The position numbers were made by a program, and so were the translations under genes. 64,000 nt of DNA, taken from Polaromonas sp. GTDB taxonomy: Bacteria > Pseudomonadota > Gammaproteobacteria > Burkholderiales > Burkholderiaceae_C. Below, in pieces: positions 1 through 64,000 of the stretch. How positions within the stretch are numbered: the stretch's first letter is position 1; each line of letters begins with the position of its first letter. The notes below the pieces were generated by a model. The model was not told the DNA's origin, did not search any database, and worked only from the letters and a program-made list of their open reading frames with translations. The stretch lies in assembly GCA_043778205.1 (NCBI GenBank), contig JAYWGO010000012.1, positions 10,029 to 74,028 of the forward strand, given 5' to 3'.

Positions 1-1066
1 AACCAAAGGCAAACTGGTCAACTACCTGCAAGCCTGCAGCCTGTGCTTGTTTGCGAAACTCAGCAGGGCAAGGCAGGCAGCCGCCCGGGAAAATGTACTG
101 CTGGATAAAGTCGGTCGAGTTCACGTAGCGGGCAAACAGCGCATCGTCTATCACGATGGACTGGATGCAAGCGCGGCCACCGCTTTTAAGCAGCTTGGCC
201 ACGGCGGCAAAGTAGGTGGGCCAATAGGCTTGGCCCACGGCTTCTAGCATTTCGATAGAGCAAATTGCGTCGAAGGGTGCGTCGGCAATGTCGCGGTAGT
301 CTTGCAGGCGCAGGTCGGCTTGGCTGCTCTGGCCTGCGCGTTGCATGCGCGCTTGCGCCCAAGCCAGTTGCTCGGTAGACAAAGTAACGCCAGTGGTGTG
401 GGCACCAAATTCAGTGGCCGCTTTTTCTGCCAGTGCGCCCCAGCCGCAGCCTATTTCTAGCACCCTGTCGCCGCTTTTTACGCCGGCCATGCGCAGCGCG
501 CGGCGCACCTTGGCGTGCTGGGCCTGCACCATGTCTTGGTCCAAGTTACCCTCAAACCAAGCCGATGAATAGTTCATGGTGTCGTCTAGCCACAGGGTGT
601 AGAACGCGTTGCCCAGGTCGTAATGGGCATGGATATTTTTTTGGCTGTTGGCTTTGGTGTTGCGGTTAAGCAGGTGTTTGACCCGGTAGGCCAAGCGGCC
701 CAGCCAAGTGCCATACACCATGTCTTCCACCTCACGGCGGTTGGCCACCAGCACGCCCAGCAAAGCGGCTATGTCGGGCGATGTCCAGTGGCCGGCAATG
801 AAGCTTTCGGCAAAGCCAATGTCGCCCGACTTGAGCGCAGCCGCGCAGACCGACCAGTCGTGAATGTGCAACGCCGCTTGCGCTGCAGAGGCTTGGCCAA
901 AATGCTGCACACTGCCGTCGGGCAAGGTAACTTGCAAGCTGCCGTGCTGTAGTTTGCGCAGCAGCTTGAGACAGGTGCGCGCGGCAGCGGGGATTGAGCT
1001 GGAGTGTTTAACCGAGCGCGCGGTTGCGGCAGACATCGAGGCAGACAAAGGGTTAGTCGGGTTCAT
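1..1066 (-). CDS. cfa: cyclopropane-fatty-acyl-phospholipid synthase; the 3' end runs off the window start
   Basis: My reverse-strand translation from ATG at 1066..1064 reads MNPTNPLSAS...DRVLEIGCGWGALAE (SAM-binding GxGxG)...CSIEMLEAVG...QQYIFPGGCLP. It is absent from the ORF track because there is no stop inside the window. Confidence 0.85.
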   Translation of the reverse strand, partial: MNPTNPLSASMSAATARSVKHSSSIPAAARTCLKLLRKLQHGSLQVTLPDGSVQHFGQASAAQAALHIHDWSVCAAALKSGDIGFAESFIAGHWTSPDIAALLGVLVANRREVEDMVYGTWLGRLAYRVKHLLNRNTKANSQKNIHAHYDLGNAFYTLWLDDTMNYSSAWFEGNLDQDMVQAQHAKVRRALRMAGVKSGDRVLEIGCGWGALAEKAATEFGAHTTGVTLSTEQLAWAQARMQRAGQSSQADLRLQDYRDIADAPFDAICSIEMLEAVGQAYWPTYFAAVAKLLKSGGRACIQSIVIDDALFARYVNSTDFIQQYIFPGGCLPCPAEFRKQAQAAGLQVVDQFAFG

Positions 1067-1085
1067 GGGCTCAAAAAGGAATGGT

Positions 1086-1907
1086 TTATCGCGTTACTAA
1101 ATTTTGCGGTGGCGCTGGCTTTTTAACAAACGGAACACGCAGCGCCAACAATTTAATGGCCTGCCAATGGATACGCCCCACCACGGCCAGCGTCATAGCG
1201 CCGTAGCGCCACAGTGCGCGGCGCTGGCTGGCCAGCGTTAAGGGCTCTAGGTCGCCACTGACGCAGGTGTTGATCAACGCGCCCTGCGCGTCGTCGTAGT
1301 CTATGCGGGCAACGGTGCGGGCTAGCACCTTGGCATTTTGGGCTGTGTGCTGTGCTGTGCTGGGCGTGGTCATAAAGCGAAACCGGTAGCTGCCTTCTAC
1401 ATTGCAAAACGGCGACACATGGAACACCTTGGCCGCTGTTTGCTCTACCCCATAAGCGGGCCGGTCTAGCAGGTAAACATGGCGTTCGCCAAAGGTATTG
1501 TTCACCTCTACCACCACCGCGCGCAGGCTGCCATTGGGGCCGTGGCAGTACCAAAAACTCACCGGTTTAAAGGTATGGCCCAGCACGCGCGGGTAGCAGT
1601 GCAGCCAGGCCTCGCCCGTGGCATCTGTAATGCCTTGGCTGCGCAACAAGCTGTCCACCCAGGCCAGCGCGTCTGTGCTGCCCGTGCCGTGGTCGCGGTC
1701 ATAAAAGCTCAAGGCACTGCGCCGGTTGCGCGCTAGCGCGGCGCACGGGGTGTGCGCCAAGGTGCGCATCGGCAGCATCAAAAAATAAGTGGGGTAGGCA
1801 AACGCGTTGCGCGCAGGCCGTAGCCGGGTGTGGCGCACCTGGCCAAAACCCATCAGTGCTTGGGCTGTAAGCGCTGGCGCTGCGGATGCGTGGGCTGGCG
1901 TTGTCAT
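1086..1907 (-). CDS. DUF1365 family protein (cfa-operon partner)
   Basis: 273-aa ORF. N-terminus GFGQVRHTRLRPARNAFAYPTYFLMLPM is typical of DUF1365. It lies between the FAD oxidoreductase and cfa, overlapping the upstream gene by 4 nt. Confidence 0.8.
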   Translation of the reverse strand: MTTPAHASAAPALTAQALMGFGQVRHTRLRPARNAFAYPTYFLMLPMRTLAHTPCAALARNRRSALSFYDRDHGTGSTDALAWVDSLLRSQGITDATGEAWLHCYPRVLGHTFKPVSFWYCHGPNGSLRAVVVEVNNTFGERHVYLLDRPAYGVEQTAAKVFHVSPFCNVEGSYRFRFMTTPSTAQHTAQNAKVLARTVARIDYDDAQGALINTCVSGDLEPLTLASQRRALWRYGAMTLAVVGRIHWQAIKLLALRVPFVKKPAPPQNLVTR

Positions 1908-3262
1908 GCTGCTAGCCGCTGTGGTGCGTGCAGTTCTTGCAGCAGGGTGCGCCCCACGGCCAGGCCCGACTTAAGGCCATCTTCATGAAAGCCATAGCCC
2001 ATCCAGGCACCGCAAAAATACGTGCCCCGGTCGCCTTGCAAGGTGTGCATCTGCTGCTGCGCCGCAGTGGCCGCCGCGTCAAACACCGGGTGCGCGTAAT
2101 GAAATTCGCCCATAGTGTGGTTACGCGCTATCGGTTGCGATGGATTCAAACTCACCACCACGGGCTGGGCAAAGGGTATCGGCTGCAGCTTGTTTATCAG
2201 GTAGTGCAGGCACACACTGTTGCTACCCTCATTGCCACCATTATTGCTACCGCTACTGTCCGCAGGGTTGCCGCGCACATAGTTCCACGCGGCCCAGGCG
2301 CTGCGCTGGGTGGGCAGCACCGACGCGTCGGTGTGCAGCACGGCATGGTTAGCTTGGGTGCGAAACGCGCCCAGCACGCTGCGCTCTTGCGCGCTGGGGT
2401 CGCGCAGCAGTGCCAGCGCCTGCGGCGCGTGCGTGGCCAGTACCACGCGGTCAAAACGCTCAGCGCGGCCTTGGGAGATCACCCGCACACCGCCATGTGC
2501 GCTGTCGCGCTCGACCAGCTCCACCGGGGTGTCCAGCCTTTTGTCGCCAATGTGGGCCACTATTTTGTCTACGTAATGGCGCGCACCGCCGGCCACGGTG
2601 TACCACTGCGGGCGGTTGGTAATTTGCACCAGGCCGTGGTTGTGGCAAAACCTGACCATGGTGGCCACTGGGAACTGCAGCATCTGGTCGGTAGGGCAGC
2701 TCCATATGCAGCCCAGCATGGGCAACAGGTACCAGTCGGTAAAGGCGGCGTTAAAACGGTGCTCTTGCAGAAAATCGCCCAAGGGCTGGGCCAGCTTGGT
2801 CTCGCTGCCTGCCTGCGCTATCTGGGTGCACAGCTTGTTAAAACGCAGCATCTGCCACAGCATGCTTAAGAACTGGGGGTTAACCAGGTTACTGCGCTGG
2901 GCAAACACGCTGGACAGGTTGGTGCCGCTCCACTCCAGCGTGCTGCGGCCTTTGCCGGGGAAGGCACCGGGCACCTGCACTGAAAATGACATCTCAGACT
3001 TGGCCGTTTGCACGCCCAGCTGGGCAAACAGGGCAATTAAATTAGGGTAAGTGCGCTCGTTGTAGACCAAAAACCCGGTGTCGATTCCGTGGGTGACATT
3101 GCCTTGCGGCGTGGGCAGCGTAATGTCTACCGTGTGGGTATGGCCACCAAAGTAGCTGGCAGATTCAAACAAAGTAACGTCGGCGTGGCCTTGCAGGCTG
3201 TGGGCCACCGACAGACCTGCAATGCCTGAGCCAATGATGGCCACTTTGAGGGGTGCGGACAT
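1904..3262 (-). CDS. NAD/FAD-binding amine-oxidase-like oxidoreductase
   Basis: 452-aa ORF with an N-terminal dinucleotide-binding motif KVAIIGSGIAGLSVA. It is the first gene of the oxidoreductase-DUF1365-cfa arrangement. Confidence 0.85.
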   Translation of the reverse strand: MSAPLKVAIIGSGIAGLSVAHSLQGHADVTLFESASYFGGHTHTVDITLPTPQGNVTHGIDTGFLVYNERTYPNLIALFAQLGVQTAKSEMSFSVQVPGAFPGKGRSTLEWSGTNLSSVFAQRSNLVNPQFLSMLWQMLRFNKLCTQIAQAGSETKLAQPLGDFLQEHRFNAAFTDWYLLPMLGCIWSCPTDQMLQFPVATMVRFCHNHGLVQITNRPQWYTVAGGARHYVDKIVAHIGDKRLDTPVELVERDSAHGGVRVISQGRAERFDRVVLATHAPQALALLRDPSAQERSVLGAFRTQANHAVLHTDASVLPTQRSAWAAWNYVRGNPADSSGSNNGGNEGSNSVCLHYLINKLQPIPFAQPVVVSLNPSQPIARNHTMGEFHYAHPVFDAAATAAQQQMHTLQGDRGTYFCGAWMGYGFHEDGLKSGLAVGRTLLQELHAPQRLAA

Positions 3263-3759
3263 GGACAGGCTAAGCCGAATAGAAAACCACTACGTTGCGC
3301 CCTGAAGCGAAAAGAGGGAGGGAGGAGGAAAACCGCTTCAAAATTTCAGCCAAACAAAACTTGCCCGGCAGGCCGCGTAGCAGAGGAAAAGGGTGCACGA
3401 TGGGTATCAACAAACTGCCAATTACAATCATTAAATGACTCCAAACTGCATAGTCAAATTATGACTGAACAGTATCGAATTACAATGGGTAGTTATTATT
3501 GCCCTGCAGTTAAGAAGGTTAAATAACTTGCGTGCGCCCTGCCCTGTGTTGCTGCAGGCTTGGCAGAACCTTATTATTGCGGCTTTTAAAGCCCGCTTTA
3601 GTGGGCTACACGCCAGCCAGATTATTTTTTTGACCATGCACTACGCGCTGCGGGCTTACCCTGTAAGGCCATTCACCTTGGGTGGTTCTTGCAGTTAAAC
3701 CGTACAGCGTCACATACAGTGCGTAAAATCGTAGTAAATTTATATTACGTAGGCACCTT

Positions 3760-4644
3760 ATGCTTTACCCAGAACTCTTTAAACAACTTGAATCGGTCCG
3801 ATGGGACATGGAAAAAGATATTCCATGGGGGCAATTTGACGGGGCGCAGCTGACCGACGAGCAAGCCCAAACCATCAAAATGAACGCCATTACCGAGTGG
3901 AGCGCACTGCCCGCCACCGAAATGTTTTTGCGCGACAACCGCCACGACAGCGACTTTTCTGCCTTCATGTCGATCTGGTTTTTTGAAGAGCAAAAGCACT
4001 CCTTGGTGCTGATGGAATACCTCAAACGTTTTCGCCCCGACATGGCCCCCACCGAAGCCGAGCTGCACGAAGTGCGCTTTGAGTTTGAGCCCGCACCTGC
4101 GCTGGAAACGCTAATGCTGCATTTTTGCGGCGAAATTCGCTTAAACCACTGGTACCGCCGGGCCAGCGAATGGCATACCGAGCCGGTGATTAAAAACATC
4201 TACACCAAGCTAAGCCAAGACGAAGCCCGCCATGGCGGTGCCTACCTGCGCTATATGAAGCGCGCCATTGGCAACTTTGGTGTGGATGCCAAAGCTGCAT
4301 TTACCAAGGTAGGCGTGCTCATGGCCAGCGCCCGGCGCACCGCCCAAGCCCTGCACCCTACCAATTTGCACGTGAACAAAGCGCTGTTCCCGCGCGACAC
4401 TATCCAGAGCCGCTTGCCCAACCCTGACTGGCTGGAGCACTGGCTGGACACGCAAATTAAGTTTGACGCGGTGTGGGAAGGCAAAGTGGTAGAGCGTATT
4501 TTGCACAACATGAGCCTGCTGATGGAGCGCAGCTTTGAAAGCGTGCAAGAGCTCAACCGCTTTCGCAAAGAGCTGTCTAAAGAGTTGGCAGCCAAAGCCG
4601 AAGGCTTGATACTGCCCTCTGGTGTTGCCACCAGCGCGGCATAA
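3760..4644 (+). CDS. ferritin-like di-iron carboxylate protein (acyl-ACP-desaturase-like fold)
   Basis: 294-aa ORF with two ExxH motifs (FFEEQKHS and SQDEARHG) at the spacing expected of di-iron four-helix-bundle proteins. Confidence 0.65.
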   Translation: MLYPELFKQLESVRWDMEKDIPWGQFDGAQLTDEQAQTIKMNAITEWSALPATEMFLRDNRHDSDFSAFMSIWFFEEQKHSLVLMEYLKRFRPDMAPTEAELHEVRFEFEPAPALETLMLHFCGEIRLNHWYRRASEWHTEPVIKNIYTKLSQDEARHGGAYLRYMKRAIGNFGVDAKAAFTKVGVLMASARRTAQALHPTNLHVNKALFPRDTIQSRLPNPDWLEHWLDTQIKFDAVWEGKVVERILHNMSLLMERSFESVQELNRFRKELSKELAAKAEGLILPSGVATSAA

Positions 4645-4745
4645 ACAGCAGCAGATGGTGACGGGGAAAAACTGCGCCATGACCATTGCGCCTAGCTGCG
4701 CAACCCTACACCACCACCACACCTACGTCCACGCCCACGCACTGA

Positions 4746-5231
4746 ATGAGCGCTCCTAGCTTCTTAGCCAAAATAGCCACGCGCGCGCAGGTGGCCGAGC
4801 GCGCAGCCGCGTTGTCCAAGCCTTTGGTGTTTACCAATGGTGTGTTCGATGTACTGCACCGTGGCCACGCCAGCTACCTGGCAGCCGCACGTGCACTGGG
4901 CGGTTCGCTGGTGGTGGCCCTGAACACCGATGCCTCTGCCCGCCGCCTAGGCAAGGGCCCCGACCGGCCACTGAACCACCAAGACGACCGCGCTGCGCTG
5001 ATTGCGGCACTGGAATCGGTCTCGTTGGTAACCTGGTTTGACGAAGATACCCCGCTAGAGATCATCAGCACATTGCGCCCCGACATATTGGTCAAAGGTG
5101 GCGACTACGACATGAAGCTGTTGGCAGAAGCCCGGCTGGTAGAAGGCTATGGCGGCCAAGCATTTGCGCTGAGTTTTGTGGACGGTTACTCTACTACCGC
5201 TCTGGTCAAAAAAATTCGCTCGGCTGCGTAG
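4746..5231 (+). CDS. rfaE: D-glycero-beta-D-manno-heptose 1-phosphate adenylyltransferase (RfaE domain II, stand-alone)
   Basis: 161 aa. Cytidylyltransferase signature TNGVFDVLHRGH, then VALNTDAS...KGGDY. Confidence 0.85.
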   Translation: MSAPSFLAKIATRAQVAERAAALSKPLVFTNGVFDVLHRGHASYLAAARALGGSLVVALNTDASARRLGKGPDRPLNHQDDRAALIAALESVSLVTWFDEDTPLEIISTLRPDILVKGGDYDMKLLAEARLVEGYGGQAFALSFVDGYSTTALVKKIRSAA

Positions 5232-5286
5232 TACTATTAATTTAATAGCTGCTTGTGCAGCATTTCCTTGGGTCATAGGGCTATTT
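5232..5286 (+). repeat. triple-palindrome repeat element, copy 1
   Basis: gtACTATTAATTTAATAGCTGCTTGTGCAGCATTTCCTTGGGTCATAGGGCTATTTT begins directly after the rfaE stop codon. Confidence 0.9.
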
Positions 5287-5968
5287 TGCTTGAAAATATT
5301 GTTTTCTTAGGTCTTTGAAGATTGCTATCCCAGCTTTTGTACGTTTGCGCCGCTTGAGTGTGGCCTTGCTGCAAAATCTTCCAAAATCACGCGCAGGTAG
5401 CCTAAGTATTTGCCCGTTTGGAAGTACGACGCGCCTTTTTCCAGATTTTCATCAAGGCCACACTCAATCGACGCTTTGCCAGTTTGGTGTGGGGGCATTT
5501 AGCGCAAAGAGGGCCACGGTTTCGATTGCCGCTACACACGTAGCCTTGCGTGTTCCCGGTCTTGGGTGGGTCGCTGCCGGTTACCGTCACATGCATCTAC
5601 CCCACGTGCCTTCAACTGCCAAATTTGCCAGGGAGAAGCGATGGGAGCGTGTTTTTTGCAAGCTGTAGCAAAGGCGCGGAAACAGTCTGCGATAACTACT
5701 GCGGTGTGCGTGTGTTTTGCGGAAGTTTGCAAAAAACATGTCCCGTCGCCCGACCAAGGTGAATAGACCTGCACAAGCATTGCCACGGGCTGTTAAAAAC
5801 ACCCCAAGCGCCCTAAGCAAATAGCAAATAGCTAATGCAAACCAAGACACTCAAACATTGACGCGGACTGTTCAAAACCCCAAACAGTACCCAAAAACAG
5901 AGCACAATTTACCCCAGCTTTACAAACCAGTTACGCCCCGGTAGCCGAGGCTACATAAACTCGCTAGC

Positions 5969-6694
5969 ATGGAGACCATGCAACAACACCTGCTGATGAT
6001 TGAAGACGACACCCGCCTGGCCAATATGGTGGGCGAGTATTTTCGTGGCAACGGCTTTGCGTTTACCCACGCTGCAGACGGTGCAATGGGTTTGGCGGCG
6101 CTGCACACCGCGCCGCCGCAACTGGTGATTTTGGACCTGATGATGCCCGGCATTGACGGCCTAGAGGTGTGCCGCCGTATTCGTGCGCTGCCCGGGGCGC
6201 TGTCGCGCACCCCCGTGCTCATGCTGACCGGCAAAGGCGACGCGATGGACCGGATTATTGGCCTTGAACTGGGCGCTGACGACTACTTGGCCAAACCGTT
6301 TGAACCGCGCGAACTGCTAGCGCGTGTGCGCTCGGTGCTGCGCCGCCATGGCGAAGGCGCAGCCTTACTGAATGACAAAGACCAACGCCGCATGGTGTTT
6401 GGCAGCCTGGAGATAGACCGCGATGCCCGCACCGTGCTGGTTGCAGGTAGCAAGGCCGACCTCACCTCCTACCAGTTTGACCTGCTGGTAGCCATTGCCG
6501 AGCGGGCGGGCCGGGTGCTGACCCGCGAGCAAATTATGGAGGCTGTGCGCGGCCGCGAGCTGGAAGCTTTTGACCGCTCTATTGATGTGCACATGGGCCG
6601 TATTCGCGCGGCGATTGAGCTTGACCCCAAAGAGCCGCAGCGCATTGTGACCGTGCGCGGCGTGGGCTATGTGTTTTCAAAGCAGCAAGATTAG
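5969..6694 (+). CDS. OmpR-family response regulator
   Basis: 241 aa. Receiver domain (LVILDLMMPGIDG, phospho-acceptor Asp context) plus a winged-helix C-terminus (TVRGVGYVF). Confidence 0.9.
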   Translation: METMQQHLLMIEDDTRLANMVGEYFRGNGFAFTHAADGAMGLAALHTAPPQLVILDLMMPGIDGLEVCRRIRALPGALSRTPVLMLTGKGDAMDRIIGLELGADDYLAKPFEPRELLARVRSVLRRHGEGAALLNDKDQRRMVFGSLEIDRDARTVLVAGSKADLTSYQFDLLVAIAERAGRVLTREQIMEAVRGRELEAFDRSIDVHMGRIRAAIELDPKEPQRIVTVRGVGYVFSKQQD

Positions 6695-6700
6695 CCTGCG

Positions 6701-8077
6701 ATGAAAGTATCTTTTTTTAACCGCTTGGTGGTGCGTGTGTGGCTGGCCGTGGTGCTGGCGGTGCTGGTACTTACCTTTGCCTTTGGCGCGCTGTGGCGCG
6801 ACTACACCGACCGCGTGCGCGCCGAGCGCCTGGCTGAGCTGCCTGCCCGCGAGCTGATTGTGCGCGACGCACAAGGCGCGTTGCTAGGCCAGGCCAGCGC
6901 CAAAGCGCCGCGCCCGAAAGTTCCAGGGCAGCAGGCTCCAGGCCCAGGGCTGGAATTTGAAGTGGGCATGCCCAACGGTGACAAACTGCTCATTGATCTA
7001 CCGCCGCGCCCACCGCCTGCATCAGGCCCCCTGCCTTCGCAGCGCTGGATCGATGCCAACACCCAGCGCAACCCCAGTTTTCTGCTCTGGCTGGGCGGCG
7101 TGATAGCGCTGGCCGTGGCAATGGGCAGCTACCCGATTGTGCGGCGCATTACCAAGCGCCTTGAGAGCTTGCAGCGCGGCGTAGAGCGCTGGGGCGCAGG
7201 CAATTTGAAAGAACGGGTAGCTACGGATGGCGCTGACGAAGTGGCTTTTTTGGGCCAGCGTTTTAACGCCGCCGCCGACCGCATAGAGGCGCTGGTGCAG
7301 GCACACAAAACACTGCTTGCCAACGCCTCGCATGAGCTGCGGTCGCCCCTGACGCGCATTCGTATGGGGCTAGAACTTAGCCAGCAGGCCCCCAGCCCTG
7401 CGCTGCAAGCCGAGCTGGCACGCAGCATCAACGAGCTGGACGCACTGATTGACGAAATACTGCTGTCCAGCCGCTTAGACGCAGCCCAGCACAGCCCTGG
7501 TGTAGGCCTGGGTGCAATAGAAGAAGTAGACATGATTGCGCTGGTAGCCCAAGAATGCGCCCGCTATAACGTGCCCCTAGACTGCCAGCTGCCAGGCGCT
7601 CCCGCCCAAGAGGCCCATGAAGCGCAATCGCAACAGCTGCACACGCAAAGTCTGCAGATGCAAAGCCTGCAAATACAAGGCGTGCCGCGCTTGCTGCGCC
7701 GCTTGGTGCGCAACCTGCTAGAAAATGCGCAGCGCTACGGCCGGGGCAGCGTGCAAGTTACGCTGCGCTCTGTGCCGCACCTACCGACAACTGCACCACC
7801 CTACCCTGCACAAACCCTAGGGTATAGTGCCCCCACTGCGCGCAACGCGATCGAAATTCAAGTCTGCGACCGAGGCCCTGGCGTACCCGTAGCCGAGCGT
7901 GCACGCATTTTTGAACCCTTTTACCGCAGCAGCAGCGCCAGTGAGCGCGATGGCGGCGTGGGCTTGGGTTTGGCACTGGTGCTGTCGATTGCCCAAAGCC
8001 ACGGCGGCAGGGCCACGTGCCTGGGCAGAGATGATGGCACTGGTGCCTGTTTTGTGGTGCACATTACGGGCTGTTAA
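6701..8077 (+). CDS. sensor histidine kinase (HAMP-HisKA-HATPase)
   Basis: 458 aa. H-box ANASHELRSPLT, N box LLENAQRYG, G boxes DRGPGVP and GGVGLGLALV, two predicted TM segments. It starts 7 nt after the regulator gene. Confidence 0.9.
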   Translation: MKVSFFNRLVVRVWLAVVLAVLVLTFAFGALWRDYTDRVRAERLAELPARELIVRDAQGALLGQASAKAPRPKVPGQQAPGPGLEFEVGMPNGDKLLIDLPPRPPPASGPLPSQRWIDANTQRNPSFLLWLGGVIALAVAMGSYPIVRRITKRLESLQRGVERWGAGNLKERVATDGADEVAFLGQRFNAAADRIEALVQAHKTLLANASHELRSPLTRIRMGLELSQQAPSPALQAELARSINELDALIDEILLSSRLDAAQHSPGVGLGAIEEVDMIALVAQECARYNVPLDCQLPGAPAQEAHEAQSQQLHTQSLQMQSLQIQGVPRLLRRLVRNLLENAQRYGRGSVQVTLRSVPHLPTTAPPYPAQTLGYSAPTARNAIEIQVCDRGPGVPVAERARIFEPFYRSSSASERDGGVGLGLALVLSIAQSHGGRATCLGRDDGTGACFVVHITGC

Positions 8078-8330
8078 CAGGCCATGCATGCGCGCAAAGC
8101 ACGGTACGGCACAGTTGCACAAGGATACATGCGGGCAACACCCAGCAGCTTCGTGATTTAACGCACGAAATGTGAAAAATTGTTGTAAATGCACCCCCTA
8201 TATCACCTGTTTGTGGGATGTTCTCACGAGAGAATCTATTGCACAATCGTTTTACTGTTGTCACACAGAAGGTTTGTAAAGTATTTTTACCGGTCTCCCA
8301 ACGACGTCCTTTCCAAGAGGACTTTGACAC

Positions 8331-8357
8331 GGCCACCCTCGGGTGGCCGTTTTTTTG
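8331..8357 (+). terminator. Rho-independent terminator-like hairpin plus T-run
   Basis: GGCCACCC-tc-GGGTGGCC followed by GTTTTTTT, about 250 nt downstream of the kinase stop. A second small hairpin GTCCT...AGGAC precedes it. Confidence 0.5.
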
Positions 8358-8514
8358 TGCCCTGCCCTGGCGCACGGGCAGCAACTTAGGCCATGCCGTG
8401 CCAGTTCATGCACAATAACGATTCATGCGGCCTATGTTGGCTTAGCTTTGGCCGCGCTCTCACTCTTATCTTGTAGGCAAAGCCACCGTCCATTTGCTTA
8501 AAGAACCTTGACCT

Positions 8515-9429
8515 ATGACCACGCGCTTTAACCCCACTGCCCTGCCCGTTTGCCTGCCTGTTTACGCAACCGCGCTTTGCACTTTGAAGGCAGAGCTGCT
8601 GCGGGCGCGCGCCTTACGGGGCACTGCTGCCACTATTGGTGCACTGGCCCTGGCCGCAGCTTTTTCCAGCCCAGTGGCCACCGCACGCGACGGTGTCGAG
8701 GTGGGCGGCAACTCTCAGTTTGCCAAGCTGGTGCCTGCCAGCCAAGTAGAGGAAGCAGCCAGCCAGCAGTACCAAAAAATGCTGCAAGAAGCCAGTGCAC
8801 AACAGGCATTGGCACCCGCCAACCACCCCCAAGTGCTGCGGCTAAGGGCAATTTCCCAAAAAATAATCCCCCATGCGCTAGAGTGGAACCCGCGCGCTAA
8901 AGACTGGAAGTGGGAGGTTAATTTGCTGGTCAGCAAACAGGTCAACGCGTTTTGTATGCCAGGCGGAAAAATTGCCTTTTACACGGGCATTTTGGAGCAG
9001 CTCAAACTCACCGACGACGAGGTGGCCATGATCATGGGGCACGAAGTAGCCCACGCCCTGCGTGAGCACGCCCGCGAACGCATGGGCAAAAACGCCGCTA
9101 CCAACATTGGTGCCAATGTGCTGGGCCAGCTGCTGGGAGTGGGCAACACAGGCGCGCAAGTGCTGGGCATGGGCAGCCAACTGCTGAGCTTGAGATTTGG
9201 CCGCGAAGACGAGTCAGAAGCCGACCTGGTAGGCATGGAACTGGCCGCCCGCGCCGGCTACAACCCGCGTGCAGGGGTGTCGCTGTGGCAAAAAATGGGC
9301 GCAGCCAGCAAAGGCGCGCCGCCGCAGTTTTTAAGCACACACCCCAGTGGGCCTAAACGCATTTCTAACATTGAAGGCAACTTGCCCAAGGTGCTGCCTT
9401 TGTACGAGCTGTCCAAGCTTAAAAAGTAA
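8515..9429 (+). CDS. M48-family zinc metallopeptidase
   Basis: 304 aa with HEVAHAL (HExxH) followed by ESEADLVG. Confidence 0.85.
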   Translation: MTTRFNPTALPVCLPVYATALCTLKAELLRARALRGTAATIGALALAAAFSSPVATARDGVEVGGNSQFAKLVPASQVEEAASQQYQKMLQEASAQQALAPANHPQVLRLRAISQKIIPHALEWNPRAKDWKWEVNLLVSKQVNAFCMPGGKIAFYTGILEQLKLTDDEVAMIMGHEVAHALREHARERMGKNAATNIGANVLGQLLGVGNTGAQVLGMGSQLLSLRFGREDESEADLVGMELAARAGYNPRAGVSLWQKMGAASKGAPPQFLSTHPSGPKRISNIEGNLPKVLPLYELSKLKK

Positions 9430-9470
9430 GGCCCGTGCACATTGCCAACCCGCATACCATTTGGCCATAT

Positions 9471-9525
9471 ATAGCTACTTATTTAATAGCTGCTTGTGCA
9501 GCGTTTCCTTGGGCCACAGGCCCAA

Positions 9526-9533
<8 letters not shown>
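9471..9533 (+). repeat. triple-palindrome repeat element, copy 2 (left arm partly duplicated)
   Basis: ATAGCTACTTATTTAATAGCTGCTTGTGCAGCGTTTCCTTGGGCCACAGGCCC. Confidence 0.9.
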
Positions 9534-10404
<871 letters not shown>

Positions 10405-10426
10405 AAACTAAAACTCCCCACCGCCC

Positions 10427-12166
10427 ATGCCCACCCTAGACTGGCTTAACCGCACCGATGCCTTCACCACTGCAAGCAAAGTACCCTACCGGCTGCTAGA
10501 GCCCATCTCCAGCCACGGCGACCCTATAGCCCAAAGCAACCTGCTCATTCAAGGCGACAACTTAGAGGCTCTTAAAGCCCTGCTACCGTTTTACCGAGGC
10601 CAGGTGAAATGCATCTTCATCGACCCGCCCTACAACACCCAAAGCGCGTTTGAACACTACGACGACAACCTGGAGCACGCCCAGTGGCTCAGCATGATGC
10701 TGCCCCGCCTGCAACTGTTGCGCGAGCTGCTGCGCGAAGACGGCAGCATTTGGGTAACGATTGACGACAACGAGGGGCATTACCTGAAGGTGATGATGGA
10801 TGAGGTGTTTGGGAGGAGAAATTTTGTAGCGAATGTGGTTTGGCAGAAACGCACCTCTCCAGATGCAAGAATCCAACTTGGAGCAGCGCATGACCACGTA
10901 TTTGTTTTTGCAAAAGCAGTAGAAAAATTATCGTTCAACCCCTTAAAGCTATCGACTGAACAAGCGAAGAATTTCAAAAATCCTGATCAAGATACTCGCG
11001 GAGCATGGGTTTCCACCGACTTCACAGCCCAAGGATGGCGACCCAACCAGATGTACGAGATCCTTAGCCCAAACGGAACGCGTTACTCACCACCGGAAGG
11101 TAGATGCTGGGGAAATGTCGAACCGGCTTACTTACGCCTTCTCAGTGAAGGTCGCATGTGGTTCGGCAAAGATGGCGGTGGCCGTCCGCGAGTAAAAAAT
11201 TATCGTGCGGAAAACGAAGGAGTTAGCTCATGGAGTTGGTGGGTCAATGAAGACGTAGGGCACAACCAAGAGTCGAAAAAAGAAATCAACGAACTGTTTG
11301 GTGCAGCGAATGCCTTTGATACGCCAAAGCCGGAGCGTTTGATTCAACGTGCTCTTGCAATAGCCACAAACCCCAACGACCTAGTCCTCGACAGCTTCCT
11401 AGGCTCCGGCACCACCACGGCAGTCGCTCACAAAATGGGCCGCCGCTGGATCGGCATCGAGATGGGCGAGCACGCCGTCACCCACTGCCTGCCGCGCATG
11501 CAAAAGGTGGTGGACGGCGAGCAAGGCGGCATCAGCAAAGCCGTAGGTTGGGGAGTTGCCGCAGATGGCGGTAAGTGGCAAGGCGGCGGTTTTCGCTTTA
11601 TGCGCCTGGGTGAGCCGGTGTTTGACGCGCAGGGCCGCATCCACAGCGCGGTGCGCTTTGCTACGCTGGCAGCGTTTGTGTGGCAGCAAGAAACTGGCAC
11701 CGCATTCAACGCCGCACTGGCTAAAGCGGGCACGCCTTACCTTGGCACACACTATATTTATGATAGCTGTCTCCGCAATATTCTATTGACCCAGGAGCCT
11801 ATTTCATTATCAAAAGCGCTCCCAACAGACCTATTTGCGCAAAGTACGCCTGACGATAGCCCATCGCCACCCCAGAGCACCGCAGGCAGCGCCGCGCAGA
11901 GCGACGTGCCGCCCACACCCCCCGCTCCACCCACAGCTACCGCCTACTACCTACTATACAACGGCATACTGGGCGACAAGCGCCCCGCCAGCGGCAACGT
12001 GCTGACCCAAGCCGTGCTAGACGCACTGCTGCAGCTGCACACGAGCACCCCCAGCCCCGATGCCCCGCTGGTGGTCTACGGCGAAGCCTGCCGCCTGGGC
12101 GAAGAGCGGCTACAGCGCGCGAATGTGACGTTCAAGCACATTCCGTATGACGTGAAGGCACGGTGA
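10427..12166 (+). CDS. mod: Type III restriction-modification methyltransferase (Mod, beta-class N6/N4 MTase)
   Basis: 579 aa. Motif IV FIDPPYNT precedes motif I LDSFLGSGTT, the order typical of Type III Mod. The res gene lies downstream. Confidence 0.85.
   Translation: MPTLDWLNRTDAFTTASKVPYRLLEPISSHGDPIAQSNLLIQGDNLEALKALLPFYRGQVKCIFIDPPYNTQSAFEHYDDNLEHAQWLSMMLPRLQLLRELLREDGSIWVTIDDNEGHYLKVMMDEVFGRRNFVANVVWQKRTSPDARIQLGAAHDHVFVFAKAVEKLSFNPLKLSTEQAKNFKNPDQDTRGAWVSTDFTAQGWRPNQMYEILSPNGTRYSPPEGRCWGNVEPAYLRLLSEGRMWFGKDGGGRPRVKNYRAENEGVSSWSWWVNEDVGHNQESKKEINELFGAANAFDTPKPERLIQRALAIATNPNDLVLDSFLGSGTTTAVAHKMGRRWIGIEMGEHAVTHCLPRMQKVVDGEQGGISKAVGWGVAADGGKWQGGGFRFMRLGEPVFDAQGRIHSAVRFATLAAFVWQQETGTAFNAALAKAGTPYLGTHYIYDSCLRNILLTQEPISLSKALPTDLFAQSTPDDSPSPPQSTAGSAAQSDVPPTPPAPPTATAYYLLYNGILGDKRPASGNVLTQAVLDALLQLHTSTPSPDAPLVVYGEACRLGEERLQRANVTFKHIPYDVKAR
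11751..11805 (+). repeat. diverged copy of the repeat element, inside mod
   Basis: ACTATATTTATGATAGCTGTCTCCGCAATATTCTATTGACCCAGGAGCCTATTTC aligns end to end with copies 1 and 13. The conserved blocks are ACTAT, ATAGCTG and CTATTT; the rest is roughly 60 percent identical by eye. Confidence 0.45.
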
Positions 12167-12268
12167 TATGGCTTGGAAGAAAACGTCCTGCCAACAAAGA
12201 GGCCATGGCACAGTAAAGCTATGACCTCTAAAAACCTCTCCACCTCCCTCACGACCGTGCCGCAACCC

Positions 12269-13069
12269 ATGGCGCACTATTTTGTCGACGAGTCTGGTGA
12301 TGGCGTATTGTTTGGCAAGCAGGGCAAAGTGCTTCTGGGCCATGGTGTGAGTACACCGCATTTCATGCTTGGCTTGTTAGAAGTAGCTGATCCAGTGGCC
12401 TTGGCTACCGCCATGGAGGATTTACGGCAAAGTTTATTGGCAGAACCTTATTTCAAAAATGTGCCATCGATGCAGCCACAACGGTGCAAAACTGCGGCTA
12501 TGTTTCATGCCAAAGACGATTTACCCGAGGTGCGTCGCGAGGTATTTAAGCTGTTAGCGCAGCATGACATTAAGTTTTATGCGGTGGTACGCAATATGCG
12601 CGCCGTACTAACCTATGCCTTAGAGCGCAAAGCGCGTGACAGCACCTATCTTTATAAGCCAAATGAACTTTACGACAGCAGCGTGGCACAGCTATTTAAA
12701 GATCGCTTGCATTCGTATGAGAGTTGCAGCATTCATTACGGAGTGCGTGGCACAGCAGATCGTATGCGCGCTTTTCAGGCGGCGTTAGATCTTTCGAGAA
12801 CACGGTTTGAGCAAAAGTGGGGTCAACAAGTCATCACGCATATTGACTTACAACCCAGCCGCCCTCAGAAGTCGACCTGCTTACAAGCTGTGGATTATGT
12901 GCTGTGGGCGCTGCAACGCTATTACAACGCACAAGAAAGCCGTTTTATTGAGTTGATGTGGGACAAGGTAGGCGTTGTCCACGCGATAGATGAAAAAACC
13001 ATCTCCGTCGAGGGCACCCATTACACAAAGAAAAACCCGCTGCCTGAATTAACAGGAGCGGGTCTATGA
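12269..13069 (+). CDS. DUF3800-family protein inserted between mod and res
   Basis: The N-terminus MAHYFVDESGD matches the DUF3800 hallmark (x-DESG near the start). Later blocks are FHAKDD and FYAVVRN. Alternative starts are ATG 12221 and TTG 12173. GC is visibly lower than in the flanks. Confidence 0.65.
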   Translation: MAHYFVDESGDGVLFGKQGKVLLGHGVSTPHFMLGLLEVADPVALATAMEDLRQSLLAEPYFKNVPSMQPQRCKTAAMFHAKDDLPEVRREVFKLLAQHDIKFYAVVRNMRAVLTYALERKARDSTYLYKPNELYDSSVAQLFKDRLHSYESCSIHYGVRGTADRMRAFQAALDLSRTRFEQKWGQQVITHIDLQPSRPQKSTCLQAVDYVLWALQRYYNAQESRFIELMWDKVGVVHAIDEKTISVEGTHYTKKNPLPELTGAGL

Positions 13070-13275
13070 ATAAGGTGTGGGAATATAGGAGTGCGCAGCG
13101 GGGTTTCCCCTTGGCCTTACATTCTCACGGCATGGAGCCGAATTTTGTTCCCACGCCGCAATTGTACAACTCTGTATGTCGTTTTGTCAAACTACTTAAA
13201 CAATTGCCTCTTCATTTTTTTCAATTAAATCAACAGCTTAGGCTGTTTAGCACAGCAATCTCTTGTAAAAGCTGA
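13066..13275 (+). CDS. possible small ORF (69 codons), ATGA-coupled to the DUF3800 gene
   Basis: Its ATG overlaps the DUF3800 TGA (ATGA). The segment is AT-rich and I recognise no motif. It may be non-coding. Confidence 0.2.
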   Translation: MNKVWEYRSAQRGFPLALHSHGMEPNFVPTPQLYNSVCRFVKLLKQLPLHFFQLNQQLRLFSTAISCKS

Positions 13276-13293
13276 ACAATTCAAGCACACCAA

Positions 13294-15972
13294 ATGACCA
13301 CCCTCACCCTCAAGTCCTACCAACAAGCCGCGCTGGACTCCCTGCGCGACTTTGCCCGCGCCGCGCAAGTCAAAGGCCCGGCCATGGCGTTTGGCGAGCA
13401 GGTGGGGCGGCCTTACAACCCTAACCCGTTTGGCGAAGTGCCTTGCGTGTGCCTGCGCATTCCCACGGGCGGCGGCAAAACGCTGCTGGCAGCGCATGCA
13501 GTGCCGCTGCTGGCGCGGGAGTGGCGTGCAACGGATGCGCCTGTGGCGCTGTGGCTAGTGCCTAGCGACACGATTCGCAGCCAAACGCTCAAAGCCCTGC
13601 AAACGCTGGGGCATCCGTACCGCGAGGCGCTGGAGGCTGCGTATGGCACAGGCCTCCAGGTATGTGCGCTGGAAGAGGTGGCGCAGATTGCGCCGATTGA
13701 CTGGGGGCGCAAAGCGGTGGTGGTGGTGGCCACGATTCAGAGCTTTCGGATTGAAGATGCCGATAAGCGCAACGTGTACAGCTTTTCGGAGAACTTTGAG
13801 CGGCACTTTAAGGGCGCGATTGAGCGCGACCTGCAGCGCCTGCATGGCTTGCCCGATGCCGTGGTGACCGAGGAAGAAGCTGCCAAAGACGGCAAAGGTG
13901 TATTGAAAGGCTTTGTGGGCCAGCCGCGCTGGAGCTTGGCCAACTGGCTGGCGCTGCACGAGCCGATGCTGATTGTGGACGAGGCGCACAACACCAAGAC
14001 GGACAAAAGCTTTACCGCACTCAAACGGCTCAACCCCAGCTTGATACTGGAGCTGACGGCTACGCCCGTAGCCAGCCAGACGAATGTGCTGTACCACGTA
14101 AGCGCGCAAGAGCTGGCGGCGGAGAGCATGATCAAGCTGCCGATTGCATTGGCCGAGCACCCGCAGGGCTGGCAGCAGGCGGTGTTTGCAGCGGTGCAAA
14201 ACCAGCGGGCGCTGCATGCAGAAGCTTTAAAGGACGAAGCGGCAGGCAACGGCTATGTGCGGCCTATGGTGCTGTTTCAGGCGCAGAACGTTAACGACGA
14301 GGTGCCGCCGGAGGTGCTGCGCAAGTATTTGCAAGACGAGCTGCATATTGAGCCGGCATGCATTGTGGTGGCGACGGGGGATACGCGCGAGCTGGACGGG
14401 CTGGATTTGCAGTCGCGCGCTTGCCCGGTGCTTTTTGTCATCACCGTGCAGGCGCTGCGTGAGGGCTGGGACTGCCCGTTTGCGTATATTTTGTGTTCTC
14501 TGCAACGCTTATCTAGCGCCACGGCCGTGGAGCAGCTACTAGGCCGCGTGCTGCGCATGCCGTACGCCACGCCGCGAGGTCGCCCCGCGCTGAACCGGGC
14601 CTATGCGCATGTGTGCGAGGCAGAGTTTTCTAGCGCTGCGCATGCGCTGGCAGACCGTTTGATTAACCACATGGGCTTTGAGGCACTGGATGTAGCGTCG
14701 ATGCTGGTGCAACAGTCTAGCTTGCCTTTATTTGAGGAAAATCAGCCTGTAGCCCAGCAGAATGTTGCGCAAGTAGCTACTAATTTTGAAGCGGTTTTGG
14801 CCACCACAGAGATAACCAGCATGCCCGGTGTGCAGTTGCAAACCATTGCGGGCACACCGCAGGTGGTGGTGACGGGGCACATTAACAGCGAACTGGAAAT
14901 TTTGCTCCTAGGCGGTGTGCGCGGCGCTAAAAGGCAAAGCCAAGTGAAAGAAAAAGTAGCGCAGCACAACGCGCTGGTGGCCGCCGTGACCTCCCCCGCT
15001 GCGCGCGGGGCCAAGTTTGCACCCGTGCCCATGCTGGGCTACCGCTCCACGCCGCAAGGCCAGCTTTGGCCGCTGGAGCGCGAGGCAGTGCTGGAGATGG
15101 TGGAGCTGGATTTACTGTCGCCCGAGGCGCTGCATTTGCCAGGTTTTGAGGTGGTGGAGCAGTCCAATACGTTTGAGATCTACATGAAGGATGCGCAAGT
15201 CAAGCTGCGCGCAGCAGATGCCAACCAGATAGCGTTTGACTACGGCTCCAGCACCATTACTTCGGATGATTTGGTGCGCTGGCTGGACCAGTCTCTTTAT
15301 CAAAAACTGTCTGAATTTACCCAAGGCCAACGTCGGGCGTGGTTTGCCGCCGTGGTGGGCAAGCTGCTCAATGAAAAGGGTTTGCCGCTGGTAACTTTAG
15401 CCAAAGCGCGCTTTAAGCTGGCGCAAGACTTAGAGCACAAGGCTGCGCAGTTGCGGGATAAGGCGGCCAAAGTACAGTTTAAGCAACTGGTACTGGAGCA
15501 AGCATGGTTGATTGAGCCCGACTGGTCTAGGCCACATTTGTTCGAGCAAGGCCGCTACCCCGCACCTGTGGGCTCACGTTATACGGGGCGCTACGAGTTT
15601 GCACGCCACTTCTTCCCGGTATTGGCAGACCTGAAGGACGGTGGGCAAGAGTTTTTGTGTGCCCAGCTGATAGACGGCCACCCTAAAGTCAAACACTGGG
15701 TGCGTAATTTAGACACCGCGCCGTGTGGGTTTGCGCTGCCAACGTCCAAGGGGCGTTTCTTCCCAGATTTTGTGGCTGAACTGCTTGACGGGCGGATTGC
15801 TGTAGTGGAGTTTAAGGGCGCACACCTTAGCAGCGAACCTTATGAGATTGAGAAAAAACAAGTGGGGCTACTTTGGGCAGGTGCCAGCCAAGGTAAGGCA
15901 CTGTTTGATTGGGCGCTGATGGCGCGGGATGGTTTGAGCCTGTCGCAGCAATTGGACAAACTTTTTGCATGA
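13294..15972 (+). CDS. res: Type III restriction endonuclease Res subunit (SF2 helicase plus C-terminal PD-(D/E)xK nuclease)
   Basis: 892 aa. Walker A IPTGGGKT, motif II IVDEAHN, a later [10 protein letters not shown] block, and a C-terminal FFPDF...VVEFKG nuclease-like motif. Confidence 0.85.
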
Positions 15973-16766
15973 GTATGCAAACCCACTTTTTAGGCCGCGT
16001 CGAGTACCTGCCCACCTATGCTGCGATGCAAGAGTTTACGGCTGCGCGCTCACATCAAAATATAGACGAAAACACCCTTAGACCCAAGGAAATGCTGCAC
16101 AACCAGCTATGGATTTGTGAGCATTTACCAGTTTTTACCCAAGGCCTGGCGGGTAAGCCTGAGCATCTTTTACTGCCAGGCGACATTCCTGTTGTGCAAA
16201 CCAACCGGGGTGGGCAGGTTACTTACCATGGGCCGGGGCAGGTGGTGGCCTACCCGCTGGTCAACCTCAAAGCTGCGGGCTACTACGTTAAAGAATACGT
16301 CTTCAAAATTGAAGAGGCGGTCATCAAAACCTTGGCCACATTCAATATTACGGGCCACCGCGTGCGCGGCGCACCAGGTATTTATGTGCGCACCGACGCG
16401 CCTGGCAGCCACGCGCGCTTGCTGGGGGCCGACGGATTGGCCATAACAGAAGCGGCGCTAGCGTTGGAGTCACCCCAAGAAAATTCGCATGGCGATAAAG
16501 TGGATCTGACCCCAATTAACCAGGCCCCAATTAAACCAAACAACTTCGGCAAAATTGCGGCGCTGGGTATCAAGGTGAGTCGCCACTTTACTTACCACGG
16601 CGTGGCCTTGAATGTAGCAATGGACTTGGAGCCATTTAGCCGGATTAACCCCTGCGGCTACACCGGGCTGCGCACGGTGGACATGGCATCGCTGGGCGTG
16701 GCGGCCAGCTGGGACGAGGTGGCACAGGTGTTTGCACGCAAACTTGGCGATTACCTTACGCCCTGA
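15969..16766 (+). CDS. lipB: lipoyl(octanoyl) transferase
   Basis: [17 protein letters not shown]...[14 protein letters not shown]...[22 protein letters not shown]...INPCGY. The ATG at 15969 overlaps the res stop. The track's longer ORF (15909) is an upstream extension inside res. Confidence 0.9.
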
Positions 16767-16821
16767 GCCCTGCTTGGCATCAGGGAAGCCGATTTCTGTG
16801 CGATAGGCGACAATAGATGCC

Positions 16822-17838
16822 ATGAGCACCACCGAAGTCGTTCGCGACGCCCAATCGCAAGAAACCTACAACCCGCTGGCCAAGCAAAAAGCTGCCGCCA
16901 AGCTTAGCCGCATCCCCGTCAAAGTAGAGCGCGGCGAGGTGCTGAAAAAGCCTGAATGGATCCGCGTAAAAGCGGGTTCACCGTCGACGCGCTTCTACGA
17001 GATCAAGCAAATCTTGCGCGAGAGCAACTTGCACACGGTATGCGAGGAAGCCTCATGCCCCAACATTGGCGAGTGCTTTGGTAAAGGCACCGCCACTTTC
17101 ATGATCATGGGCGACAAATGCACCCGCCGTTGCCCGTTTTGCGACGTAGGCCATGGCCGCCCTGACCCGCTGGACGCGCTTGAGCCTGAAAACATGGCCA
17201 AAACCATTGCCAAGCTCAAGCTGAAATACGTGGTCATCACCTCGGTTGACCGAGACGACCTGCGTGACGGCGGTGCCAGCCATTTTGTAGAGTGCATTCG
17301 CAAAACCCGCGAGCTGTCCCCTGGCACCACCATCGAGGTGCTGGTGCCCGACTTTAGAGGCCGCGACGACCGCGCGCTAGACATTTTAAAAGCCGCACCG
17401 CCCGATGTGATGAACCACAACCTAGAGACGATTCCGCGCCTGTACAAAGAAGCCCGCCCCGGCAGCGACTACGCTTTTTCGCTCAACCTGTTAAAGAAGT
17501 TCAAAGCCCTGCACCCCAACGTGCCCACCAAAAGCGGCATCATGGTGGGCCTGGGCGAGACCGACGACGAGATTTTGCAAACCATGCGCGACATGCGTGC
17601 ACACAACATCGACATGCTGACTATCGGCCAGTACCTTGCGCCGTCCATGTCGCATTTGCCAGTACGCCGCTATGTGCACCCCGACACCTTCAAAATGCTG
17701 GAAGCCGAGGCCTATAAGATGGGCTTTAGCCACGCCGCTGTGGGCGCAATGGTGCGCTCAAGCTACCATGCAGACGTGCAGGCACAAGGCGTGCTCAACC
17801 CCGCGCAGCCTGCCCCATCTACGTTGGCGGTAAGCTAA
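16822..17838 (+). CDS. lipA: lipoyl synthase
   Basis: 338 aa. Auxiliary cluster motif [12 protein letters not shown] and radical-SAM motif [10 protein letters not shown]. Confidence 0.95.
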
Positions 17839-17907
17839 CACAGCCACAGGGCGCACCTGCCTATGTAATGCAGGGCCAAGACCCCACAGCAGCTTTCGCG
17901 CAACCGC

Positions 17908-20900
17908 ATGACCTCGCAGATTTTCGTCATCAACCCTGCTTCGCTGCAAAAAGCAGTGAACGCCGCGACCTACGAACGCGGCCGCGAAGTGTACCTGCAA
18001 CAGCGTGTTTTAAGCTACAGCCTTGAACCTGAAAGCAGCACGGCATGGCATATTTCAGGCCAGGTGCAAGGCAGTGGCCGCGATGTCTACAGCACGTCAG
18101 TGGACATAGAAATTACCAGCGATGGTGCTATCGCGTCGTACAGCGCCAACTGCAGCTGCCCCGTGGAGCGCAATTGCAAACACAGCGTGGCCGTGGCGCT
18201 CAAAGCCGCCTACAAGTCGGGGGCCGTGCGCGGCGTGGTCAGTAGCCCAGCGCCCGCACCCCACAGCCCAGCCCCAAACGCTGCGCCTGGGGCCACGGCC
18301 TTAAGCCCGGAGCAGGCGCAAGCGCAGCGCTTGAAGGCCCCCACCCGCACGGCCCTGGACCGCACGGCCCCCACCCGCACGTCCGTAGACCGCGCAGCAC
18401 TGGACAGCAGCATCGACGAGCGTGGCGCGACCAAGGAACTGAGCGATTGGCTAGATTTATTTGGCGACCCTGGCACCAGCACAGCTGCAGCACCCGCTAC
18501 CAGCGCCAGTGGCTACGGCGCGCCTGACCAAGTAGTCTACATGCTGGGCTTTAAGACGCTGTCGGGCCACCGCGTGCTAGAGCTGTGCTTTGGCACTGCG
18601 CGCGTGCTGCGCACGGGCAAGTGGAGCAAGGTCAAACTGGACCACTACTTTGACGGAGGTCGCTCGCCCGCGTCCGACAAAGAGGTGGTGCGCTTGATCA
18701 CCAGCATGAGCAAGAACAGCTATGGCTACAGCTACCAAAGCCACAGCGCCACGCTAGAAGGTGCTACAGGCCTGCTTGCGCTGGAGTTGGCCGCCAAGAG
18801 TGGCCGGCTGTTCACCCAGCTAGGCGACCGGGTGCTGGACCAACCAATTGCCTGGGGCCCAGACCACAGCCTGGCCTGGACATGGCAAGAAGAGCGCGGG
18901 CGCAACGCACATAAAAACGATGCCATGCTGTGGCGCATGGTGCCTAGCAAGCCCGCGTCCATGCAGTTGTTTACCAACCAGCCCGCGTTCTACCTGGACA
19001 CCGCCAGCGGCCTGTGCGGCCACGCTGTCACGCCGGGCATGGGCGATGCGCAAACCAGTGCCCTGCTTAAATCCCCCGCTGTAACGCAAGCGGCGCTAAC
19101 GCAATTTGAGGGAGCCCTGGTCAACCGGTTTGGCGGTTTGGCTTTGCCACCCAACATGACCGCACCGCGCGTGATCACCGGCATCACCCCGGTGCTGCGC
19201 CTGCACATAGAGCACGTGCAGGCCGACCAACGCGCCGAGCTGGGCCCGCTGCTGGCACGCCTGCGCTTTGACTACGCAGGCGTGTCCCACTACACCCATG
19301 GCGTGCAAAACCCTGTGATGGTTGAAACCCATGCCTGGGCCGAACAAACCCCTGGCGCAGGCCTGCAGCAGCGCACCACCCGCGTGCTGGTTCAGCGCGA
19401 CATGGCCGCTGAGCACACCGCGCAAATCACCTTGCGGCTGTGGAACCTGGCTGGCGATGCGCAGGGCGTATTTACCAGCGGCACGGGCACTGTTGCGCAA
19501 AGCCAATGGCTGCAGTGGGTGGACGATGGTTTTGCAGGCTTTAAAGACGCGGGGTTTGAAGTTACCCAAGACCAAGCGCTGGCCAGCTGGATCACCCATG
19601 TAGACGGCATCCACATCAACCTGGACGATGCCAGCGCGCCACACAGCAGCCAAGCGCAGCACAAACCAGACAGCGACAGCGCGCAAGCGGCTTGGTTTGA
19701 CCTGTCCCTGGGCATCGACATCAATGGCCAGAGGCACAATATTTTGCCCATGCTGCCCCAGCTGCTGGCACAGTTGCAAGCCGTGTCTTATACGCAGCCG
19801 TTGGCAGAAGGTGCAGCAGACAACGCGCCTGCCAACACAGCCGTGCAGTTGCAGATGCCGCCTTTTGTCTACCTAGAGCAGACGGGCGGCAGCTACCTGC
19901 GCCTGCCCACTGAGCCGCTGCGCCCCTGGCTAGAGGCCTTGATCGAGCTGGTGGGCGAGCGCGGCATTGCGGACCATGCCGACAGAGTGCGGCTGTCCCG
20001 GCTGGAGGCGCTGCGCGTGGGCGCATCTCTAGGCGCGGGCGCGCAGTGGCAAGGGGCCGACAGCCTGCGCCTGATGGTGCAGCAGCTCCGTGGTGCCGTG
20101 GCTTTGCCCGAGGTAGCGTTACCAACCGGTGTGCATGCTACGCTGCGCCCCTACCAACAGCAGGGCCTGAACTGGCTGCAGTTTTTGCGCACCCACCAGC
20201 TGGCCGGTATTTTGGCCGACGACATGGGGCTGGGCAAAACCGTGCAAACCTTGGTGCATATTGCCGTAGAGAAAGCCGCTGGCAGGCTCGACCGCCCGGT
20301 GCTGATCGTCGCACCCGTCAGCGTGATGGGCAACTGGCAGCGGGAGATTGCGCGGTTTACACCCGGCCTGTCCAGCATGGTCTGGCACGGCGCGGACCGC
20401 CATGGTGAGGCTGACCGCATAGCCCAGCAAGACATTGTCATCATGCCGTATTCGCTGCTGGCACGCGACCAGGCACGCTGGGCCGAGCAGCCTTGGCACC
20501 TGGTGGTGCTAGACGAAGCGCAAAATATTAAGAATGCGCAAACCAACGCCGCCCAGGCAGCCACTGCGCTGAACACCCGCCACCGCCTGTGCCTGTCGGG
20601 CACGCCCATGGAAAACCACTTGGGCGAGTTGTGGAGTTTGTTCCACTTTTTAATGCCCGGTTTTTTAGGCAACCAGTCGCGTTTTAAAGAACTGTTTCGC
20701 ACCCCGATTGAAAAGCACGGCAACACCGAGCGCCTGGGCCACTTGCGCACACGGGTGACGCCTTTTATGCTGCGCCGTGCCAAGCGCGATGTGGCCACCG
20801 AGCTGCCAGACAAGCAGGTCAGCATCACCAGCGTCGAGCTGGGCGACAAACAAGCCAACCTGTACGAGACGATTCGCCTCACCACCGAAAAAGCGGTGCA

Positions 20901-21558
20901 AGATGCGCTGGCCAACAAGGGCTTGGCCCGTTCGCAAATTCAAGTGCTGGATGCCTTGCTGAAACTGCGCCAAGTCTGCTGCGACCCGCGTTTGCTGCCG
21001 CTGGCATCGGCCAAAAAAATAAAGCAGTCGGCCAAGCTGGAACTGCTGATGGAGCTGCTGCCCCAGCTGCTGACGCAAGGCCGCAAAGTGCTGTTGTTCT
21101 CGCAGTTCACCAGCATGCTGGAGCTGATTGAAGAGGAGCTAAAAAAGCACGCCATGGCCTGGGTCAAACTCACAGGCCAAAGCCAAAAACGCGACCAACT
21201 TATTGCGCGCTTTACCAGCGGCGAAGTGCCGCTGTTTCTCATTAGCCTGAAAGCGGGCGGCGTGGGCCTGAACCTGACCCAGGCCGACACTGTCATTCAC
21301 TATGACCCGTGGTGGAACCCAGCGGTAGAAAACCAAGCCACCGACCGCGCTCACCGCATAGGCCAAACCAGCCAAGTGATGGTCTACAAGCTGGTGGCAC
21401 AAGGCACCATTGAAGAGCGCATGCTGCAACTGCAAGAGCGCAAAGCCCAGTTGGCCGAAAGCATGTACAGCGCCTCGGTAGCGCGCAAGCAACCCCTGTT
21501 TACCGAGAGCGATTTGGCCGAGCTGCTTAAACCGCTAAGTGCCAGCACACTGGGCTAA
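17908..21558 (+). CDS. SNF2-family helicase with an N-terminal SWIM zinc finger
   Basis: 1216 aa. [22 protein letters not shown]2 motifs [30 protein letters not shown]. Helicase-C block [12 protein letters not shown]...[21 protein letters not shown]. Confidence 0.85.
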
Positions 21559-21670
21559 GTATCTGTTAACGTATCTATTGGTTTTTGACAAAATTCCTTT
21601 AAAAACAGCCGCTTACGCTAAAGTATTTATTAATGCATCTGCTTAAAACCCCCTGCCAAGCAGGTTGTGC

Positions 21671-22912
21671 ATGACCGGCCCCCACACTGCCATGCGCAAG
21701 GTGTGGTTGCTGGCGGCCACCACCACGCTGACAGTTACCTCGTTTGCCATGCTGGGTCCGGTGCTGGCCGTGCTGTTGCACCAGCGCGGGCTGGGTACAG
21801 CGGCGATTGGTGCGTTTGCGATGATTGGGTTTAGCTGTGTGGCGGTGCTGATTCCTATCATGCCCCGGCTGTTTATGCGCTGGGGTTTGGGCCGCTGCTT
21901 TACCATTGGCGCCGTGCTGGAGGCGGTAAGCACCGTGGGCTATGTATTTACAGACCATTTTGCGGTGTGGTGCGCATGTGCCGCCTTGGGCGGAGCGGGC
22001 GGGGCTGCCGTTTGGAACGCAACCGAGTCGCTGCTGGCGCAGCACGCACCGCCGGCCCAGCGCGGGCGGGTGATGGGCTTGTACCAAACGGCCTTGGGCG
22101 CAGCACTGGCGGCCGGGCCGCTGCTTCCCGCACTGCTGGCTTGGCAGGCACCCACCACGCTGTGGGCCGGTGCGGCCATACAGTTTGCCGCGCTGGGTGT
22201 GATTTTGCTGACCGGTGTGGCCAGGCAGCTGGCACCGCACCCTTCTGCTTCTGCTTCTGCTTCTGCTTCTGCCACAGCGAATTCGGCTGTAGCAGGCGCA
22301 GGCCATGTCAGCGCGCCCAATGCGTCCGGTGGCACGTGGGCGGCAGTGCGCAGCGCGCCCGCCTTGGTGGCTATTGCGTTTGTCGGCGGCGTGTTTGAGG
22401 TGGGTCTTAACAGCATCAGCGCGGCCAACGGCGCTGGCATGGGCCTGTCGCTGGCGCAGGCCTCTGGCATTGTGGGCATGCTGGGGCTGGGCAGCTTTTT
22501 GTTCCAATACCCTGCAGGCATGGCAGCTGACAGGTACCCGGCCAGCAAGGTATTTGCAGCGGCTGGGGCGGTGCTGTTAGTGTCCACCGCAGCCTTCACG
22601 CTAGGCGGTCAATACCTACCGGTGCTATGGGCTACGGCTTTGCTGTGGGGCGGCGTGGGCGGCGCGCTGTACACCCTGTGCATGGTGCGTGTGGGCCACG
22701 ACTTTGCCACAAGCGCTACAGCTACGGGCGCTGGCGTTACAGGCACCGCAGCCGCAGGCACAGCGGCCATGATCAGCGGCTACACGCTGGGCGGGGCTGT
22801 GGGGCCTGTGGTCAGCGGTGCCGCGCTGCAATACGGCGGGCCGCTGGGGCTGGCCAGCTGGCTTGGAGCGCTGGCAGTAGGCGTAATACTGCTTGGCCAG
22901 CGGGTGCGCTAA
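21671..22912 (+). CDS. MFS transporter
   Basis: About 413 aa and highly hydrophobic, with about 12 TM-like segments. The central loop carries an (SA)5 repeat. Confidence 0.75.
   Translation: MTGPHTAMRKVWLLAATTTLTVTSFAMLGPVLAVLLHQRGLGTAAIGAFAMIGFSCVAVLIPIMPRLFMRWGLGRCFTIGAVLEAVSTVGYVFTDHFAVWCACAALGGAGGAAVWNATESLLAQHAPPAQRGRVMGLYQTALGAALAAGPLLPALLAWQAPTTLWAGAAIQFAALGVILLTGVARQLAPHPSASASASASATANSAVAGAGHVSAPNASGGTWAAVRSAPALVAIAFVGGVFEVGLNSISAANGAGMGLSLAQASGIVGMLGLGSFLFQYPAGMAADRYPASKVFAAAGAVLLVSTAAFTLGGQYLPVLWATALLWGGVGGALYTLCMVRVGHDFATSATATGAGVTGTAAAGTAAMISGYTLGGAVGPVVSGAALQYGGPLGLASWLGALAVGVILLGQRVR
22243..22272 (+). repeat. (TTCTGC)x5 hexanucleotide microsatellite inside the MFS gene
   Basis: Five perfect tandem units, encoding SASASASASA in the central loop. 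Confidence 0.9.
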
Positions 22913-23040
22913 GGCGCGCCCATACAGCACAGGCCACTGCCAACACCTGCAGTGCAGCGCTGGGCAAGCCTGCAATGCAGGGAGGTGGCCAATGGTTTAC
23001 ATTCACAGACTGCATCCTTTGTTTTACACCCCCCAGCACC

Positions 23041-24084
23041 ATGTACCACGCCGCCCCCACCCGTTACGACAGCATGCTGTACCGCAAATGCGGCCACAGT
23101 GGTCTTAAACTGCCCGCCATTTCGCTAGGCCTGTGGCACAACTTTGGCGACAGCACGCCGTTTGCGCTGCAGCGCGAGATGCTGCGCACGGCCTTTGACC
23201 TGGGGGTTACCCACTTTGACCTGGCCAACAACTACGGCCCGCCCTACGGCAGCGCCGAGACTAACTTTGGCGAACACATGCGCCGCGACTTTAGGCCCTA
23301 CCGCGACGAGCTGATTATCTCTAGCAAAGCGGGCTACGACATGTGGCCCGGCCCGTATGGCCAAGGCGGCGGCTCGCGCAAATACGTACTGGCCAGCCTA
23401 GACCAAAGCCTCAAGCGCATGGGCCTGGAGTATGTGGACATTTTTTACTCGCACCGCTTTGACCCCGACACTCCGCTGGAAGAAACCTGTGGCGCGCTGG
23501 CCACCGCCGTGCAGCAAGGCAAAGCGCTGTACGTAGGCATTAGCAGCTATAGCGCAGGCAAAACGCGCGAAGCCGCCGCCTTGCTGCGCAGCATGGGTGT
23601 GCCGCTGCGCATCCACCAGCCGTCTTACAGCTTGCTTAACCGCTGGGTTGAAGAAGACTTGCTGAACGCTCTGCAAGAGACCGGCGCAGGCTGCATCGCC
23701 TTTAGCGCGCTAGCCCAAGGCTTGCTCAGCACCAAATACCTCGGCGGCGTTCCGCAAGACGCACGCATTAACCGCCCCGGCGGTGGCTCATTCAAAAACG
23801 AACACCTGAGCGAATCCAACCTGGCGCATGTGCGCGGGCTTAACGACATCGCCCAGCAGCGCGGCCAAAGCCTGCCGCAAATGGCCGTGGCCTGGGTGCT
23901 GCGCCACCCCAGCGTAACTTCTGCTTTGATCGGCACCAGCAACGCCGCGCAAGTCACCGAGCTGGTGGGCGCGCTGGCCAAGCTGACGTTCACCACCGAC
24001 GAGCTGGCGGCCATCGACAAACTGGCCGTAGACGGTGGCATCAATTTGTGGCACCGCCCTTCAACAGACCAGGCCTTGGCTTAA
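23041..24084 (+). CDS. gpr: aldo-keto reductase, L-glyceraldehyde-3-phosphate reductase (YghZ/Gpr) type
   Basis: From MYHAAPTRYDSMLYRKCGHSGLKLPAISLGLWHNFGD onward it is collinear with my memory of E. coli YghZ (THFDLANNYGPPYGSAE, ISSKAGYDMWPGPYG, YVDIFYSHR). The 138 codons upstream of that Met in the track ORF are Arg/Gly-rich and do not look like coding sequence. Confidence 0.9.
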   Translation: MYHAAPTRYDSMLYRKCGHSGLKLPAISLGLWHNFGDSTPFALQREMLRTAFDLGVTHFDLANNYGPPYGSAETNFGEHMRRDFRPYRDELIISSKAGYDMWPGPYGQGGGSRKYVLASLDQSLKRMGLEYVDIFYSHRFDPDTPLEETCGALATAVQQGKALYVGISSYSAGKTREAAALLRSMGVPLRIHQPSYSLLNRWVEEDLLNALQETGAGCIAFSALAQGLLSTKYLGGVPQDARINRPGGGSFKNEHLSESNLAHVRGLNDIAQQRGQSLPQMAVAWVLRHPSVTSALIGTSNAAQVTELVGALAKLTFTTDELAAIDKLAVDGGINLWHRPSTDQALA

Positions 24085-24134
24085 TCAGCGCATTTTGCAT
24101 CGGCCTGTGCCCAAGAGAGCGCAAGTACAGCTAG

Positions 24135-24185
24135 TCCTAAAACTATAGCTGCTTGTGCAGCATTTCCTTGGGCCATAAGGCCAAA
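24135..24185 (+). repeat. triple-palindrome repeat element, copy 3
   Basis: AACTATAGCTGCTTGTGCAGCATTTCCTTGGGCCATAAGGCC. Confidence 0.9.
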
Positions 24186-24233
24186 GCATATAAATTTAGT
24201 CAGTTTAATGCAGTCTATTTGAAGCAAACGGCT

Positions 24234-26174
24234 TCACTTTACTTCATCCACCACCACCATCGCTGCGCCGTACGCATCAGAGCACAGGGCGTTGTTGCGG
24301 CGGGCGCTGGCGCTGGTGCATGCTTGGGTGGTGACGGTGGGGCTGGTGGACATGAGGGCGCCTAGCGCTGCGCGGCCTGCGCTGTCGTTCAGGGAGGTGA
24401 CAAAGGGGCCAGTTTTGCTGGCGGCCAGGGCGGTGAGGTCGCGCGGGCTGTCGGCTACAAAAACCAGCAGATTGTCGCGGCCTGCAGGGCCACCGGCTTT
24501 GACGCGCCAGTTGGGGCGTGGCAGGCCCAGCTGCTGGCCTGCGGCAATTTTGTTGTTTTGGTCCAGATCGTTGGGGAACAACAGGTACAGCGACTGGTTG
24601 TCCGACCCGGCCATGGCAACATAGACGTAGCCTGCGCGGTCAGACTGCACCACAAACTCTAGGCTGTCTTGGCCAATTTTAAGTTTGTCTTTGGACAGCG
24701 TAACTTGCACCCGGCGTTTGGCATCGCGCTGGTCGAACATTTGACGCAAGGCTTGCTCCCCGCTGAGGGGGGCGGGGGTGGTGACAGGAGAGGCTGCGAC
24801 CGTGGGTGCGGGGGCAGCGGGGGCAGTGATGGTCGCCGCTACTGGAGGTGCCGCAGGTGCTGCCGCTGGCAAGGCCACGGGCGCTGCCGATGCTACGGTG
24901 GCCAGCGGCGCGGTTTGGCTGAACCATGCCGGTACAAAACCGGTGTTGCCTGAAAGCTGTATGTTGTGGGCTTTGTAGTTGGCATCGTTTTTCATGCGCT
25001 GGTCAATTTTGGTTTGCGCGCATTGGCGAATTTCGTCCATGCTGATGGCACCCGAGCCGTCCAGGTCTTTGGCCTCGCGCAGCATGCAGTCGCGCATGTA
25101 CTGGGTGGCCAGGCCGCCTTTGTTGCTGTCGTCAAAGCTGATTTCGTCGTTTTTAGACGCGCTGATGTGAATGACATCTTGCGGCAGCGCGCCGGCTTGC
25201 ACTTGCTCTACCAGCAGGTTGCGGGTTTTCACGTTCACTGGGCGACCACACTCCTCGCTGATAGACGCAAACTTGGGCCGCAGCGTGCCTTCGTCGGCGG
25301 GGTTGGTAAAGCCGCGTGTGCGCACCACCGATGCGGCGTTGACAATGCCGCCAGAGTGGCATGCGTCGTACATCACAAACAGTTTGTCGGTTTTTTGGGT
25401 GATGGGGGCCAGCAAAGTGCTCATCTCGCGGTTGGTTAGCGTGCCGCTGGTGCCGCCGTCGTAGGCCAGCAGGGCCTCGATGCAGCCGCCCGCTGCGGGG
25501 TCGTTGTAGCGGGTGCCGTGGCCGCTAAAGTGCACAAACACGCGGTCGCCGTCTTGCACGCGGGCATTCATGTCGGCCAAGGCTTGGCGAATGTTGGCCC
25601 CGGTGGCCTGGCTGTCTTGCAGGTAGGTGATGTTGCTGGCGGGTACCTGCATGGCACCGGCCATTTGGGTGGCCGATTCGCGGTCGATGCGGGCACCAGG
25701 CAAGGGCGGTGTGCCTTTGTCGGCATATTCACTGATGCCGATGATGAGGGCGTGGCGGTTGCTGCGCGCAGGCAAGCTGCGCACGCCCAGCGTGAGGGCG
25801 GCGTTGACGGTGCTGCCGGTGGCCAAGCGGCCTGTGTTGGTGGCCGACACGGCTGAGCCGCCTGACTGCAAATTCAGCGCCGAAGCGCGTACCCAGCCTG
25901 CTTGGTTGGCCCCACTGCTGGCCAGCTCTACATAAGCCCAACCGCCTTCTAGGCTGAGCAGGCGCAGCGTTGCCCCGGCGGCTACCGTGCCCACCACGGC
26001 GGCACTGGGCAGCTTGTCGGCTTTAAGTTCGATGGCGCGGGCAGCAGTAGTGGTGGTAGTGGTGGTTTGGGCGTTCACGGCCAGCGTTAGCAGCAGGGCG
26101 GCGCACAGCGCAGCGATTTTTAAACGGTGTTGCAGCGGGCGGTGGGCTGGACTGTGGCTGGCGGTGAGAAACAT
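24234..26174 (-). CDS. secreted peptidase-C14 (caspase-fold) protein with an SH3b-like N-domain and a DUF4384-like C-domain
   Basis: Start chosen at MFLTASHS...LLLTLAVNAQ (signal peptide, GGAG 5 nt upstream). His context VHFSGHGTR, Cys context MYDACHSGG. SH3b-like GATLRLLSLEGGWAYVEL. C-terminal AGYVYVAMAGSDNQSLYLLFPN. Confidence 0.8.
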   Translation of the reverse strand: MFLTASHSPAHRPLQHRLKIAALCAALLLTLAVNAQTTTTTTTAARAIELKADKLPSAAVVGTVAAGATLRLLSLEGGWAYVELASSGANQAGWVRASALNLQSGGSAVSATNTGRLATGSTVNAALTLGVRSLPARSNRHALIIGISEYADKGTPPLPGARIDRESATQMAGAMQVPASNITYLQDSQATGANIRQALADMNARVQDGDRVFVHFSGHGTRYNDPAAGGCIEALLAYDGGTSGTLTNREMSTLLAPITQKTDKLFVMYDACHSGGIVNAASVVRTRGFTNPADEGTLRPKFASISEECGRPVNVKTRNLLVEQVQAGALPQDVIHISASKNDEISFDDSNKGGLATQYMRDCMLREAKDLDGSGAISMDEIRQCAQTKIDQRMKNDANYKAHNIQLSGNTGFVPAWFSQTAPLATVASAAPVALPAAAPAAPPVAATITAPAAPAPTVAASPVTTPAPLSGEQALRQMFDQRDAKRRVQVTLSKDKLKIGQDSLEFVVQSDRAGYVYVAMAGSDNQSLYLLFPNDLDQNNKIAAGQQLGLPRPNWRVKAGGPAGRDNLLVFVADSPRDLTALAASKTGPFVTSLNDSAGRAALGALMSTSPTVTTQACTSASARRNNALCSDAYGAAMVVVDEVK

Positions 26175-26202
26175 GGCGGCTCCTTGAAAATAAATAAAAA
26201 TG

Positions 26203-28161
26203 TTAACGCGCTGCGGTTTGGCTAGGCTGGCCAGGGCGGTAATCAACGCGGTGGTCGGTGCTGTGGTCGGTTGGCTGGGCGCAGACCTCGCGGGCACCCT
26301 GAGCCCAGTCGGCGCGGCTGGTGGTCTGGCTGACGGGCAGGGGCACAGAGCACGAGGTTACCCGCAGGCCGATGTGGGCACCGCGCTTGCCGCGCCTGCT
26401 GCCGTCTAGCAGCACGGTGCGCAGGCTGGCCAGCTGGGCTAACGGGCCTGCCAAGGCCACGGTGCTGTACAGCTCGGGCCAGCGCAGGCGGGCAGGCCAG
26501 GTGCAACCGGCATCGCCGCCCAGTACGCGGCACTGGGGGGCATGGCGCTGCAAGGTGTCAATCAATGCGTCCAGGCCGGGGCCGGTGGCGGGGTGCAACA
26601 AGCGCACGGCCATCAAACCATGGGGTTGGACTAAGGCAGCGTGCTCGGCCAGGGCGGTGTGGGCAGCGCTGCCAGCGGGGTCAGCAGGGCCAACGGCAGT
26701 GGCTTCTGCATCTGCATCTGCATTGCCTGCTGCATGCATGTCGCCACACCAGTAGTCGCGCCGCCAGCCATTCCACACGCGCAGCAGCCCTATGTACAGC
26801 AGCGCTACGCCCGCAGCCAAGTGCAGGTCTACGAACATGCCGCCAACATTTAGCGACACATAGCCCACAGCCAGCAGCGCACCGGGCAGCAGCAAAAGCG
26901 CTGCGTCCAGCGTGCCAATGCCGTGGCGCTGTACCCAAGCTGCCAGCCCCAGGCACAGGCCTATGGCCAAGCCCGCTTGCAGCCAGCGCGGCAGCTCAAG
27001 CAGGCTGCGTTGGTTAACCTGGTTGTCCATGGCGGTGGCCAGTATGTCGATGCCGGTGTGCTTGGTGCCCAGCGGGGTGGGGTGGATGTCGTGCAGGCTG
27101 GACGCTGTGGCCCCAATCAGCACAATTTTGCCGGCAAAGCTGGGTACCGGCTGGAGTGGCGCGCCGCCCTCGGCAGCAGCAAACACGTCGGCCAGCGGCA
27201 CGCGTGGGTAGCTGTTGGCCTGGGCCCGCCACACAATCAATGTGTCTGTGTTTTTACAGTCAAATAGGCCTATCGCCCAAGTAAATGCTACACAGTTAGC
27301 TATTAAATTAGAAGCGTTTGACGGGTGCGGTGCGGGCTGCGCAGCGGGTGCAGTGTGCGCCCCGGAGGCAGCGGGTGCACTGGGGCTGGCCACTTTGGCG
27401 GCGCTGGCAGCCACCGTGTGGGCCACGCTCACCGCCAGCGACTGCAGCGCGGTGTTGTCGCTCAAACTTTCGACCACGCGGTAGCGGCGCAGCATGCCGT
27501 CGCGGTCGGGGTAGCCGTTGTTGTAGCCCAGCTTGGCGGCAGCCACTGCAGGTAACACTGGGGCTATTAAAGCCACAGTAGCGGTGCTGTCGGCCAGGGC
27601 CAGTGCACTGGGTGCGGCGCTGCCCGCTCCTGCCCCTGCCGCTGCCCCTGCTTGCGGCGCAGAGCCCAGCCACAGGTTGGGCAATACAGCGCGGGTGACC
27701 TTGCTTTGTGCGTCGTATTCCTTGGGCAAGCGCACTACGGCAAAGTGGCTGCGCAGGCTGCGGCGGGCGGCTTCGTCAAAGGCTTTGTCACCCCCGGGCG
27801 AGAGCCGGTCGGCATCGCTGAACAGCACGTCCCAGGCAATGGCCTGCGGGTTTTGTTTTTCAATATAGTCCAGCACCGTGGCCAGTGTGTCGCGCGGCCA
27901 CGGCCAGCGGCCAAACTCGGGGGCCATGCGGGCCAGGGTGGCCTCGTCAATGTCCACAATCACCAGCCGTGGGTCGGGCGCAGCAGCCACCACGCGGGCA
28001 CGCACCATCGCGTCGTAGGTGGTGTTGGCCAAGCCGCTAGAGACCTTGAGCACCAGCGCATCGAGCAGCGCCCACACGCAAAACGCCAGCGCCAAACCCC
28101 AAGTCACGCGGGCTGCAGGCAGGCTGCCAATAGTGGCGGTGAAGCGCTGCCAAAGCTGCAT
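26203..28161 (-). CDS. CHASE2 domain membrane protein with an uncharacterised cytoplasmic C-terminal domain
   Basis: 652 aa. N-terminal TM, then VIVDIDEATL...FGRWPWPRDTLA...IAWDVLFSD (CHASE2 hallmarks), then about 3 TM helices, then about 180 aa with no recognisable kinase, GGDEF or intact cyclase motifs. Confidence 0.8.
   Translation of the reverse strand: MQLWQRFTATIGSLPAARVTWGLALAFCVWALLDALVLKVSSGLANTTYDAMVRARVVAAAPDPRLVIVDIDEATLARMAPEFGRWPWPRDTLATVLDYIEKQNPQAIAWDVLFSDADRLSPGGDKAFDEAARRSLRSHFAVVRLPKEYDAQSKVTRAVLPNLWLGSAPQAGAAAGAGAGSAAPSALALADSTATVALIAPVLPAVAAAKLGYNNGYPDRDGMLRRYRVVESLSDNTALQSLAVSVAHTVAASAAKVASPSAPAASGAHTAPAAQPAPHPSNASNLIANCVAFTWAIGLFDCKNTDTLIVWRAQANSYPRVPLADVFAAAEGGAPLQPVPSFAGKIVLIGATASSLHDIHPTPLGTKHTGIDILATAMDNQVNQRSLLELPRWLQAGLAIGLCLGLAAWVQRHGIGTLDAALLLLPGALLAVGYVSLNVGGMFVDLHLAAGVALLYIGLLRVWNGWRRDYWCGDMHAAGNADADAEATAVGPADPAGSAAHTALAEHAALVQPHGLMAVRLLHPATGPGLDALIDTLQRHAPQCRVLGGDAGCTWPARLRWPELYSTVALAGPLAQLASLRTVLLDGSRRGKRGAHIGLRVTSCSVPLPVSQTTSRADWAQGAREVCAQPTDHSTDHRVDYRPGQPSQTAAR
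27262..27311 (-). repeat. triple-palindrome repeat element, copy 4 (reverse orientation, in frame inside the CHASE2 gene)
   Basis: Reverse complement CTAATTTAATAGCTAACTGTGTAGCATTTACTTGGGCGATAGGCCTATTT, translated as NLIANCVAFTWAIGLF. Confidence 0.85.
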
Positions 28162-28170
28162 GGTGCTTTA

Positions 28171-29988
28171 TTAGCGCAGGGCCAGGCTGTCGGCGCTGCT
28201 CAGCGAGAAGCTGGTCAGCTCGTTGCGGGTGTAGCGGTCAATCTTGCCGCTGCGGTCGCGCCGCTCGTATTCATGCGCTACAAAGTTGCGCAGCGCGGGC
28301 ACATACCAATGCACGTCGCGGTATTTGAGTGTGTAGCTACTGCCGCCGTTGGTATTTTTGCCGCTGACAAAGCCGGTGTGCTCAATTTTCCAGGCCTCAA
28401 ACTCGCCAGCGGGCACCTTGATTTTCTCTAGGCCCACTACCTGCACATCGCCCTCACGAACCTCTGTGCCGCTGCCATCCGTGTTTTTCCAGTCAAGGGT
28501 GTATTTTTCTTTTTCGCTGTAGCCTGCCTTGAGCGTGGCCGGGAACAGGCGGTAGCCAGACCACTGCAAAGTGTCGCCATTTTTGTCGCGGGTGGACAGT
28601 AAAACACCGTCGGCCGTCCAGCGCACACTGCCGTTGTTGAGCGTCATATTGCCCTGTGCGTCCATGCTGGTGATGTGGCGGTCCCAGTTGTGGGTGACTT
28701 CTTGTTTGAACCGGTCAATACTTTGGTAACGCCAGCGGTCGCCCACCGTGTAGCCAAACGAGTTACTGGCCTGCACTGGTCGCGCCATGGCTGCCGGGGC
28801 GGATGCAACAATGGGTGCGGCTAAAGGCGCGGCAACCGTTGTATTGGCCACCACTACCGCTCCAGGTGTTTTCGCCAACTGCATTTGTACCAACTGCTCG
28901 CGTGCCAAAGCGCTGTAGCGCCCGCTGGGAAAGCGGTTTAAATACGCCTGCAGTTCGATCGGCACTTGCGAGTTTTTTACTGCGTCCCACAGGGCGTTTT
29001 CTACCGCTACGCTAGAGTCCACGGCCGCTGCGGTCGCCGCACTGGCCCCACCGCGAAAGTAAAAGTCGCCCTCCATCGAGGTGGCTTCCCAGGGCACTTG
29101 TTTGCCTTGGCTGTCGCGGCGCACGTTGGCGCGCACTTGCTTGAACACGTCCTCCACCTTGCTGCCGCTTTGGCGCATGGCGGTGAGCAGGTGCTGGGTG
29201 TACAGGCCATTGGCACCCGCGCCGTCGCTGGCCACTGCGCCGGGCGAGGTGGCAAAGGCCACCAGGGTACCCACGGGTGCGTCCATTTGCGCCAAACCGG
29301 CTTGGCCGCTGCGCGCGCTGCGGGTAAACGGGTTGTTGCGGCAGGCATCCAAAATCATGATGTTGGCGGCATTGCCTGCGGCCTCCATTTTGTCCAGCAC
29401 GGCCTGCGCGTCCACCGCGCTGTAGGCCACCTCGTCTTCGCGCTCCACATTGGCACCCACCGGCACCAGGTAGTTGCGGCCTTTGATCTGCATGCCGTGG
29501 CCTGCATAGTAAAACAGGCCCACCGCACCTGCGTTGTTGGGGGCGCCCGCTTTATTGGAAGCGCCACCACGCAACTTGTCGCCAAACTCGCGCAGGGCCG
29601 ACAGCATGCCGCGCTGGTCGGTGTTCTCACGCAAGATCACGGTAAAACCCGACTCTTGCAGCGCAGCCGCTACGGCGCGGGCATCGTTGACGGGGTTAAG
29701 CAGGGGCGCGTCTTTGTAAGCGGCGTTGCCAATCACCAAGGCCACGCGGGCCGTGGCTTGGCCTGAAATGGGCTTAGCCGTGTTGGGAGCCGCTGCTTGC
29801 ACCACCAGGTTGCGGTCAGGTTGGGCCGCAGTTTTAGCCGGGCCAGCTGCTGGGTTAGCGGATTGGGCCACGGCATGGGGCAGCGCACAAACACCCAACG
29901 CACCGATTGCCAGTACTATTAATTTTATAGCTGCTTGTGCAGCATTTCCTTGGGCCAAAGGGTGATTTAGCATGAAAATAGAGTGCAT
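28171..29988 (-). CDS. secreted peptidase-C14 (caspase-fold) protein with a beta-rich C-terminal domain
   Basis: Start at MHSIFMLNHPLAQGN (29988) or MLNHPL (29973). Signal peptide ...ALGVCALPHAVA-QS. His context YYAGHGMQ, Cys context ILDACRNNPF. The first 38 codons of the track ORF overlap the upstream OmpA-like gene and are rejected. Confidence 0.8.
   Translation of the reverse strand: MHSIFMLNHPLAQGNAAQAAIKLIVLAIGALGVCALPHAVAQSANPAAGPAKTAAQPDRNLVVQAAAPNTAKPISGQATARVALVIGNAAYKDAPLLNPVNDARAVAAALQESGFTVILRENTDQRGMLSALREFGDKLRGGASNKAGAPNNAGAVGLFYYAGHGMQIKGRNYLVPVGANVEREDEVAYSAVDAQAVLDKMEAAGNAANIMILDACRNNPFTRSARSGQAGLAQMDAPVGTLVAFATSPGAVASDGAGANGLYTQHLLTAMRQSGSKVEDVFKQVRANVRRDSQGKQVPWEATSMEGDFYFRGGASAATAAAVDSSVAVENALWDAVKNSQVPIELQAYLNRFPSGRYSALAREQLVQMQLAKTPGAVVVANTTVAAPLAAPIVASAPAAMARPVQASNSFGYTVGDRWRYQSIDRFKQEVTHNWDRHITSMDAQGNMTLNNGSVRWTADGVLLSTRDKNGDTLQWSGYRLFPATLKAGYSEKEKYTLDWKNTDGSGTEVREGDVQVVGLEKIKVPAGEFEAWKIEHTGFVSGKNTNGGSSYTLKYRDVHWYVPALRNFVAHEYERRDRSGKIDRYTRNELTSFSLSSADSLALR
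29914..29965 (+). repeat. triple-palindrome repeat element, copy 5 (overlaps the 5' end of the caspase gene on the opposite strand)
   Basis: GTACTATTAATTTTATAGCTGCTTGTGCAGCATTTCCTTGGGCCAAAGGGTG. Confidence 0.9.
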
Positions 29989-29992
29989 TGGA

Positions 29993-30571
29993 CTAATCGA
30001 GGTTAACGATGCGCACGCGGCGGTTCTCTGCGGCTGTGGGGTCGGTGCTGTTGGCCAGTTCGCTGGCCCCTTTGCCAGCGGTTTGCAGGCGCTGCACGGC
30101 AATGCCTTGGGCCACCAAGGTATCGCGCACTGCGTCGGCCCGCTGCTGGGACAGGCGCTGGTTGTAGTCGGCCCGGCCTGTGCCGTCGGTATGGCCTTCT
30201 ACCGCAAACTGCGACTTTACCAGCGCCTGCGACTGCAAGGCTTGGGCTAAGTTGGCCAGCGCCTGCTGGCTCTCGGGCTTGACGCGGGCCGAGTTAAAGT
30301 CAAACTGAATCAAGAGCGACAGCGATGGCTTGGGCGCAGGGGCAGCGGTTACCGAAGTGCCTGTGTTGGCAGGGCCGGCGGCCTCTACCGTCAGGTTGCG
30401 CATGCTGCGCGACAAAGGAACCGGCGGTTTTTTAAGCTGCTCGACCATTTGCTCCGCCGACGGCGTTACCGCGGTTTGCGCCCCTGCCGCAGGTGCCCAT
30501 AGCGCAGGCCCCCAAGCCGCACTGGCCAAAGCCGCCGCCACCAGGCGGCGCGCCCACATCATTGTTTGCAT
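29993..30571 (-). CDS. OmpA-family peptidoglycan-binding protein
   Basis: 192 aa. Signal peptide, then FDFNSARVKP...VEGHTDGTGRADYNQRLSQQRADAV...NRRVRIV. Confidence 0.85.
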   Translation of the reverse strand: MQTMMWARRLVAAALASAAWGPALWAPAAGAQTAVTPSAEQMVEQLKKPPVPLSRSMRNLTVEAAGPANTGTSVTAAPAPKPSLSLLIQFDFNSARVKPESQQALANLAQALQSQALVKSQFAVEGHTDGTGRADYNQRLSQQRADAVRDTLVAQGIAVQRLQTAGKGASELANSTDPTAAENRRVRIVNLD

Positions 30572-30680
30572 ACAAAGTTCCCAAAGAAATAGTACCTGCG
30601 TGGGGGTGCCTTAACCGCCCCTTCGGCGCAAGCGGCGCGCGCAGCCCACACCGCCCACGCTGTGTGTATTTTGTATGCAA
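30566..30680 (-). promoter_or_regulatory. long-range inverted repeat bracketing the 5' leader and start codon of the OmpA-like gene
   Basis: TTGCATACAAA (30566..30576, containing the start codon complement CAT at 30569..30571) is the exact reverse complement of TTTGTATGCAA (30670..30680). Confidence 0.35.
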
Positions 30681-30767
30681 TTGTCACTGAATTTAGGCTG
30701 TTTTTCCATCCCATGAATGTGGGATGCCGCAAACCGCTTTTGCAGGCAGGCATATGACAAGCCTGGC

Positions 30768-31637
30768 CTAGCCCACCATGCCGTTCCAGCCCAGCAACCC
30801 GGCTACCCAGTTCATAAAGCTGCCCGCTACCGCACAGGCCACCGACGCAGCCAGCATGGCGCGCAAACCCAAACGGTGGGTGCCCATGCCCGAGTGGGCC
30901 TGCTGCGTGCCTGGCCAAGCGTACAGCACAGCAGCGGTAACGCACACGCCCCCCAGCAGCCAGGCAGAAAACGCTGCGCGCAGCCACACCAGCGGCGGCA
31001 CACGGGCAAAAACTATGTCGATGGTGGTGCGCAGGTCGCCCACGGCCAGCACCAGCGCCGCCAGCAAGCCAAAGCCCAAGGTAAACAGCACCAGCAAGCA
31101 CGCACTGGCCGCCGCCACGGTGGCATGCGCCATGATCAGCGGCACAGCGGCGTGTGCCGCCTGGGCGGAGTGGCGGGCAATGTCTTGCATGTCAAAGTCG
31201 CCTTGCAACTCGGCCTCGGTCAGGCGAATAGCGATGTCGGGCGCGTTTTGCATGGCCATGGCTTGGGCACAGATCATGGGCGCAATTTGCACCACCCACA
31301 GTGGCCACAGCGAGGTCAAAATCAGCGACGACTGCTCTTGCAGCGTAGACGGCAGCACCACAAAAATGGCCACCCCGGCCACCAAGCCCAGCACCACCAA
31401 AATGGGCAGCATTTGGCGTATCTCGTGGTTGCGCTCGCGGTGCATGATGCTGCGCGCCACTGGTATACGCCAACAGGCGCGGTACCACCACAGCTCGCCC
31501 AGCGCGTACCAGCGCAGCTTGGCAGGGGTGAGCAGTAAAGAGTTAAGGCTTAAGCGCTCTAGCTTGCGTTCGCGCTTGAGGTCGCGGGCCCTGTCGCGCG
31601 GTGTGCTGCGGGTGGGGTCGGTTTGGCTGGTGCCCAT
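30768..31637 (-). CDS. polytopic inner-membrane protein (possible MlaE-like permease; uncertain)
   Basis: 289 aa. Charged N-terminus followed by about 5 hydrophobic helices. The two long plus-strand ORFs over the same DNA are Ser/Thr/Cys/Arg-rich antisense artefacts. Confidence 0.55.
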   Translation of the reverse strand: MGTSQTDPTRSTPRDRARDLKRERKLERLSLNSLLLTPAKLRWYALGELWWYRACWRIPVARSIMHRERNHEIRQMLPILVVLGLVAGVAIFVVLPSTLQEQSSLILTSLWPLWVVQIAPMICAQAMAMQNAPDIAIRLTEAELQGDFDMQDIARHSAQAAHAAVPLIMAHATVAAASACLLVLFTLGFGLLAALVLAVGDLRTTIDIVFARVPPLVWLRAAFSAWLLGGVCVTAAVLYAWPGTQQAHSGMGTHRLGLRAMLAASVACAVAGSFMNWVAGLLGWNGMVG

Positions 31638-31688
31638 AGTGTGTGCCTTGTACCTGCTGTGTGCCTGCGGCTGACTCTTGGTACCAGC

Positions 31689-32618
31689 CTAAGGCGCGCG
31701 GCCGGTGGACAGTGTGCGGCCTGCGGCGGCGCTGCGCTGGGCCAGGTCGCCGTAGCGGGCTGCGCCTGCGCTGTCGCCCAGTGCGCTGCTGGCACGCTGC
31801 AGCAGGTCAAGGTCAAGGGCTACGCGGTCGGCAAAGCCCAGGTCTTGGTCAAGCTGCAGGGCTTGCTGTGCGTCTACCAAGGCAGCAGCCGCTTGGCCTA
31901 GCGCGAGCTGGGCCTGGGCGCGCGCGCGCAAGGCGTTGGCGCGGTCGTTGTTAGCTTGCGCGCTGTTGGTGCTGCTCAGCTGCGCTGCGGTCAAGGCGGC
32001 GCTGGCACTGGCTGCGGCGGCAGACGGGTTGTTGGCAGCCAGCTCGGTGCGGGCGCGCAGCACCGTGATGGCCGAGCGCTGGGCGCAGGTGTTGGCGCAC
32101 AACTGCAGCGCGCTTTGCACATGGGCTGCGGCGCGCGTCACGTCACTGCCCAATGCCAGCGCAGCGGCACGGCCGTGGGCAGTGGTTTGCACGTCTACGC
32201 TCAGGCCATCGGTGTTTTGCAGCAGGTTGGCCACCAGTTTTTGCGCATCAGCCACCTGCCCGGCATCGCCCAGTGCGCGGGCTTGGCTCAGCCGGGCGCG
32301 GGCTTGCGGCTCGGGCAATGCCAAGGCTTCGTACACCAGCGCCGCCACGGCGTAGCTGGCCGCAGCGCTGGCAAAGTCGCCTGCAGCAAACGCCTGGGCC
32401 GCCCGGCGCTCGGTGCTTTTGGCACTTTTAATGGCGGCATTGTCTTGCTTCACATCGGCCGAACTTGCGCAACCGACTATTAAAAGTGGTGCAATTAATG
32501 CCGTGCACAGTTTGCGCAAAGCCCTTGCCCGTTTAGCCAGCTCTGGCTGCAGCACGGGCACGGCCTGCCCTGTGGTTTGCCTACATTCGATTGACGCATT
32601 GGGCAGAGTAGGCATCAT
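31689..32618 (-). CDS. Ala-rich helical-repeat (TPR-like) lipoprotein
   Basis: 309 aa. Lipobox LLIVGC after a basic n-region, followed by repetitive Ala/Leu-rich helical sequence. Its ATG overlaps the upstream MCE gene stop by 4 nt. Confidence 0.55.
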   Translation of the reverse strand: MMPTLPNASIECRQTTGQAVPVLQPELAKRARALRKLCTALIAPLLIVGCASSADVKQDNAAIKSAKSTERRAAQAFAAGDFASAAASYAVAALVYEALALPEPQARARLSQARALGDAGQVADAQKLVANLLQNTDGLSVDVQTTAHGRAAALALGSDVTRAAAHVQSALQLCANTCAQRSAITVLRARTELAANNPSAAAASASAALTAAQLSSTNSAQANNDRANALRARAQAQLALGQAAAALVDAQQALQLDQDLGFADRVALDLDLLQRASSALGDSAGAARYGDLAQRSAAAGRTLSTGRAP

Positions 32619-33721
32619 TTGGCAACCCCTGCTGGTGGGCCTTCAAAGCCGTCTAGGTTCAGGCTACCTTCTGCAGGCGGTGGTACCAAGTTTTTCAAGG
32701 GCCACGCGCGTTTAAGGCCATCGGTCATCTCGGCGGCATCTTGCGCGGTGGTGCGTGCAGCGCGTAGTGCCGGGGGAATGTCTTGCCGTGCGTCGCGCAT
32801 AATTTGCTGCACATCGGCGGAGCTTTGCTTGACGTTGTCACTGGCTTGCACGGCGTTGTCTAGCGTGGCCTTGGTTTTGCTGGTCAGTTGCGGCACATCT
32901 TGTTCGATGGTTTTCAGCGCACTGCGCGCGCTGTCGGCAGCAGCATTGGCCTGGGTAAGCACTTTTTGCATATCGCCCACCAGCGCTTTGCGGTCACCGT
33001 CCAGCTTGCCTGCTACGCTGGCTGCGGTGTTGCCCATGCGCTTGAACTCTAGGCTCATGGTTTCTAAATTGCCCAGCACGGTGCTGATGCTGGCGCGCAC
33101 GTCTTTGCGCATTTCGCTGGCTTCGCCGGTGAGCTTTTTGGTGTCGTCCAAAATAGGCTCTACTTTGCCAATGGCAGCGGCCAGTTTTTCAATCGCCACT
33201 TTCACGGTGCCCATCACGTCTTCCAGCTCGTTGCCGCTGTCCATGGGCAAGGTGGCCTCGGCCTCAATGCGTTTGCCCTCTAAGGCACCGGGCACGATGT
33301 CGATAAATTTGCCGCTGATCGGGCCGTCGCGGCCAAACTTGGCGTTGGCACCTGCGCTAATCAGCTTGAGCCGCTCTTGCACCACGCGCATGCGCACTTT
33401 CACGTTCAGGTTGGGCTCCAGGTCAATGTTGTCGATCTCGCCGATCTTAAAACCCTTGAGCTTGACGGGGGTGCCCACCTGCACACCTACTGCGCCAGGC
33501 AGCACCACAAACAAATGCGCCGTTGGCGTAAACCAGCCTTGGCGCCAGGCTGACAAGCCCATCAGCACCAAACCAGAAACCACCGCCAAGATGAGCCAAA
33601 ACCGCCCGGGGTTACCGCGCGCCATCTCGGCCATGTCGTGGTCTAGCAGCGCTTGGGCTAGGTTGGGCGCATCCTTGGGCTCGGGGGCAGACGCTGGCGG
33701 TGGGTTATCTTGCACAGTCAT
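32615..33721 (-). CDS. MCE/MlaD-family protein with a long helical C-terminal extension
   Basis: 368 aa. One TM segment, then the MCE core VGTPVKLKGFKIGEIDNIDLEPNLNVKVRMRV, then about 200 aa of coiled-coil-like sequence. Confidence 0.8.
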   Translation of the reverse strand: MTVQDNPPPASAPEPKDAPNLAQALLDHDMAEMARGNPGRFWLILAVVSGLVLMGLSAWRQGWFTPTAHLFVVLPGAVGVQVGTPVKLKGFKIGEIDNIDLEPNLNVKVRMRVVQERLKLISAGANAKFGRDGPISGKFIDIVPGALEGKRIEAEATLPMDSGNELEDVMGTVKVAIEKLAAAIGKVEPILDDTKKLTGEASEMRKDVRASISTVLGNLETMSLEFKRMGNTAASVAGKLDGDRKALVGDMQKVLTQANAAADSARSALKTIEQDVPQLTSKTKATLDNAVQASDNVKQSSADVQQIMRDARQDIPPALRAARTTAQDAAEMTDGLKRAWPLKNLVPPPAEGSLNLDGFEGPPAGVAK

Positions 33722-33764
33722 GGGCTAGAGGATAGCGCATCCCACACGGCACTGCGTGTCCAAA

Positions 33765-33806
33765 TGAAAAAAGCGGCAGATGGTGAGGTAGTCACCGTCT
33801 GCCGCT
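33765..33806 (-). terminator. Rho-independent terminator of dsbA
   Basis: On the minus strand GCGGCAGACGGTGA-ctacc-TCACCATCTGCCGC is followed by TTTTTT. It lies about 20 nt after the dsbA stop. Confidence 0.65.
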
Positions 33807-33825
33807 TGTAAGCATGGCTAGAGGC

Positions 33826-34494
33826 TTAAGCGGATTTGCGCGACTGGGCTACCAAAAAGTCAACCACCTCCAGTGCACGCTGCATGGTTTGTGCCAGCGC
33901 GCCTGAGGTATAGAAGCGGCCCGCAATACCTAAAGCGGGCACGCCGTCGACTTTGAATTCGTTTTGCAACTGGGTGGCTTTGCGTGCCTTGGAGGCCACG
34001 CCGAACGAGTTGTACATGGCCTCAAACTTGGTTTTGTCCAGGCCTTGCTTTTCAGCCCACGTAGAGATAGCGGCGGTGGTATTAAGGGCTTGCTTTTCCA
34101 CATGGATGGCATAGAAAACTTTGCCGTGCAAAGCGTCTACTTTGTTCAGCGCCTCCAGGGTGTAGTACAGGCGCTGTTGCGGTTCAAAGCTGGGCTGAAA
34201 ACTCACCGGTACGCGGCGCACAGACACGTCTGTAGGCTGCTTTTTAATCCATGCCTCAAGCTGTGGCTCAAACGCGTTGCAGTGCGAGCAGCTGTACCAA
34301 AAAAACTCTACCACTTCCACTTTACCTGCAGCAGCCTCGGTGGCCACGCGTTTGTCGAGTGCCAAATAGTCGGTGCCTTCTTGGTAGTTGCGTGCAGCCT
34401 GCGCCTGGGCCAAAGGCGCGCTGGCCAAGGTTGCCATAGTGCCTGCCGCAGTGCCTGCTGCAGCCAAGCCAAAAGAAAAATCACGACGTAACAT
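33826..34494 (-). CDS. dsbA: thiol:disulfide interchange protein DsbA
   Basis: 222 aa. Signal peptide and active site FFWYSCSHCNAFEP (CxxC). Confidence 0.9.
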   Translation of the reverse strand: MLRRDFSFGLAAAGTAAGTMATLASAPLAQAQAARNYQEGTDYLALDKRVATEAAAGKVEVVEFFWYSCSHCNAFEPQLEAWIKKQPTDVSVRRVPVSFQPSFEPQQRLYYTLEALNKVDALHGKVFYAIHVEKQALNTTAAISTWAEKQGLDKTKFEAMYNSFGVASKARKATQLQNEFKVDGVPALGIAGRFYTSGALAQTMQRALEVVDFLVAQSRKSA

Positions 34495-34617
34495 GTAGTT
34501 GACTCCAAAATAGCCGCACTGCGACTTTGCACTTAAAAAAACTAAACCGAATGCCCTTACTTACTGGCCATGCATACTGACTCTGGGCCTACTTAAAGGT
34601 TCCCGCCATCCACTGCC

Positions 34618-35421
34618 TTAGCGCTGCACCCGCACTAGCGCGGTGTCAAAACCGCTGCCATCGAGCTTGTCCTTGGCTTTCTCCGCATCGTCTTTGTTGC
34701 TAAATGGCCCTACCCGCACACGGTAGACCGTGCGGCCCGATTGTTCACGCTCAGTCACTTTGGCATCCATGCCCATCATGGCCAGCTTGGCACGCTGGCC
34801 TTCAGCGTCTTCAGCCGTGCGAAAAGCCCCCGCCTGTACTTGGTAAGTAAACGGGTCAGCACCGCCTGCGGTTGACCCAGCTGCTGGCGCGGGCAGCGTG
34901 GTTTTAGCTTTGGCCAAGTCACCCAGCGGGTCGGCACTGGCAGGCTGGGCTACCGAGGGCGCTGCTGGCGGTTTGGCTGCCGATGCGGCTGCGGTTGGCT
35001 TGGCTGCAGAAGCTGCCGCTTTGGCCAGGGCTGCGCTGGCTGCCGCTGCGGCTTTGGCGGCAGTAGCAGCAGCTTTGGCTGCCGAGGCGCTGAGTGCAGG
35101 GGCCGATGCGGCAGGCGCTGCCCCGTCAGGCGCGGTGCCCACCGAGCCTGAGGCTGCTGGGTTGGGCTTGGCCGGGTTTTTACCGTACAGCGGGGCGTTG
35201 GGGTCCCAGTCTTTGTTTTTCTTGGTTTCGGCTGCGTCTTGCTCTGGCCCGGTACCGCGCGAAGTGGCTTTGTTGACGAACGGTACGGGCACTTTGGTAA
35301 CGTACACGGCCACCGCCAATGCTGCGCCCAAGCCTACCAGCACGCCGATGATGATGCCCAAAATCGTTCCGCCGCGCTGGGCCGGAATGAAAGAGCGTGG
35401 TTGCTTCAATTGCATAGTCAT
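34618..35421 (-). CDS. SPOR domain-containing cell-division protein
   Basis: 267 aa. N-terminal TM, Ala/Pro-rich linker, and a C-terminal SPOR-like segment YQVQAGAFRTAEDAEGQRAKL...YRVRVGPFSNKDDAEKAK. Confidence 0.8.
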   Translation of the reverse strand: MTMQLKQPRSFIPAQRGGTILGIIIGVLVGLGAALAVAVYVTKVPVPFVNKATSRGTGPEQDAAETKKNKDWDPNAPLYGKNPAKPNPAASGSVGTAPDGAAPAASAPALSASAAKAAATAAKAAAAASAALAKAAASAAKPTAAASAAKPPAAPSVAQPASADPLGDLAKAKTTLPAPAAGSTAGGADPFTYQVQAGAFRTAEDAEGQRAKLAMMGMDAKVTEREQSGRTVYRVRVGPFSNKDDAEKAKDKLDGSGFDTALVRVQR

Positions 35422-35424
35422 ACC

Positions 35425-37194
35425 CTACATCTTAGTGGGTGCGGACACACCCAGCACCGCCAGGCCGTTGCGCAGCACCTGGGCTGTGGCGCTAACGAGC
35501 GCCAAACGGGCTTTTTTCACGGCCACGTCGTCTACCAAGATGCGCTCAGCATCGTAGTAGCTATGGTACTGGCTGGCCAGGTCGCGCAAATAAAAGGTCG
35601 CATCATGCGGGGCAAAGCCTTGGGCGGCATTGGTCAGCATGTCGGGGTATTTGGCCAATACCAACATCAGCGCCTGGGCAGCGGGGGTGTTGAGTGGGCT
35701 GAGGTCTGCCGCGTTCAACGCATCTGCCTTGCCGCCGTCTTTCTCAAACCAAGCAGCCAATACCGAGCAAATGCGGGCGTGGGCATATTGCACGTAGTAC
35801 ACAGGGTTGTCGTTGTTTTTGGCCACGGCCAAGTTCACATCGAAGGTGTATTCAGTGTCGGGCTTGCGGCTGAGCAAAAAGAAGCGCACTGCGTCTTTGC
35901 TGGTCCACTCGATCAAATCGCGCAGCGTGACATAGCCGCCTGCGCGTTTACCGATTTTGACCTCTTCACCGTCTTTGATCACCCGCACCATGGTGTGCAG
36001 CACATAGTCGGGGTAGCCAGGCGCTACGCCCAAGCCTGCAGCCTGCAGGCCCGCGCGCACACGGGCAATGGTGCCGTGGTGGTCAGTGCCTTGGATGTTG
36101 ATGGCGCGCGTGTAGCCGCGCTCCCATTTGGCCAGGTGGTAGGCTACGTCAGGCACAAAGTAGGTGTACTGCGGGCCTGCCTTGGTTCCGTCCGCGTTGT
36201 CTGAAGTTGATTTGCGCCCGTCGGCACCGTCAGGGGCTGACTTTCTCATCACGCGGTCTTTGTCATCGCCATAGTCGGTACTTTTGAGCCACAGCGCGCC
36301 GTCTTGCTCGTAGGTTTTGCCCGCTTTCACCAGCAAATCTACCGTTTTGTCTACCCGCCCGCTGGTATACAGGCTGGATTCTAAAAAGTAATTGTCAAAC
36401 TTTACCTCAAAGGCTTGCAAGTCCAGGTCTTGCTCGTGGCGTAAGTAAGCGACCGCAAACTGGCGAATGCTGTCAAGATCGTTCACATCGCCACTGGCGG
36501 TAAAACTGCGGTCGTCTGCCTGTACGGTTTTTTGGGCTAAGAAGTCGGCGGCAATGTCGGCAATGTAGTCGCCGTTGTAAAAACCTTTGCTTTCGGGGTT
36601 GTCTGGGTCGGTAGGCCAGCAGGCATCGCCCGGCTTAAAGCCTTTAGCACGCAACTGGGTGGACTTGGCCAGCGTAGCAATCTGCACCCCAGCGTCGTTG
36701 TAGTAAAACTCTCGGTACACCTGCTGGCCCTGGGTGGCCCACAGGTTGCAAATCGAGTCGCCCAGCGCCGCTTGGCGACCATGGCCCACGTGCAGCGGGC
36801 CAGTGGGGTTGGCGCTGACAAACTCCACCATCATCTTTTGGCCAGTTTCTTTTTGGTAGCCATAGCAGTTGCCTTGCGCCAGCACCTCACGCACCACCTG
36901 CTGCTTGGCCTCGGGTTTAAGGCGAAAATTAATAAAGCCAGGCCCGGCAATCTCCACCGCAGCCACCCAGTTGCTAAACGCCTGTGTTTTCAAAAGCGAC
37001 TCGCGCAAAGTCTCGGCTAAAGCACGCGGATTGAGCTTAAGCGTCTTGGCCAGCTGCATCGCCGCCGTGCAGGCAAAGTCCCCATGCTCGGCCACCTTGG
37101 GCGACTCCAGCGCCGCCCGCGCGCCTGCGCCAGGACTCAAAGATTCAAGTTCGCCAGCCAGCGCGGCCAGCAGTTGTTGTTTCACTAATTGCAT
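35425..37194 (-). CDS. argS: arginine--tRNA ligase
   Basis: 589 aa. Class I signature [14 protein letters not shown], and a GKRAGG stretch at the position where a KMSKS-like loop would be expected (position judged by eye). Confidence 0.95.
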
Positions 37195-37290
37195 AGGGGG
37201 ATTTTACGGGGGATGTTGGCCAGGGCCGCCTGCACACATTAAGGTGTTCTTTAATATTCTCGTAGCCTATTAAAGAACTCTTTAATTGCG

Positions 37291-37731
37291 CTAGCCAACC
37301 ACTACCTGTACACCCACCAAAGCCATGCGCGCCGCTGCTGCCTGCCCATGGTCAAAAGTGACGAAGTGGGTAGCACCCAAACGCGCTGCTATGACAACAT
37401 GCAGTGCATCCGCCGCCCGCAGCGGCTGGCTGGCAATTTGCACGGCCAGCTCGCCTGCTCGAACAATGTCAGTTGAGAGCGTGGGAGCGGAAGCAAACTT
37501 GGCGGCACGCAGCACATCCAAGGCCGAAGCCACGGCGGACACATCAGCCGCGTCAATCAAACCCGCTCGGTGTTTGGCCGCGATGGCGCAGCGGTACTCA
37601 GCACAAGCCCAGTCGCTGCATACACCGCGCAAGCCCTGCGCCATCAAGCGATTGACCAAAGCCTGCGCTGCGTCGCTGCCCGTCTCTGCCGTGAGCAGCG
37701 CCACGGCCACGCTCGTGTCCAAGTAGAACAT
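37291..37731 (-). CDS. vapC: type II toxin VapC (PIN domain)
   Basis: 146 aa. Starts [13 protein letters not shown] (first PIN Asp), with later acidic residues. Preceded by a small antitoxin gene. Confidence 0.8.
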
Positions 37732-37744
37732 CAGCCTGCGCGTG

Positions 37745-38026
37745 TCAGTAGCGCGCGCTTTGCCGCCACTGGGCTACAAAATTCTCTGCACTGGCAGGTG
37801 CACGCGACTTGCTGCGCGTTTGAGCAACAAAGCCAGCGATATCGCCCAGCCCGGTGGGCACTTGACTGGAGGGCGTTACTTGCAAGCCATCCGCTTGCGT
37901 ACCCGACACCAAGATCAGCTTGTAACTAGGCCTGCCGTGCTTTGCGATGACCACCTCTTCCCCTGAGTCCACCAAACTGGCGAGCTCGCTGAGACGCGCT
38001 TTGGCTTGGGCTAGGCCGTATTGCAT
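37745..38026 (-). CDS. type II antitoxin (Phd/YefM-like)
   Basis: 93 aa. [27 protein letters not shown] is the typical Phd/YefM N-terminal pattern. Confidence 0.75.
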
Positions 38027-38281
38027 GGTGATTTCCTAAAAATAGTCACTAAATGATCATAATTATAGTCTATGAATGACCTAAAGTCAATGTCGGCCTG
38101 CGGAGTTCTCCCAAAACCGTCAAGGCCGGTCACGTACACCCCGTGTATTTGCGCCGCTAGCAATTCCGGTCAACTTTCCCAAATCGGCACCGTTCGTCGG
38201 CTTGGGCATTACCAGGCTTTTCACATCGTTGAGCAACAAGGTCACCAACGCTATCAAGCCCTCCACATAGCTTGGCTCCAC

Positions 38282-38596
38282 CTAGAGGTAACCCTCGTAT
38301 TCTGCCAAGTTGCGTTTGTTATGGGCGCTGTCGAGCTGCCGCCACTGCACCGCCGTCCAGCCCACGGTGTGCTGCAGCGTTTGAAACACCAGATAACGAT
38401 TTTCACTGCGATACCCATGCCAGCGCAATGCTGCCAAGCCCGCCGCATGCCCCACGGAATAGGCGGATATAAAGCGCCCTTCCAGTGAATTGGATTCTCG
38501 CTTGGCATCCTCAAGATGCTTATGCGCCATTGCCAGCAAACGCTCCACATCCAGGGCACTGGCTGGCTCAGCTTTGAGTTGCCCAATTTTCACCAA
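38282..38596 (-). CDS. small helical protein downstream of the wHTH-nucleotidyltransferase gene (HEPN-like partner, tentative), ending at an in-frame TAG
   Basis: 104 aa. RNLAEYEG resembles an Rx4-6H HEPN motif but the His is absent. The reading frame stays open for 53 more codons after the TAG (see findings). Confidence 0.5.
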   Translation of the reverse strand: MVKIGQLKAEPASALDVERLLAMAHKHLEDAKRESNSLEGRFISAYSVGHAAGLAALRWHGYRSENRYLVFQTLQHTVGWTAVQWRQLDSAHNKRNLAEYEGYL

Positions 38597-38614
38597 ATTT
38601 TAGCGCAGTGCTGT

Positions 38615-39187
38615 TCATGCCACGCTCCCATACAGCACCTGAATGGGCCCGGCCAGAATGCGCTGCACTACCGACCCGGTTTCTGCACGGCGGGCACTGA
38701 ACTCGCTTGGCATATACAGCTTCACCTCAATGCGCCGCCCCAGTTGCTCCTCCAACGGGAACAGCACAGCCAGCGCATCACCCAGCTGCACACTGCTCGA
38801 TACCAGCAGCACATCCACATCGCTACCCGCATGCTCAGTGCCCTTCGCCACAGAGCCAAACACCAGTGCTACTTGCAGGCGGCTGGCCAGCGGGCGCAGC
38901 GCATCTGCAATGGCCGGCACAGCCCCAAGCGTCTTGCGCACCAGATTGGCCAAATCCGCAAACACCGGGCTATCAGGATTGGCCTTCACCCGGCGCAGAT
39001 TGCCAATGCGTTCCTCCACCACCAGGCCTGCCACATGCAGCCGCTTGATCTCCCGCTGTAGGGAAGCACTGGCCAACGAGGTCAAGCGGATCAATTCTTG
39101 AATATGGAACCAGCGCTCAGGCTGGCCAAACACCCACTCCAGGACTTTGGACTGGGGTTGTGTGAACAGGGCTTGGACGGACGGCAT
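38615..39187 (-). CDS. winged-helix plus minimal nucleotidyltransferase (MNT-type) protein
   Basis: 190 aa. NTase motif FGSVAKGTEHAGSDVDVLLV. The N-terminal ~70 aa are wHTH-like (LIRLTSLASASLQREIKRL). Confidence 0.75.
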   Translation of the reverse strand: MPSVQALFTQPQSKVLEWVFGQPERWFHIQELIRLTSLASASLQREIKRLHVAGLVVEERIGNLRRVKANPDSPVFADLANLVRKTLGAVPAIADALRPLASRLQVALVFGSVAKGTEHAGSDVDVLLVSSSVQLGDALAVLFPLEEQLGRRIEVKLYMPSEFSARRAETGSVVQRILAGPIQVLYGSVA

Positions 39188-39195
39188 GTACTAAA

Positions 39196-39217
39196 TTTTA
39201 GCATGATTGTGCTAAAA
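39196..39217. promoter_or_regulatory. perfect 8-bp inverted repeat just upstream of the wHTH-MNT gene (candidate autoregulatory operator)
   Basis: TTTTAGCA-tgattg-TGCTAAAA, 9 nt upstream of the start codon. Confidence 0.35.
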
Positions 39218-39456
39218 CAAGCTTCAACGGACTGATTGCCTTGTTTAATACCGCAAGTGTGTTGGCAACGGATCGAGTGCTGTTTTTCCTACAGCACAAC
39301 GAATCACGCAAGCTCTACTTATCTGCGCCACGACCAATACCTGCAAATTCGCCCACAACAAAATGCGTAACTACTCGCAGGCGCGCTGCGACTTGGGTAT
39401 CAGTCATCGGTTTTTGAACACAGATTTGGGGTGCATGCAACGCCGTCGCGTAAAGG

Positions 39457-40924
39457 TCACATCGGACATGCAGCAAATGTTTGCTGGTTTAGGTGGAAAC
39501 ATGCCCCTGAATCTGTCTGAATGTATAACTCATCTTTGACCCAGAACGCATTTTTTGCCAGCCCCAGTTTGTTTAATGCAAAAGTCGTTGGGTCGTTTGG
39601 AGCAGAAGTGGTCGGCGATGGCTTTGGCCCTATGTCTAACCAATATTTACGAAACGAGAACGACCCAGGCCAAAGCGACCCAAACGACCGCGAGAAACTC
39701 CAACCTTCTCCATTGATCGGAAAATTCGTTGCCGGGTCATTAACGTAATGAGCGTCGTTGGTAATGACGCATCGTTGAGCTAAGGTGCATGTGCGATCAA
39801 TGCGTCGGCCAGCGGGAATTATCCAGTCGCTAGCGGGCACAAAGTAGGTAGCGCAAAGCCCATTGAGATAGGCAGTATCAAAACCCCATGCGTTGAACGA
39901 AGCCCAACTAGCGCGATAACAGCGTTCGTTCGATTTGTACACATTGGAGGTATCGATGTAAATATCTCCACGCTTGCTGAAACGCACTGTTTCAACTCGC
40001 TGTTCCGTTATGTTGGAACGAGCAAAACCACCCCCTTTGTACCCAATACCTACCGACACGCCTGTCGCTTTAAAAACAAGCTCAGTACCAGACGAAGCGG
40101 TACCAAGATAATTATTCTCAAGCAATCCAAACGTCATCGTGTTTGCCGGATTCTCAAAATAGTAGTTTTGTTTTGCTGTGCCTAATACGCATGGACTGTC
40201 CCAAGTGCATAGCGCGGCTGTTAACAGGCACGGGGAGTTTCCTTGTAAGCCACATGTTTGCTGCGGCAAGAAAGCTGTATCAACTGTCTTAAAGCTCAGC
40301 TTTTGCTGCGCATCAATCATGATCGCATCTGCGCCCCAATACGGAGAAAAGCCAGCAACGGTTATCGTATAGTTCGTGGCATAGTTCAAGGTGAACGTGA
40401 CGGGAATGTCAATGGTAAAACCGCTTGAACCTCTAGAAATCGCGGGGAAATTTTGCGTACCCTTTGGTCCTTCAAGAGTTACTGTGGCACCGGGTACTAT
40501 CTCCCCCAATGTTCCATTCACAGCGGTAAGTATGTTGGTGCTGGTTTGCCCGTTCGAATATGTGAAAGTTCGGGTTCGTTCATTACCATCCAAATCCGAA
40601 AACTTGAACCGCAACTCCCCCGGGTGCAGCATCTGCACGTTTTTAGGCAGGACAGTCAGACCGATTTTGCATTGCGATGTGCTGGTGTATCCAACTGGTG
40701 CAAAAGTCCCATTTCCACATGGAACGGAAACTGGCGCAGTTGGGGTCGGCGGTGCAACAGGCGTTACTGCAATCGGCGGGGGTGGTGTAGCTGACGGAGG
40801 GTTAGTAACTACAGCAGGCGCTACAGGTGTTGGACTAGAATTACCCCCCCCCCCCCCCTCCGCATGCGACTAATTGAAACAACATGGCAATTGCGCTGAG
40901 AAATTTAAGTGACTTTGAATGCAT
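39457..40924 (-). CDS. low-GC lipoprotein of unknown function, interrupted by a frameshift in a poly-G tract
   Basis: ATG at 40924..40922 encodes MHSKSLKFLSAIAMLFQLVAC (lipobox LVAC), followed by G15. The frame stops right after the tract. The 393-aa track ORF (39457..40638) stays open upstream through a Pro/Thr/Ala linker to the same tract in another frame. Confidence 0.7.
40844..40858 (-). repeat. homopolymeric tract, 15 G on the coding strand (15 C on plus)
   Basis: Counted directly: C run from 40844 to 40858. Confidence 0.95.
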
Positions 40925-41207
40925 TTGCACCGCCGTAATGGTTAGGTAGTTGAATAAATGTAGGTGATCATTCTCAATTTCGACTTTGCCTTCTCAACCA
41001 AATGTGAATGGCTCTGCGTCGAACTGCTTTGTAAATTATGACTCACATTTACACAATTGGCTACACCCTGTGTGACGACTTCACAAATGCGCATGGGCTC
41101 TGCAGCCTTGCAAGCCAACAGGTAGGATGAACTGTAAAGTGCGCTCAAAATATTCAAAGCTCTCTTGGCCTAGGGCGTTTTCATGAAAAAACAGAGCCCA
41201 CGGCAGT

Positions 41208-41570
41208 CTACGCCGTCATGGCTTCCAGCTTGGCAAGCGCTTCGTCCATCACCTCCACAGGAACCGTCTCTATCCGCTTTGCATGTCTGGCCTGCCAGTC
41301 GAGCACGCGGCACTGGCTGATGACGGCTGCGCCTTGGGTTTGCGTGCCTGCCCCCATGAGTGTCACGGCCCAGCCTGCTACCCGTTCAAAATTGCCTTGT
41401 GTGATGGGCGCAACCAATGCGCGGCCTAGGCGGTTAAATTCCTGGTTGGACAGAACCAGCACCGGGCGTGTGCCTTGGATTTCACTGCCTAAAGTGGGGT
41501 CCAGGCTGATGAGCAGCACATCGCCTTGCTTGGGCGTTTTGCCTGCCGGTTTTTGCACTTCGCCACTCAC
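41208..41570 (-). CDS. mazF: MazF/PemK-family mRNA interferase toxin
   Basis: 120 aa. GDVLLISLDPTLGSEIQGTRPVLVLS...LVAPIT. Confidence 0.85.
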   Translation of the reverse strand: MSGEVQKPAGKTPKQGDVLLISLDPTLGSEIQGTRPVLVLSNQEFNRLGRALVAPITQGNFERVAGWAVTLMGAGTQTQGAAVISQCRVLDWQARHAKRIETVPVEVMDEALAKLEAMTA

Positions 41571-41827
41571 AGCGCTTCGCTGCCCACAGGCGGCATGTCT
41601 TGCCAGTTTTGCAAATCAGCGGGCATGGGCATTTTCAAATTACATTGCTTGTTGAGCTCAGCGGCTGTGTAGCGCTTGCGGGTGGGTTTGGGGCGCAACA
41701 CGATAGCGTTGTTGGCGGTACGCTCTACCAGCAAAGACTGGCCTATGAAAAAATCCATGTCGCGCAGCAAGGCCGGCGGCAGCGTGAGGCCCGCAGAATT
41801 GCCCAGCTTGCGGATGATCAGCTCCAT
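41567..41827 (-). CDS. mazE: AbrB/MazE-family antitoxin
   Basis: 86 aa. IRKLGNSAGLTLPPALL (SpoVT/AbrB swapped-hairpin motif). 4-nt overlap with the toxin gene. Confidence 0.8.
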   Translation of the reverse strand: MELIIRKLGNSAGLTLPPALLRDMDFFIGQSLLVERTANNAIVLRPKPTRKRYTAAELNKQCNLKMPMPADLQNWQDMPPVGSEAL

Positions 41828-41895
41828 ATGGCACTCTCTATATCAAACAATGTATGACATTGTGCCACAGAGTTATCCCTCCTGCATTGGCAGCG

Positions 41896-43803
41896 CTAAA
41901 ACGCCAACGCCCGCTCCACAAAGTCCGGTGCCACTTTGGTCTTGGGCACCTTCATATCAAACCAACTGCGCACATTGCTGTATAGCCCGATGCCGTGCAT
42001 GTAGTTGTACAGCGCCTTGTTCAACGCAATGCCTAACGCATCGTGGTCGGTGCCAGTGGGGTCGATGAAGGCGATGTCGTTTTTGGCGAACTGGCCTTCG
42101 GGCAGGGCCACTAGTTTTACACCGTAGTCTTGCGGGGCCATGCCTACGGGGGAGTGGACGGTGCAGGCGAAACGGTGGAAGAAGCCGCTTTGGATGCAGC
42201 CTGCGGCAAAAAGCTGGCGCACATACTCTAGTGCGTCCACCGTGTCTTGCACGGTTTGGGTGGGAAAGCCGTACATAAGGTAGGCGTGCACCAAGATACC
42301 TGCGTCTGAGAAGCCTTTGGTGACGCGGGCGACCTGCTCTACCGACACGCCTTTTTTCATGAGCTTGAGCAGGCGGTCTGACGCGACTTCTAGACCGCCG
42401 CTGATGGCAATGCAGCCGCTGTCGGCCAGCTCTTGGCATAGCGCGGGGGTGAATGATTTTTCAAATCTTATGTTACCCCACCAGCTGATGGCGGTGTTGC
42501 GCGCTTGCAGCTCGGCGGCCAGGGCTTTGAGGGCTTTGGGTGGGGCGGCTTCGTCTACGAAGTGAAATCCGGTTTGGCCGGTTTCGGCGACTATGGCGTC
42601 GATGCGATTTACCAGTTCTTCGGCTGTGGTGCCTTCGTAACGACTAATGTAATCCAGGCTCACGTCGCAAAAGCTGCACTTCTTCCAGTAGCAGCCGTGC
42701 GCCACCGTCAGCTTGTTCCAGCGGCCGTCACTCCACAGGCGGTGCATGGGGTTGAGCATGTCGAGCAGGCTCAGGTATTTGTCTAGCGGCAGGCCATCCC
42801 AAGTGGGCGTGCCTACGTCGCTAAACGGTACGTCGGGCTCAGCTAGGTTGATGTATTTGACCTTGCCACCCTCGTCTGCAGAAGCACGCGTGAACGTGCG
42901 CACCAGCCGTTGCAGGCCACGCTTGCCTTGCACATGCTCCAAGAGCGCAAGCAGCGGGCGCTCGCCTGCGTCCAAGGTGACGAAATCGAAGTAATCAAAC
43001 ACGCGCGGCTCGGCCAGCTCGCGCAGTTCGGTATTAACATAGCCGCCGCCCAGCACCAGGGTGGTATGCGGGCTGTGCGCTTTGATGGCTTGGGCGATGC
43101 GAAAAGCGGCGTAGACCGAGCCAGGGAAGGGAACGGACAAGAGCACAACGGTGGGCTGGTGTTGCGCGAAAGTTTGCAGAGCAATGTCGACGAGTGCGCT
43201 GTCTACCAATGTCAAGGGCTGCGCCAACGCCTCAGCCAGCGGATCAAACGTAGGCTGGCTGCCCGCTAGCGACTCAGCATAACGCACAAACTCAAAGCGC
43301 GGGTCGATCGCGTCTTTCAACACGTCGGCCAGATCGTTGAGATACAACGTGGCCAAATGCCGCGCCTTGTCTTGCGCGCCGAGTGCGCCAAAGGCCCAGG
43401 CCAGCGGGTCGCCGCCCTCGTCGTCTACATACACTTCCAGCGCCTCAAAGCGCGGGCCTTCGGGCAAAAAGCTGCGTGAATTAATGCGGTGGGCCAGGGT
43501 GGAGTCTTTGCCTTGTAAAAAATTGATGGCAGCGGTGATGGTGGCGGCGTAGCGGGGCAATTGCTCCATGAACAGTGCCACGCGCTCGGTGGTTTGCTCG
43601 TGCTGGTCAATTTCAGCGTGAATTTGCTGCAACCCGTCTTTGGAAAACAAACGCAACACCAAAGCCAGCGCCACATCCGCCTGCACCGCATCTACCCCGC
43701 GCGAGCGCAAAAAGCCAGTGATGTAGGCGGTAGACGGGTAAGGCGTGTTGAGCTGCGTCATCGGCGGGATGAGCGACAGCACACGCAAAGGCTTGGGATT
43801 CAT
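41896..43803 (-). CDS. B12-binding-domain radical SAM protein
   Basis: Start at MNPKPLRVLSLIPP (43803). Radical-SAM cluster motif CYWKKCSFCD. The track's 56-codon N-terminal extension overlaps the divergent MNT gene and is rejected. Confidence 0.85.
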   Translation of the reverse strand: MNPKPLRVLSLIPPMTQLNTPYPSTAYITGFLRSRGVDAVQADVALALVLRLFSKDGLQQIHAEIDQHEQTTERVALFMEQLPRYAATITAAINFLQGKDSTLAHRINSRSFLPEGPRFEALEVYVDDEGGDPLAWAFGALGAQDKARHLATLYLNDLADVLKDAIDPRFEFVRYAESLAGSQPTFDPLAEALAQPLTLVDSALVDIALQTFAQHQPTVVLLSVPFPGSVYAAFRIAQAIKAHSPHTTLVLGGGYVNTELRELAEPRVFDYFDFVTLDAGERPLLALLEHVQGKRGLQRLVRTFTRASADEGGKVKYINLAEPDVPFSDVGTPTWDGLPLDKYLSLLDMLNPMHRLWSDGRWNKLTVAHGCYWKKCSFCDVSLDYISRYEGTTAEELVNRIDAIVAETGQTGFHFVDEAAPPKALKALAAELQARNTAISWWGNIRFEKSFTPALCQELADSGCIAISGGLEVASDRLLKLMKKGVSVEQVARVTKGFSDAGILVHAYLMYGFPTQTVQDTVDALEYVRQLFAAGCIQSGFFHRFACTVHSPVGMAPQDYGVKLVALPEGQFAKNDIAFIDPTGTDHDALGIALNKALYNYMHGIGLYSNVRSWFDMKVPKTKVAPDFVERALAF

Positions 43804-43867
43804 GAGGTGATTATCTCGCGAGAAGCATCTAGCGCTAAAGCTGGGCAAACAGGGCGATAATCTGGGC

Positions 43868-44248
43868 ATGTTCAGCGAATTAAAGCTACTTTTTGCCGAA
43901 AAACCTAGAGTCCACTTGGCTGTGGTGTTCGGCTCTGCTGCGCGTGGTGCATTAAAGCCTGAAAGCGACATAGATGTTGCCGTGCTGCGCGATAGCCCGC
44001 TTAGCAGCAGCGAAAAACGCGATTTGGTAGAGCAGTTGGCCGTGATAACAGGCAGAGCCGTTGATTTAATAGATTTGGCTACAGTGGGTCAGCCTTTGTT
44101 GGGTCAAATTATCAAAGATGCTACGCGCCTTAAAGGGTCGAACAGCCAGTTTGCGCAACTTATGGCGCGCAATGCCTTTGAACAAGCCGACTTTATGCCC
44201 TACGTAACGCGGCTTTTGAAAACAAGGCGTATGGCATGGACCGGGTAG
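43868..44248 (+). CDS. mntA: MNT-type nucleotidyltransferase antitoxin
   Basis: 126 aa. VVFGSAARGALKPESDIDVAVL (GSx10DxD). Confidence 0.8.
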   Translation: MFSELKLLFAEKPRVHLAVVFGSAARGALKPESDIDVAVLRDSPLSSSEKRDLVEQLAVITGRAVDLIDLATVGQPLLGQIIKDATRLKGSNSQFAQLMARNAFEQADFMPYVTRLLKTRRMAWTG

Positions 44249-44470
44249 TCCTCGATCAAAAATTAGAATCGCTGCGCAAATGCGTTGCCAGAGTGCAATC
44301 TAAGCGGCCAGCCACCCTCGAAGCGCTGGTGACCGATGTTGATGCGCAAAGCAGTGGGCTTTCGCAATCTTGCAGTGCACAACTACGATACGATTGAATG
44401 GGCGGTGGTGTTTGCCATCGCAACCGAACGTTTAGACGACTTCAAAATGTTTGCTAGGGCTTTTGCCTAA
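44236..44470 (+). pseudogene. hepT: HepT (DUF86/HEPN) toxin remnant with an internal deletion and frameshift
   Basis: Frame 1 from ATG 44236 reads MDRVVLDQKLESLRKCVARVQSKRPATLEALVTDVDAQ and then runs into nonsense and a TGA at 44395. The +1 frame from about 44351 reads AVGFRNLAVHNYDTIEWAVVFAIATERLDDFKMFARAFA-stop, which contains the Rx4H motif. Confidence 0.7.
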
Positions 44471-45372
44471 ACCAGCAGCTTGCCTGCCGCAGCCTTAATC
44501 GCCAACGTCAACCGCCCCGCCTGCGGAGCCTCGCGCTGCCAGTGGTGCCAAAACAGCGGCACGTCCACAAACTGGCCGGGAAACAGGTCTACCAACGCGC
44601 CGCTGGGCACGTCGTGGGGCGCTTGAATATCGGCTTGCATGCCCCAGCCTAGGCCGCTGAGCAAGCCTTGGCGGTAGGCGTCCACAGCGGGAAGGTAATG
44701 GCGCGGATAGCCCAGGTGGGTGATGCCAAAGCATTGCTGTAAAAACTGGTCTTGCAAACTGTCTTTGCGGTTAAAGCCAATGGCGGGCTGGGTAACCAGC
44801 TGGTGCAGGCCCAGGCTGCGCTTTTTGCCCAGCAGCTTGGCCTGCAAGGCGGGCGCAGCCAGGCAGCGGTAGCGCATGGTGCCCAGCGGCTCGGCCACGC
44901 AGCCGCGCAGGGGTGTGGGCAGGGTGGTAACGCAGCCAATCACGTCGCCGTTTTTAAGCCATTCCAGCGTGTGGTCTTGGTCGTCTACCGTCACGTCAAG
45001 CGTGAGCTTGTACTTTTGCAGCGCGGCTTGGATGCCAGGGAAGAACCACGAAGCCAAAGAATCTGCATTGACCGCGACGCTGATGTTTTGGTAAGCCTGC
45101 ACTGCGGTGCTGCTGGCAGGCTGCAGGGTGTGCTGCAAATCGGCTTCTAACAAGCGCACTTGTTTGATGTGGGTCAGCAGCGCCTGGCCTGCAGGCGTAG
45201 CGCGCGCCACTTTGCCCCGCACCAGCAGGCGCTGGCCTAGCGACTCTTCCAGCGCTTTGATGCGCAGGCTGGTGGCGGCTAGCGTGATACGCAGAGTGAC
45301 GGCAGCGGCAGACAAGCTGCCGGTTTGCACCGTGGCATCAAAGGCGGCGAGCTGGCGAGGGTCAAATTGCAT
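44467..45372 (-). CDS. argP: LysR-family regulator, ArgP/IciA type
   Basis: 301 aa. The N-terminal HTH LAAFDATVQTGSLSAAAVTLRITLAATSLRIKALEE and the divergent LysE/ArgO exporter gene support the call. Confidence 0.75.
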   Translation of the reverse strand: MQFDPRQLAAFDATVQTGSLSAAAVTLRITLAATSLRIKALEESLGQRLLVRGKVARATPAGQALLTHIKQVRLLEADLQHTLQPASSTAVQAYQNISVAVNADSLASWFFPGIQAALQKYKLTLDVTVDDQDHTLEWLKNGDVIGCVTTLPTPLRGCVAEPLGTMRYRCLAAPALQAKLLGKKRSLGLHQLVTQPAIGFNRKDSLQDQFLQQCFGITHLGYPRHYLPAVDAYRQGLLSGLGWGMQADIQAPHDVPSGALVDLFPGQFVDVPLFWHHWQREAPQAGRLTLAIKAAAGKLLV

Positions 45373-45377
45373 GTAAG

Positions 45378-45426
45378 TATTAAACCAAATTTAAGCAAAT
45401 GAAGAAATAGTTAATTTGGTTTAATA
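45378..45426. promoter_or_regulatory. 14-bp perfect inverted repeat in the argP-argO divergent promoter region
   Basis: TATTAAACCAAATT (45378..45391), 21 nt spacer, AATTTGGTTTAATA (45413..45426). Confidence 0.45.
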
Positions 45427-45550
45427 TTTTGCACAAAAGACGGATGATGCAACCTAGTTAACAGAATTGCTTCGCCTAAAGAGCGTACAAATGCGCCTAT
45501 CGACACACAAGCTAAGCCGCAAATAACCCAAACTACAAGGAAATTCCCCC

Positions 45551-46177
45551 ATGACCGCTGCTTTCTCAGGCATGCTGCTCAGCCTGTCACTCATCATCGC
45601 CATTGGCCCGCAAAACGCCCATGTGCTGCGCATGGGGCTGCTGCGCTCGCACGTAGGACTGACGGTGCTAGCCTGTGCGGTGACTGATGTGATTTTGATT
45701 GGCATCGGCGTGGCGGGCTTGGCGCAGCTGGGCAGCTTGTCGGCGGGGGTGCATGGCGCGATGATTGGCGCGGCGATGCTGTTTTTGCTGCACTACGGCT
45801 GGGGCGCAGCGCGGCGCGCTGCAGCCAACCAGTACACCGGCTTGTCCGCGGCAAAGCAAGGTGCGCCCGCATCGCGCACCCAAGCCTTGGGCACAGCGCT
45901 GGCGTTTTCGTGGCTTAACCCGCACGCCTGGCTTGACACAGCGGTGCTGATTGGCACGGCGTCGTTGGCCTACGGTCGGCCTGACAACTGGAAGTTTGGT
46001 GCGGGTGCGGCTGCGGGTTCGCTGCTGTGGTTTGTAGCACTAGGCTTGGGCGCGCAGCTGCTGGCCCATAAGCTGGCGCGGCCTGCCGTGTGGCGCGCAA
46101 TTGATGCCACGGTGGCACTCACCATGTGGGGTACTGCCGCGTGGCTGGGCTACGGGTTGCTGCATACCGCTTCTTAA
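45551..46177 (+). CDS. argO: LysE/ArgO-family basic amino-acid exporter
   Basis: 208 aa. N-terminus SLIIAIGPQNAHVLRMGL is typical of the LysE family, with about 6 TM segments. Confidence 0.8.
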   Translation: MTAAFSGMLLSLSLIIAIGPQNAHVLRMGLLRSHVGLTVLACAVTDVILIGIGVAGLAQLGSLSAGVHGAMIGAAMLFLLHYGWGAARRAAANQYTGLSAAKQGAPASRTQALGTALAFSWLNPHAWLDTAVLIGTASLAYGRPDNWKFGAGAAAGSLLWFVALGLGAQLLAHKLARPAVWRAIDATVALTMWGTAAWLGYGLLHTAS

Positions 46178-46191
46178 ATGCCCCGCTTCGT

Positions 46192-46245
46192 ATACTATTA
46201 ATTTAATAGCTAACTATGCAGCATTTCCTTGGGTGTAAAGCATAA
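46192..46245 (+). repeat. triple-palindrome repeat element, copy 6
   Basis: TATACTATTAATTTAATAGCTAACTATGCAGCATTTCCTTGGGTGTAAAGC. Confidence 0.9.
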
Positions 46246-46280
46246 AACGTGTTGGAGAAATTGCCTGTAAAACAAGCATC

Positions 46281-47189
46281 TCACTGTGCAGACCAGTAGG
46301 TTGCCTGGCCGTAGCTGTGTTTTAAAAAATCTACCCACAGGCGCACCCGCAGCGGCATGTGTTTGCGCTGTGGGAACACGGCATAAATGCCGTTAGGCGG
46401 TGCGGCAAATGCGTCCAGCACGGTAACCAGCCTGCCAGCGGCTATATCGCCGTCCACCTCCCAGGTGCTGCGCCAGGCTATGCCGTAGCCTGCCAAACAC
46501 CACTCATGCAGCACCTGGCCGTCGCTGCAGTCCAGCGGGCCGCCGGGGCGCAGGTGCTGCAGCTCGCCATCGATGCTGAATGCCCAGCCACGGGTTTGCG
46601 ATGCGTCGCTGGACAGGGTGAGGCAGTCAAACTTGTGCAGGTCGCTGGGCTGCGCAGGCTTGCCGCGCTGCTGCAGGTATTTGGGGGTGGCTACGCACAG
46701 GCGGCGGTTGTCGGCCAGCCGCACGCTGACCAAGGACGAGTCGGGCAAGTCGCCCACGCGCACGGCGCAGTCAAAGCCCTCGCCTGCCAAATCGACCACC
46801 CGGTCTGACAAATTAAGCGATATCGACACATCGGCATGCAGCTGCCTAAAGCGCGGCACCAGCGGCGCTACGTGCCTGCGGCCAAAGCCTGCGGGCGCGG
46901 TGATGCGCAGGTGGCCGCTGGCTTTGACACCGCCCGCACTCACGCTGGCCTCGGCATTGCCCAGGTCGGCCAGCACGCGCTGGCAGTCTTCTAAAAACGC
47001 GCTGCCCTCGTGGGTCAGGCTGATGCGCCGGGTGGTGCGCACCATCAGCTTGACACCCAAGCGCTCTTCCAGCGCATCGATGCGCCGCCCAATGATGGCC
47101 GCAGCCACGCCCTCGGCCTGTGCGGCAGCGGTCAGGCTGCCTTTGGCGGCCACCGAGGTGAAGGTCTCTAGCTGTTTGAATTTGTCCAC
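46281..47189 (-). CDS. LysR-family transcriptional regulator
   Basis: A GTG start at 47189 gives (M)DKFKQLETFTSVAAKGSLTAAAQAEGVAAAIIGRRIDALEE, the canonical LysR N-terminus. The 29 codons upstream in the track ORF are unlikely to be coding. Confidence 0.85.
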   Translation of the reverse strand: MDKFKQLETFTSVAAKGSLTAAAQAEGVAAAIIGRRIDALEERLGVKLMVRTTRRISLTHEGSAFLEDCQRVLADLGNAEASVSAGGVKASGHLRITAPAGFGRRHVAPLVPRFRQLHADVSISLNLSDRVVDLAGEGFDCAVRVGDLPDSSLVSVRLADNRRLCVATPKYLQQRGKPAQPSDLHKFDCLTLSSDASQTRGWAFSIDGELQHLRPGGPLDCSDGQVLHEWCLAGYGIAWRSTWEVDGDIAAGRLVTVLDAFAAPPNGIYAVFPQRKHMPLRVRLWVDFLKHSYGQATYWSAQ

Positions 47190-47290
47190 AGCGCCATTAT
47201 GGCGGCTGAGCGTACAGCTTGGCTTACACACAGGCCAGGACAGGCTTGGACAGGCCTTGTTCCTTGTTGACACCAAATTTTTGAGGCATT

Positions 47291-47345
47291 TAGCCTACTG
47301 GCCCAAGGAAAAGCTGCACGAGTAGCTATGAAATACATAGTATTC
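47291..47345 (-). repeat. triple-palindrome repeat element, copy 7 (reverse orientation)
   Basis: Reverse complement GGAATACTATGTATTTCATAGCTACTCGTGCAGCTTTTCCTTGGGCCAGTAG. Confidence 0.85.
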
Positions 47346-47463
47346 CTTTGCACTTTGGCACTTTCACGGCGGTTGCGCAGCGCGGCATTACAGCTATTTT
47401 TGTTGCGGATTACTAGCCTTTAGCTAAATTAATCGGCATTGTAGTATCGAATACAGTCACACT

Positions 47464-48207
47464 ATGAACACTTTGCACCCCGCTATTGCCCAGCGCCCCA
47501 AGGCCGTCTTGTTTGACGCGTATGGCACGCTGCTGGACGTGTACAGCGTGGCCTTGCTGGCCGAGCAGCTGTTTCCCGGCCACGGGCAGCAGCTCAGCGT
47601 GCTGTGGCGCGACAAGCAGATTGAGTACAGCCGCTTGCTCACCACCAGCAACCACGGCGCGCACTACCAGCCGTTTTGGCAAGTGACGGAATCGGCGCTT
47701 CGGTACGCTCTTAAAATAATAGCTGCGCGTGCAGCATTTGCTTGGGACAAACCGGTATTAGATGCTGATTATCTGGCCCAGGCATCGTCCCAGCTGATGA
47801 ACCAATACCGCCACCTCAGCGCGTTTCCTGAAAACAAAGAGGTGCTGCAGGCGTTGAAAGACCAGGGCATTCCCACGGGCATTTTAAGCAATGGCGACCC
47901 AGCCATGCTGAGCGTGGCGGTCAAATCTGCTGGGCTAACCGGCCTGCTAGACCACGTGATCAGCGTGGACAGCGTTCGCAAATACAAAACCCACCCCGAT
48001 GCTTACGCGCTGGGCACGCAGGCGCTGGGCTTGCAGGCTAAGCAAATTGTGTTTGTCAGCAGCAACGGCTGGGACGCGCTGGCCGCAACCTGGTTTGGCT
48101 ACCAAACCCTGTGGGTTAACCGCGCAGGCCTGCCTTTTGAAGAGCTGGGCACGCAGCCTACGCGCACGGGGCCCTGCCTGCGCGATGTACTTGGATTTTT
48201 TGATTAA
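47464..48207 (+). CDS. haloacid dehalogenase, type II (L-2-haloacid dehalogenase family)
   Basis: 247 aa. [12 protein letters not shown] (nucleophile Asp), [26 protein letters not shown]. Collinear with my memory of L-DEX YL except for a ~13-aa insert. Confidence 0.85.
47711..47755 (+). repeat. triple-palindrome repeat element, copy 8 (in frame inside the dehalogenase gene)
   Basis: CTTAAAATAATAGCTGCGCGTGCAGCATTTGCTTGGGACAAACCG, translated as [15 protein letters not shown]. Confidence 0.8.
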
Positions 48208-48254
48208 CTTTTAATACCTTTTTTAAATTTCACCGTCTCACCCAGGAGCTACCC

Positions 48255-50528
48255 ATGACCCAACGCACCACAGCCCACAGCCTGCAAGTTGCCACCAACC
48301 TCTACAGCTTTGTCAACGACCAAGTACTGCCCGGCACGGGTGTAAAGCCCGACAAATTTTGGAAAGGCTTTGACGCGATTGTGCAAAGCTTGGCATCGAA
48401 AAACATCGCTTTACTGGCCGAGCGTGACCGTTTGCAAACCGAGCTGGACACATGGCACAAAGCCAATCCGGGCCCTATCGCCGCAGGCGATTCGTCAGGC
48501 GCAGGCGATTCGTCAGGCGCAGCCAACATGCCCGCCTACCGCAAATTTTTAGAGAAAATTGGCTACCTGGTACCCGAGCCGAAAAGCGTCAAGGCCACTA
48601 CCAGCAATGTCGATGCCGAGCTGGCCACCCAAGCTGGCCCGCAGCTGGTGGTGCCCATCCTGAATGCACGCTACGCACTCAACGCGGCCAACGCCCGCTG
48701 GGGCTCTTTGTACGACGCGCTGTACGGCACCGACGCGCTCAGTGAAGACAACGGCTGCGACAAACTGGGCGCAGGCGGCGTGGCCTACAACCCCAAGCGT
48801 GGCGCTAAAGTGATGGAATATGCACGCCACGTGCTAGACCGCACGGCACCCCTTAAAAAAGGCTCGCACGTTGACAGCACGCTGTACAGCATCAAAGCAG
48901 GCCAGCTGCTCGTCACCCTGCAAGGCGGCAGCACCACCGTGCTGCAAGATGCCAAACAATGTGTGGGCTACCAAGGCAGCGCCAAGTTTCCCTCGTCGGT
49001 GCTGCTGCAGCACAACGGCCTGCACCTGGACATTCAGATTAACCGCGCCACCACCATCGGCGCGGTTGATGCGGCAGGCGTGAGCGACTTGATTATGGAG
49101 TCGGCACTGTCTACCATTTTGGACCTGGAAGACTCCGTGGCCGTGGTGGACGCAGACGACAAAGTGGTGGCCTACAGCAACTGGCTGGGCATTCTTAAAG
49201 GCACCCTCACTGAGACAGTTACCAAGGGCGACAAGACTTTCACGCGCGGCTTGAATGCTGACCGTGAATACACAGCGGCAGGCACAGCGGCTAAAAAAAT
49301 TAAGCTGCACGGCCGCTCACTTATGTTTCTGCGTAACGTAGGCCACCTGATGACCAACCCGGCCATCACCTACACCGCCAAAGACGGCAGTACCCAAGAG
49401 ATTCCTGAAGGTATTTTGGATGCCGTGATCACCACCACGATTGCCATGCACGACCTCAAAGGCAATGGAACTAACGGCATTCGCAACAGCCGCAAAGGCA
49501 GCGTCTACATTGTCAAACCCAAAATGCACGGCCCGTTTGAAGTGGCGTTTGCGTCTGAGTTGTTTGGCCAAGTTGAAAAATTGCTGGGCCTGAAAGCCAA
49601 CACCGTCAAACTGGGCATCATGGACGAAGAGCGCCGCACCAGTGCCAACCTGAAGGCCTGTATTGCCGCTGCCAGCGCGCGCGTGGCCTTTATCAATACA
49701 GGCTTCCTCGACCGCACCGGCGACGAAATGCACACCGCCATGCAAGCTGGCCCCATGATCCGCAAAGGCGATATGAAAACCAGCGCTTGGATTGGCGCGT
49801 ACGAAAAGAACAACGTGTTAGTAGGTTTGGCGTGCGGGTTAAGAGGCAAAGCCCAAATCGGCAAAGGCATGTGGGCCATGCCCGACCTGATGGCCGACAT
49901 GCTGAAGCAAAAAATCGGCCACCCCCTGGCCGGTGCCAACACCGCTTGGGTGCCCAGCCCCACTGCTGCCACGCTGCACGCCATGCACTACCACCAGGTC
50001 AAGGTCAGCGACGTGCAAAAGCAGATTGAAAAAGCCGCAGCCAAAGTAAAACCCGCCACCCAGCGCGACATTACTTTAAACGCCCTGCTGCAAGTCCCCG
50101 TAACGGCAACGCCTAACTGGAGCCAAGCCGAAAAGCAGCAAGAACTAGACAACAACGCCCAAGGCATCCTGGGCTATGTGGTGCGCTGGATAGACCAAGG
50201 CGTAGGCTGCAGCAAAGTGCCCGACATCCACAACGTAGCCCTCATGGAAGACCGCGCCACCCTGCGCATCAGCAGCCAACACATCGCCAACTGGCTGCAC
50301 CACGGCGTAGTGTCGCGCAAGCAAGTCGAAGCAACTTTTGAGCGCATGGCCGGCGTGGTTGACCAGCAAAATGCGGGTGACAAGCTGTACAAAAATATGG
50401 CGGGCAATTTTGCTGCTTCGTCTGCATACAAAGCGGCGACAGACTTAGTGTTCAAAGGATTGGCGCAGCCGAGTGGCTATACCGAGCCGCTGTTGCATGC
50501 TTGGCGGCTGAAAGTCAAGGCGGCCTAA
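48255..50528 (+). CDS. glcB: malate synthase G
   Basis: 757 aa. The size and the blocks [38 protein letters not shown] and [11 protein letters not shown] match the malate synthase G family. Confidence 0.95.
48483..48518 (+). repeat. perfect 18-bp tandem duplication inside glcB
   Basis: GCAGGCGATTCGTCAGGC x2, encoding [12 protein letters not shown]. Confidence 0.9.
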
Positions 50529-50546
50529 GGTAAGCCACACACCTTA

Positions 50547-50573
50547 AAGCGCCTTGATTTTTCAAGGCGCTTT
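50547..50573. terminator. bidirectional terminator-like hairpin between glcB and the phosphatase-like gene
   Basis: AAAGCGCCTTGA-ttt-TCAAGGCGCTTT, flanked by A-rich and T-rich runs. It overlaps the stop codon of the minus-strand gene. Confidence 0.6.
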
Positions 50574-50923
50574 TATGGATGGTAATTTTCGATAATTGAC
50601 TCCACCGCAATCTCCAATATTTCAACCAATTCCGCATCCATGAATTTGTACTCATCCGCAATGTCCAGCACATGTACAGGTTTGCTGTCCAACAAACGGG
50701 TAAATTCGGCCTTGATGCGTGATTTGTGCTTTTCTTCCATCACCAAAATCACGTCAGCCCATTGAACGTCCGCAGTTGACACCGTGTGCCTGGCATTAGC
50801 GCTTGTGCCTGCTGATCGTACCAATACACGCGAATCTTTACGCCATACCTGCTCAGCAGTAGGACTGCGCCACTGGTTGCGGCTACAGATAAAAAGGAGT
50901 TTAATTTTTTCTTGCATGTTCAC
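50573..50923 (-). CDS. low-molecular-weight phosphotyrosine phosphatase / ArsC-like family protein
   Basis: 116 aa. P-loop LFICSRNQWRS (CX5R-S). Composition is lower in GC than the neighbours. Confidence 0.7.
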   Translation of the reverse strand: MNMQEKIKLLFICSRNQWRSPTAEQVWRKDSRVLVRSAGTSANARHTVSTADVQWADVILVMEEKHKSRIKAEFTRLLDSKPVHVLDIADEYKFMDAELVEILEIAVESIIENYHP

Positions 50924-50970
50924 TGTGCTGGGCGCGCAAGTGCAGTAGTTAAGCTCTGGGCAGCTATTTG

Positions 50971-51016
50971 CTACTGAATAAATAGCTGCCTGTGCATGAA
51001 TTTTCGGGCTTAGCGG
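50971..51016 (+). repeat. triple-palindrome repeat element, copy 9 (diverged)
   Basis: CTACTGAATAAATAGCTGCCTGTGCATGAATTTTCGGGCTTAGCGG. Confidence 0.7.
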
Positions 51017-51021
51017 CTTAG

Positions 51022-53064
51022 TTAAGGCGTATTCCCCAGCGCAATACCTTCACGCCGAGGGTCGGCACCGCCTACCAGTACCGTGCTGGTGCTACCCGCA
51101 GGCTGGGTTTTGATGATGGTGGATACGCCGCTGGACTGGGCTGCAAATGACACTGTGTGGCCCATGGCGCGCAGGCCTGCCAGCAAGGGGTCGTTCAGAC
51201 CGCTGTTGGTCACGTCAATAGACGGATGCTCGCCGCCCACACCGGTCGTGGGGCTGTTGCCTGCGCCAAAGTTCACCATCGACGTGGCTTGCTGTGCGTC
51301 TAGCTTCCAGTCCACCGCACTCACGATGGTTTTCACCACAAACTGGATGATGGCAGCGCCGCCGGGTGAGCCGGTGGCCATGAGGAAGTCGCCGCGCGTG
51401 CCGTCTGCTGCTTTGTTAAAAACAATCGTGGGCGACATAGAGCTGCGGGGGCGTTTGCCTGCGGCTAGGCGGTTGGCAATCGGCCCTGTGGCATCGGATG
51501 GGTCAAACGAAAAGTCTGTCAGTTGGTTGTTAAGCAAGAAGCCGCGTGTAAAGTGGAACGAGCCCATGCCGCTTTCAATCGTGGTGGTCATCACCACCAC
51601 GTTGCCAAACTTGTCCACTATGGAGACATGGCTGGTGCCGTTACCCTCGTGCGCACTGCTGCCCTGCGCCGCTACGTTGGCAAACACACCCGCCGTGGCG
51701 CTGCCCATGCTGCGGGTGGTGGAGATTTGCATGGCGCGGCTCTTAAGGTAGTCTTTGTTGATCAAAGACTCGATACCGCTGCCGGGGAAGGTAATGAAGT
51801 CGATGTCGGCCACATATTTGTTGCGGTCGGCGTAGGCCAGGCGCTGCGCCTCGCTGACCAAGTGCACGGCCATGACGGCGGGTTTGCCACCTTCTGCGTC
51901 TACCACGGTGGGGCCGTTGGCCGCGAGGTCAAAGTTTTCTAAGATGCCCAGTGTTTGGGCCACGGCAATACCGCCAGAAGATGGGGGGCCCATGCCGCAC
52001 ACCCAGGTACTGCGGTAGGTGGTGCACACAGGGGTGCGGCGCACGGCGCGGTAGGTGGCCAGGTCGCTCAGCTCGGTCAGGCCCGGTGTGATAGCCACGG
52101 TGGTGGTAGCACCACCGCTGGTGACTTTGATTTTGTTAACGATGGACTGGGCTATGGGGCCGGTGTAGAAAGCATCGGCGCCGCCTTGCGCTACGCTGGC
52201 CAGTGTGGCGGCGTAAGCCGGGTTTTTAATCAAGCTGCCCAGTGCTTTGGGGCTGTAGTCGGCATTTAAAAAGTAGGCGGTGGCATCGGGGTCGCGCAGC
52301 AGGTCGTTCCTTGCGCCGTTGATGGCGGCTGCCATGCGGCCACTGATGCTAAAGCCGTCGGTGGCCAGCTTGATGCCGGGGGCAAACAGCTTGTCCCAGC
52401 TTTGGCTGCCGTGGTCTTGGTGCACCATCTCTAGCATGCGCAGCGCGCCGGGTGTGCCAATAGAGCGGCCGCTGGCCCGGGTGCTTAAAAAGATGCCCGT
52501 GGTGGTGGTGCCCAGGTTAGGCAATGGGTTGGTGGTATCCGTTGGGCTGACCTGGCGCAGGTAGTTTTCTGTGGCGGCGGCGGGGGCGGTCTCCCGGCCA
52601 TCGTAGCTTTGTACGGTTTTCTTGGCGGCATCGTAGTGCAGCATAAAGGCACCACCGCCCAAGCCAGACGACTGGGGCTCCACCAAACCCAGCACCATTT
52701 GCACCGCCACAGCGGCATCAGCGGCGGTGCCGCCTGCTGCCAGCACGTCGCAGCCTGCTTGGGTGGCCAGTGGGTTGGCAGTTACCACCATGTAGTTGGT
52801 GGCGATGACGGGCTTTTTGCCGGTTTTGTAGCCCGACTGCGGCTCTGGAATCGCCGGATCACCGGGCAGGCCAGAGCCTACTACCACGGTGGTGGTGCCT
52901 ACGGTTTGCAGGCACGGGGTGGCTGTGGCAACCGGGGGCGGCACTGGGGCCGGTGTGGGTGCATCACCGCTGCCGCTGCCTCCGCAGGCAACCAATACCA
53001 AGAGTGCAATAGTGGCGGGCGCAAGCCAGCGGGCGCGTTGAAGTGGGGTGTATTGAGGGTTCAT
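51022..53064 (-). CDS. ggt: gamma-glutamyltransferase (lipoprotein form)
   Basis: 680 aa. Lipobox LVLVACGG and the autoprocessing site context EGNGTSHVSIVDKFGN (nucleophile Thr). Confidence 0.9.
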   Translation of the reverse strand: MNPQYTPLQRARWLAPATIALLVLVACGGSGSGDAPTPAPVPPPVATATPCLQTVGTTTVVVGSGLPGDPAIPEPQSGYKTGKKPVIATNYMVVTANPLATQAGCDVLAAGGTAADAAVAVQMVLGLVEPQSSGLGGGAFMLHYDAAKKTVQSYDGRETAPAAATENYLRQVSPTDTTNPLPNLGTTTTGIFLSTRASGRSIGTPGALRMLEMVHQDHGSQSWDKLFAPGIKLATDGFSISGRMAAAINGARNDLLRDPDATAYFLNADYSPKALGSLIKNPAYAATLASVAQGGADAFYTGPIAQSIVNKIKVTSGGATTTVAITPGLTELSDLATYRAVRRTPVCTTYRSTWVCGMGPPSSGGIAVAQTLGILENFDLAANGPTVVDAEGGKPAVMAVHLVSEAQRLAYADRNKYVADIDFITFPGSGIESLINKDYLKSRAMQISTTRSMGSATAGVFANVAAQGSSAHEGNGTSHVSIVDKFGNVVVMTTTIESGMGSFHFTRGFLLNNQLTDFSFDPSDATGPIANRLAAGKRPRSSMSPTIVFNKAADGTRGDFLMATGSPGGAAIIQFVVKTIVSAVDWKLDAQQATSMVNFGAGNSPTTGVGGEHPSIDVTNSGLNDPLLAGLRAMGHTVSFAAQSSGVSTIIKTQPAGSTSTVLVGGADPRREGIALGNTP

Positions 53065-53230
53065 TGTGCAGTATCAAAAAAATGATGTTTGCTTGCCAAA
53101 GCTAAGATGAGCTCGGACATCCAATGGCTGGAAAATTATTATAGGCAGGCAGTGCCCATTTAGCTATAGGGCCTTGGCGAGCCTGCACAGGCCGCATAAA
53201 CGCTGCACAACAATACGCAAGGCACTGAAG

Positions 53231-53791
53231 CTAGAGTACGTCGGGTGCGTTTGGCAGGCCGTTACTGCGCTGTTGGCCACTGGGCAGTGCATAGTGGCGC
53301 ACCAGCAGGGAGGAGACTTCTTGCAGTGCTTGGGTCAGGCCATCTTCAAACCTCTGGGCTTTGAAAGCGGCGGCCATGCGGTGCATGATGGTGCGCCATT
53401 CTTCTGCGCTTACCAGCTGGTTCAGGCCGCGGTCGGCCACAATCTCGATGGCGTTTTCGGCCAGCAGCAGGTAGATCAGCACGCCGTTGTTGTGCTCGGT
53501 GTCCCACACGCGCAGTTTGCCAAACAGCGCTATGGCCCGCTGGCGTGGTGATGCGCCGCGCCACAGGTAGCTGTTGGGCATGCCTGCTTCAACGCAGATG
53601 CGCACCTCGCCACTGTGGCGCGCCTCGCTGGCCGTTACATAGCTTTCCAGGCGTTTAAGCAGCTCGGGCGGCACGGCGCGGCGCACGTCGCCGTGGTCCA
53701 TCCAGCGGTGGCGCAAGATGCGCAGCAAACGGCCACCCAGCGTGGTGCTGCGGGCTGCAGGTGCAGGGCTTGTGTTGGTGGGAGAGTTCAT
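53231..53791 (-). CDS. TPM-domain protein
   Basis: 186 aa. SGEVRICVEAG...NNGVLIYLLLAENAIEIVADRGL. Third gene of a LemA-TPM-TPM set. Confidence 0.75.
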   Translation of the reverse strand: MNSPTNTSPAPAARSTTLGGRLLRILRHRWMDHGDVRRAVPPELLKRLESYVTASEARHSGEVRICVEAGMPNSYLWRGASPRQRAIALFGKLRVWDTEHNNGVLIYLLLAENAIEIVADRGLNQLVSAEEWRTIMHRMAAAFKAQRFEDGLTQALQEVSSLLVRHYALPSGQQRSNGLPNAPDVL

Positions 53792-53800
53792 TGCTGTGCC

Positions 53801-54739
53801 TCAGTAGTCGCCGCTGCTTCCGCCGCCGCCAAAGTCGCCGCCGCCGCCGGAGCTAAACCCCCCGCCGCCACCGCCGCTGCTGTCGCCACCAAAGCTGCCG
53901 CCGCCAAAACCACCCCCCTCTGTCGTCCAGCCTCCACCGCGCCTGCCGCGTCCGTGCCGCCCTGTAGCCAAACCGCCCATGCTTGAGAGCAAGGTAAACA
54001 GCAGCGCCAGCACAAAAGCAATGCCCGCCAACACCAGACTGGCACTGATGAAAAACGCCAACGCGCCCACCGCGCCACCCGTTACCAATGAGCCCAGTTT
54101 GTTGCCAAAAATACCCTTGGCCACTGCACCGCCAATAGGGATGGCAAACAGCATAAAGATGGCCATGTCCATCCACTGAAAACCGCTTCCCAACATGTTG
54201 AGCCCGCCGCTGCTTTCGCCAGCCTGGGCCTGTGGCAGGGCCTCGCCATCAATCCGCTGGGCAATCCGGTCAACTGCGTCTGTTAAGCCGCCCGCGTAGT
54301 CGCCCTGCTTGAGCTTGGGGGCCAGGGCCTCGTCGATGATTTGTTTGGCCAGCAGGTCGGGCAAGGCCCCTTCTAGCGTTTTGGCCACTTCAATGCGCAG
54401 CTTGCGGTCGGTTTTGGCCACAATCACCAGCACGCCGTCGCCCACGGCCTTGCGGCCTATTTTCCAGTCGTTGGCCACACGGTTGGCGTAGCTGGTAATG
54501 TCTTCAGGCTGGGTGGTGGGTACGATGAGCACCACCACCTGGCTGCCTTTGCGCTGCTCTAGCGCGGCCAGTGTGCCCTCCAGGGTTTGGCGCTGCTGCG
54601 CAGTCAGGGTGTTGGTGGTGTCCACCACCCGTGCACTGAGCGCCGGAATGCTTTGCAGACCCTGCGCCAAGGCCTGCACGTGTGCTCCAGCGGCGCACAT
54701 GCAGAGCAACAGCCAAACTACGTTAACTATTATTTTCAT
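53801..54739 (-). CDS. TPM-domain (YgcG-like) membrane protein with a Gly-rich tail
   Basis: 312 aa. Signal peptide, VVDTTNTLTAQQRQTLE...VVVLIVPT...DGVLVIVAKTDRKLRIEV, TM segments, and a GGGG-rich C-terminus. Confidence 0.8.
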   Translation of the reverse strand: MKIIVNVVWLLLCMCAAGAHVQALAQGLQSIPALSARVVDTTNTLTAQQRQTLEGTLAALEQRKGSQVVVLIVPTTQPEDITSYANRVANDWKIGRKAVGDGVLVIVAKTDRKLRIEVAKTLEGALPDLLAKQIIDEALAPKLKQGDYAGGLTDAVDRIAQRIDGEALPQAQAGESSGGLNMLGSGFQWMDMAIFMLFAIPIGGAVAKGIFGNKLGSLVTGGAVGALAFFISASLVLAGIAFVLALLFTLLSSMGGLATGRHGRGRRGGGWTTEGGGFGGGSFGGDSSGGGGGGFSSGGGGDFGGGGSSGDY

Positions 54740-54778
54740 AGCGAACTATGCAGCATTTCCTTGGGTCATAGGGCTAAA
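54726..54778 (+). repeat. triple-palindrome repeat element, copy 10 (left arm overlaps the start of the TPM gene)
   Basis: AACTATTATTTTCATAGCGAACTATGCAGCATTTCCTTGGGTCATAGGGCT. Confidence 0.85.
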
Positions 54779-54798
54779 AGTCTCCAAAATGCTGCAGC

Positions 54799-55416
54799 TT
54801 ACTTTTTCTCAAAATCAACCACAGGTGGCGCGCTGATTTGCGCTTCGTTGGCCACGGTAAAGCTGGGCTTGGGGCTGTAGCTAAATGCCATGGCCGTAAG
54901 GTTGCTAGGAAAGCTACGGACCAGCACGTTGTATTCGGCAATGGTTTTGATGTAGCGGTCGCGGGCTACAGTAATGCGGTTTTCGGTGCCTTCCAGTGTG
55001 ACGCGCAGGTCTTTAAAGCCTTGGTTGGCTTGCAGTTGGGGGTAGTTTTCGCTCACTGCCAGCAAACGGCCCAAGGCCCCGCCCAGCTGGGACTGGGCTT
55101 CTTGGAACTTTTTAAATGCTTCCGGGTTGTTCAGTGTCTCCGGGGTCACCGTGATCGAGGTGGCTTTAGACCGCGCCTCGACCACCTTGGTCAGCGTGTC
55201 TTGCTCAAAATTAGCCTGACCTTTGACGGTGTTGACAATGTTGGGCACCAAATCGGCGCGGCGTTGGTACTGGTTCAAGACATCACTCCAAGCGGCTTTG
55301 GTTTGCTCGTCCAAGCGCTGAAAGTCGTTGTAGCCGCAGCCGGTAAGCAGCAGGCTCGCGGCGATCAGCAAGCCGCCCAAACTGCGCTGGGCTCTGTGTT
55401 GAAAATGGATCTGCAT
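54799..55416 (-). CDS. lemA: LemA-family protein
   Basis: 205 aa. Lipobox-like LLLTGC, then WSDVLNQYQRRADLVPNIVNTVKG...ENYPQLQANQGF...TENRITVARDRY. Confidence 0.9.
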   Translation of the reverse strand: MQIHFQHRAQRSLGGLLIAASLLLTGCGYNDFQRLDEQTKAAWSDVLNQYQRRADLVPNIVNTVKGQANFEQDTLTKVVEARSKATSITVTPETLNNPEAFKKFQEAQSQLGGALGRLLAVSENYPQLQANQGFKDLRVTLEGTENRITVARDRYIKTIAEYNVLVRSFPSNLTAMAFSYSPKPSFTVANEAQISAPPVVDFEKK

Positions 55417-55507
55417 ACCTGCTCCTAAAATTGGGTGGCCTGCATGGGCCTTGCAATGAGAATTACGGCCCGCAGGGGCTTGGCTAGATGCACGGTATCA
55501 TAAAACC

Positions 55508-56278
55508 ATGTCTGTTTCTGTAAACCAAGCCCTGCGCGCCGGCCACCGCAAACCTGCCAACCTACCTGCTGCTGCCCTGCCTAGGCTGCTAATTGCTGGG
55601 GCTGGCGGAGCCTTAGGCAACGCGGTGCTGCGCCGCCTGGTGGGCATGCAGCGCGCCAGCCATACCCGTGTGCTGGCGAGCCTGCCCATGGGCACTGGCC
55701 TGCGCCACGTCAGCGCGCAAGTGGTGGCAGGCGAGGTTACGCAGTGGCCTACTGCCCAGCACGCCAGCGACTGGGCGGTGGTGATGTTTGACCCGCCGCG
55801 CATGTTTTATGGGCGCGAACGTGCGCTGTGGACCCCGGTGCCTGAACAACTTACCGTGCTGGGCCACTGGCTGCGCGGCTGCGGCGTGCACACACTGGCC
55901 GTGGTGCTGCCACATGCCCAGGGCAGCCTGCCCGAGGCGCTTAAACGCGGCTTGGCCAGCCTGGACGAGCACGCGCTGGCAGCCTGCGGCTTTGACCGCC
56001 TGCTGATTGTGCGCACCGCACACAAGCCTGCTGCGCTTGTGCAGCGCAAAATGCTAGACAAGCTGGCGGCTTGGATGCTGGGTATTTTTAGCTTTATGGT
56101 GCCCAGCAGCGAACAGCCGGTGCGCGCTAGCAAAGTGGCCCAGCTGGTGGACTTGGCGCTGCAAAACTTGCCGCCGGGCACTTGGGTGGCCGACCCGGAG
56201 CTGGTGTGGCAAGCCGCGCAAAGCGATAGCGCGCACATGGGCACGGTACTGGCGCAGTGGCTCAGTAAATCGACCTGA
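55508..56278 (+). CDS. hypothetical protein, possible Rossmann-fold NAD(P)-binding
   Basis: 256 aa. LLIAGAGGALGNAVLRRL resembles a GxxGxxG dinucleotide-binding motif. Nothing else is recognisable. Confidence 0.5.
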   Translation: MSVSVNQALRAGHRKPANLPAAALPRLLIAGAGGALGNAVLRRLVGMQRASHTRVLASLPMGTGLRHVSAQVVAGEVTQWPTAQHASDWAVVMFDPPRMFYGRERALWTPVPEQLTVLGHWLRGCGVHTLAVVLPHAQGSLPEALKRGLASLDEHALAACGFDRLLIVRTAHKPAALVQRKMLDKLAAWMLGIFSFMVPSSEQPVRASKVAQLVDLALQNLPPGTWVADPELVWQAAQSDSAHMGTVLAQWLSKST

Positions 56279-56349
56279 AGCTTAGGCTAGAGGAGATGGG
56301 CTGCGCCTGTCTAGCACGCTAAGCTAGGCGCAGAAACTGTGTGCGAAAG

Positions 56350-56754
56350 TCAAGCGCCCAAATGCGCTGCCGTGCGCAGACGCTCCACCACCACACCATT
56401 TTTTAAATGCGACTCCACAATCTCGTCAATGTCATGCGCATCCACAAAGCTGTACCACACGGCTTCGGGGTAGACCACGCACACGGGGCCCGCAGCGCAG
56501 CGGTCCAGGCAGCCGGCTTGGTTAACCCGCACTTTGCCTGCACCGCTCAGGCCAGCGTCTTTGACGGCAGCTTTGCAATGTTTGGCAGCATCTAGCCCAT
56601 GGCTGCCGCAAAAGGCGCGGCCGTCAGTGCGCACATTGGTGCAAAAAAAGATATGCCGCTGGTAGTACGAAGATGGCGTTAGGTCATGCTGCGCTGAACC
56701 AAGCTGCTGGCTTACTGGCGCTACCGGCGCGGCGGGGGAGGTACTAAATGTCAT
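56350..56754 (-). CDS. thioredoxin-like [2Fe-2S] ferredoxin
   Basis: 134 aa. HIFFCTN...FCGSHG...AGCLDRCAAGPVCVVYPEAVWY gives the four-Cys pattern of this family. Confidence 0.75.
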   Translation of the reverse strand: MTFSTSPAAPVAPVSQQLGSAQHDLTPSSYYQRHIFFCTNVRTDGRAFCGSHGLDAAKHCKAAVKDAGLSGAGKVRVNQAGCLDRCAAGPVCVVYPEAVWYSFVDAHDIDEIVESHLKNGVVVERLRTAAHLGA

Positions 56755-56763
56755 AGGCTTATT

Positions 56764-57933
56764 TTACCGACTGGCCCGTGTTTTAGGCTCTGCGTAAATG
56801 ATTTCACCCCGCACAGAAAGTTTGCCCAGCGCCACCGCCAGCGCAGCATAGGGCCACAGCCAGCCCAGCCACTGCGCCAGGCCGCTAAAGCGGATAAAGC
56901 GGCCTTGCTCCCAGCTTTGCAAAGTTTGGGCAAAGTACGGTGTGCTGGGCACCAGGTTCACCAAGCTAAGCTGCCAAGCCAGCGCCAGCAGCAGCAGCGC
57001 CCAGCAGGCCCGCTGGCCCAAGCCCAAGCACAGCGCCGCTGCCAGCAAGCCTAGCCCCAAACCAAACTCAACCTCTGCTCCGAGCCAAGCCCAAGCATAT
57101 TCAGGGCCATAGCTTAGCGTGGCCGACAGGCTACTGGACAGCACCGCCAGCACTGCTAGCACTACCAAAACCGTGCAACGCTTGCGCCAGCCAGGCACCA
57201 CGGCGTAAGCCAGCAAGCACGTTGCCAGCATACCCAGCGCCACACACAGCAGCACGCCAATCGGGGCAATGGGTTGCAACTCTACTGCGCGTACTGGCAG
57301 CCAGTCTAAAAATGGCGAACCCGCCAAAGCTTCGGCCAAGGTCGTTTCCAGTCTTTCAAACACCTGGCCCAAGCCCAGCGGCACAGCAGGCGGAAACAAC
57401 AGTGCCAGCGGCCAGGTGGCCAGCAGTACCAAGCTGTTGCGGGCTGCGGGTGCAAACCAGCGTTTGCGAAACCGGCTCCAATGGTCAATTACGCCCAGCG
57501 CCTCTAGCGCGCTGGCCAGCCAGGCACCCGTTAACGCACCCAGTGTATTGAGCAGCCAGTCAGACAGCGCAGGCACCCGCTGGGGCAGGTAGGTTTGCGC
57601 CGCCTCCATACCCAGCGACAAGGCGCTGGCTGCCAGAGTAGCCCACAGCCAGGGCGTAGGGGCTAGCGTGGTGCGCAGTAGCGCTAGTGTTAACAAAAAC
57701 CCCAGCGGAGCATAGCCCAGCGCGTTGGCAAATGTATCAAACTGGCTCCAGTAACGCGGCCATGGCGCGCCTAAAAACTCAAACACGCCCAAGCCTTGGT
57801 CACGCCATTCAGTAAAGGGGTACAAACTGGCGTAAATTACCAGCGCTGCGTACAGCACCACCAGCACCGTAGCCGTACTGCGGTGTGGCTGCATGCGCGT
57901 GAGACTTGTAGCGCGGTGGCTGCGTAGCAACAT
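56764..57933 (-). CDS. VanZ-like polytopic membrane protein
   Basis: 389 aa, very hydrophobic. The N-terminus VLYAALVIYASLYPF is typical of VanZ-like proteins. Confidence 0.65.
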   Translation of the reverse strand: MLLRSHRATSLTRMQPHRSTATVLVVLYAALVIYASLYPFTEWRDQGLGVFEFLGAPWPRYWSQFDTFANALGYAPLGFLLTLALLRTTLAPTPWLWATLAASALSLGMEAAQTYLPQRVPALSDWLLNTLGALTGAWLASALEALGVIDHWSRFRKRWFAPAARNSLVLLATWPLALLFPPAVPLGLGQVFERLETTLAEALAGSPFLDWLPVRAVELQPIAPIGVLLCVALGMLATCLLAYAVVPGWRKRCTVLVVLAVLAVLSSSLSATLSYGPEYAWAWLGAEVEFGLGLGLLAAALCLGLGQRACWALLLLALAWQLSLVNLVPSTPYFAQTLQSWEQGRFIRFSGLAQWLGWLWPYAALAVALGKLSVRGEIIYAEPKTRASR

Positions 57934-57970
57934 GGAATAAAGTTTAAAGAACAGGCTTGCCCACCAGCCT

Positions 57971-58411
57971 TTAAAACGGCTTCACCACTACCAAAATTAC
58001 CGCCGCCGTCAGCAGCAGCACAGGCGCCTCGTTAAACCAGCGGTACCACACATGGCTGCGGGTGTTGGTGTTCTTTTCAAATGTACGCAGCAGCACACTG
58101 CAGCCATGGTGGTAGCCCAGGGCCAGCACCACTACCACCAGCTTGGCATGCATCCAGCCATTGCCCGGCCCGCGGCCTATGCCGTAGCCCAGCCACAGCC
58201 ACAGCCCCAAAACCAAAGCGGGCAGCGCTAGCAAGGTGGTAAAGCGCAACAGCTTACGGGCCATTAGCAACAGGCGCAATCGCTCGTTGGGTACGCTGTT
58301 GCTAATGTCGGCCTGCACCAAAGCCAAGTTTACAAAGATGCGCGGCAGGTAAAACAGGCCAGCAAACCAACTGGTAACAAAAATAATGTGAAAGGCTTTG
58401 ATCCAGAGCAT
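57971..58411 (-). CDS. hemJ: protoporphyrinogen oxidase HemJ (UPF0093 family)
   Basis: Starts at MLWIKAFHIIFVTSWFAGLFYLPRIFV (58411). The track's 28-codon extension is the translated tandem repeat and is rejected. Confidence 0.8.
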   Translation of the reverse strand: MLWIKAFHIIFVTSWFAGLFYLPRIFVNLALVQADISNSVPNERLRLLLMARKLLRFTTLLALPALVLGLWLWLGYGIGRGPGNGWMHAKLVVVVLALGYHHGCSVLLRTFEKNTNTRSHVWYRWFNEAPVLLLTAAVILVVVKPF

Positions 58412-58444
58412 AGGCCAAGTGTATGCCAGCTGTGCGTTGGGAGC

Positions 58445-58520
58445 AAAAACCCCCAGCAGCGCTGGAGACAAAACCCCCAGCAGCGCTGGAGGCAAAAAAA
58501 AGCCCCAGCAGAGCTGGGGC
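58445..58520. repeat. three imperfect tandem ~24-bp units in the hemJ-hemB intergenic region
   Basis: AAAACCCCCAGCAGCGCTGGAGAC / AAAACCCCCAGCAGCGCTGGAGGC / AAAAAAAAGCCCCAGCAGAGCTGGGGC. Each unit carries a CCAGCAGCGCTGG core with the internal palindrome CAGCGCTG. Confidence 0.85.
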
Positions 58521-58818
58521 GGGAAATGCCTTTTTTGTTGTCACACATCGAGGCACCCGCTCAGGGAGGAAAAGCGGGAAGTGGCGAACCACTCACTATC
58601 AAATATAACAAACACACCAGCGAATTACAAGGCGGCAAATTGTTAAATTTGGCTAGCAGGTAGCACCAATTGTTATAGAGTCTCGCGCGAGACAGCTAGA
58701 CGCGCATGGGGCTGTGGTTTGCGCAGAGTGGTTATTACTTAAAATCATTAGACAAACAAATGCCAGCCAACCAAGCGCCACAGCATGGCCATAAGTCTGT
58801 CCAACCTTGGGGCTCTGA

Positions 58819-59880
<1,062 letters not shown>

Positions 59881-59895
59881 CATCTTAATACGCTC

Positions 59896-59940
59896 CTAAA
59901 TAAATAGCTGTCTGTCCACCATTTACTTGGGTAAAAGGTC
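59896..59940 (+). repeat. triple-palindrome repeat element, copy 11 (diverged)
   Basis: CTAAATAAATAGCTGTCTGTCCACCATTTACTTGGGTAAAAGGTC. Confidence 0.7.
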
Positions 59941-59962
59941 TAAATTGCTTATAATCTAGCTT

Positions 59963-61048
59963 GTGGCCTGCTTTGTATTTACCCCTCACAGCACCCAGCG
60001 CCTGGACACGCTGCCGGGTACTTTGCCGGACGAGGGTTTTGTCTGGTGCATGACCAGCCGCGGCGAACTGGAACTGGGCTGGGCCGACCTGCAGTCCAAG
60101 CTGCAAGCGCTTGGGCTGCCCGCGCCCATGGAGCTGCACCAACACGACCTGCTCAACCCGCAGCACCCCAGCCATTACGACTACACCAGCGATTACGATG
60201 TGGTGATTTTTCGCCGTCTGGTACGCAGCCAGCCCGCAGCCAGCCCGGTTCATGCGCCAAGCGCAGCCGCACTGCGCAAGCAAAAAGCCCTTGCTATTTT
60301 GGAGCATATCGTCACCATACCGGTGGGGTTTTTGGTTTACGACCGCGTTTTAATCACCGTGCACAGCGAGCAGTGCGCCACGGCCGACGACTTTACCCGC
60401 CGCATGGGCAACGAGGCCAATAGCCGCCGCCCCAGTTCACCCGACGACCTGATGCTGCGCATGGTCAACGCCATGGTAGACAGCTACCTAGAGCTGCGCA
60501 AAACCCTCAGCGCCCAAATAGACACTTGGCAAACCGAGCTTTTGCACCCCCGCACCCGCCACATTGACTGGCGTGCGCTTTTGTCTGCGCGCAACGATTT
60601 GCACGCACTGGAAGACCTGTGCGACGAACAGCAAGATGCCATTCAAGAATGGCTGGACACCCTGCAAGAGCAACCCTACGCAGACAACCGCGCCGCCCGC
60701 AGTGAGCGCGAGGGCCTGGTAGCGCGCGGGCGTGACGTGGTTGAGCATATTGAGCGGGTGGTGCACCACGTGCGCCGCTTGGAGCAATCTGCCGAGACCG
60801 CAGTGCAGATTCACTTTAACGCCCAAAGCAACCGCACCAACGACATCATGCGCACGCTAACCGCTATCACTGCGGTGTTTTTGCCGCTTAATTTAATCAC
60901 GGGGTTTTTTGGTATGAATTTTGAGTTCATGCCCTTCGTACACAACAAATCGGGCCTGTGGTGGGCGCTGGGCGCTATGCTGGTTGTTGCCGTGACGTTA
61001 ATAACGGTGTTTTGGCGCAAACGGTACTTGGCACGCACGGCGCGTTAA
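59963..61048 (+). CDS. corA: CorA-family divalent metal transporter
   Basis: 361 aa. FFGMNFEFMP (GMN motif) before the last TM. N-terminal GFVW block. The GTG start is uncertain. Confidence 0.8.
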   Translation: MACFVFTPHSTQRLDTLPGTLPDEGFVWCMTSRGELELGWADLQSKLQALGLPAPMELHQHDLLNPQHPSHYDYTSDYDVVIFRRLVRSQPAASPVHAPSAAALRKQKALAILEHIVTIPVGFLVYDRVLITVHSEQCATADDFTRRMGNEANSRRPSSPDDLMLRMVNAMVDSYLELRKTLSAQIDTWQTELLHPRTRHIDWRALLSARNDLHALEDLCDEQQDAIQEWLDTLQEQPYADNRAARSEREGLVARGRDVVEHIERVVHHVRRLEQSAETAVQIHFNAQSNRTNDIMRTLTAITAVFLPLNLITGFFGMNFEFMPFVHNKSGLWWALGAMLVVAVTLITVFWRKRYLARTAR

Positions 61049-61095
61049 ACGCACTGAATGCAGCGAATGCTGTAAACACTTCAATCAGACAGGCG

Positions 61096-61701
61096 TCAGC
61101 GCTTGCACAGCAGTGCAGCTTGAAGCGTGCTTAAACGGAAAGCCGCCACATTTTGCTGGGCTTGTGACAGCAGCGAGCCGCCTTCAAACAGCGCCGTAAC
61201 CAGCAAGGCTTTGTCGCGTGCGGCCTGTGCAGGCCAGCCATCGCGCTGTAGCCTTTGCACCAATCTGTCTACCAAGTCAGCATACGCTTGGGCTACAGCC
61301 GCACCCAGCAGGGGTGAGTTTTTACGCTCTGCTGCAAAAGCCGAAAACAAAGTGCAAATCTCAAAATGTGTTTTCTCCAGGGTCACTGCAAGTTGCTTGC
61401 CCACCTGCAGCACCAAGGCCTCGGTGCTGCGGGCACGGCATTGGTCCACCAGGTCCAGCAGCGCCAGGGCCATGGCCTGGATCACGCAGACCCCGATAGC
61501 TTCTTTTCCGCCCGGAAAATGGTGGTACATCGAGCCTTTGGGCGCTTGCGCCAACAATAGTATGTCGTTTAATCCAGTGGCATGGTAGCCCCGCTGGCGA
61601 AACAACCGCCCTGCCGCTGTAAGGATGCGGCTGCGGGTGTCATTCTCGCCGGGCGAGCTGGGGTTATTGTTTACTGAAAGGACAGAGGCAGAAGTGGGCA
61701 T
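61096..61701 (-). CDS. TetR/AcrR-family transcriptional regulator
   Basis: 201 aa. HTH RILTAAGRLFRQRGYHATGLNDILLLAQAPKGSMYHHF. Confidence 0.9.
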   Translation of the reverse strand: MPTSASVLSVNNNPSSPGENDTRSRILTAAGRLFRQRGYHATGLNDILLLAQAPKGSMYHHFPGGKEAIGVCVIQAMALALLDLVDQCRARSTEALVLQVGKQLAVTLEKTHFEICTLFSAFAAERKNSPLLGAAVAQAYADLVDRLVQRLQRDGWPAQAARDKALLVTALFEGGSLLSQAQQNVAAFRLSTLQAALLCKR

Positions 61702-61783
61702 AGTGGTATGTGCATGATAGCAAATGCCTCAAACGCACATAGTTACTAAACCGACTGGTCTAGTTAGTGCTACACTGCGCAAC

Positions 61784-62653
61784 ATGAACACAATCCATAC
61801 ACTTGCCTTGCCAGCGCTTGATGGCACCCCTTTAACCGCTAGCCATTTTCAGGCCGCCAGCGACCAGTTCATTGTGGTGGGCAGTGCTACCGCGGTACCG
61901 CGCGGTTTTTACAGCCGGTTTGCGCAGTTTGCCCAAGCGCGCGGTATCAACGTCATCACCACCGACTACCGGGGTATTGGCGACTCCAAGCAAGGCCCGC
62001 TCAAAGGTTTTGCTATGGACTATGCCGACTGGTCGCGCTACGATTTGGCTGCAGCGGTTAACTATGCTGCCCAGCGCGGCAAGGTTTGGCTGGTGGGCCA
62101 CAGCTTGGGCGGCCACGCGCTAGGCCAGCTGCCGGAGCCCAACGCGCTGCAAGCAGCGTATTTTTGCGGTACCGGTTCTGGCTGGCACGGCTGGATGCCC
62201 CGGCCCGAGCGCTACCGCGCCTGGGCCCTGTGGAACCTGCTGGGACCTGCGGTAACGCCCTGGCTGGGCTACCTGCCTTCACGCGCATTTGGCCTGGGGG
62301 AAGACTTGCCCATGGGGGTGTACCGTGACTGGAAGCGCTGGTGCGCGCACCCGCACTACTTTTTTGACGACCCCACGGCCCAAGCCCTTACGGCTAAGTT
62401 TGCGCAGGTACGCATTCCCATAGCAGCGGCTGTCAGCACTGACGACCTGTGGGCCCAACCCGCCTCACGCGATGCTTTTTTTAAAGGCTACAGCGGTGCC
62501 AACATAACCCCCATTGACCTGAGCCCGGCTGACCTTCAGGTGCCCAAAATAGGCCACATGGGCTACTTTCGTGCCCACGTGGGCGCAGCACTGTGGCCCC
62601 GCATGCTGCAGTGGCTTGGGCAGCACGGTTTGGTGGTGGCTGCGCCACCATAG
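61784..62653 (+). CDS. alpha/beta hydrolase
   Basis: Nucleophile elbow VGHSLGG. MNTIHTL (61784) is preferred over the track start at 61724 because 61724..61783 contains partly palindromic TAGTTA/TAACTA-type sequence, likely the TetR operator. Either start is possible. Confidence 0.75.
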   Translation: MNTIHTLALPALDGTPLTASHFQAASDQFIVVGSATAVPRGFYSRFAQFAQARGINVITTDYRGIGDSKQGPLKGFAMDYADWSRYDLAAAVNYAAQRGKVWLVGHSLGGHALGQLPEPNALQAAYFCGTGSGWHGWMPRPERYRAWALWNLLGPAVTPWLGYLPSRAFGLGEDLPMGVYRDWKRWCAHPHYFFDDPTAQALTAKFAQVRIPIAAAVSTDDLWAQPASRDAFFKGYSGANITPIDLSPADLQVPKIGHMGYFRAHVGAALWPRMLQWLGQHGLVVAAPP

Positions 62654-62700
62654 AACTATCATTTCAATAGCTGGTTGTGCAGTATTTCCTTGGGCTAGAC
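62654..62700 (+). repeat. triple-palindrome repeat element, copy 12
   Basis: AACTATCATTTCAATAGCTGGTTGTGCAGTATTTCCTTGGGCTAGAC begins directly after the hydrolase stop codon. Confidence 0.85.
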
Positions 62701-62775
62701 GTTAAAATTGCCTAAAAAAATGACCTCGAAAAGCTAAAAAAGTCCGCAATGAACCCTACTACGCATTGCAAATAC

Positions 62776-63687
62776 CTATGGGGCTAGCGCAGCAGGCAAG
62801 CCAAACAAGCGCGCCGCGTTGCCCCAGGCTATGGGTTGTGCAATCTGCGGGGGCAGGTCGCCCAGCCAGACTCGGTAGCTGCGCATCAGCTCGCCGTAGT
62901 ACTGCCAGCGCTGGTTTACCCAAGTGTCTGAGCCAATCATAAAACGGCTGGGAAACTCACTTAACAGCGCTCGCCACTCGGGGCTGAGCTTGCCGTCATC
63001 GCCGGTCAGTCCGGGGCGGTAGGACAGCTCGCCCATCAGCATGGGGTAGGCGCGCAGCAGGGTGCGAACCCGCTCGGTGCTGGTACCGCCAATGCCGGTG
63101 TGCGCCCAAATGAGCTTGGTTTTTTGGCCGCGGCTGGCGGTGTGCGCCATTAGCAGGTCAATGGCGGCATCGTCTACATGGGCTAGCACGCTTAAGGCCT
63201 GGTCTTCGGCCAAGCGCATCAGCTTGCGCGCAACTGCGCCGTTGGCGTTGGCGCTGTCGTACACATGGAACTCACCCAACCCTTGGTAGGGGCCTGCGGG
63301 TGTGCCTCGGGCCAGCTCGGCCAGCACCATATCGTAGAAGGTTTCGTCAGCAAACCAGCCGCTGTAGTCGGCTCGGTTGCGGTACAGGCGCACAAAAGGT
63401 ACTACGGTAACCCCTGCTTGGGCGGCCTCTGCCTGGGCTGCGGCCAATGCGCGGGTACCGTCGTTGGGCCGCGAGTTGGCCACCACGGCGCGCACACCGC
63501 TGCTGTGCATGCGCTGCAGCACGTCGGCCACAGGGTGGGGCGATTGGGCCTCTTCGTTGTAGTGCAAATGGGTGTCAAACAGCGGGCCAGTGTAGTCTGC
63601 GGCATGGGCGTTGAACAACCCGATAGTGGCCACAAGTACTATTAATTGTATAGCTGTCTGTGCAACATTTCCTTGGGTCAAAGGCAT
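62776..63687 (-). CDS. secreted amidohydrolase-family (TIM-barrel metal hydrolase) protein
   Basis: 303 aa. Signal peptide, then FDTHLHYN (HxH metal motif), later AHTGIGG and a conserved Asp region. Confidence 0.75.
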
Positions 63688-63688
63688 A
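63636..63688 (+). repeat. triple-palindrome repeat element, copy 13 (overlaps the 5' end of the amidohydrolase gene on the opposite strand)
   Basis: GTACTATTAATTGTATAGCTGTCTGTGCAACATTTCCTTGGGTCAAAGGCAT. Confidence 0.9.
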
Positions 63689-63711
63689 AATAGCTCCTAA
63701 AATTACCCGGG

Positions 63712-64000
63712 CTAGTCTGGGCTGGCCAAGTGCTGCACAAAGAAAGCCAGTGTGCGCTGGCGTGCCAGCAGTGCAGACGGCGCATGCCAGGCTGCGCGCT
63801 GGTCACAGTTAAAGCCATGCGCAGCGGGGTACACATGGGCTTGCACTTGCGGGTAAGCCGCTAGCAGCGCGGCAACACCATCCATGGGCAGTGAGGCATC
63901 GTTGTGGCTCAAGTGCGCCATTACCGGACACTGCACAGTACGCCCTAGCTCGGTGTGCATACCGCCGCCGTAGTACGGCACCGCCGCGCTGATACCGCGC
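63712..64000 (-). CDS. dienelactone hydrolase-family protein, C-terminal part (the 5' end runs off the window)
   Basis: The frame is open to the window edge (..RGISAAVPYYGGG..). C-terminal AAHGFNC contains the expected catalytic His context. Confidence 0.65.
   Translation of the reverse strand, partial: RGISAAVPYYGGGMHTELGRTVQCPVMAHLSHNDASLPMDGVAALLAAYPQVQAHVYPAAHGFNCDQRAAWHAPSALLARQRTLAFFVQHLASPD

Follow-up and report, generated by a model that had tools for sequence, protein, structure and literature searches.

A DUF3800 gene and a convergent structured small RNA at the mod-res junction of a Type III restriction-modification operon in Polaromonas sp.

The genes encoding the methyltransferase (Mod) and restriction (Res) subunits of Type III restriction-modification (R-M) systems are canonically adjacent. 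In the Polaromonas sp. locus studied here they lie 1,127 bp apart (12167-13293), which raises the question as to what the gap contains and what its contents may contribute to the operon. The window analyzed is a 64,000-nucleotide stretch of contig JAYWGO010000012.1, and all the positions given are those of the window (Table 1). The gap was found to be a two-gene cargo module, in which a DUF3800 gene faces a convergent structured small RNA, about 90 nt long, that has a promoter of its own.

Table 1. Position of the features of the split R-M operon in the window
Feature	Position	Strand	Evidence and remarks
mod, Type III R-M methyltransferase gene, 579 aa, apparently intact	10427..12166	+	PADLOC MTase_III PDLC03644 4e-175; Pfam N6_N4_Mtase 2.6e-48
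DUF3800 gene, predicted RNase H2-like nuclease	12173..13069	+	Pfam PF12686 and PADLOC DUF3800_VII; longest ORF, TTG start 12173
Structured small-RNA gene, ~90 nt, convergent with DUF3800	13057..13160	-	Covariance model R1, 65.6 bits, E 2.6e-13
Sigma-70-type promoter of the small RNA (predicted)	13161..13190	-	-35 TTGACA 13190-13185, 18-nt spacer, -10 TACAAT 13166-13161
Leftover AT-rich spacer before res	13191..13293	+	No convincing + strand promoter
res, Type III R-M restriction subunit gene, 892 aa, apparently intact	13294..15972	+	PADLOC REase_III PDLC03650 6.8e-201 over full length; Pfam ResIII

The two R-M genes carry the motifs expected of them. In Mod, a beta-class N6_N4 methyltransferase, DPPY (residue 66) precedes FLGSG (residue 324), and Res contains the GGGKT and DEAH motifs of SF2 helicases along with a C-terminal PD..EFK nuclease motif at residue 824. 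The R-M block is flanked upstream by a yecA-like gene (UPF0149 and SEC-C) and downstream by lipB, the ATG of which shares the four bases ATGA (15969-15972) with the res stop codon. The G+C content falls from 0.589 in the whole window to 0.481 in the gap and 0.424 in its tail, and the GC3 value of the DUF3800 gene is 0.53 versus 0.62-0.73 in its neighbors. The 5' half of mod is likewise GC-poor (0.52), and in the relatives of the DUF3800 gene the GC content follows that of the host; the dip is strongest in the Polaromonas window and is not a general feature. An earlier note on this DNA, which had described mod and res as being separated by 1.1 kb with a DUF3800 ORF and a GC-poor stretch, the location of the block between the yecA-like gene and lipB, the overlap between the res stop and the lipB start, and a count of exactly 25 G+C in 12661-12720, proved to be accurate on all these points. 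The "AT-rich tail", which it took to be a spacer, encodes instead a conserved structured small RNA on the opposite strand, with its own promoter. The only other ORF in the gap apart from DUF3800 is one of 69 aa (13066-13275), which was rejected as a protein-coding gene because it matches no family.

The assignment of the larger ORF to the DUF3800 family, also made previously, was confirmed: Pfam PF12686 scored 35.0 bits against a gathering threshold of 21 (E 2.9e-8), the best PADLOC model was DUF3800_VII (3.5e-13), and both of the motifs defining the family (PMC7736814) are present, namely the N-terminal DE (FVDESGD) and the C-terminal QxxD (LQAVDY). Translation may also start at the ATG at 12221, in agreement with the 98%-identical protein P0001, or at the ATG at 12269, where the conserved core MAHYFVDESGD begins. 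The search yielded 2,237 homologs; in 27 of them, D7, E8, Q206, and D209 are invariant, and further invariant residues are H80-A-K-D-D84, D136, and H238/D241. The sequence-level search of the PDB gave no match, and when the AF2 model (pLDDT 84.6, pTM 0.84) was compared with the PDB using Foldseek, the ten best matches were all archaeal RNase HII structures (E 4e-6 to 3e-4, TM 0.35-0.51). The protein is therefore predicted to be folded like RNase HII around a conserved acidic center; the earlier note had suggested looking for a nuclease or RNase H-like active site around DESG, where D7 and E8 are located. The opinion that DUF3800 has no known properties is outdated: it is a recognized RNase H-fold family, which includes the effector of retron type VII and is associated with Cas12a2/a3 and Cas13 loci and with non-coding RNA motifs (PMC7736814, PMC10910872, PMC12669027, PMC5737381).

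The covariance model R1 of the small RNA has a single match in the whole window. The folded core extends from 13154 to 13077 and folds into a junction of three stems, the nucleotides of which are nearly invariant at the junction itself. P1 pairs 13154-13148 with 13083-13077, and the invariant P3 hairpin pairs CGGC with GCCG (13140-13137 with 13131-13128); the U-rich tail overlaps the DUF3800 stop codon (13067-13069). In 80 distinct sequences, 87% of the stem positions were paired versus 38-47% when the pairing was slid, and double-sided changes in the stems numbered 304 versus 105 (0 of 500 shuffles). The RNA was detected in 78 of the 80 sampled DUF3800 loci by pattern and in all 80 by the covariance model, always in the convergent orientation, and is thus an inseparable partner of this DUF3800 subfamily. 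Since about one third of the matches obtained with a 17-mer of the core as a probe were due to chance (57 out of 172, as expected at such collection sizes), the use of a covariance model was necessary. An ORF starting from an ATG within the core was rejected, as the substitutions in the core hit the first two positions of codons and the stems show covariation. Known RNA families were ruled out by scanning positions 9000-18000 of the window and 12 other RNA-carrying loci with all the families of Rfam 15, which gave no match at E<=1. The RNA is therefore not catalogued in Rfam 15, and may correspond to one of the motifs described by Weinberg et al. (2017; PMC5737381), should any of them be absent from Rfam.

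The order mod-DUF3800-res recurs in 15 of the 16 closest DUF3800 relatives, across genera. The search for this synteny proposed in the earlier note was thus positive, and neither of the findings which it held would undo its proposal, an insert unique to this strain or the lack of profile support, was obtained. The coupling with Type III restriction that it put forward stands as far as the recurrent synteny is concerned, but it is not specific to Type III, since the DUF3800 and RNA pair is located directly downstream of methyltransferase genes not only in Type III but also in Type I, IIG, and ISP systems, and recurs next to such genes across many phyla of bacteria. The upstream neighbors in 56 distant relatives included N6_Mtase (10), Eco57I (8), N6_N4 (4), MmeI (4), and ISP (3) genes, HsdS was found on either side of such loci, and about half of these distant loci had no recognizable R-M neighbor among the recurrent clusters. 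The identities of the DUF3800 proteins and those of the Res proteins are correlated (Spearman 0.73), and the two have therefore mostly been inherited jointly. In operons with close Res homologs, the mod-res junction is either empty (L254, where the two genes show the canonical 4-nt overlap) or occupied by a Schlafen/AlbA_2-HATPase gene (L255), by HEC-01A/B (L256; 5e-87 and 4e-22), or by DUF3800 and the RNA as in the window (L257). The junction is therefore a variable slot for defense-type cargo in this Type III family.

The RNA also occurs by itself. No DUF3800 was detected in 23 of the 68 metagenomic instances and 23 of the 24 IMG/VR instances having enough room for this to be judged; most of these copies are carried by viral or proviral contigs, and mobile-element genes are found nearby. 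Searching the neighbors of the orphan RNAs for divergent DUF3800 proteins with a subfamily HMM and a Pfam scan revealed none beyond loci L147 and L240. Because such copies exist, the RNA cannot be merely an antitoxin for the adjacent DUF3800. Neither phage isolates nor E. coli genomes contain the RNA. A transposon or insertion element was rejected, as there are no flanking direct or inverted repeats; apart from a chance 12-mer, the locus in the window is free of tandem and direct repeats, and it is not flanked by mobility genes. A phage or plasmid gene was likewise rejected, as the DUF3800 subfamily is nearly lacking in 72,556 plasmids and missing from the genomes of isolated phages (50,697 phage genomes).

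Several known systems resemble this locus in part. PrrC, which lies within the EcoprrI Type I R-M system, is the classical case of an embedded gene. The DUF3800 of the gap shows no sequence similarity with PrrC or RloC. "Guilt by embedding" has been surveyed in Hma, BREX, DISARM, and Type I R-M systems, where HEC-01 was defined (Payne et al., 2024, preprint 10.1101/2024.01.29.577857). As in those cases, the present gene is nested in an R-M system, in a slot which holds different defense-type cargos, including HEC-01, in related operons; neither DUF3800 nor Type III hosts appear in the main text of that preprint, and the cargo described here adds an RNA gene. Eleven DUF3800-associated RNA motifs, DUF3800-I to -XI, the function of which was left unexplained, were reported by Weinberg et al. 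(2017; PMC5737381). The present RNA resembles them in its riboswitch-like conservation, its conserved structure, its location beside DUF3800 but outside a 5' UTR, its terminator-like 3' end, and its orientation, since either orientation relative to the gene is allowed there; the embedding in R-M systems and the many copies without DUF3800 are absent from the main text of that paper. Neither the RNA in the window nor those at 12 other loci matched DUF3800-I (RF02969) or DUF3800-IX (RF02968) at E<=1. In retron type VII (Mestre et al., 2020; PMC7736814), a DUF3800 effector accompanies a reverse transcriptase and an msr/msd non-coding RNA. This effector is a member of the same family (DUF3800_VII model, RNase H2-like fold, DE motif) and is likewise paired with a structured non-coding nucleic acid, but its QxxD motif lacks the Q that is intact in the DUF3800 of the gap, and the RNA of the window is downstream of the effector gene and convergent with it. 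A retron was excluded, as no reverse transcriptase occurs in or near the gap, where the neighbors are Mod and Res. The combination of a nuclease-type protein with a small RNA gene is reminiscent of type III and type I toxin-antitoxin (TA) systems, and the convergent 3' overlap resembles that of some type I systems. The layout fits neither class: unlike the RNA of ToxIN-like type III systems, the present RNA has no tandem repeats and is single-copy, downstream, and convergent rather than upstream on the same strand, and the protein is a predicted enzyme of about 270 aa, not a small membrane peptide toxin as in type I.

The DUF3800 gene is probably co-transcribed with mod. The interpretation we tentatively favor, which falls only slightly short of being probable, is that DUF3800 and the RNA form an add-on antiviral module in which an RNA-gated nuclease effector backs up restriction. 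DUF3800 would be a metal-dependent nuclease and its cognate RNA would gate it, acting either as an inhibitor or antitoxin or as a sensor or cofactor, so that the pair would constitute a second line of defense carried inside the R-M operon. If infection disturbed the RNA by transcription shut-off, degradation, or sequestration, or if restriction were overcome, the nuclease would be released, and might then abort the infection or attack the phage nucleic acids. This model is put forward because there are precedents, as the DUF3800 effector of retron type VII is restrained by the RT-msDNA and DUF3800 is an accessory at Cas13 and Cas12a2/a3 loci. The accessory defense role suggested in the earlier note is favored by the conservation of DUF3800, the recurrent synteny, and the other defense candidates occupying the same junction; the abortive infection it proposed would be one outcome of the present model. 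Several observations speak against the model: HEC-01, which shares the slot, gave no protection in published tests (10.1101/2024.01.29.577857), the RNA also occurs without DUF3800, the layout matches neither of the two TA classes, and about half of the distant loci lack an R-M neighbor among the recurrent clusters.

Any gating by a separate RNA presupposes transcription of the minus strand, which we infer from the promoter and terminator signals. The element might instead be a structured plus-strand 3' UTR of the DUF3800 mRNA, as the U.G pair that lies innermost in P1 first suggested, or a recombination or binding site acting at the DNA level. The stems fit either strand, the minimum free energy is -30.0 kcal/mol on both and thus uninformative on this point, and the DUF3800 stop codon is within the element in many loci. 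These alternatives are nevertheless very improbable. The promoter in the window matches the consensus at 11 of 12 positions and predicts a start at about 13154, the first base of P1. Promoters scoring at least 9/12 were found on the RNA strand in 47 of 74 loci and on the other strand in 3, with 18-22 nt between the end of the -10 and the RNA core, and this bias was replicated in 93 independent loci (50 versus 4). G.U pairs outnumber A.C mismatches by 163 to 95 when the minus strand is read, and a U-tract follows P1 on that strand in 36 of the 74 loci versus 12 on the other. It was on the promoter, the wobble counts, and the U-tract that the 3' UTR was dropped. In addition, orphan loci carry the element without any upstream ORF, and the compensatory changes imply a folded single strand rather than a duplex bound by a protein.

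Two other explanations accept the RNA but not its role in immunity. The module might regulate the R-M system that hosts it. The strong convergent RNA promoter, the processing of RNA by DUF3800, or both would insulate res from mod transcription and thereby set the Mod:Res ratio or delay Res expression after transfer, in which case the module would be a control element and not an independent effector. Its invariable position directly downstream of a methylase gene and, in Type III systems, before res would suit such a role, as would the RNA promoter, which faces read-through from mod-DUF3800 head-on, and the fact that no plus-strand site reaching at least 9/12 of the consensus was detected between 11900 and 13500, including the spacer preceding res. 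Versions with the RNA only separate mod from res (L174) or hsdM from the genes that follow it, and in one element (L083, L217, L251) the RNA is directly 5' of a methylase ORF on the same strand. Yet the sister operon with overlapping mod and res does without the module, which also follows Type IIG and ISP enzymes, whose single polypeptide leaves no subunits to be balanced, and about half of the loci lack an R-M neighbor; a conserved nuclease-like active site would not be expected in a simple insulator, and the other cargos of the slot are defense-type genes. Regulation is therefore an unlikely explanation. There is equally little to recommend a selfish TA-like addiction cassette, in which a nuclease toxin and an RNA antitoxin would be maintained by post-segregational killing and hitch-hike in R-M systems and defense islands without any antiviral benefit. 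The tail-to-tail overlap between the RNA and the 3' end of the putative nuclease gene is similar to the layout of convergent antisense TA systems, the cargo can be exchanged (in L009 and L010, DUF3800 is 100% identical versus 84% for Res and 66% for Mod), orphan copies have mobile-element genes nearby, and the GC content of the copy in the window is atypical. The locus in the window nevertheless lacks flanking repeats and mobility genes, the subfamily is nearly missing from the plasmids and phages in which addiction modules thrive, and DUF3800 and Res have mostly been inherited jointly; moreover, TA and abortive-infection roles can coexist.

The antiviral module favored here admits of a broader version, which is rather doubtful: a self-contained ribonucleoprotein immune module with neither a reverse transcriptase nor a CRISPR array, serving in many phyla as a portable back-up to Type I, IIG, ISP, and III systems, the proviral RNAs without DUF3800 being decoys or trans-acting partners. 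DUF3800 recurs beside nucleic-acid-based immunity (retron VII, Cas13, Cas12a2/a3), and its eleven RNA motifs have gone unexplained since 2017. The present locus adds a very clean protein-RNA pairing, an RNA gene defined by a promoter, a three-stem fold, and a terminator-like tail, and a genomic role as one of the interchangeable cargos of a slot inside R-M operons, and brings Type III R-M systems within the scope of "guilt by embedding". What looks like an intergenic spacer can conceal an RNA component that would escape PADLOC, DefenseFinder, and similar protein-centered catalogues, and with a two-gene construct the question as to the function of DUF3800 and its RNA becomes directly testable.

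The organization of mod and res around a gap, as described in the earlier note, was borne out by the ORF table, by the PADLOC matches of Mod to MTase_III (4e-175) and of Res to REase_III (6.8e-201, full length), and by the catalytic motifs of both subunits: DPPY followed by FxGxG in Mod, and Walker A, DEAH and a C-terminal PD..ExK in Res. The assignment of the ORF in the gap to DUF3800 was also confirmed: it scored 35 bits with Pfam DUF3800 (gathering threshold 21), matched PADLOC DUF3800_VII, and carries both signatures of the family, DE (FVDESGD) and QxxD (LQAVDY). The gap is poor in G+C (0.48 vs. 0.59 for the window), the previous count of 25 G+C at 12661-12720 is exact, and the res stop does overlap the lipB start (ATGA). 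In the relatives, the GC content of the DUF3800 cargo tracks that of the host, and the dip is strongest in this window. In many Comamonadaceae-like genomes (the window and loci L001-L005, L014, and L254-L256), the cassette directly precedes lipB-lipA, which points to a conserved insertion site or to coupling of lipB transcription to res.

Coordinates of the features in the window and in the other loci (L numbers) carrying DUF3800 or the small RNA
Feature	Locus	Position	Strand	Remarks
yecA-like gene	window	9496-10404		upstream of mod
mod	window	10427-12166	+	ORF table
DUF3800 ORF	window	12173-13069	+	ORF table
small RNA	window	13160-13057	-	single R1 match, 65.6 bits, E 2.6e-13
invariant core CACGGCATGGAGCCGAA	window	13126-13142
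RNA promoter	window	13190-13161	-	TTGACA-18-TACAAT, 11/12 matches; -10 at 13161-13166
degenerate DnaA-box	window	13167-13184		position equivalent to that in relatives
res	window	13294-15972	+	ORF table
res stop/lipB start	window	15969-15972
lipB-lipA	window			downstream of res
1,216-aa ORF	window	17908-21558		directly after lipA; SNF2-type helicase motifs in translation (e.g., DEAQ)
Schlafen/AlbA_2 + HATPase_c_4 gene	L001	2916-4646		follows RNA
mod (558 aa), RNA, res (898 aa)	L174	2367-7081		without DUF3800
RNA copy	L253	4990-5082		67.9 bits; plasmid NZ_CP033062.1, about 50.5-50.6 kb
tandem RNA copies	L121	3806-3889 and 4017-4117		metagenomic
tandem RNA copies	L216	1674-1774 and 1902-1985		IMG/VR
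RNA before methyltransferase ORF	L083	1389-1482		same strand as ORF

The DUF3800 protein has 2,237 homologs in the database, many of which are 55-70% identical over their full length. An alignment of 27 sequences shows invariant acidic, histidine and basic residues at several positions (D7, E8, H80-A-K-D-D84, D136, Q206/D209, and H238/D241). A search of the PDB by sequence gave no match. AlphaFold2 yielded a confident model (pLDDT 84.6, pTM 0.84), and all ten of its best PDB matches are archaeal RNase HII (E 4e-6 to 3e-4). The RNase HII-like fold predicted from the model agrees with the RNase H-type predictions made on other DUF3800 proteins (PMC7736814, PMC10910872, PMC12669027). No biochemical activity of DUF3800 proteins has been reported in the literature, and Csx32, which is a DUF3800 protein, was given no role in the 2026 CASK preprint. 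No member of the subfamily occurs in 50,697 phage genomes, and plasmids are almost devoid of it.

The insert is not unique to this strain; uniqueness, with a disrupted or unexpressed ORF, was what the earlier note had named as evidence against its reading. Cultured carriers include Ottowia testudinis (P0078), Allochromatium palmeri DSM 15591 (L066) and Acidovorax defluvii DSM 12644 (L009). One genome per species was scanned and 80 DUF3800 loci were kept. The 16 closest relatives (54-70% identical) belong to Rhodoferax, Polaromonas, Acidovorax, Giesbergeria and Alcaligenaceae; in 15 of them the gene lies between Mod and Res homologs on the same strand, and lipB or yecA again adjoins the cassette in several. 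Among 56 more distant relatives (45-53% identical) from Planctomycetota, Chloroflexota, Verrucomicrobiota and other groups, the upstream gene often encodes a methyltransferase of another R-M type (N6_Mtase in 10, Eco57I in 8, MmeI in 4, Type ISP in 3, and N6_N4 in 4), HsdS occurs on either side, and Type I HsdM/S/R and Type IIG enzymes were confirmed by cluster representatives. Recurrent clusters alone place an R-M gene next to DUF3800 in no fewer than 40 of the 80 loci. In the Type III clade, the identity of DUF3800 correlates with that of Res (Spearman 0.73), with clear exceptions such as L009 and L010, in which DUF3800 is 100% identical, Res 84% and Mod 66%, a mismatch indicating a probable recent exchange of the cargo or its flanks. 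Inheritance thus seems to be mostly joint, with occasional exchange.

What had been described as an AT-rich tail is indeed a low-GC tract, but it holds a structured RNA gene with an invariant core, covarying arms and a promoter of its own. When the spacers between DUF3800 and res were aligned, the core was found to be flanked by covarying arms on both sides, and in 78 of the 80 loci it lies 40-90 nt past the end of the DUF3800 coding sequence. In the consensus fold, three stems meet in a junction: P1 forms the outer stem, P2 is a variable hairpin, and P3 is an invariant 4-bp hairpin (CGGC/GCCG). The nucleotides of the junction (CRAAAUU, UGUG and CCUAUAU) are nearly invariant. The covariance model R1 detected exactly one RNA in every locus (80/80), always convergent with DUF3800. 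Pairing holds in 87% of the cells of the R1 alignment, as compared with 38-47% when the partners are slid, and double-sided changes number 304 vs. 105 +/- 10 in shuffles, with compensatory changes in 16 of 19 pairs and none of 500 shuffles reaching the observed values; this 80-locus alignment was fitted to R1, and independent MAFFT alignments agree with it. At its 3' tail the RNA overlaps the stop codon of DUF3800, in many relatives a TAG within a conserved ATATAGG. No Rfam 15 family, among which DUF3800-I and DUF3800-IX are included, matched the window or 12 other RNA loci at E<=1.

The element was first read as part of a plus-strand 3' UTR, and this reading was dropped on the promoter, G.U and U-tract evidence. 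In the window, a minus-strand promoter is aimed into the element; sigma-70-like promoters with at least 9/12 matches occur on the minus strand in 47 of 74 distinct loci vs. 3 on the plus strand, a bias repeated in independent loci (50/93 vs. 4/93). In a strand-neutral alignment of the helices, G.U juxtapositions number 163 on the minus strand and 95 on the plus strand, and a U-rich tract follows P1 in 36 of the 74 loci vs. 12. Based on these three lines of sequence evidence, we infer that the small RNA is expressed from the minus strand, with a predicted transcript of ~85-95 nt antisense to the DUF3800 3' end. In the sigma-70-like promoters, the -10 box ends at a fixed 18-22 nt from the core, a spacing by which transcription would begin with P1, at its first base. 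A perfect DnaA-box, TTATCCACA (plus strand TGTGGATAA), is present between the -35 and -10 boxes of most Type III relatives, in the stretch separating the RNA from res (L003, with two copies, and L004-L013); it is degenerate in the window.

In the reverse direction, the 17-nt core was scanned in metagenomes (120 stretches) and IMG/VR (52), the genuine instances being told from chance matches by the covariance model. Chance matches amounted to 57 of 172, about a third, as expected for the size of the collections. DUF3800 was adjacent or nearby in 45 of the 68 real metagenomic instances with room to judge and was not detected in 23, while only 1 of 24 such viral or proviral instances in IMG/VR had DUF3800, none being detected in the other 23; the subfamily HMM found no hidden DUF3800 at these orphan RNA loci. 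Since the RNA is present in all 80 DUF3800 loci but orphan copies exist, the dependence is one-way: a DUF3800 of this subfamily comes with the RNA, but the RNA can occur without DUF3800. The neighbors of orphan copies are enriched in methyltransferases and also include HTH, AAA_21, IS200 and integrase genes. L174, a Type III example with the RNA between mod and res, has either lost DUF3800 by deletion or represents cargo made up of the RNA alone. An unannotated copy (L253) lies in a gap flanked by Abi-family and integrase genes on a plasmid of Synechococcus elongatus UTEX 3055, a cultured cyanobacterium tractable for RNA expression work. Tandem pairs about 210 nt apart, with no DUF3800 nearby, occur in L121 and L216. 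In L083, as well as in L217 and L251, the RNA precedes a 353-aa N6_N4 methyltransferase ORF by 1-2 nt, a leader-like layout unlike the convergent arrangement with DUF3800.

The Res family is very large, and the content of the mod-res junction differs among four close Res homologs (74-78% identical). The junction is empty, with a 4-nt overlap, in L254; L255 has a broken mod and a Schlafen/AlbA_2-HATPase gene, of a type which also follows the RNA in L001; HEC-01A/B (5e-87 and 4e-22) occupies the junction in L256, and DUF3800 in L257, the only one of the four with the RNA. In both L254 and L257, mod is closely preceded by SoFic or PD-Lambda-2_B-like genes. With these alternative contents, the junction behaves like the embedding sites described in Hma, BREX, DISARM and Type I R-M hosts (10.1101/2024.01.29.577857). 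In the main text of that preprint, no mention is made of DUF3800 or of Type III hosts.

Defence genes embedded in R-M systems are already known, as are structured RNAs associated with DUF3800, of which 11 motifs are given in PMC5737381. What appears to be new, as judged against Rfam 15 and the literature that could be searched, is this RNA family itself, the strictness with which it is coupled to one DUF3800 subfamily, and its position beside methyltransferase genes of four R-M types, the Type III mod-res junction among them; the RNA may nevertheless be a 2017 motif that never entered Rfam.

The earlier note envisaged an accessory defence, abortive-infection or regulatory role. It is very unlikely that the element is a plus-strand or DNA-level one rather than a minus-strand RNA: its MFE does not discriminate between the strands, and the promoters, G.U counts and U-tracts all point to the minus strand. 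That the module regulates the expression of Mod and Res is unlikely, and we similarly doubt that it is a selfish, TA-like addiction cassette. In retron type VII, DUF3800 serves as the effector; it also recurs as an accessory of RNA-guided systems, and the other occupants of the mod-res slot are defence-type genes. The many RNA copies without DUF3800 weaken the reading that we tentatively favor on these three grounds, which is plausible but falls somewhat short of probable: DUF3800 would be a nuclease effector under the control of its cognate RNA, and the two together would constitute a back-up defence layer carried within R-M operons.

Follow-up and report, generated by a model that had tools for sequence, protein, structure and literature searches.

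The locus described here is built on a conserved core of three genes, coding for an OmpA-like protein, a CHASE2 membrane protein and a metacaspase-like protease that is predicted to be exported (Casp2). It was found in a 64,000-nucleotide stretch of DNA from Polaromonas sp., called the window below. In the window the core is accompanied by a gene for a second caspase-fold protease with predicted export (Casp1), and the CHASE2 protein carries none of the known enzymatic output domains. The features of the locus are as follows.

30572..30767, minus strand: intergenic region upstream of the OmpA-like gene, 196 nt, presumed to hold the operon promoter
29993-30571, minus strand: OmpA-like gene, 192 aa
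28171-29988 (or start at 29973), minus strand: Casp1 gene, 605 aa, or 600 aa with the start at 29973
29930..29953, plus strand: core of a REP/MITE-like dispersed repeat, overlapping the Casp1 5' end
28174..28776, minus strand: C-terminal DUF3108/YmcC-like β-barrel of Casp1 (by fold match), about residues 405-605
26203-28161, minus strand: CHASE2 membrane protein gene, 652 aa
26272..26634, minus strand: cytoplasmic ferredoxin-like domain of the CHASE2 protein (modelled), about residues 510-630, ~100 aa
24234-26174, minus strand: Casp2 gene, 646 aa
25032..25067, minus strand: EF-hand-like 12-residue loop of Casp2, DLDGSGAISMDE, residues 370-381
24148..24171, plus strand: second copy of the REP/MITE-like repeat, in the 149-nt gap past the Casp2 stop codon

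The four genes are co-directional, with gaps of only 4, 9 and 28 nucleotides; this had been described in a sequence-only reading of the window and is borne out by the coordinates of the open reading frames. Co-transcription of the OmpA-like, CHASE2 and Casp2 genes, and here also of Casp1, is predicted from the tight spacing and from the overlap of genes in relatives. The neighbouring reading frame upstream of the operon ends at 30768, and two reading frames upstream of the OmpA-like gene belong to no family in Pfam or NCBIfam. A sigma-70 promoter scan of positions 23900-31000 gave zero sites, including none before the OmpA-like gene. The terminator-like matches in the operon scan were not in excess over shuffled sequences, and an Rfam search of the whole window gave no match inside the operon. 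The context is chromosomal, and the operon is flanked by housekeeping genes, not by defence islands.

The REP/MITE-like element at Casp1 spans about 29912-29979 and provides the ATG at 29973 together with the first ~20 codons of this gene. The copy past Casp2 contains a short hairpin, which was flagged as terminator-like. A sigma-54 promoter reading of the repeat was discarded on visual inspection: the spacing is wrong by one, and the copies point both ways.

A genome scan recovered relatives of the module from 180 species-level genomes; nearly all of the best 80 are Comamonadaceae (Polaromonas, Rhodoferax and relatives). At every assessable locus (62 of 62) Casp2 is found downstream of CHASE2, and the OmpA-like gene lies upstream of CHASE2 at 68 of 76, while the exact four-gene order of the window occurs at 16 of 76. 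This synteny holds over several genera and differing flanking contexts. Co-occurrence of the genes is seen in many genomes, but the unit is not fixed at four: the conserved core is OmpA-CHASE2-Casp2, and the exact four-gene order is a feature of a subclade. The core is present in at least 62 genomes, among them those of isolates of Rhodoferax, Limnohabitans and Variovorax that can be cultured.

Casp1 is a mobile accessory, one of several interchangeable exported caspase-fold proteases that include TPR-CHAT proteins. The loci of relatives have extra genes for a lipoprotein, a small secreted protein and a TPR-CHAT protease with a signal peptide, and some of them carry arrays of C14 paralogues. 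Two small exported partner proteins of relatives, designated f4 and f5, have no Pfam or NCBIfam family. In the 64-kb window there are no genes for f4, f5, CHAT or further caspases. Clustering of the reading frames across loci turned up no common family of cytoplasmic partners, whether transcription factors, sigma factors or others. A tblastn search of the CHASE2 protein against the PLSDB plasmids gave no match. PADLOC recognized no system; its matches were the generic "caspase" and the ZorB/MotB OmpA-domain type, with none for the CHASE2 protein.

The domain assignments made earlier (OmpA, C14 in both proteases, CHASE2 and DUF4384) are all supported by Pfam. The N-termini of the OmpA-like protein, Casp1 and Casp2 look like signal peptides with AxA-type sites, in agreement with the export that had been proposed for both caspases and that is predicted here from the same features. 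The OmpA-like protein (PF00691, 6.6e-23, 81.3 bits) has a predicted cleavage site AGA|QT and a C-terminal OmpA_C-like domain at residues 90-184. The peptidoglycan-binding-type motifs GHTDGTGRADYNQRLSQQRA and NRRVRI are present and conserved, the motif criterion for this domain being TD..G....N..LS..RA with NRRV. Its best NCBIfam matches are of the YiaD, YfiB and PA1041 type, all under the cut-off, and the protein is not an equivalog of YfiB, Pal or YiaD and has no lipobox Cys. Since it contains no Cys at all, it is not a lipoprotein. The linker motif QLK....SRSMRNLxVE is conserved, as measured in 59 orthologues.

Casp2 is a metacaspase-like C14 protein (Peptidase_C14, PF00656, 6.6e-22, 78.8 bits) and is conserved more strongly than any other protein of the module. 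It consists of a signal peptide (VNA|QT), an SH3b-like N-domain (about residues 44-100), the C14 domain (140-378), an Ala/Pro-rich linker and a DUF4384 domain (499-577; PF14326, 4.2e-14, 52.8 bits with a cut-off of 27). The earlier SH3b-like call is kept with a reservation: the SH3_3 score of Casp2 itself is sub-threshold (1.1e-3, 19.5 bits vs cut-off 27), and several orthologues have precomputed SH3_3/SH3_4 matches (PF08239 or PF06347). The motifs HFSGHGTR and YDACHSGG of Casp2 align with HYSGHGTR and DSCHSGG of AtMC4, and Yca1 could also be aligned. The dyad residues H219 and C272 are invariant in an alignment of 42 orthologues. Six further, non-catalytic Cys are also all invariant in this alignment, which fits with an oxidising compartment. 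The loop at residues 370-381 matches the consensus DxDxSGxIxxxE, with D370, D372, S374, G375, S378 and E381 invariant; in Pfam only four EF-hand families match it, all of them sub-threshold (best EF-hand_5, 7e-4).

Casp1 is a paracaspase-like C14 protein (PF00656, 1.8e-38, 133 bits vs cut-off 21.4) with a signal peptide, the C14 domain (residues 81-310), a helical linker and a C-terminal β-barrel. Its YYAGHG and ILDACRN align with YYAGHG and LLDMCRK of MALT1, and the dyad H164/C216 is invariant across 57 homologues. The His/Cys dyads recognized earlier in the two proteases therefore do align with the catalytic positions of MALT1 and AtMC4. The catalytic domain of Casp1 was modelled at moderate pLDDT only; the Foldseek matches of the model to MALT1 (2.8e-7) and to caspases (1e-5 to 1e-4) assign it to the caspase-hemoglobinase fold. 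The C-domain had been described as β-rich and unassigned. The second part of this description no longer stands, since in the model (pLDDT > 90) the domain is a DUF3108/YmcC-like β-barrel by fold match to solved members (Foldseek, 4fvs 4.5e-8; 3fzx 1.3e-6; 2in5, E. coli YmcC, 4.3e-6) and longer Casp1 homologues contain PF11306 and PF21347. The profile match of the domain itself is sub-threshold (DUF3108_like, PF21347, 0.0037, 17.6 bits vs cut-off 27).

The CHASE2 protein (PF05226, 6.7e-48, 163.9 bits) has a periplasmic CHASE2 domain at residues 33-407 and a 1+3 arrangement of transmembrane segments (16-38, 392-413, 415-438 and 447-471, the first also placed at about 19-38), obtained from hydropathy and AF2 helices. 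The AF2 model (pLDDT 78, pTM 0.75) has disordered periplasmic loops at residues 168-187, 277-293 and 360-367. Foldseek gave no match of the model in the PDB better than E = 0.26, and the ectodomain is without a fold assignment; weak resemblance to ACT, CutA and PII-like folds comes apparently from the tail. No cyclase, HisKA/HATPase, GGDEF/EAL or Ser/Thr kinase output was found in this protein by Pfam or NCBIfam. The earlier statement that the protein has no recognisable output is correct for known enzymatic domains, but it does have a conserved, family-specific cytoplasmic domain of ferredoxin-like type. The secondary structure of this tail in the model is β-α-β...β-α-β, and its invariant residues include L530, D550, W555, P556, W561, P562 and G572. 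A phmmer search of the tail against 1.84 billion representatives gave 22 matches only, which by length and match position are apparently members of the same family or fragments of them. By this search the tail domain is restricted to its own family and is not shared by other architectures.

The median tblastn identity is 76% for the C14 domain of Casp2, 72% for its DUF4384 domain, 55% for the periplasmic part of the CHASE2 protein and 46% for the cytoplasmic tail, where conservation is lowest in the module. The gradient from Casp2 to the tail fits Casp2 as an effector on a conserved substrate.

Beyond anatomy and synteny, we infer with some hesitation, at rather less than even chances, that the module forms a peptidoglycan-tethered periplasmic protease complex with CHASE2 as the membrane regulatory subunit and proteolysis as the output. 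The periplasmic CHASE2 domain would be a membrane-anchored, ligand-sensing regulatory subunit of the protease or proteases, and the complex would be tethered to the cell wall by the OmpA-like protein and the SH3b-like domain. The output would be a regulated cleavage of envelope proteins after Arg or Lys and not the synthesis of a second messenger. Ca2+ bound on the EF-hand-like loop probably helps activation, by analogy with eukaryotic metacaspases. The ferredoxin/ACT-like cytoplasmic domain probably serves for oligomerisation, or for relaying a cue from the cytoplasm into the periplasm. The fragment SRSMRNL in the Arg-rich linker of the OmpA-like protein is a candidate cleavage or docking site.

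Several observations argue for such a complex: the intact, invariant dyads, the export signals, the tight spacing, the synteny and a family-restricted tail without enzymatic output. The recurring pairing of CHASE2 with exported caspase-fold proteins at the same locus (C14 arrays, TPR-CHAT proteins with signal peptides) counts in the same direction, as do CHASE2-caspase fusions and CHASE2 kinases with a peptidoglycan-binding partner elsewhere. However, the catalytic Cys would need protection in the oxidising periplasm, neither the EF-hand nor the SH3b match of Casp2 reaches its threshold, and the known caspase-CHASE2 fusions place the caspase on the opposite, cytoplasmic side. In addition, the invariant residues of the tail argue for transmission to or from the cytoplasm, and a reading of CHASE2 as a receptor fits equally well.

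In that second reading, which we consider possible although rather doubtful, the proteases act upstream. Caspases activated by envelope damage or Ca2+ would cut either some protein of the periplasm or the ectodomain of CHASE2 itself, and CHASE2 would sense the product or the cut and signal through its ferredoxin-like domain to an unlinked partner. This would parallel plant metacaspase-4, PROPEP1 and the PEPR receptor, or the envelope stress pathways with regulated proteolysis. The cytoplasmic domain is conserved with invariant D, W, P and G residues, the disordered loops of the modelled ectodomain could be cleavage sites, and CHASE2 serves for input in all other settings (PMC5192318, PMC8195603). 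On the other hand, the same cytoplasmic domain is the least conserved in the module and unlike any known output domain, and the loci share no cytoplasmic partner family by clustering of reading frames.

Housekeeping maturation or turnover of the envelope is unlikely as an explanation. Here Casp2, with or without Casp1 and CHAT, would process or ligate envelope or wall proteins, with CHASE2 and the OmpA-like protein as scaffolds or substrates; the processing could be transpeptidation in the style of legumain, GPI8 or PorU. The very strong conservation of Casp2 across genera, the chromosomal housekeeping context without plasmid copies in PLSDB, the wall-binding OmpA and SH3b-like modules and the small exported f4 and f5 of relatives are consistent with this role. 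Nevertheless, no protein with a recognisable sorting signal turned up as a candidate substrate, and the variable number of accessory proteases would be unusual for a core biogenesis pathway. The module is also apparently confined to one family among the loci examined, which argues against essential machinery.

A role in programmed cell death or anti-phage defence, with CHASE2 sensing an attack and the caspases then setting off lysis from the periplasmic side, is less probable still. Caspase-fold effectors do occur in several bacterial conflict systems (PMC8195603; bioRxiv 10.1101/2022.08.17.504292), and the paralogue arrays and variable accessory genes resemble diversifying systems. However, the core proteins are highly conserved, the best 80 loci come nearly all from one bacterial family, and no plasmid copies were found in PLSDB. 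The generic-only PADLOC matches, the housekeeping flanks and the strong conservation of Casp2 argue against a fast-evolving defence island, and no function is thereby established. Finally, it is hardly credible that the protein is a decayed CHASE2-adenylate cyclase with a cyclase-fold remnant at its C-terminus and a secondary association with proteases: many homologues are labelled "adenylate cyclase" by JGI, the modelled β-α-β-β-α-β core of the tail resembles the cyclase palm, and the only hhalign segment sets LDxLIxxLExHAPxCRVxGGDA on the helix and IGDA segment of CHASE2-cyclases encoded at the same loci, but the hhalign probability is 2.5%, there is no cyclase match in Pfam or NCBIfam and none among the top 50 Foldseek matches listed, the tail has about 100 residues vs about 190 for a cyclase and lacks cyclase motifs, and the strict synteny would be left unexplained even if this were true.

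The architecture had been presented as one without earlier characterisation, and no account of this operon was found in the searchable open-access literature. It can be compared with several known systems. YfiBNR (TpbB) consists of the OmpA/Pal-like YfiB, the periplasmic YfiR and the membrane diguanylate cyclase YfiN. It is similar in that an OmpA-like wall-binding protein and a periplasmic intermediary act on an inner-membrane signalling protein and report the state of the envelope. However, YfiB is a lipoprotein, YfiR is a non-catalytic repressor and the output is GGDEF, with no CHASE2 and no protease. The closest solved homologue of Casp1 is MALT1 and those of Casp2 are AtMC4 and Yca1, with aligned catalytic motifs. 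By analogy with MALT1 and the Ca2+-dependent metacaspases (AtMC4, Yca1, TbMCA2), basic P1 specificity and Ca2+ dependence would be expected for Casp1 and Casp2. MALT1 and the eukaryotic metacaspases are cytosolic, whereas Casp1 and Casp2 have predicted export and YmcC-like barrel, SH3b-like and DUF4384 domains.

Fusions of CHASE2 and caspase domains occur in other bacteria (PMC3501461, PMC8195603), namely the orthocaspase of Trichodesmium erythraeum and the EACC2-caspase-CHASE2 proteins of TRADD-N conflict systems (PMC3501461, PMC2853523, PMC8195603). They too couple a C14 caspase fold to CHASE2 with 1+3 transmembrane segments, and both they and the present module are known from sequence analysis alone. 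The fusions have an N-terminal, cytoplasmic caspase, across the membrane from CHASE2 in one polypeptide, while here separate caspases with signal peptides would share the periplasm with CHASE2, and the module has an OmpA-like wall binder as obligatory partner. The "BiofilmReg" operon of Burkholderia contains a CHASE2 histidine kinase, a LysM-FecR periplasmic protein and a response regulator (PMC5192318). It likewise encodes a betaproteobacterial CHASE2 membrane protein together with an exported peptidoglycan-binding partner. Its output is PAS-HisKA-HATPase with a response regulator and no protease, while the present module has caspases and no kinase or regulator. In the type III-E CRISPR Craspase, the TPR-CHAT protein Csx29 cleaves Csx30 (bioRxiv 10.1101/2022.08.17.504292). 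It shares a caspase-fold protease with regulated cleavage as the output, and relatives of our locus encode TPR-CHAT proteins. However, Craspase works in the cytoplasm, is guided by RNA and is coupled to a sigma factor, and none of these components is present at this locus.

To our knowledge, bacterial caspase homologues are abundant, almost none of them has a known substrate, and the exported ones are essentially unstudied. The ligand and mechanism of CHASE2 were not known as of 2016 (PMC5192318). Since the CHASE2 protein has no cytoplasmic enzyme, the module isolates the CHASE2 domain with its likely direct partners. The three-gene core is compact enough for genetic and biochemical work on the communication of CHASE2 with a protease, and on whether a bacterial receptor can have proteolysis as its output. 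If the housekeeping explanation were true, a new pathway of envelope-protein processing would be defined. A more specific proposal, also an unlikely one, is an extracytoplasmic caspase cascade of Comamonadaceae, with CHASE2 as the receptor or activation platform for wall-tethered, Ca2+-gated meta- and paracaspases (and CHAT in some genomes), rather than a small-molecule sensor that feeds an enzyme in the cytoplasm, and a signal that is purely periplasmic proteolysis. With such a cascade, bacteria would have their own version of damage-activated metacaspase signalling, and CHASE2 and exported bacterial caspases would receive their first assigned function. The module could reveal the roles of CHASE2 domains and of caspases in the bacterial periplasm.

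The four genes of the module are co-directional on the minus strand of the window, and their open reading frames are separated by only 4, 9 and 28 nt. From 5' to 3' they are:

29993-30571, minus strand: OmpA-like gene, ORF of 192 aa
28171-29988, minus strand: Casp1, a paracaspase-like C14 protein, ORF of 605 aa (600 aa in the public gene call, which starts at the ATG at 29973)
26203-28161, minus strand: CHASE2 gene, ORF of 652 aa
24234-26174, minus strand: Casp2, a metacaspase-like C14 protein with SH3b-like N-domain and DUF4384, ORF of 646 aa

The OmpA-like gene is preceded by an intergenic region of 196 nt, and Casp2 is followed by a convergent aldo/keto reductase (AKR) gene. The flanks consist of ordinary chromosomal genes. 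Upstream are argS and the genes for a SPOR protein, DsbA and an MlaD protein; downstream come those for AKR, MFS and an SNF2 helicase, and lipA. The window matches a metagenome contig in ENA with full identity, and a Polaromonas MAG has about 90% protein-level identity to it. Two ORFs, of 289 aa (very hydrophobic) and 309 aa, occupy 30768-32618 on the minus strand, flanked by the genes for the MlaD-domain and OmpA-like proteins; neither matched a Pfam or NCBIfam family. Both (ORF families 22 and 24) recur in Polaromonas-type loci, again 5' of the OmpA-like gene, and could be part of either the MlaD operon or the module. Outside the module, at 58494-58580 on the minus strand, the Rfam anti-hemB sRNA (Burkholderia RNA 7, RF02837) is matched with 63.7 bits, in keeping with an origin in Burkholderiales.

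The domain assignments proposed in the sequence-only reading are all supported by Pfam: OmpA (6.6e-23), Peptidase C14 in Casp1 (1.8e-38) and Casp2 (6.6e-22), CHASE2 (6.7e-48) and DUF4384 (4.2e-14). The SH3_3 match of Casp2 is sub-threshold (1.1e-3); SH3_3 is recorded for several orthologues. Among solved structures, the nearest to Casp1 is the paracaspase MALT1, whose YYAGHG and LLDMCRK segments align with YYAGHG and ILDACRN, whereas the nearest to Casp2 are the metacaspases AtMC4 and Yca1, with HYSGHGTR and DSCHSGG aligned to HFSGHGTR and YDACHSGG. The His/Cys contexts thus align with the catalytic motifs of MALT1 and AtMC4, and the dyads are invariant in 57 homologues of Casp1 and 42 of Casp2. 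Because of these alignments and the invariant dyads, Casp1 and Casp2 are placed in separate C14 branches, and each looks capable of catalysis.

Metacaspases are typically Ca2+-dependent. Residues 370-381 of Casp2 (window 25032-25067), DLDGSGAISMDE, form a textbook EF-hand-like loop with invariant ligand positions. It is located within the metacaspase-like domain and is flanked by two helices bearing the invariant Cys363 and Cys385. Four EF-hand families are the sole Pfam matches to this segment, all of them sub-threshold. The loop suggests a Ca2+-regulated periplasmic metacaspase. In addition to the catalytic residue, Casp2 has six invariant cysteines, a feature consistent with periplasmic disulfide bonding.

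The C-terminal ~195 residues of Casp1 form an all-beta domain modelled at pLDDT > 90, which the sequence-only reading had left unassigned. Its structural matches are of the YmcC-like/DUF3108 type (4fvs, 4.5e-8; 3fzx, 1.3e-6; E. coli YmcC 2in5, 4.3e-6), and longer Casp1 homologues, in which the domain is duplicated, carry PF11306 and PF21347. On the basis of these fold matches and families, the modelled domain can be assigned to YmcC-like/DUF3108.

The N-terminal segments of the OmpA-like protein, of Casp1 and of Casp2 are basic and hydrophobic and end at an AxA-type site (AGA|QT, AVA|QS and VNA|QT, respectively); from these sequence features all three proteins are predicted to be exported. The OmpA-like protein contains no Cys and is therefore not a lipoprotein. 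In 59 orthologues its otherwise variable linker retains an Arg-containing motif, QLK....SRSMRNLxVE (residues 40-62), at which Arg-specific proteases may dock or cut.

The CHASE2 protein consists of one N-terminal transmembrane helix, the ectodomain, three further transmembrane helices and a cytoplasmic tail. The tail includes a conserved segment of ~100 residues, LDxLIxxLExHAPxCRVxGGDAxxxWPxxLRWPEL...GP, which AF2 models as a beta-alpha-beta...beta-alpha-beta domain (whole protein: mean pLDDT 78, pTM 0.75). A Foldseek comparison of the model with the PDB gave nothing significant; the best E was 0.26, and the weak matches were to ACT, CutA, PII and similar ferredoxin-like domains. When 1.84 billion cluster representatives were scanned in full with phmmer, the tail domain had only 22 matches, with lengths and match positions that fit members or fragments of the same family. 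The statement that the protein lacks a signalling output therefore holds for known enzymatic output domains, but the protein does have a conserved cytoplasmic domain private to this family. A relationship of the tail to cyclases is not supported: two related loci encode canonical CHASE2-cyclases, and hhalign of the tail with their cyclase domains gave a probability of 2.5%. Canonical CHASE2-class III adenylate/guanylate cyclases are found within 10 kb of an output-less CHASE2 gene in two genomes (L058, 14801-16741, minus strand; L050, 18140-20281; L-numbers denote related loci from the genome scan), so the two types of CHASE2 protein coexist.

A homology search with CHASE2 gave hundreds of full-length relatives with PF05226 only. 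When one genome per GTDB species was scanned by pattern, 180 genomes proved to encode a relative. The best 80 of these belong to Polaromonas, Rhodoferax, Variovorax, Limnohabitans, Brachymonas, Ramlibacter and unclassified Comamonadaceae/Burkholderiales, together with a MAG labelled "Cytophagales", probably through mis-binning. The related loci were compared by tblastn of the window sub-domains and by separate ORF clustering. Casp2 with DUF4384 lies 3' of CHASE2 in all 62 loci with enough sequence, within 1 kb in 58 of them. The OmpA-like gene is found 5' of CHASE2 in 68 of 76, directly adjacent in 48. A Casp1-like paralogue occurs anywhere in the locus in 27 of the 36 loci with at least 6 kb on both sides; it may be located between OmpA and CHASE2, 5' of OmpA, 3' of Casp2 or in arrays of up to four. 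Co-occurrence of the genes is thus borne out for the core in many relatives, but the window's order, with Casp1 between OmpA and CHASE2, is seen in only 16 of 76, and some loci (e.g. Rhodoferax bucti and Limnohabitans isolate genomes) have no Casp1-like gene. From these synteny counts the conserved unit is OmpA-CHASE2-Casp2, and Casp1 is accessory. The genes flanking the module vary among clades, so the linkage does not simply reflect common descent of a bigger block.

Two to four extra tandem C14 paralogues are found 3' of Casp2 in several Comamonadaceae MAGs (L023, 13540-19210; L032, L033, L039, L042), and the DUF3108-like barrel is duplicated in some Casp1 homologues (L018, L019, L034, L036, L044, L054). 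Median identity to the window is 76% for the C14 domain of Casp2, 72% for DUF4384, 59% for the OmpA-like protein, 55% for the CHASE2 ectodomain, 46% for its cytoplasmic tail and 38% for the Casp1 barrel.

Three further gene families accompany the core in relatives, none of them within the 64-kb window. A lipoprotein of ~165 aa (f5) is always encoded directly 5' of the OmpA-like gene (25 loci, e.g. L067 8897-9394), and a secreted protein of ~165 aa (f4) directly 3' of Casp2 (32 loci, e.g. L067 13468-13959). Neither matched a family in Pfam or NCBIfam; they may serve the module as substrates or adaptors. The third (f6), of ~1000 aa with signal peptide, TPR repeats and a CHAT domain (PF12770, 1.3e-42), adjoins the core in 21 loci (L056 5866-8829, L067 14014-17007, L085 14045-20084 and 18 others), often with a 4-nt overlap with its neighbour and sometimes in tandem. 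CHAT is another caspase-fold protease, so a CHASE2 protein amid exported caspase-fold proteases is a recurring theme.

The window also contains a REP/MITE-like repeat of about 60-70 nt with two short palindromes and the core GCTGCTTGTGCAGCATTTCCTTGG. Its 24-nt cores are at 5248, 9489, 16084(-), 24148, 29930, 47303(-), 47722, 62670 and 63653; with up to 3 mismatches allowed, these make nine copies in 64 kb, against 0 expected from shuffles. The first ~20 residues of Casp1, including the ATG of the public gene call, are encoded by one copy that overlaps the 5' end of the gene; another lies directly past the Casp2 stop. Among the 85 loci, exact matches are confined to the window's own contigs.

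The four proteins would meet in the periplasm. Our tentative preference is for the CHASE2 ectodomain as a membrane-anchored regulatory subunit, with proteolysis by Casp2 as the output, since there is no cytoplasmic enzyme, since the protease is the most conserved and the CHASE2 tail the least conserved of the core parts, and since other bacteria have direct fusions of CHASE2 to caspase domains (PMC3501461, PMC8195603). The accessory proteases would add to this output, the complex would be held on peptidoglycan by the OmpA-like protein and by the SH3b-like domain, and Ca2+ would be a co-activator. In the main rival the order is reversed: the proteases make or unmask a signal that CHASE2 relays, through its private cytoplasmic domain, to a partner encoded elsewhere. 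The best argument for this order is that the tail domain has invariant residues, but ORF clustering of the related loci gave no conserved cytoplasmic partner gene, and we regard it as rather unlikely. A non-signalling role in envelope-protein processing is less probable still. A death or defence role is the least likely of these, as PADLOC gave generic matches only, the genomic context is housekeeping, tblastn of the CHASE2 protein against PLSDB found no plasmid copies and the core proteins are strongly conserved.

The predicted caspase-CHASE2 fusions share the same two domains, but their caspase is cytoplasmic and part of a single polypeptide; in the module the protease topology is reversed, and a cell-wall-binding partner is obligatory. 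A CHASE2 histidine kinase operon with a LysM-FecR periplasmic partner (PMC5192318) likewise pairs CHASE2 with a wall-binding protein, but has a kinase and response regulator and no protease. In YfiBNR, an OmpA-like partner similarly modulates an inner-membrane signalling protein, and MALT1, metacaspases and Craspase exemplify caspase-fold proteases whose output is regulated cleavage. A 2012 survey (PMC3501461) remarked, without further analysis, on the OmpA domains of 14 metacaspase operons; no paper describing or testing the module operon was found in the open-access literature. The module is real, non-random and conserved, its components were correctly identified, and it belongs to no characterised system. 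It is so far an uncharacterised conserved neighbourhood of one bacterial family, and offers a compact, widely conserved entry to what CHASE2 senses and to what exported bacterial caspases do.

Follow-up and report, generated by a model that had tools for sequence, protein, structure and literature searches.

A candidate slipped-strand contingency locus at a predicted lipoprotein gene of a free-living glacier-stream relative of Polaromonas

In the 64-kb stretch of Polaromonas DNA analysed here in its full length (the window), a run of 15 G directly follows the lipobox cysteine of a gene for a predicted lipoprotein. We consider it likely, with a probability of roughly 0.7, that this gene is a slipped-strand contingency locus, in which a hypermutable poly-G tract is placed after the lipobox Cys of an exported, disulfide-rich lipoprotein. 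A preliminary description had proposed a phase-variable lipoprotein of this type, and the proposal is supported by the occurrence of tracts of 11, 14 and 15 G, by their distribution over two haplotypes, by a different repeat in a distant homologue and by the lipoprotein signal. The association with host-adapted pathogens under which the mechanism had been presented does not apply, because the bearer is a free-living glacier-stream relative of Polaromonas.

The gene lies on the minus strand, where translation from the ATG at 40924..40922 yields MHSKSLKFLSAIAMLFQLVAC, with the Cys codon at 40864..40862. This codon is followed by GGA, by five GGG codons and by a TAA stop (40841..40843), which closes the signal-peptide frame with a product of 27 aa. 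The GGG codons are provided by a tract of exactly 15 G (40844..40858, a C run on the plus strand) that forms a Gly linker directly after the lipobox Cys, and the allele in the window is thereby in the OFF state. The body of the protein is encoded in a frame shifted by +1 from that of the signal peptide (39457..40845; 462 aa and a stop); from GGT at 40845 it reads GNSSPTPVAP... and remains open until the stop at 39459..39457. It begins with a low-complexity, flexible linker rich in Pro, Ala, Thr and Ser (NSSPTPVAPAVVTNPPSATPPPPIAVTPVAPPTPTAPVSVP, 40720..40842 in the body frame), the length of which varies among homologues and which may serve as a tether. With 11, 14 or 17 G, signal peptide and body are fused into a protein of 487–489 aa (488 aa at 14 G, 489 aa at 17 G), and the mature body of the 488-aa fusion is 462 aa long. 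With 16 G, translation ends seven codons further on, so that both OFF phases end at once. The anatomy thus bears out the preliminary description, which had the ATG frame meeting TAA right after the G run, a second frame open from the tract, and 14 or 17 G joining the signal to a body of ~460 aa. ORF finders give just a 393-aa part of the body (39457..40638), and entries in MAGs labelled '393-aa hypothetical protein' are truncated annotations of the 488-aa lipoprotein.

A G run of this length is far beyond chance. It is the sole G/C run longer than 6 nt in the window, where the next-longest measures 6, and base composition predicts only ~0.001 runs of at least 15 nt there. Codon preference does not explain the tract either, since GGG accounts for just 11% of the Gly codons of this genome, as against 69% for GGC. 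The tract is longer than the threshold of G≥9 at which PhasomeIt and the Neisseria phasome analysis call repeats (PMC5953494), and it is placed in the 5′ part of the ORF, where gain or loss of a unit toggles the reading frame. As the single contingency-type tract visible in 64 kb, it gives no indication of a larger phasome.

To assess variation of the tract, public metagenome assemblies of the same organism (Polaromonas-like, from glacier-fed stream biofilms) were used as a proxy for raw reads; the lengths reported are those of consensus assemblies from Illumina NovaSeq data (PMC9021309), some of which are possibly re-assemblies of the same samples. Tracts of 15 G were found in the window, L009–L012 and L015, of 14 G in L001, L013 and L016, and of 11 G in L014. 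Two of the three observed lengths (11 and 14 G) are in frame, while 15 G is out of frame. Among protein calls, the ON form was found in 6 contigs (P0001, P0005, P0007 three times, and P0009) and the OFF form in at least 9 (P0006 eight times, and P0008). The DNA around the tract is near-invariant. Over 21,429 bp, L001 and the window align without a mismatch and with a single 1-nt gap, located in the tract, and across 36457..41895 all copies differ by 0–1 SNPs with the tract as the sole indel; the tract must therefore mutate far faster than its surroundings. The heterogeneity that the preliminary description had suggested looking for is thus found between independent assemblies, as 11, 14 and 15 G among genomes that differ by 0–1 SNP in at least 5 kb.

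Two haplotypes, A and B, can be told apart by a divergent radical-SAM segment 1–3 kb from the tract. Haplotype A carries 15 G in the window and 14 G in L001; on haplotype B, L010 and L016 differ over 7,176 bp by 1 mismatch and a 14/15 change of the tract. The presence of both lengths on both haplotypes indicates that tract changes are recurrent. The idea that L010/L016 and L013 represent separate strains was rejected, as they differ from the window within the radical-SAM gene only and are linked haplotypes. Among JGI metagenome contigs, the exact DNA pattern with variable tract length gave 0 matches and a protein-pattern scan found no relative, while in a scan of genome contigs a sister-species MAG was the sole match.

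Long G runs are error-prone in sequencing, and the gene could have a single true length (e.g. 14 G, an intact gene), with the calls of 14 and 15 G being Illumina homopolymer miscounts in consensus contigs. The source data are indeed NovaSeq short reads, in which runs of 14–15 G are prone to error, some assemblies may share source samples, and a break or chimeric junction of the L015 contig falls exactly in the tract, showing that assemblers struggle there. Such miscounting is difficult to reconcile with the recurrence of 15 G in at least five assemblies from three pipelines (MEGAHIT k141, BUSI22 scaffolds and Logan) and of 14 G in at least five contigs, with an 11-G allele that is too far from 14–15 G for a consensus miscount, and with the lack of any further indel in 21 kb. 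The distant homologue, moreover, has an independent repeat frameshift in a 7-nt repeat, which is not susceptible to errors of this type. A wholesale artefact therefore appears decidedly unlikely, although homopolymer noise may account for some of the difference between 14 and 15 G.

Relatives of the gene show two further out-of-frame arrangements. In a sister species (L002) the tract is short and interrupted (GGGGGGAGG) and is out of frame in 4 of 4 samples, which count as one clone because they are 100% identical. This allele resembles simple inactivation more than switching, and its presence implies that the gene is dispensable. The L019 homologue, which is 25% identical, instead carries (CTGGCGG)x4 within its signal peptide, the sole such repeat in 17 kb. 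Four copies put the signal and the mature part out of frame, and 2 or 5 would give a full-length protein with a canonical lipoprotein signal. As this repeat is different from the poly-G tract but likewise shifts the frame, switchability would have arisen independently within the family.

These relatives also bear on a non-adaptive explanation, in which Gly-linker codons expanded by chance into a mutational hot spot and the ON and OFF alleles are a short-lived polymorphism of a gene that is being lost as a pseudogene. The fixed out-of-frame allele of the sister species, with its poorly mutable tract, would be consistent with decay, as would the aberrant C-terminus of P0013, which suggests disruption, the rarity and patchiness of the family (8 matches among 1.84 billion representatives), and the location of the gene in a variable, TA-rich region. 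The body, however, is free of stops in every lineage, has 12 invariant cysteines and, as judged from dN/dS of 0.13–0.20 versus homologues, is under strong purifying selection, which together argue for a genuine exported product. In-frame alleles occur commonly, the −3 variant with 11 G among them; a frameshift at the extreme 5′ end, where the tract lies, gives a clean, reversible null; and a different N-terminal repeat in a second family member is hard to explain by chance alone.

Conservation upstream of the gene likewise speaks against decay. A consensus scan identified a promoter-like site (TAGCCA-17 nt-CATAAT, 41035..41063, minus strand) enclosed in a conserved 28-nt block, CAATTGTGTAAATGTG(A/C)GTCATAATTTA (41032..41059, minus strand), that lies upstream of three diverged alleles. 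The block is single-copy in the window, recurs at every window-type, L002-type and L005-type locus, and is invariant in the window, L002 and L005 despite the diverged upstream DNA around it; it probably acts as a promoter. Taken together, these data make decay unlikely as an account of the locus.

It could also be that the 15-G allele is expressed through programmed +1 ribosomal frameshifting at GGG-UAA, for which the G-rich run would serve as a stimulator like the Shine-Dalgarno-like one of prfB, or through transcriptional slippage on the G run, in which case the 'OFF' allele would still yield some full-length protein. The same +1 shift is needed in both out-of-frame lineages, the stop directly ends a G-rich SD-like run (GGAGGGG...GGG-TAA in the window, GGGGGGAGG-TAA in L002), and tRNA-Gly could conceivably re-pair in +1 within the G run. 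The arrangement resembles that of prfB, where the ribosome must move by +1 at a stop codon preceded by a G-rich SD-like sequence. By contrast with prfB, for which conservation of the frameshift is defining, such conservation is absent among the alleles and homologues here: L001, L013, L014, L016, L005, L006-8 and L020 are simply in frame, and since in-frame forms predominate the frameshift is not a conserved requirement. This speaks against a prfB-like programmed frameshift. The shared TAA is a trivial outcome of shared GGT-AAT codons, and the P-site codon of L002 would be AGG, which is unable to re-pair on GGU. Recoding is accordingly highly improbable, and a contingency locus remains the reading that we favour.

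The N-terminus supports the prediction that the ON product is a lipoprotein. The signal peptide (MHSKSLKFLSAIAMLFQLVA-C, 40862..40924, minus strand) comprises 21 residues, with the lipobox LVAC, Cys21 and Gly at +2; written as MHSKSLK-FLSAIAMLFQLVA-C, it has two Lys in the n-region and an h-region with a mean hydropathy of 2.2. LVAC matches the lipobox pattern [LVI][ASTVI][GAS]C. When a strict PROSITE PS51257-type pattern was applied, the L002, L019 and L020 members passed, and the window allele, P0002 and P0003 failed solely through Gln at −4. The Cys and the Gly-rich junction are kept in all seven lineages of the family.

The body, in which the preliminary description had recognised no motif, is without a match in Pfam at E≤1, Big_5 and SbsA_Ig included. 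NCBIfam returned just spurious low-complexity matches to signal and linker (fusolisin, SslE) that fell far short of the cut-off; a PDB sequence search gave no match, PHROGs one marginal match only (E 0.004), and there was no padloc-type clue to the protein. Carriage of the gene by phages or plasmids, as would be the case for a superinfection-exclusion lipoprotein, was considered and rejected, as no relatives were present in IMG/VR (searched with a 4-sequence alignment) or, by tblastn, among GenBank phages or PLSDB plasmids. AlphaFold2 with 4 sequences reached a pLDDT of 38.6, with the linker segment below 50; a run on 6 sequences with the N-terminus trimmed produced an all-beta model of pLDDT 58.6, a poor model according to which the mature protein may be mostly beta. 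Foldseek comparison of this poor model with the PDB gave only matches of TM≤0.2, dispersed among Ig/FN3 and beta-propeller folds. An Ig-like, Big_5/SbsA-type beta-sandwich possibly occupies the N-terminal end of the folded region (~40279..40641, minus strand), as suggested by weak profile matches: profile positions 122-193 align weakly to the tandem Ig-like repeats of P0018 (E 2.5e-6) and P0019 (E 8.7e-4).

The gene is situated between toxin-antitoxin modules in a patch of lower GC (0.47-0.50 over ~39000..41250 versus 0.589 for the window), and both statements of the preliminary description on its surroundings were correct. Directly upstream lies a mazE-mazF pair (MazE/PemK, 41208..41827), which is syntenic in the sister species (L002). 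Downstream follow an MNT-type nucleotidyltransferase (NTP_transf_2, 38615..39187) with a 104-aa partner (38282..38596), then a Phd-like antitoxin (37745..38026) paired with a PIN toxin (37291..37731), and then argS, with all of the toxin-antitoxin genes on the minus strand. Recent horizontal acquisition as a simple cause of the low GC was rejected, as the gene has a GC of 0.46-0.50 in every lineage; its position at the mazEF-argS locus, shared with the sister species, also opposes it.

In Neisseria, the poly-G/C tracts of hpuA and pilC lie in the 5′ coding region, and hpuA encodes the lipoprotein component of a haemoglobin-haptoglobin receptor. The locus described here is like hpuA, pilC, nalP and the lgt genes in having a G/C run of ~9-20 nt close to the start of the ORF. 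In both settings, frameshifts from slipped-strand mispairing turn envelope proteins, including lipoproteins, ON or OFF (here as predicted), and tract lengths vary among near-identical genomes. Genic tracts in Neisseria measure 9-20 nt for G and 9-16 nt for C (PMC5953494). The likeness comes without any sequence or family relationship, and it links a host-restricted commensal or pathogen, with a multi-gene phasome, to a free-living psychrophilic stream bacterium in which one tract was seen in 64 kb. The L019 homologue has its closest counterpart elsewhere. In Helicobacter pylori, oipA and other hop genes contain CT dinucleotide repeats in the signal-peptide coding region, and as in the L019 homologue the copy number of the repeat within the signal peptide decides whether the mature part is in frame. 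The L019 repeat differs from that of oipA in being a heptanucleotide of unrelated sequence on an environmental metagenome contig, and it is known in one copy number (x4).

Campylobacter jejuni has poly-G tracts in the ORFs of surface-structure genes, resembling the tract in the predicted lipoprotein ORF. Repeat number sets the switching rate there, and mixtures of ON and OFF permit escape from phage (Bayliss 2012; Sorensen 2012; both cited in the review PMC11868660). For the locus described here, we hypothesise that phage may be involved. The Campylobacter tracts are typically G8-G11 and occur at many loci of a low-GC genome, whereas here a single tract of G11-15 is found at 59% GC. Mycoplasma Vlp, Vsa and Vpma are lipid-anchored surface proteins with stochastic ON/OFF expression (PMC11868660), and the protein described here is similar in being predicted from its sequence to be lipid-anchored and switched. 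Those systems consist of multigene families with promoter poly-A tracts or site-specific inversion and with repetitive antigenic domains, in contrast to the single-copy gene, coding-region tract and Cys-rich globular body of the present locus.

In the mechanism that we propose, slipped-strand mispairing during replication would alter the length of the tract. Tracts of 11, 14 or 17 G would join the signal peptide and lipobox in frame to the 462-aa body, and the protein would be exported and lipidated at Cys21; with Gly at +2, it would probably reside in the outer membrane on a Pro/Ala/Thr tether of ~40 residues. With 15 or 16 G, a stop within 0-7 codons of the tract would leave no protein. If the changes are reversible, ON and OFF cells would always both be present in a population. 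The benefit might be bet-hedging against an agent that recognises the protein, such as a phage, predator or competitor, weighed against the protein's role in biofilm life.

To our knowledge, nearly all documented cases of repeat-driven phase variation come from pathogens and commensals adapted to a host. The occurrence of both states in wild populations suggests that a switch mainly known from pathogens also operates in the environment, and the gene offers a clean candidate phase-variable locus in an abundant free-living bacterium of the cryosphere. A broader interpretation, to which we give slightly less than even odds, is that switchability evolved at least twice, by different repeats (G11-15 and a 7-nt unit), in an orphan Cys-rich lipoprotein family of free-living cold-freshwater Burkholderiales, that ON and OFF alleles segregate in wild glacier-stream biofilms, and that contingency loci act there as a bet-hedging device, most plausibly against recognition by phages or predators. 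If true, the state of the locus would be readable directly from metagenomes. Natural ON and OFF alleles occur across public metagenomes, and therefore ON/OFF ratios per sample could be quantified from existing reads; their relation to virus abundance, season and glacier influence would allow bet-hedging theory to be tested directly in the field and outside a host. The locus would also flag an uncharacterised family of disulfide-rich lipoproteins as a probable target of strong fluctuating selection, for example as phage receptors or adhesins.

The lipoprotein gene is read from the minus strand and begins with an ATG at 40924 that encodes MHSKSLKFLSAIAMLFQLVAC, after which the signal peptide runs into GGA, five GGG codons and a TAA stop codon at 40843..40841. 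The poly-G tract comprises exactly 15 G (40844..40858, minus strand), and the body of the protein is open in the +1 frame from GGT (40845; GNSSPTPVAP...) and stays free of stop codons down to 39457. Signal peptide and body are fused into a protein of 488 or 489 aa (ON) when one G is lost or two are gained, and a gain of one G leads to a stop seven codons on. Such a length is highly exceptional: the second-longest G/C run in the 64 kb has only 6 bases, ~0.001 runs of at least 15 are expected there from base composition, and GGG is a minor glycine codon in this genome (11% versus 69% for GGC). GC content is 0.47–0.50 over ~39000..41250 versus 0.589 for the window overall. Upstream lie MazE/MazF; downstream, an MNT-type nucleotidyltransferase pair with Phd-like/PIN, then argS. 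The preliminary description, which had proposed a slipped-strand phase-variable lipoprotein, proved accurate when checked directly against the sequence for the start codon, tract, early stop and displaced open body, for fusion at 14 or 17 G, for the low-GC patch and for the position between toxin-antitoxin modules.

A protein search returned an in-frame version with 100% identity (P0001), and the N-termini of the members of its 90% cluster imply differing tract lengths. The tract was measured directly on the DNA behind these members. Together with the window, five contigs of the same organism carry 15 G and are OFF (L009, L010, L011, L012 and L015), three carry 14 G and are ON (L001, L013 and L016), and one carries 11 G and is ON (L014), such that two of the three lengths found keep the frame; by protein calls, six contigs are ON and at least nine OFF. 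The alignment of L001 to the window spans 21,429 bp with 0 mismatches and one 1-nt gap, which is the tract. Across 36457..41895 the tract is the only indel among all copies; apart from it they are identical, except that L016 and L014 each carry a single SNP. Further SNPs relative to the window (127 in L010 and L016, 41 in L013) all fall inside a radical-SAM gene 1–3 kb away, and therefore mark linked haplotypes. Both lengths occur on the window haplotype (15 G in the window, 14 G in L001) and on a second one (15 G in L010, 14 G in L016, with the tract and one mismatch as the only differences over 7,176 bp); thus, the length has changed more than once. Tract polymorphism on a near-invariant background is what localised hypermutation would predict, and the heterogeneity that the preliminary description had named as its own test is seen (11, 14 and 15 G) as far as consensus assemblies allow.

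The haplotype-marking gene, a radical SAM/B12-binding-like ORF (41896..43971, minus strand), holds every inter-haplotype substitution, at 63 SNPs per kb in L010/L016 and 20 per kb in L013, with none in the adjacent 5.4 kb. Such clustering suggests that the segment was imported or is a recombination mosaic, or that diverged alleles are maintained in the population.

The same-organism contigs were assembled from Illumina data, in which runs of 14–15 G are error-prone, and certain samples may be represented by more than one assembly, so that the variation might be an assembly or sequencing artefact. Assemblers do have trouble at this site: in L015 (ENA ERZ28573552 scaffold_159329, 1..99), 93 nt of unrelated DNA are joined exactly at TGCGGA+G15, probably because the join is chimeric or the assembly graph broke at the homopolymer. 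The join gave rise to the odd protein start MAVGAEGGGGG (P0008). Against an artefact, which we consider quite improbable, each length is reproduced in several assemblies and pipelines, no further indel occurs in 21 kb, and miscounting of 14–15 G cannot yield a consensus of 11. We estimate a probability of about 70% that the locus is a slipped-strand contingency locus, a reading based on sequence features by which such loci are recognised: how long the repeat is, where it lies, and that its length varies between near-identical genomes.

Homologous alleles were also compared. Directly after the Cys codon, the more diverged members read GGGGGCGGGGGG (L005) or GGGGGGGGCGG (L006–8), or have no repeat (L020), and all of these are ON. 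Recoding, whether by +1 ribosomal frameshifting or by slippage during transcription, fails the conservation test as the main route of expression and is very unlikely, since the frame is intact in most alleles; leaky slippage on G15 could nevertheless operate alongside DNA-level switching. The G-rich codons shared across homologues indicate that a glycine linker so encoded is ancestral, with expansion past the slippage threshold confined to the window's species. In the sister Polaromonas species the Cys codon is followed by GGGGGGAGG-TAA (OFF). This allele, TGC-GGGGGG-A-GG-TAA at 1490..1513 of L002 (MAG GFS_11898) and likewise in L003, L004 and L018, combines a short interrupted tract with an intact body that is, as in the window, in the +1 phase, and is annotated as a truncated protein of 385 or 418 aa. 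It is uniform in four samples, whose contigs are 100% identical and were counted as one clone, and looks like simple inactivation. The gene can therefore be lost, and we weighed non-adaptive decay, at a hot spot that arose by chance, as an unlikely account of the window allele. None of the four close lineages has an internal stop, and pairwise dN/dS among them is 0.13–0.20, with dS saturated. Between the window and the sister species, dN is 0.267 for the lipoprotein and 0.053 for argS; this fivefold difference, under constraint, marks a fast-evolving but selected protein.

A second repeat supports the contingency-locus reading. P0016, a relative with 25% identity and the cysteine pattern kept, lies on a 75-kb contig (L019; JGI 3300081962, Ga0673016_0000090), where its true ATG (7873) and lipobox are in different frames; gene finders place its start further downstream, at a GTG, so that the signal peptide is lost from their calls. 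Between ATG and lipobox, within the signal-peptide coding region, lies (CTGGCGG)x4 (7906..7933), the sole repeat of its kind in the 17-kb locus. Four copies give a stop after 21 aa, while two or five give full-length proteins of 513 or 520 aa starting MQNFKKSSFAKLAAGGLVLALISAC-GGGGS. Four copies of a 7-mer pass the PhasomeIt criterion of three or more for 6–9-nt units (PMC5953494). The gene is low-GC relative to its flanks and adjoins a PaaA2/ParE toxin-antitoxin pair. This variant resembles the repeats known from signal-peptide coding regions of Helicobacter. No heptamer copy-number variants have yet been seen. That a family this small has two different frame-shifting N-terminal repeats speaks for switchability being under selection, with an apparently convergent origin of the second switch.

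The family is small: four 90%-identity clusters match in a search of 5.8 billion proteins, and a set of 1.84 billion representatives yields eight proteins at E<=1e-3. Identity between the four close lineages is 57–65%, and 12 cysteines of the mature part are invariant in them. Gene GC is 0.46–0.50 against flanks of ~0.59 in three of them and 0.51 in the fourth, and the sister species carries the gene at the same mazEF-argS position; low GC is thus a long-standing property of the gene rather than a mark of recent import. Toxin-antitoxin or related addiction modules adjoin the gene in every lineage (window, L005, L006, L019 and L020), comprising MazEF, ParE/PaaA2, MazE-like/PIN and Fic/VbhA with RadC. 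Upstream, a 28-nt block, CAATTGTGTAAATGTG(A/C)GTCATAATTTA (41032..41059, minus strand), occurs once in the window and is invariant before three diverged alleles whose coding regions are only ~60% identical; the L006, L019 and L020 homologues lack it. It contains a promoter-like TAGCCA-17-CATAAT site, including the -10-like CATAAT, and a CAATTG palindrome, and may be a promoter plus operator.

The signal peptide fits the classic lipobox (LVAC, Cys21, Gly at +2), failing a stricter lipoprotein pattern solely on Gln at -4, and the Cys followed by a Gly-rich linker is kept in all family members. No relatives were found in Pfam, PDB, phage, plasmid or viral collections, in agreement with the earlier view that the body has no recognisable motif. 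AlphaFold models, at pLDDT 38.6 and 58.6, are weak; the predicted protein is all-beta, and Foldseek gave no usable match to it. Weak profile matches to tandem Ig-like repeats suggest a possible Ig-like sandwich as the first of the folded domains, and the remaining ~270 residues make up a Cys-rich domain.

Several other features of the window were recorded. The MNT-type nucleotidyltransferase at 43868..44248 is intact and adjoined by only a 53-aa ORF (44236..44397, plus strand) with no Pfam match, which looks like a truncated HEPN toxin of a decaying toxin-antitoxin pair; in the identical contig L001, the gene calls for this region include a 44-aa HepT-like fragment, apparently read from a different start. 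A perfect CTTCTG x5 repeat (22242..22272) has a 6-nt unit that cannot shift frame, and so gives at most length variation in a protein or spacer. An anti-hemB sRNA (Rfam RF02837, 63.7 bits; 58494..58580, minus strand) is abutted by a 24-nt tandem repeat (2.2 copies, 58446..58497) and by the window's only A8 run (58494..58501); being of Burkholderia type, it fits Burkholderiales.

The sole match among GTDB species representatives is Polaromonas sp. GFS_11898, whose flanking genes share 83–95% DNA identity with the window. Identical and near-identical contigs come from assemblies labelled BUSI22-1, a label that would correspond to the NovaSeq study of glacier-fed stream epilithic biofilms in which Polaromonas was abundant and prevalent (Busi et al. 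2022, PMC9021309). Source study, relatives and sRNA together point to a free-living, cold-adapted stream bacterium.

The proposed mechanism is that of the classic contingency loci of Neisseria and Campylobacter, in which a poly-G/C tract lies within the coding region (PMC5953494, PMC11868660). The novelty of the locus lies in the protein family, in a host that is free-living and cryospheric, in an ON/OFF polymorphism that can be seen in natural populations, and in a second switch that appears to have arisen convergently in the same family. The lipoprotein would be anchored in the outer membrane, disulfide-bonded and possibly surface-exposed, with its body carried on a ~40-residue Pro/Ala/Thr tether. 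Its presence would be costly, at a cost varying with conditions and most likely arising from phage or predator recognition, while adhesion in the algal biofilm is a plausible benefit.
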